Assembly (NCBI GenBank): GCA_037917625.1
Contig: JAVCBY010000042.1
Coordinates: forward strand, 1 to 10,968
DNA length: 10,968 nucleotides
Direction of reading: 5' to 3'
Source: Thermoproteota archaeon
GTDB lineage: Archaea; Korarchaeota; Korarchaeia; Korarchaeales; Korarchaeaceae
This document shows positions 1 to 10,968 of this stretch, one piece after another. Every line of letters starts with the position of its first letter. Within the stretch, counting starts at the first letter, position 1. Position numbers and translations under genes: made by a program. Below the pieces are notes generated by a model that saw only the letters and a program-made list of their open reading frames with translations, did no database searches and was not told the DNA's origin.

Positions 1-745
1 TATTAAAGACATTTCATTAGAGTTCAGAGTTGGGAGGATATATGGTTTGATAGGACCCAATGGATCCGGGAAGTCTACGCTACTAAGGATGATGAACGGC
101 TTGATACCTCACTTCTACAGGGGGGAGATGGTAGGTAGAGTATTAGTGGATGGTATGGATACTAGGGAAGTTAGCGTAGCTCAATTAGCTAGGAAAGTGG
201 GGTTAGTCTTTCAGAATCCTGAGCATATGTTCTTCTCGGAATCCGTTGAGGAGGAGGTCTCCTTTGGGCCTAGATCCGTGGGGATGGGTGAGAGTGAGAT
301 CGAGGATTCTACAAGATGGAGCCTAGAAGAAGTGGGTCTCTGGGAGTTAAGGAGGAGGAGTCCTTGGTCCTTAAGTGGAGGGGAGATGAAGAGGCTCTCA
401 ATAGCTTGCATCCTCTCAATGAGACCTACTTTCATAGCGTTAGATGAGCCGACCCTGGGGCAGGATTCCATCTCTAAGGACTCCTTGATAAACTTGTTGA
501 GGAACTTGAGGGATGAGGGAAAAGGGATCATCGTCGTCACTCATGATATGGAGTGGTTGGAGGAATTAAATCCTGATGAGATCGTAGTATTGAGTAAGGG
601 GTCCGTTTATAAGAGAGGACCACCTGAGGATATCTTCTCAGATATAAGGGGCCTCGTCATGAATCAATTAATACCTCCAACCTCTTATCTCATTGAGAAC
701 CTTTTGAGGAGGTGTCTGAGTGTTCGATCCACTGGAAATGCTTGA
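1..745 (+). CDS. ecfA: ECF-type ABC transporter ATPase (EcfA/CbiO family), 5'-truncated
   Basis: Frame is open from base 2 (IKDISLEFRVGRIYGLIGPNGSGKS), so the true start lies upstream of the window and 47 is internal. Walker A GPNGSGKS, Q-loop FQNPE, signature LSGGE, Walker B IALDEP, H-loop VTHD; followed by EcfT. Confidence 0.92.
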   Translation, partial: IKDISLEFRVGRIYGLIGPNGSGKSTLLRMMNGLIPHFYRGEMVGRVLVDGMDTREVSVAQLARKVGLVFQNPEHMFFSESVEEEVSFGPRSVGMGESEIEDSTRWSLEEVGLWELRRRSPWSLSGGEMKRLSIACILSMRPTFIALDEPTLGQDSISKDSLINLLRNLRDEGKGIIVVTHDMEWLEELNPDEIVVLSKGSVYKRGPPEDIFSDIRGLVMNQLIPPTSYLIENLLRRCLSVRSTGNA

Positions 746-1481
746 GATATTCAGGGCAGGTCAGTTAGAGAGTGTATATGCTAAACTTAATCCCTTGGTC
801 AAGTTCATTCTGTTCATAATTTTCATAATACTCCCGTTGATATCCACTAGCTTCGTCCTCCAATTATTCTCATTAATAGCTCAGATCCCCCTGATATTGA
901 TGTCGAGATCCGGGAGGAGGGTCATTAGATCATTAAGAGCCTCAACTTTCTTCATTTTAATATTAATTGTTTTGAATTATATTACCACAAACAATATAAT
1001 TTTTAGTTTATCTATGGTGATCAGGTTGCTCGTAATGATAATAGCTTCAGCTATATTCATGAATGGATCTAACCCATCGGAGATAGGGGACATATTATTT
1101 AAAATGAGGGTCCCTGTATCCATTACTTTCTCCTTCATAGTGGCTTTGAGATTCATCCCCGTGCTAGCTGATGATTTCATGAATATAGTAGCTTCTCAAG
1201 CTAGCAGGGGTCATGAAGTGGAGAGGAGTGGCTTCATAAGGAGAGCTAAGAGCCTCCTCCCTCTACTGATACCCCTGATAGTTATATCTATCAGGAGAGC
1301 GCAACAATTGGCTGAGGCTTTAGAGAGTAGGTGCTTTGGATCGGGGAGGAGGACTAGTTATATCACCTATGAGGTGGGATTCATGGATTTACTCGCTCTA
1401 ACATACGCTGCTACTGTCTTGATCATAGGTTCTTTCTTGGCGACACTCCCCCTCGAGTTTCCACTCCTTCCTTTCCGATGA
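720..1481 (+). CDS. ecfT: ECF transporter transmembrane component T (EcfT/CbiQ family)
   Basis: Hydrophobic 253-aa protein with LNPLVK, ALRFIP and the two Arg coupling motifs (ASRG, ESRCF). GTG start with SD GAGGAGGTG at 706-714; overlaps the ATPase gene by 26 bp. Confidence 0.9.
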   Translation: MFDPLEMLEIFRAGQLESVYAKLNPLVKFILFIIFIILPLISTSFVLQLFSLIAQIPLILMSRSGRRVIRSLRASTFFILILIVLNYITTNNIIFSLSMVIRLLVMIIASAIFMNGSNPSEIGDILFKMRVPVSITFSFIVALRFIPVLADDFMNIVASQASRGHEVERSGFIRRAKSLLPLLIPLIVISIRRAQQLAEALESRCFGSGRRTSYITYEVGFMDLLALTYAATVLIIGSFLATLPLEFPLLPFR

Positions 1482-1484
1482 TAT

Positions 1485-1512
1485 GGAGTTGAAGATGTAT
1501 TATTTCAACTCC
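1485..1512. repeat. Perfect 9-bp inverted repeat GGAGTTGAA-N10-TTCAACTCC
   Basis: Arms at 1485-1493 and 1504-1512, immediately after the ecfT stop. Confidence 0.9.
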
Positions 1513-1525
1513 GACCCCTCTATTG

Positions 1526-1586
1526 TGGAGATGATGGAGTTGAAGGGGAGGGGTCTCTCCCTAGGCTTGGAGATGATGGAGTTGAA
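1526..1586 (+). repeat. Perfect 19-bp direct repeat TGGAGATGATGGAGTTGAA (x2)
   Basis: Copies at 1526-1544 and 1568-1586, 42-bp period. Confidence 0.95.
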
Positions 1587-1731
1587 ATATATCACATCCC
1601 AATTATTATATGTTTTCCTTATCGATGAGTGTAATATAATACTTTCGTGATACCTCATTTAAAAAGGCATCAAGTTTAAAGGTGGAGTTGATGCTTATCA
1701 TATTCAGGTCCGGGCGGAGGGGAAGTAGTGG

Positions 1732-2919
1732 ATGCCGGTAAATAGTATATTTTATGATAGCTCCTACATAAGCTATTCAATAATTAAAGATAAGAGGGTT
1801 CTGAGGGATTCATTCATACCTGATACTCTACCAGGAAGGGAGGAGCAGATATTCCAATTCACTAGGGCGTTATCAGATCTATTGAGCGACCAACCCCCGA
1901 GCGATGTAGCTTTCATAGGAAAGCCTGGAACTGGAAAGACCGCAGTAGTTAAGAACGTGGCTGGGAAGTTCAAACAGGAGTACCCTAACCTAAGGGCTAA
2001 GTTCGTTTATGTGAACTGTAGCCAAGCGACGACATCTTATAGAGTTATATATCAATTGAATAGAGCTCTAGGCGTTTTGGTCCCTCCCTCTGGCTATCCA
2101 TTCGATGTCCTCTGGGATAAGTTCATCGAAGCTTACTCATCCTCGAACTCCAGGCTCATAGTCATCTTGGATGAGGTGGATTTACTAGTCAGGAGGGATG
2201 GTGGTAGGATACTTTACTCACTCTCAAGGCTCAACTACGAGCTCGGAGGGGACTTGAGCATAAGTATGGTCGTGATAAGTAACACATTGGATTTCTTAGA
2301 GAGGTTGGATCCGAGGGAGAGGAGCAGCTTCGAGCCCCTGAGGATACACTTCCCCCCATACACTCAACCTCAGCTCTACAACATACTGAGGCAGAGAGCT
2401 GACTTAGGGATAAAGCTCGGGACTTGGGATGATGAGGCGCTTCATCTAATAGCAGCTAGAGTTGCTCAAGAATCAGGAGACGCTAGAAGAGCAATAGATG
2501 TCCTTAGAATAGCAGCTGAGATTGCGGAGGATGAGAGAGCTGAGAAGTTAACAATTAAGCATGTGGAGAAAGCCCTGAACTCAGTTAATGAGGAGGAGAT
2601 ATCAGTTACCGTGAGGACGCTTCCCCTTCACCATAGGTTGATATTAGCGGCTATAGCTGAGGTACTGGAGAGGCCTCAAGTTAGGCCGGGGACTGGGGTG
2701 ATATATTCCGTGTACAGTAAGAAGGCCCAGAGTTATGGTGTGAAACCACTCACGATGAGGAGGGTTAGCGGAATCCTGAGGGAGCTCGAATCCCTCGGCT
2801 TAGTCGAGATAAAGATGGATTACGGAGGGGCCAGGGGTAATACTAAGGTCGTGGAGAGGATGGCGATACCTCCGGAACAGGTGAAGTCCCTCCTCTTTCA
2901 GATGGGAATAAGAATGTGA
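1732..2919 (+). CDS. cdc6: Orc1/Cdc6 replication initiator (AAA+ plus winged helix)
   Basis: PDTLPGREEQ, Walker A GKPGTGKT, YVNC, Walker B ILDEVD, IHFPPY, sensor-2 GDARRAID, C-terminal winged helix (TMRRVSGILRELESLGLV). SD-like GGAGGGG at 1716-1722. Confidence 0.96.
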   Translation: MPVNSIFYDSSYISYSIIKDKRVLRDSFIPDTLPGREEQIFQFTRALSDLLSDQPPSDVAFIGKPGTGKTAVVKNVAGKFKQEYPNLRAKFVYVNCSQATTSYRVIYQLNRALGVLVPPSGYPFDVLWDKFIEAYSSSNSRLIVILDEVDLLVRRDGGRILYSLSRLNYELGGDLSISMVVISNTLDFLERLDPRERSSFEPLRIHFPPYTQPQLYNILRQRADLGIKLGTWDDEALHLIAARVAQESGDARRAIDVLRIAAEIAEDERAEKLTIKHVEKALNSVNEEEISVTVRTLPLHHRLILAAIAEVLERPQVRPGTGVIYSVYSKKAQSYGVKPLTMRRVSGILRELESLGLVEIKMDYGGARGNTKVVERMAIPPEQVKSLLFQMGIRM

Positions 2920-2920
2920 A

Positions 2921-2938
2921 TATATTTATGTAAATATA
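2921..2938. terminator. AT-rich palindrome between convergent cdc6 and DP1; possible bidirectional terminator
   Basis: TATATTTA-TG-TAAATATA fills 18 of the 20 bp between the two stop codons. Function inferred from position only. Confidence 0.4.
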
Positions 2939-2939
2939 A

Positions 2940-4334
2940 TTACTGAAAATTCATAATTTCAATCTCTAAATCCCTCAAATTTATTACGGGAACGTTCCCC
3001 ACGGTTACCTCTATCCCCAAGCTCCTTATGTAGGGGGTCTCATTCTCGAAAGTGCCTGAGTTGATCAGCTTAACTCCCTTATAATCCCCCACTCCGTAGA
3101 CGTGTACATGACCCGTATGAAGTACGTTAGGAGGATTCTCGATCAAGAGCCAATCCCTCCCCTCAGGCGATATAGGGTGCTCACCATATATGGGCGCTAG
3201 ATTCCTCAACCTCAAGATCCATGACATCGCTTCCACTACAGTTTGCGGGCTCACGGGCTGCAAGCCTGGTATGTGCTTCATAACAGCATTTAAGCTCCTC
3301 CCATGGTAGAGGAGGAAGTTCAAGTCCCCTATCCTCACCATAGATGGGTTGGGGAGGGCTACTATGTTCTGATTGGCATCCAACAATACATTTAAATATT
3401 CGGATTGAAGCTCCGGCTGAGGCTCAGCTTGCCTGACGGGCTCATGATTCCCCGGAATGTAAATCACTTTGATCCAACTCGGTACCCTGGAGAGGAACTT
3501 ACCGGCGTACTCGAATTGCTTATAGACATCCGATATCCTGAGCTCCTCCTCTTGATTAGGGTAGACGCCTATACCATCCACTAGATCCCCGCATATCATG
3601 AGGTATTTGACATCTCTCGCATCCTCACTCCTCAGCCATCTCAAGAACCTCTCGAAAGCTCCCTCATTGAAGTACCTACTTCCTATATGCACATCGCTTA
3701 TCATCACGACCCTCCCATAATGCCTCCCCCCGAGGACCTCATCGTTCCTCACATCCGGGAGGAAGATGCTCTCCCCATACAACTTCCCATTGATGTAAGT
3801 CCCCCTGACTCCTATCACGCTATCCAAGGGGGTCCTCTCAGCGAGCTCCCAAGCCTTGCTATCCCTCCTAAATATCACATTTAATGCGCCGCTCTCATCT
3901 TCAAGAATAATCTTTATTGATCCATCTTTCATTGAATTTTTTTCCATTATCATACCTACTATGAAGAGATTGTCCCCATTCCTACTCGTCTTATTCCTCA
4001 ACTCCGCTATGGGTATGGGCTCCAGGTCCACCCATCTCGATACTAAAGGCTTGAGCTTATCGAACCTCACTCTGATGAATTTGATGAACTCCTCAACGCT
4101 CCCAAGGATGCCCAAGTTATCTGGCTTCGAGATGACATCGAATTCTATACCGCCTCCTCTACTCCCAGCCTCTATTAAGGGGAGGATGTCCTCATAATCT
4201 ATGACGGGCTTACGAGGCAATAACTCCACTATCCTCTCAACATCATCCCTCTGCATCAAGCAGCTCAACGCTTCAGGAGTCAGATTGAGGCCCCTTCTCA
4301 AGAACTTTCTGAGCAGCTCGACTTCACTCATCAT
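2940..4334 (-). CDS. polB: DNA polymerase D small subunit DP1 (proofreading 3'-5' exonuclease)
   Basis: OB-fold region (IVGMIMEK, LEDESG) followed by calcineurin-like phosphoesterase motifs SDVHIGS, GDLVDGIGVYPNQ, PGNHE, YHG, HTGHVH, NSGTF. Confidence 0.94.
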   Translation of the reverse strand: MMSEVELLRKFLRRGLNLTPEALSCLMQRDDVERIVELLPRKPVIDYEDILPLIEAGSRGGGIEFDVISKPDNLGILGSVEEFIKFIRVRFDKLKPLVSRWVDLEPIPIAELRNKTSRNGDNLFIVGMIMEKNSMKDGSIKIILEDESGALNVIFRRDSKAWELAERTPLDSVIGVRGTYINGKLYGESIFLPDVRNDEVLGGRHYGRVVMISDVHIGSRYFNEGAFERFLRWLRSEDARDVKYLMICGDLVDGIGVYPNQEEELRISDVYKQFEYAGKFLSRVPSWIKVIYIPGNHEPVRQAEPQPELQSEYLNVLLDANQNIVALPNPSMVRIGDLNFLLYHGRSLNAVMKHIPGLQPVSPQTVVEAMSWILRLRNLAPIYGEHPISPEGRDWLLIENPPNVLHTGHVHVYGVGDYKGVKLINSGTFENETPYIRSLGIEVTVGNVPVINLRDLEIEIMNFQ

Positions 4335-4463
4335 GCGATCGGGGGATCGTAAGTTAAAATCGTTGGAGGGGTATGCGGAACTCCACCCCTCAAACTATAG
4401 CATGAAATGAAGATTCTCCGGATCCTTTTCTAAAAAAGATCTATCATTAAATATTATCGAAAA

Positions 4464-5219
4464 TTAAGTCATATCGCCGCAGGCGCACCAAGCCTCGTTC
4501 AATGAATCGAAGACCTCCCCGAACCCCTGGAAGTACTTAGCTGAGATGGATATCACTCTTATTGGGGATCTGAAGGAAGATATAGCGTTTAATAGGTCAT
4601 TTAGGGCATCTGCATAAACACCATACCTCCCCTCCAGTAAACTCGTCTCCCCCCTCAGGACTGCCTCCCATACATCGCTGAAATCCCTCCCTCCCCAGAG
4701 ATCTGATTTATTGAGCACGGGAATTACCTTGACCCCAAGCTTCAACTCCAATATCTTCGCGAGGAGGGCAGAAGATATCAAGTCCTCTAAATCTCTCTTT
4801 GGATCGTAATCCCCTAAGTAGATGGATAGGAGCCTCATACCCCTAGATAACCTCTCGCATAAGGCCCTCCCAGTCGGTCTGAATGCGAATATCTCCATCT
4901 GTCCGGGCGTATCTATTATCAAGGTGTCGCAACTCAGCGATATGAGGGATTCAACTATATCATCGGATCTATCGACCATCAGGTCTGCAGCTCTCACTAT
5001 AGCACCATTGGGCCCTAAGTTCTCCCTCCTCATCAAATCCTCCACGCTTATAATATCCCTTATATCGTAAGAGGGCTCGTAAGGTAGGGAATGTGCTCCG
5101 GGATCTAAGTTAACCGGGCAGCTCTCGATCAAGAAGCTCTTATTCAACCATTTCGAGAAGTTCGCTGTGAATGTGGTCTTGCCCGAGCCAGCCGTACCTA
5201 ACACGATAACTCCTTTCAT
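4464..5219 (-). CDS. GPN-loop GTPase (ATP_bind_1 family)
   Basis: G1 GTAGSGKT, NLDPG, GPN loop LGPNGA, G3 DTPGQME, G4 NKSD, G5 SAK. SD GGTGG upstream on the minus strand. Confidence 0.92.
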   Translation of the reverse strand: MKGVIVLGTAGSGKTTFTANFSKWLNKSFLIESCPVNLDPGAHSLPYEPSYDIRDIISVEDLMRRENLGPNGAIVRAADLMVDRSDDIVESLISLSCDTLIIDTPGQMEIFAFRPTGRALCERLSRGMRLLSIYLGDYDPKRDLEDLISSALLAKILELKLGVKVIPVLNKSDLWGGRDFSDVWEAVLRGETSLLEGRYGVYADALNDLLNAISSFRSPIRVISISAKYFQGFGEVFDSLNEAWCACGDMT

Positions 5220-5264
5220 CCTACCACCAAAAATTTTTAGGTCGTGGTGGAATTAAAGAACGGT

Positions 5265-5367
5265 GCCGGGGTACCCTAGCCAGAGGGCCAGCTACCGGCT
5301 AAGAAAGGGGCCGGACTCGAGATCCGGTGGCCTCCGGGCCTCGTGGGTTCAAATCCCACCCCCGGCG
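5265..5367 (+). tRNA. tRNA-Ser(CGA) with a predicted 19-nt D-loop intron (5284-5302)
   Basis: Acceptor GCCGGGG/CCCCGGC with discriminator G; D-stem CCCT/AGGG; anticodon arm CCGGA-CTCGAGA-TCCGG (CGA at 5318-5320); long variable arm GGCC-TCCG-GGCC; T-arm GTGGG-TTCAAAT-CCCAC. D-loop is 28 nt unless spliced. No encoded CCA. Confidence 0.93.
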
Positions 5368-7692
5368 TTAATTAGATATCTTATGGAGCCTCAATAGATC
5401 TGATTTGAAGGGGCTCAACTCCTCAGGTATCTCCACTTTTATCGGTTCCCTCATGCTGAGGTTCCTCTCCTTCCTCATCCTCCAGATGCTGCTGTTGAAC
5501 TCCATTAAAGCTTCGCTCAACTTGAGGTAGTCCGTGTAGTACTCATCCCTCGGCTCAGGGAGGCTCTCTAAGTGGACTGAGCCCCCATAAATCTGTCTCC
5601 ATATATAATCAGTTATGTGAGGTATTATCGGTGCCGAGAGCTTCAGGACTGTCCTTAGGACTTGATGTAGGGTCCATCTAGCTGACCTCACCTCTACCTC
5701 ATCTCCCATACCGTAAGCCCTCTCCTTGACCAACTCGATGTAATGAGGGGCGAAGACATCCCAAACGAAGCTCCTTATCTCATTGGCCGGATCGAAGAAA
5801 TCAAATTTCTTATAGCCGTTTAACGCTCTCTCTATAGCTTTATTCAATCTACCCAATATCCATAGATCAGTTGGCTGCAAGTTCACTCTATCAGGCTCCT
5901 CGAATTGGGATATGAACCTAGCGACGTTCCATAGCTTTTGGAGGAACTTATAGGCGCCTTCTATCTTCCTCTCGGATATCCTCAAGTCAGATCCATGGTG
6001 AGCCTCAGCAGCGCCGAAGAACCTGACTGCATCAGCCCCATATTTCTCGAAAAGGGGCCAGGGATAGATCACGTTTCCTAAACTTTTATGCATAGCTCTC
6101 CCCTGAGCATCTAAACCCATGCCGGAGAGCCAGACGTGCTTGAAGGCCTGCCTTCCCAATATCTGGTGGACCCTGAGGAACGTGTAATGGAGCCATGTCC
6201 TCACTATATCCTTACCTTGAGGCCTCAAGTCGCTAGGTCCGAGCTTCTTGAACATCTCATCGTTCCAGAGGTATCCGTTGTAAACGAGAGGGGATATGGA
6301 GGAATCGAACCAAGTATCGAATACTCTCTCCTCTCCTTCAAAGCCATCCGAGGAACCGCAGTGAGGGCACCTATCGAATGGAGGATCTTCCTTCCAAGGT
6401 CTGTAATACTTCCCTGGTCTCGGTAGCACCGGCTTACCGCAGCTCTTACAGTACCATATAGGTATCTCCGTAGCGTAATATCTCCTCCTCGATATGGGCC
6501 AATCGGAGCTTATGGATCTCAACCACTCCCTCCAATAGTTAGAGGACCACTCAGGGTAGAACTTGATAGTATTCAAGTAATTCTCGAGATCTCGAACGAA
6601 ATCTATCTGCTTGAGGTAGTATTCCCTCATGGGGATTATCTCGAGCGGAGTCTTGCACCTCCAGCAAACCGGAGTCCTATGAATTATATCCTCAACTCTC
6701 TCAACGAATCCTTCTTCCTCCAGATCTTCTATTATCTTCTGCCTAGCTTCGCTTATCGTAAGCCCCTTGTACCTTCCAGCCGCTTCATTCATTAGACCAT
6801 CCTCATCCACTACCATCTTAGGATCGAGCCCCAACTCCCTGAAGAGCTGTACGTCCATCTTATCCCCGTAAGAACATACCATCACTAGACCAGTTCCGAA
6901 CTCGGGGTTAGCGTACGGATGCTCTAATACCGGAACTATATCCCCCAGGGGAGTGACCAACCTCTCCCCCCTGAGCCAATGGTATCTAGAGTCATCAGGG
7001 TTGTATATCACCGCTCTGCAAGCTGGAAGTAGCTCGGGTCTAGTAGTAGCTATAGTGACCCTCTCATCACTCCCCTCAACTCTGAACCTCAAGTAGACTA
7101 ATTTTGTTGGTATCTCACTATACTCAACTTCAGCATCAGCTAGAGTAGTCCTGCACCTCGGACAGTAAACGTTAGGCCTATAATCTTCATAAACGAATCC
7201 CTTGCTCCATGCATCGATGAAAGTAGCTTGAGTCACCATCCTCCATAACTCGTTATCAGTCTGGAAGTATTGCTCAGTGGTGAAGCTTATCCCCAACCTC
7301 CTGGTTATCGAGACTATATCCTGCTCAGCCTCATCCAAGAACTCCCTGCAGAGTCTTATGAACTCCTCCCTCGGATATTCGAACATCCTTATCTTGTATC
7401 GCTTCTCCGTCTCCACCTCAACTGGGAGCCCGTTCCTATCTATCCCGAGGGGGAAGTAGACCTCATAACCCATCATCCTCATGGTCCTAGCTATCATATC
7501 TATCTGAGAGTAGTGGATCGCTGCTGCTATGTGCCACTTCCCGCTAGCGTAAGGTGGAGGGGTATCTATTGAGAACGCAGGCTTCTCCGTATTCGGATCG
7601 AACTTATATATCCTCTCCTCATTCCAGATCCTCTGTATCTCGAGCTCCATCTCGGGAGACCAGTGCTTCTCCTTGAGCCTTGGCTCTAACAA
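5368..7692 (-). CDS. valS: Valyl-tRNA synthetase
   Basis: FSIDTPPPY, editing domain ATTRPELL, FGTGLVMVCSYGD, DWPISRRRYY, VFDTWFDSS, LRPQGKDIVRTW, YGADAVR, KLWNVARF. TTG start with SD GGAGGGG. Confidence 0.95.
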   Translation of the reverse strand: MLEPRLKEKHWSPEMELEIQRIWNEERIYKFDPNTEKPAFSIDTPPPYASGKWHIAAAIHYSQIDMIARTMRMMGYEVYFPLGIDRNGLPVEVETEKRYKIRMFEYPREEFIRLCREFLDEAEQDIVSITRRLGISFTTEQYFQTDNELWRMVTQATFIDAWSKGFVYEDYRPNVYCPRCRTTLADAEVEYSEIPTKLVYLRFRVEGSDERVTIATTRPELLPACRAVIYNPDDSRYHWLRGERLVTPLGDIVPVLEHPYANPEFGTGLVMVCSYGDKMDVQLFRELGLDPKMVVDEDGLMNEAAGRYKGLTISEARQKIIEDLEEEGFVERVEDIIHRTPVCWRCKTPLEIIPMREYYLKQIDFVRDLENYLNTIKFYPEWSSNYWREWLRSISSDWPISRRRYYATEIPIWYCKSCGKPVLPRPGKYYRPWKEDPPFDRCPHCGSSDGFEGEERVFDTWFDSSISPLVYNGYLWNDEMFKKLGPSDLRPQGKDIVRTWLHYTFLRVHQILGRQAFKHVWLSGMGLDAQGRAMHKSLGNVIYPWPLFEKYGADAVRFFGAAEAHHGSDLRISERKIEGAYKFLQKLWNVARFISQFEEPDRVNLQPTDLWILGRLNKAIERALNGYKKFDFFDPANEIRSFVWDVFAPHYIELVKERAYGMGDEVEVRSARWTLHQVLRTVLKLSAPIIPHITDYIWRQIYGGSVHLESLPEPRDEYYTDYLKLSEALMEFNSSIWRMRKERNLSMREPIKVEIPEELSPFKSDLLRLHKISN

Positions 7693-7737
7693 TATTTCCC
7701 CTCCAGCCCCGCAGATCTACCTACCCAATAAAAACCT

Positions 7738-8307
7738 TCAGGGCTCCCCCTGGGAGTAGCGACAACCCGCCAACAGCCTCGATACTATATCCACTATCCT
7801 AATCTGCTCCGGGATCTTGGATTCCACTACGTACTTCAGTATGATCCTCTCAGCCTCATCCTCAGTCAATCCGATGGTCGAGTAGAAGCACACCCCCTTG
7901 GGGGTCCTCAATGGGCTATATGAAGGGTTCCTCCTCACTATCTCGAGTTTTCCCATCATCCCAGCTGAGATAAGAGCTCTCTCTATCTCATCCGTCGGTG
8001 CCTTCGATGTGACAGCTATGAAAGGTATGCCAGTCTCATCGTAGAATCTGTTGACATCTAATACGTTCAAACCAGCGAAAGTAGTGCCCTGACTCATGAC
8101 TACTCTGACTTCCTCCCTCAGCTTAGGGCCCCTCACCATCCTTATCAGAGCGTCAGTGGAGTCATCGCCATCCACGGATATCCTCTCCCTCAGGGATAGT
8201 TCCATTATGAGATCCCTGAACATGAGCCCGACTAAGAATGTCTCAGAATCCTTCCCCCTCTCGAATGGGGAGTCATCGACCGCTAATATCCTACCCTTGA
8301 TGCGCAA
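7738..8307 (-). CDS. DUF99 family protein (endonuclease V-like fold)
   Basis: ILAVDDSPF, VDGDDST, FAGLNVLD, SKIPEQIRI recognised as the DUF99 pattern; TTG start; co-oriented with valS. Confidence 0.8.
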   Translation of the reverse strand: MRIKGRILAVDDSPFERGKDSETFLVGLMFRDLIMELSLRERISVDGDDSTDALIRMVRGPKLREEVRVVMSQGTTFAGLNVLDVNRFYDETGIPFIAVTSKAPTDEIERALISAGMMGKLEIVRRNPSYSPLRTPKGVCFYSTIGLTEDEAERIILKYVVESKIPEQIRIVDIVSRLLAGCRYSQGEP

Positions 8308-8362
8308 GCGGCATCAAGAGAACTACTGACCTCTTTATATTTTTCCATAACATCAAACCGGG

Positions 8363-9106
8363 ATGAGCTTAGAGGAACGCATGAGGAAGGAATCGGCTGA
8401 GAGGACCCTCCTAGCTGTACTACTCGATCCAGCTAAATTGGATGATGAGGGGGCTAGGAAGTTAGCTAGGGCAGCTTCAGATGGGGGAGCTGATCTGATA
8501 TTCGTCGGGGGATCTATAGGAGCTGGTTTCAGGTTAAATGAGGTAATATTGAGCATTAAGAGGGAATCCAATATACCGATAATCCTATTCCCAGGGAACG
8601 TCGATGGAGTATCCCCTCACGCTGATGCCATACTCTTCATGTCCCTCCTCAACTCAACTAATCCCTACTGGATAATACAAGCTCAAGCTTTAGCTGCGAT
8701 CCCGATAAGGAGGATGGGTCTAGAGGCCATACCTACAGCTTACCTCATAGTGGAGCCGGGGCAGAGGAGCGCCGCCGGCTGGGTGGGCTCAGTCAACCCA
8801 ATACCTAGGGATAAACCGGAGATAGCTTTAGCTTATGCTACAGCAGCTGAGATGCTCGGGATGAGGTGGATCTATCTAGAGGCAGGGAGCGGCGCTGAAG
8901 CTCCAGTACCACCTGAGATGGTGAGATTAGTTAGGGAGAGGACGAATCTCGGCATAATAGTCGGTGGAGGTCTCAGATCCCCTGAGCTAGTGAGGGAGAG
9001 AGCTGAAGCAGGGGCTAACGTAATAGTGGTGGGGACGCATATCGAAGAGGGAAGGGACGCCTTAGCTAGTGTAAAGGAGATGAAGGAGGCCCTGAGGAAG
9101 CGTTAA
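8363..9106 (+). CDS. Geranylgeranylglyceryl phosphate synthase (group II-like)
   Basis: LLDPAK, IFVGGS, ILFPGN, ADAILFMSLLNS, YLEAGSGA, VGGGLR, IVVGT. Confidence 0.93.
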   Translation: MSLEERMRKESAERTLLAVLLDPAKLDDEGARKLARAASDGGADLIFVGGSIGAGFRLNEVILSIKRESNIPIILFPGNVDGVSPHADAILFMSLLNSTNPYWIIQAQALAAIPIRRMGLEAIPTAYLIVEPGQRSAAGWVGSVNPIPRDKPEIALAYATAAEMLGMRWIYLEAGSGAEAPVPPEMVRLVRERTNLGIIVGGGLRSPELVRERAEAGANVIVVGTHIEEGRDALASVKEMKEALRKR

Positions 9107-9213
9107 TGAATGTATCTGATGTGAAGCTTCCATAAACTCTAGAGCGATCATCACATGATTTCTCAGTATTAAATATTGACTCGAGAGCTAACGTTCAGCG
9201 GGAGCTTGAGCGT

Positions 9214-9225
9214 AAAGCTTAATAT
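9214..9225 (+). promoter_or_regulatory. Putative BRE/TATA for tRNA-Gln
   Basis: AAAGCTTAATAT about 25-35 bp upstream of the tRNA 5' end. Confidence 0.45.
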
Positions 9226-9247
9226 TTGGTACTTCAGTGAACGATGA

Positions 9248-9320
9248 AGCCCCGTGGTGTAGCGGCCAAGCACGCCGGGCTCTGGACCCGGAGACCCCGG
9301 TTCGAATCCGGGCGGGGCTA
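9248..9320 (+). tRNA. tRNA-Gln(CTG)
   Basis: Acceptor AGCCCCG/CGGGGCT (A1-U72, typical of archaeal tRNA-Gln), anticodon arm CCGGG-CTCTGGA-CCCGG (CTG at 9282-9284), T-arm CCCGG-TTCGAAT-CCGGG; 73 nt, no intron. Confidence 0.96.
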
Positions 9321-9348
9321 CTCAATTCCTGCGAAGCTATCAAAATAG

Positions 9349-9422
9349 CGGGCCCGGGGGGCTTCGAACCCCCGACCCCCCGGTTAAGAGCCGGGTGCTC
9401 TACCATTCTGAGCTACGGGCCC
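9349..9422 (-). tRNA. tRNA-Lys(CTT)
   Basis: Minus strand reads GGGCCCG-TA-GCTC-AGAATGGTA-GAGC-A-CCCGG-CTCTTAA-CCGGG-GGGTC-GGGGG-TTCGAAG-CCCCC-CGGGCCC-G; 74 nt. Confidence 0.96.
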
Positions 9423-9454
9423 CTCCTCACTTAATGATGATGTAATAAAAAACC

Positions 9455-10591
9455 TTACGCTCGCTCAGCTAGCTCTACAGCGTACCTCACTGCCTCCTCA
9501 GCGGACTCCGTAGCCTTTATCCCTATCTCTTCTAGTACCCTCTTCCCTTCATCGGCTTGATTACCGCTCATCCTCACTACAACTGGGATCTTGAGTAATC
9601 CCTTTTCCTTAATAGATTTGACTCCGAGCGCTACTTCTAATGCGCTCGTGATACCGCACAAGGTGTTTATGAGGACGACGCTGACCCTCGGGTTAGAGAG
9701 TATTATCTCTAAAGCGTTAGCTACCCTCTCAGCTGAAGCCCCTCCCCCGATGTCGCAGAAGTTAGCTGGCTTACCGCCGAAAGTGTGGACTAAGTCCATA
9801 GTGGCCATAGCTAGACCAGCTCCATTGGCCATGGTCCCTATGTTACCGCTGAGCTCGACGTAAGCTATATCCCTCTTCCTCGCCTCATTCTCCCTCGGGT
9901 TCTCAGATGAGTAGTATCTTTTCTCGAATTCCCTATGCCTGAAGAGAGCGTTATCATCCACTTCTATCCTAGCATCTAATGCTACGAGCCTCCCATCCTT
10001 GGTCAAAGCTAGGGGATTTATCTCGATCATCATAGCATCATATTCGACGGCTATATCCCATAATGAAGTTATTATCCTCTGTATCTCATTCACCTTATCT
10101 GGGACGTTCTTAGCCGCATTTTTAGCTAGAGCTCTAGCTATATGGGATCTCATCCCTATGAGCGGGTGGACCGTCCTCTTCTCTATGGACTCAGGGTGGC
10201 TAATAGCTATCTCTTCAACGTCCATTCCCCCATAAGGTGTGGATATGAAAGTCATGCTCCTGGAATTCCTGTCAATTATCCCTCCAATATATATCTCAGT
10301 GACCACATCAACTGGTTCCTCAACTAGCAAGGAGCTTACCTCATATCCATAGAAAGTCCTTGAAAACAAATCCTTAGCTACTTCTCTCGCTTCATTTGGG
10401 GAATTGACTAGTTTTATTCCACCAGCTTTCCCTCTCTGCCCATGGGGTATCTGTACTTTAAGGACCCCCCTTCCCCCAAGTTTTTCAACAGCTGAGGAAG
10501 CTTCCTCAGGATCTCTAGCTAGGATTCCCCTCGGAATCGGTATACCTCTGGAGGCAAGGGCCTCCTTCGATTCATATTCTAGAAGCCTCAT
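9455..10591 (-). CDS. sucC: Succinyl-CoA ligase beta subunit (ATP-grasp)
   Basis: MRLLEYESK, KVQIPHGQRGKAGG, GGMDVEE, EINPL, DDNALFRH, NGAGLAMATMD, PANFCDIGGGA. Confidence 0.95.
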   Translation of the reverse strand: MRLLEYESKEALASRGIPIPRGILARDPEEASSAVEKLGGRGVLKVQIPHGQRGKAGGIKLVNSPNEAREVAKDLFSRTFYGYEVSSLLVEEPVDVVTEIYIGGIIDRNSRSMTFISTPYGGMDVEEIAISHPESIEKRTVHPLIGMRSHIARALAKNAAKNVPDKVNEIQRIITSLWDIAVEYDAMMIEINPLALTKDGRLVALDARIEVDDNALFRHREFEKRYYSSENPRENEARKRDIAYVELSGNIGTMANGAGLAMATMDLVHTFGGKPANFCDIGGGASAERVANALEIILSNPRVSVVLINTLCGITSALEVALGVKSIKEKGLLKIPVVVRMSGNQADEGKRVLEEIGIKATESAEEAVRYAVELAERA

Positions 10592-10606
10592 GATGCATCT
10601 AGGGAC

Positions 10607-10654
10607 TTAAATATCGATATTTTTAATATTTGACCCTCCCCGACTGGGAGGTGA
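10607..10654. promoter_or_regulatory. Divergent sucC/sucD promoter region with palindrome and sucD SD
   Basis: Perfect palindrome AAATATCGATATTT (10609-10622) flanked by TTAA boxes; SD GGAGGTGA at 10647-10654. Confidence 0.6.
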
Positions 10655-10658
10655 AAGC

Positions 10659-10968
10659 ATGGCGATATTAGTTAGGGAAGGAATGAGAGTACTAGTTCAG
10701 GGAATAACTGGAAGGCAGGGGACGATACACACGAAGCTAATGCTCGAATATGGGACGAAGGTAGTTGCAGGAGTCACTCCCGGGAAGTCGGGCGCAAAAG
10801 TATATGATGTGCCAGTTTTCGATTCAGTGGAGGAAGCAGTGAGGGAGAAGGGACCTATAGATGCATCCATAATCTTCGTCCCAGCCCCTTATGCGATGGA
10901 CGCCGTTATAGAGGCAGTTGATAACGCTATCCCATTAGTCGTAGTCATAACTTGGGGGATGAGGGAGA
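10659..10968 (+). CDS. sucD: Succinyl-CoA ligase alpha subunit, 3'-truncated (not in ORF track)
   Basis: Manual translation [45 protein letters not shown]...[18 protein letters not shown]...LVVVIT matches the SucD CoA-binding domain; strong SD; open to the window end. Confidence 0.95.

Follow-up and report, generated by a model that had tools for sequence, protein, structure and literature searches.

A candidate chromosomal replication origin with lineage-specific ORB-like boxes upstream of cdc6 in Candidatus Korarchaeum

Introduction

Where does chromosome replication begin in Korarchaeota, and by which sequences is the initiator guided to the site? Our literature search found no description of a korarchaeal origin; origin compilations may already list the site examined here. 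The canonical archaeal origin recognition box (ORB) has the form TCCAGTGGAAAC-GGGG. In each of the regular expressions published in Table 1 of PMC4164010, the central triplet is preceded by CA, which in four of the five is part of TCCA or CCA, and the same source gives the common ORB as TCCA[CG]T[TG]GAAA[TC][GA]AAGGGGT and the ORB core as TCCA-N3-GAAA, with a shared 'TCCA-GAAAC'. The Pyrococcus boxes are described as perfectly conserved in 'TTCC' and 'GAA' in PMC1904270.

A 10,968-base stretch of DNA from a Candidatus Korarchaeum species, here called the window, contains a cdc6 gene preceded by repeats that a first-pass annotation had interpreted as an origin with GG in place of the conserved CC. 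We examined whether these repeats form a conserved and genomically distinct cluster, whether the strand composition of the chromosome switches at the locus, and which other interpretations could account for the data.

Results

Eight box copies upstream of an orc1/cdc6 gene

All 6 of the boxes of the form GGAGT[T/G]GA that had been claimed upstream of cdc6 were found in place (Table 1). Two degenerate copies that had been overlooked, both reading GGAGATGAT (1527-1535 and 1569-1577), make boxes D and E into tandem doublets with a 9-bp phase. In total, eight copies are located within positions 1443-1692, directly upstream of cdc6, and are thereby clustered beside the initiator gene in the manner of ORBs.

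Table 1. Positions of the boxes and neighbouring features in the window
Feature	Position	Strand	Sequence or basis
Box A core	1458-1467	-	GGAGTGGAAA
Box A, full-length ORB-like	1443..1467	-	GGAGTGGAAAC-TCGA-GGGGG-AGTGT; core and G-string
Box B, mini-ORB-like	1484..1494	+	TGGAGTTGAAG; motif 1484-1493, TGGAGTTGAA
Box C, mini-ORB-like	1501..1513	-	CGGAGTTGAAATA; motif 1503-1512, GGAGTTGAAA
Box D, tandem doublet	1526..1553	+	TGGAGATGA-TGGAGTTGAA, then G-string GGGGAGGGG
Box D motif	1535-1544	+	TGGAGTTGAA; followed directly by GGGGAGGGG at 1545-1553
Box E, tandem doublet	1568..1589	+	TGGAGATGA-TGGAGTTGAAATA; 42 bp downstream of box D
Box E motif	1577-1587	+	TGGAGTTGAAA
AT-rich tract, candidate unwinding element	1585..1665	.	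75% AT; overlaps the cdc6 promoter region
Two TATA-like boxes, presumed promoter	1658..1680	+	TTTAAAAAGG at 1658-1667, TTTAAA at 1675-1680; conserved columns in the 19-locus alignment
Box F	1683..1692	+	TGGAGTTGAT; motif 1683-1691, TGGAGTTGA
Shine-Dalgarno-like site	1716..1722	+	GGAGGGG, 9 nt before the ATG
orc1/cdc6, 395 aa, Orc1-1 type	1732..2919	+	Pfam and solved relatives
PolD small-subunit (DP1)-like gene	2940..4334	-	Pfam Metallophos and DNA_pol_E_B; weak OB-fold match below the cut-off

The G-string expected of a full-length ORB was identified in 2 of the boxes, as GGAGTGGAAAC-TCGA-GGGGG in box A and as GAA-GGGGAGGGG in box D. The G-string of box A, a run of 5 C residues at 1448-1452 on the forward strand, had been overlooked, as had the overlap of this box with the final 13 codons of the upstream cbiQ ORF (720-1481). 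The layout of box A is that of the common ORB as listed in PMC4164010. Box D is the second full-length element; it is inverted relative to box A with the G-strings distal, and the intervening 67 bp have an AT content of only 60%. Between the two are boxes B and C, which are mutually inverted and separated by a spacer of 10 bp (1494-1503; 80% AT). The 19-nt repeat in box E is identical to that in box D (19/19 nt). The TCC of canonical ORBs was found in no box copy of the window.

Conservation and consensus of the box

The box had been expected to recur upstream of orthologous cdc6 genes, and 17 of the 18 other loci from the same genus contained at least 2 exact 8-mers within 450 nt; the eighteenth, L015, contained degenerate copies. 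In an alignment of the 19 same-genus loci, the position and orientation of the boxes were retained while the spacers had diverged. The genus consensus, inferred from 133 instances of which 70 were distinct, is hRGAGTKGAAr. The A and the G of GAA were invariant (133/133 each), and the next A was present in 132/133. A G replaced the C of canonical ORBs in 129/133 instances. The statement in the first-pass annotation that every copy has GG for CC is correct for the window (6/6), but not absolute in the genus, where 108/133 instances had GG and 2/133 had CC. The boxes deviate from the ORB core consensus in having mostly GG for CC, with the A and the 3' half retained.

The core of box A was kept in 19/19 loci, with GG in 18/19 and a G-run after the core in most of them; since the box lies within coding sequence, this conservation may in part be at the protein level. 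In box B, the G, A and GAA positions were invariant across the 19 loci, with GG in 15/19, whereas box C had GG in 13/19, CC in 2 and CG in 1, and read TCCAGCTGAAGG in L005 and CCCAATTGAAAG in L007. The doublet of box D was kept in the genus and was also present in the family-level loci L019 and L022, and its G-string has the form GAA-N5-6-GGGG in most congeners. The first half of box E, GAGnTGA, was invariant at A, G, T, G and A in 19/19 loci and at the first G in 18/19. Box F is located between a TATA-like box and a conserved ATTCAGGTC; it was kept as TGGAGT[TG]GA or TAGAGTGGA in L001-L007 only, and its position was occupied by TCCAGAGG or CCAGATG in L008-L017. It is possible that box F is an autoregulatory site. 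Family-level relatives (52% to 57% Cdc6 identity) had related boxes upstream of the gene, and the same procedure identified three canonical TCCAGTGGAAA boxes at the distant control locus L030.

Enrichment of the box in the window and in genomes

There were 9 matches to GGAGTKGA in the window, 6 of which fall within 235 bp, as compared to 1.03 +/- 1.07 in 200 dinucleotide-preserving shuffles (largest count 5, none reaching 9). In the fragmented metagenome-assembled genome from which the window is derived (G000), a count that the first-pass annotation had proposed gave 256 matches in 1.22 Mb, and the region upstream of cdc6 was the densest cluster, with 6 matches per 300 bp against 3 in the next best. 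The best 300-bp cluster in the complete genome of a congener (G012) was likewise at the cdc6 locus, with 5 matches at 1,378,669 and 3 in the next best. Outside coding and CRISPR sequence, the region upstream of cdc6 was also the sole one in G012 to have an 8-mer in 5 or more copies per 400 bp. Canonical TCCANNNGAA sites never exceeded 2 per 300-bp window in either G000 or G012, and no box cluster was found in the 720 nt upstream of the second Cdc6 paralogue in G000 (C2:24690-25790).

The initiator protein

The ORF downstream of the boxes, which had been annotated as cdc6, was confirmed to encode an Orc1/Cdc6 protein (Pfam Cdc6_C, 6.2e-19; Cdc6_lid, 6.3e-19), and its closest solved relatives were A. 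pernix ORC1 (2v1u_A, 3.8e-72) and S. solfataricus Orc1-1 (2qby_A, 8.1e-69). The Orc1-1 recognition helix is retained, with a conserved HTH motif RRVS. The wing, in turn, reads YGGARGNTK in place of S[KR]GRYGRTK: the S. solfataricus wing arginine R365 aligns with Ala, an Arg follows at the next position, and the wing has lost two further basic residues. The form YGG[AS]-[RY]GNTK was common to 25/25 Korarchaeaceae loci (two with one substitution), and most others had GRYGRTK. As an independent check of covariation between wing and box, we considered 8 DPANN loci with G-x-RG-x-T wings, and no repeated boxes were found upstream of them.

AT-rich tract, promoter region and neighbouring genes

The tract at 1585-1665 had been described as about 75% AT, and a value of 75% was obtained. 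Among the 40-mers of the window, it ranks only fourth in instability, two of the three less stable ones being located between predicted ORFs, and other stretches of the window exceed it in AT content. In the genus alignment, its AT-richness was retained and its sequence was not conserved. Inverted ORBs around an AT-rich unwinding element, ORB(-)/DUE/ORB(+), have been reported for 67% of predicted oriCs (10.64898/2026.08.15.744077). The 75% AT tract lies outside the A/D pair, between boxes E(+) and F(+), which have the same orientation and are not an inverted pair.

The two TATA-like boxes at 1658..1680 presumably form the cdc6 promoter, an assignment that we base on the archaeal TATA consensus. 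The GGAGGGG string further downstream probably serves as a Shine-Dalgarno site, and GGAGGG was kept in 18 of the 19 loci. The DP1-like gene is convergent with cdc6 and belongs to the neighbourhood, outside the origin proper; according to PMC1904270, cdc6 and dp1 are also neighbours at Thermococcales origins.

Strand-composition skew in two congeners

Skews were computed for G012 and a second congener, G015, rather than for the fragmented genome of the window. Raw cumulative GC, AT, RY and MK skews of G012 were dropped since they follow gene orientation; the raw GC skew had its minimum at 522,865 and its maximum at 1,582,021, neither of which is at the cdc6 locus. In their place, cumulative skew was calculated from four-fold degenerate sites with correction for gene strand (GC4 and AT4) and evaluated with 2000 permutations.

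Cumulative skew had been named in the first-pass annotation as a means to check the origin, and the corrected skew did switch at the cdc6 locus in both congeners. In G012 (1,590,757 bp; cdc6 at 1,378,915-1,380,102, with the antipode of the locus at 583,322), GC4 had its minimum at 1,377,530 and its maximum at 584,993, and the corresponding values for AT4 were 1,382,823 and 622,383. The cdc6 start was at most 1.4 kb from the GC4 minimum and 3.9 kb from the AT4 minimum, ranges as large as those of the corrected skews were obtained in 0/2000 permutations, and the best split of the circle into two halves was at 1,380,000-1,382,000. On contig 1 of G015, the GC4 minimum at 299,134 was inside cdc6 (298,565-299,749), with a range reached in 0/2000 permutations.

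The congeners thus have the switch in strand composition expected at an oriC; that the minimum marks the origin was assumed. A switch by itself marks either an origin or a terminus, because GC skew is inverted in haloarchaea, while the bacterial polarity has been reported for thermophilic archaea (PMC1868953). The slopes within +/-100 kb were alike at the locus and at the antipode in G012, so the sharpness of the switch cannot separate the two. The leading strand from this origin would be A-rich and G-rich, which differs from the usual bacterial pattern. If the origin is here, 626 of 1384 crude ORF-genes in G012 (45%) are co-directional with replication, as are the spc-like ribosomal-protein operon and the S-layer gene, and the 16S rRNA gene, which is aimed at the locus in both G012 and G015, is replicated head-on. 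A search for dif in G012 gave 59 non-coding 11-6-11 palindromes, with one candidate near the antipode, at 633,810; its arms were found with at most 1 mismatch in 7/21 genus genomes, as compared to 2/21 for the reversed control, which is suggestive only.

Discussion

Interpretation as a chromosomal origin and rival explanations

We consider it probable that the spacer between cbiQ and cdc6, reaching into the 3' end of cbiQ, is the chromosomal oriC of this Candidatus Korarchaeum species. It would be built of seven to eight copies of the lineage-specific box hRGAGTKGAAr, with the full-length boxes A (-) and D (+) placed in inverted orientation 67 bp apart, G-strings outermost, around the mini-box pair B/C, and with doublet E followed by the 75% AT tract beyond this unit. 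We infer that the Orc1/Cdc6 from the adjoining gene binds each box via its winged-helix domain, the conserved Arg-Arg of the recognition helix reading the retained ...GT[T/G]GAA half, the rewired wing YGGARGNTK being placed on the altered 5' half, and the AAA+ ISM on the G-strings. The bound initiators would then recruit MCM, the DNA would melt in the stretch enclosed by the inverted boxes or else in the neighbouring AT tract, and replication would run bidirectionally from a site that is taken to be the origin and not the terminus.

The origin could also be located here with its boxes recognised by some protein that is not Orc1/Cdc6, for instance an origin-binding or nucleoid-associated factor specific to the lineage, while Cdc6 relies on the shape of the DNA or on other sequences. 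The C that is near-invariant in canonical ORBs is indeed replaced, archaeal Orc1 proteins form very few contacts that are specific to a base (PMC3089459), and Sulfolobus origins have an essential non-ORB motif bound by another protein, UBP (PMC12141716). We nevertheless regard this as unlikely, given that the ORB layout is kept (A-N3-GAA[AG] followed 5-6 nt downstream by a G-string, with full-length copies in inverted orientation), that the boxes depart from the common ORB only before the A, and that the adjoining gene is of the Orc1-1 type with a conserved recognition helix. It is even less probable that the boxes are only operators for cdc6 autoregulation and that the skew switch, with inverted polarity as in haloarchaea, is the terminus of a chromosome with its origin near the antipode. 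That arrangement would make the rRNA operon and 55% of the genes co-directional, and box F is indeed flanked by a TATA-like box and the presumed start of transcription. Most boxes are however located 150-290 nt upstream of the ATG, distant from the promoter, the ribosomal-protein operon would be head-on, and the polarity would be opposite to that reported for thermophilic archaea. Furthermore, G012 has no other ORB-like or non-coding repeat cluster, the region at 540-680 kb included, and lacks a cdc6 gene in the vicinity of the antipode, its paralogue being at 1,016,336; the dif-like palindrome close to the antipode is a weak counterargument.

It is hardly credible that the repeats belong to a small or structured RNA (a C/D-box sRNA might be suggested by the GATGATGG strings) or form a DNA cruciform. 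In favour of this, the inverted repeats give an RNA fold with a z-score of -2.39, as good a fold being reached by 5/200 shuffles, and a TGATGG string is present within boxes D and E. An Rfam search of 1200-2000 gave no match up to E = 1, and the structured RNA was rejected. The TGATGA-like string is not conserved and reads GGAGTTGAAGGA in many relatives. Boxes C and E2 differ independently in their central triplets from species to species (GAA vs ATG in L008), so pairing is not maintained.

Implications of an altered wing and box

Returning to the origin interpretation, it is conceivable, if rather doubtful, that initiator and origin have co-evolved a swap in specificity in Korarchaeaceae, in which the wing was depleted of three basic residues, its Arg was shifted by one position and the wing-side half of every origin box changed from CC to GG, in a chromosome where the rRNA operon and most genes would be head-on. 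If so, the initiator and its box would form a pair orthogonal to the canonical Orc1/ORB ones, and origin specificity would be determined by the wing and not by the recognition helix alone. The positions at which the box departs from the pan-archaeal ORB are exactly those thought to face the wing, and the cognate Orc1 wing is altered across the same family, which makes this a natural case for studying how Orc1/Cdc6 reads DNA. The locus is a defined and conserved origin candidate for Korarchaeota, with support from the skews of two genomes. As the raw GC skew fails and canonical ORB patterns give no cluster in these genomes, origin finders would need a family-specific motif or a strand-corrected skew to detect it.

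Comparison with known origins

The mini-ORB of Methanobacteriaceae, listed as TT[TA]CACTTGAAAT in Table 1 of the Ori-Finder 2 paper (PMC4164010), is similar in that it is about 13 bp long, multi-copy and has TTGAAAT in its 3' half. It has CAC where the Korarchaeum box has GAG, and box orientations and initiator clade also differ.

There is also a resemblance to the Pyrococcus/Thermococcales origins (oriC-cdc6-dp1, with 13-bp mini-ORBs and longer ORBs; PMC1904270). In both groups, the origin or candidate origin is located directly upstream of a single initiator-type cdc6, the gene for the small subunit of PolD adjoins cdc6, and short boxes with a GAA core motif are mixed with a few longer, inverted ones. 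Similarly to these species, the Korarchaeum locus appears to be the sole origin, as indicated by a single V-shaped skew. In contrast to the 'perfectly conserved TTCC' of Pyrococcus, the Korarchaeum boxes have hRGA, and dp1 is convergent with cdc6, unlike in Thermococcales. It contains one GGAGTTGA match (3998), which lacks the GAA ending, and no second box cluster of the Thermococcales kind. Tandem doublets with a 9-bp phase are found in Korarchaeum and are not among the features given for Pyrococcus/Thermococcales in PMC1904270.

The initiators most similar to that of Korarchaeum are Orc1-1, which binds the Sulfolobus oriC1 ORB and oriC2 mini-ORB (2QBY; PMC3089459), and A. pernix ORC1 (ORC1-ORB, 2V1U). 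Sulfolobus has three origins as compared to an apparently single one in Korarchaeum, and the Sulfolobus and A. pernix boxes have a C before the A where Korarchaeum has a G. The HTH arginine that makes the sole base-specific contact of Sulfolobus Orc1-1, to a guanine (PMC3089459), is conserved in Korarchaeum, and two of the Korarchaeum boxes carry a G-string 3' of the core, as in Sulfolobus and A. pernix. Finally, the S. solfataricus oriC2 mini-ORB, GATTTTCAGATGAAACG, shares AGATGA with boxes D and E, in the first half of each.

The box cluster upstream of cdc6

The window corresponds to the entire contig C51 of a genome of 116 contigs (1.22 Mb, 47% GC), here called G000, and its Cdc6 protein showed 84% identity to the homolog in Candidatus Korarchaeum sp. 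We noted that the 2 tRNA genes in the window are convergent and separated by a GC-rich spacer of 27 bp. A second Orc1/Cdc6 paralog at G000:C2:24690-25790 was 27% identical, with the wing sequence SGEGMKGQST, and no box cluster was found in the 720 nt upstream of its gene.

Genes and ORB-like boxes in the window
Feature	Position	Strand
ABC ATPase	2-745	+
CbiQ	720-1481	+
Box A	1443-1467	-
Box B	1484-1494	+
Box C	1501-1513	-
Box D	1526-1553	+
Box E	1568-1589	+
Box F	1683-1692	+
Orc1/Cdc6	1732-2919	+
PolD small-subunit-like gene	2940-4334	-
GPN-type ATPase	4464-5219	-
Class I aminoacyl-tRNA synthetase	5368-7692	-
Endo_dU	7738-8307	-
PcrB	8363-9106	+
tRNA-Gln (CTG), tRNA-Lys (CTT)	9248-9422	+, -
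Succinyl-CoA synthetase subunits		

All 6 boxes that the first-pass annotation had placed upstream of cdc6 were recovered at their coordinates, as was the 75% AT content of the tract at 1585-1665, a value exceeded by other stretches of the window. The motif GGAGTKGA occurred 9 times in the window, compared with 1.03 +/- 1.07 times in shuffled sequences (n = 200, none of which reached 9), and 6 of the 9 copies were packed into 235 bp. Across G000 the motif was found 256 times, frequently on purine-rich coding strands, and the predicted enrichment at the cdc6 locus was borne out in that the top 300-bp window of the genome contained 6 matches and the runner-up elsewhere 3. A chance origin of the cluster was excluded by these shuffle and genome-wide density counts.

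Additional copies of GGAGATGAT at 1527-1535 and 1569-1577 make boxes D and E tandem doublets with the sequence TGGAGATGATGGAGTTGAA, present in 2 copies 42 bp apart. Box A, which is located inside the final 13 codons of cbiQ (1443-1481), reads GGAGTGGAAAC-TCGA-GGGGG on the minus strand and is arranged like a full-length ORB with its G-string. Of the 19 genus loci, 18 had the same Leu codons CTC CTT of cbiQ inside this box, an indication of constraint at the DNA level in addition to that on the protein.

Conservation of the boxes

A Cdc6 ortholog was present in 18 of the 20 genomes of the genus selected for comparison, while G006 (63% complete) and G008 (78% complete) contained only the paralog. 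Consistent with the expectation that the motif should be conserved, at least 2 exact copies of GGAGT[TG]GA were identified within 450 nt upstream of cdc6 in 17 of the 18 other genus loci; the remaining locus, L015, had no exact copy in this interval, yet contained degenerate copies. The 4 family-level loci (Cdc6 identity 52% to 57%) had 1, 0, 1, and 1 matches, and none was found upstream of cdc6 in 8 more distant loci. As a positive control, the same procedure recovered 3 canonical TCCAGTGGAAA boxes at the distant locus L030.

Aligned with MAFFT, the 19 genus loci showed the boxes as conserved islands separated by diverged spacers. The doublet form, rGAGnTGA + yrGAGyGGAAr, was also present in the family-level loci L019 and L022. 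The spacing between boxes D and E varied from 38 to 42 bp over the genus, and strict helical phasing is thus not conserved. A profile built from 7 boxes in each of the 19 loci (133 instances, 70 distinct) was h-[G109/A17]-G129-A133-[G100]-[T89]-[T89/G33]-G133-A132-[A106/T25]-[A70/G52]. The replacement of the canonical CC by GG, stated in the first-pass annotation for every copy, applied to all 6 boxes of the window and to 108 of the 133 instances, the others including 16 with AG and 2 with CC; since box C was TCCAGCTGAAGG in L005 and CCCAATTGAAAG in L007, the strong preference for GG has exceptions.

The promoter-proximal box F, which sits between a TATA-like box and a conserved ATTCAGGTC, was retained only in L001-L007, where the closest relatives have TGGAGT[TG]GA, and its place was taken by TCCAGAGG or CCAGATG in L008-L017. 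Between the closest relatives and the sister clade with TCCAGAGG, the same 2 positions switch between GG and CC. In the L001-L007 clade, box F may mediate repression by Cdc6 of its own promoter.

Nucleotide skew at the cdc6 locus

Because the genome holding the window is too fragmented, skews were calculated for the congener G012, a single contig of 1,590,757 bp that encodes a 96% identical Cdc6 at 1,378,915-1,380,102. In its raw form, the cumulative GC skew (minimum 522,865, maximum 1,582,021) mirrors the orientation of the genes and does not locate cdc6. A gene-strand correction was therefore applied, in which third codon positions with four-fold degeneracy in 1384 crude ORF-genes were freed of the genome-wide gene-strand bias and the residual was projected onto the plus strand. 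The corrected cumulative GC4 skew had its minimum at 1,377,530 and its maximum at 584,993, and the cumulative AT4 skew at 1,382,823 and 622,383, respectively; the antipode of the cdc6 locus is at 583,322. Neither range was reached in any of 2000 permutations, and for both skews the circle was best divided into 2 halves at 1,380,000-1,382,000. The clean two-arm pattern was visible only in this corrected four-fold-site skew.

In contig 1 of the second congener, G015 (911,588 bp; 86% identical Cdc6 at 298,565-299,749), the GC4 minimum was at 299,134 (range reached in 0 of 2000 permutations) and the AT4 minimum at 274,326, on a plateau extending to 300 kb. The skew analysis proposed in the first-pass annotation thus placed a corrected switch at cdc6 in both congeners, which are related, so that the 2 results are not fully independent. 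It was also noted that G012 contains CRISPR-like repeat arrays at about 444-451 kb, and that its remaining 8-mer clusters are coiled-coil repeat genes, for example near 402, 467, 522, 676, and 741 kb.

Origin, terminus, and other readings of the boxes

A skew switch marks either an origin or a terminus, and a surplus of G on the leading strand is usual. Such a surplus has been reported for thermophilic archaea, with the inverse in haloarchaea (PMC1868953). We consider the box region upstream of cdc6 very probably to be a replication origin, and the alternative of a terminus at which the boxes serve as cdc6 operators improbable. Several observations fit a terminus better: with an origin at this locus, only 626 of the 1384 genes in G012 (45%) would be co-directional, the leading strand would be rich in A as well as G, and the 16S rRNA gene, oriented towards cdc6 in both congeners, would be transcribed head-on (G012, 1,326,563-1,328,058, plus strand, 51 kb to the left; G015, 390,923-392,417, minus strand, 92 kb to the right). 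In favor of an origin, the boxes beside an Orc1-1-type gene were the sole repeat cluster of G012 outside coding and CRISPR sequences, no cdc6 gene was found near the G012 antipode, and a spc-like ribosomal-protein operon and an S-layer gene (1.520-1.554 Mb, plus strand) run in the direction of a fork leaving the locus. A candidate dif-like palindrome, AGGTTATA-N6-TATAACCT, near the skew maxima (G012:633,810-633,831) argues weakly in the same direction; 7 of the 21 genus genomes contained its arms with no more than 1 mismatch, mostly once per genome (reversed control, 2 of 21), and G000, G015, and G016 were among those without them.

That the repeats represent a structured RNA is hardly credible, given that there was no Rfam match up to E = 1 within 1200-2000, that pairing between boxes was not maintained across the genus loci, and that the fold z-score was only -2.39. 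Recognition of the boxes by a protein other than Orc1/Cdc6 is somewhat less implausible, but still unlikely.

The best solved relatives of the window Orc1/Cdc6 were A. pernix ORC1 (2v1u_A, 3.8e-72) and S. solfataricus Orc1-1 (2qby_A, 8.1e-69). The sole base-specific contact of Orc1-1 is made by HTH Arg341 to guanine, while wing Arg365 touches the backbone, the R365A mutation raising the Kd from 0.39 to 4.6 uM (PMC3089459). By 24-residue spacing in the alignment, the equivalent of Arg341 is the conserved RR of TMRRVSG, and Arg365 aligned with the Ala of YGGARGNTK, with an Arg one position further. The wing YGG[AS]-[RY]GNTK was present in all 25 Korarchaeaceae loci (2 of them duplicate records), and in other Orc1-1-like loci it was mostly S[KR]GRYGRTK. 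We infer that the altered wing and the altered 5' half of the box may be linked; independent covariation was sought in DPANN loci, which had no recognizable boxes.

At an origin of this kind, Orc1/Cdc6 would bind boxes A to E, among them the inverted full-length pair A and D, with distal G-strings and 67 bp between them, and MCM loading would follow. Melting would take place either between boxes A and D, an interval of 60% AT with a 10-bp core of 80% AT, or in the adjacent AT tract. In orientation, A(-) and D(+) resemble the ORB(-)/DUE/ORB(+) pattern outlined in a preprint (10.64898/2026.08.15.744077), but the 75% AT tract lies outside this pair, between E(+) and F(+).

Comparison with known origin boxes

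The literature searched described neither a replication origin nor origin boxes for korarchaea, and Korarchaeota are unmentioned in the main text of the Ori-Finder papers; a database prediction may exist. The patterns in Table 1 of Ori-Finder 2 (PMC4164010) are TCCA[CG]T[TG]GAAA[TC][GA]AAGGGGT for the common archaeal ORB, [TC]TCCAGTGGAAA... for Thermococcaceae, TCCA[GC]T[GT]GAAA... for Methanomicrobia, TCCA[AG][AT][TG]GAA... for Sulfolobaceae, TT[TC]CACC[GCT]GAAAC... for Halobacteriaceae, and TT[TA]CACTTGAAAT... for Methanobacteriaceae, and perfect conservation of 'TTCC' and 'GAA' has been described for the Pyrococcus boxes (PMC1904270). Clusters of the canonical TCCANNNGAA never exceeded 2 sites per 300-bp window in G000 and the complete congener G012. 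The korarchaeal box retains A-N3-GAA[AG] and the G-string, but has G in 129 of 133 instances where the patterns in these sources have C. Reviews already state that ORB sequences vary among genera (PMC5333045), and the korarchaeal box is therefore a variant within a known class rather than a new class.
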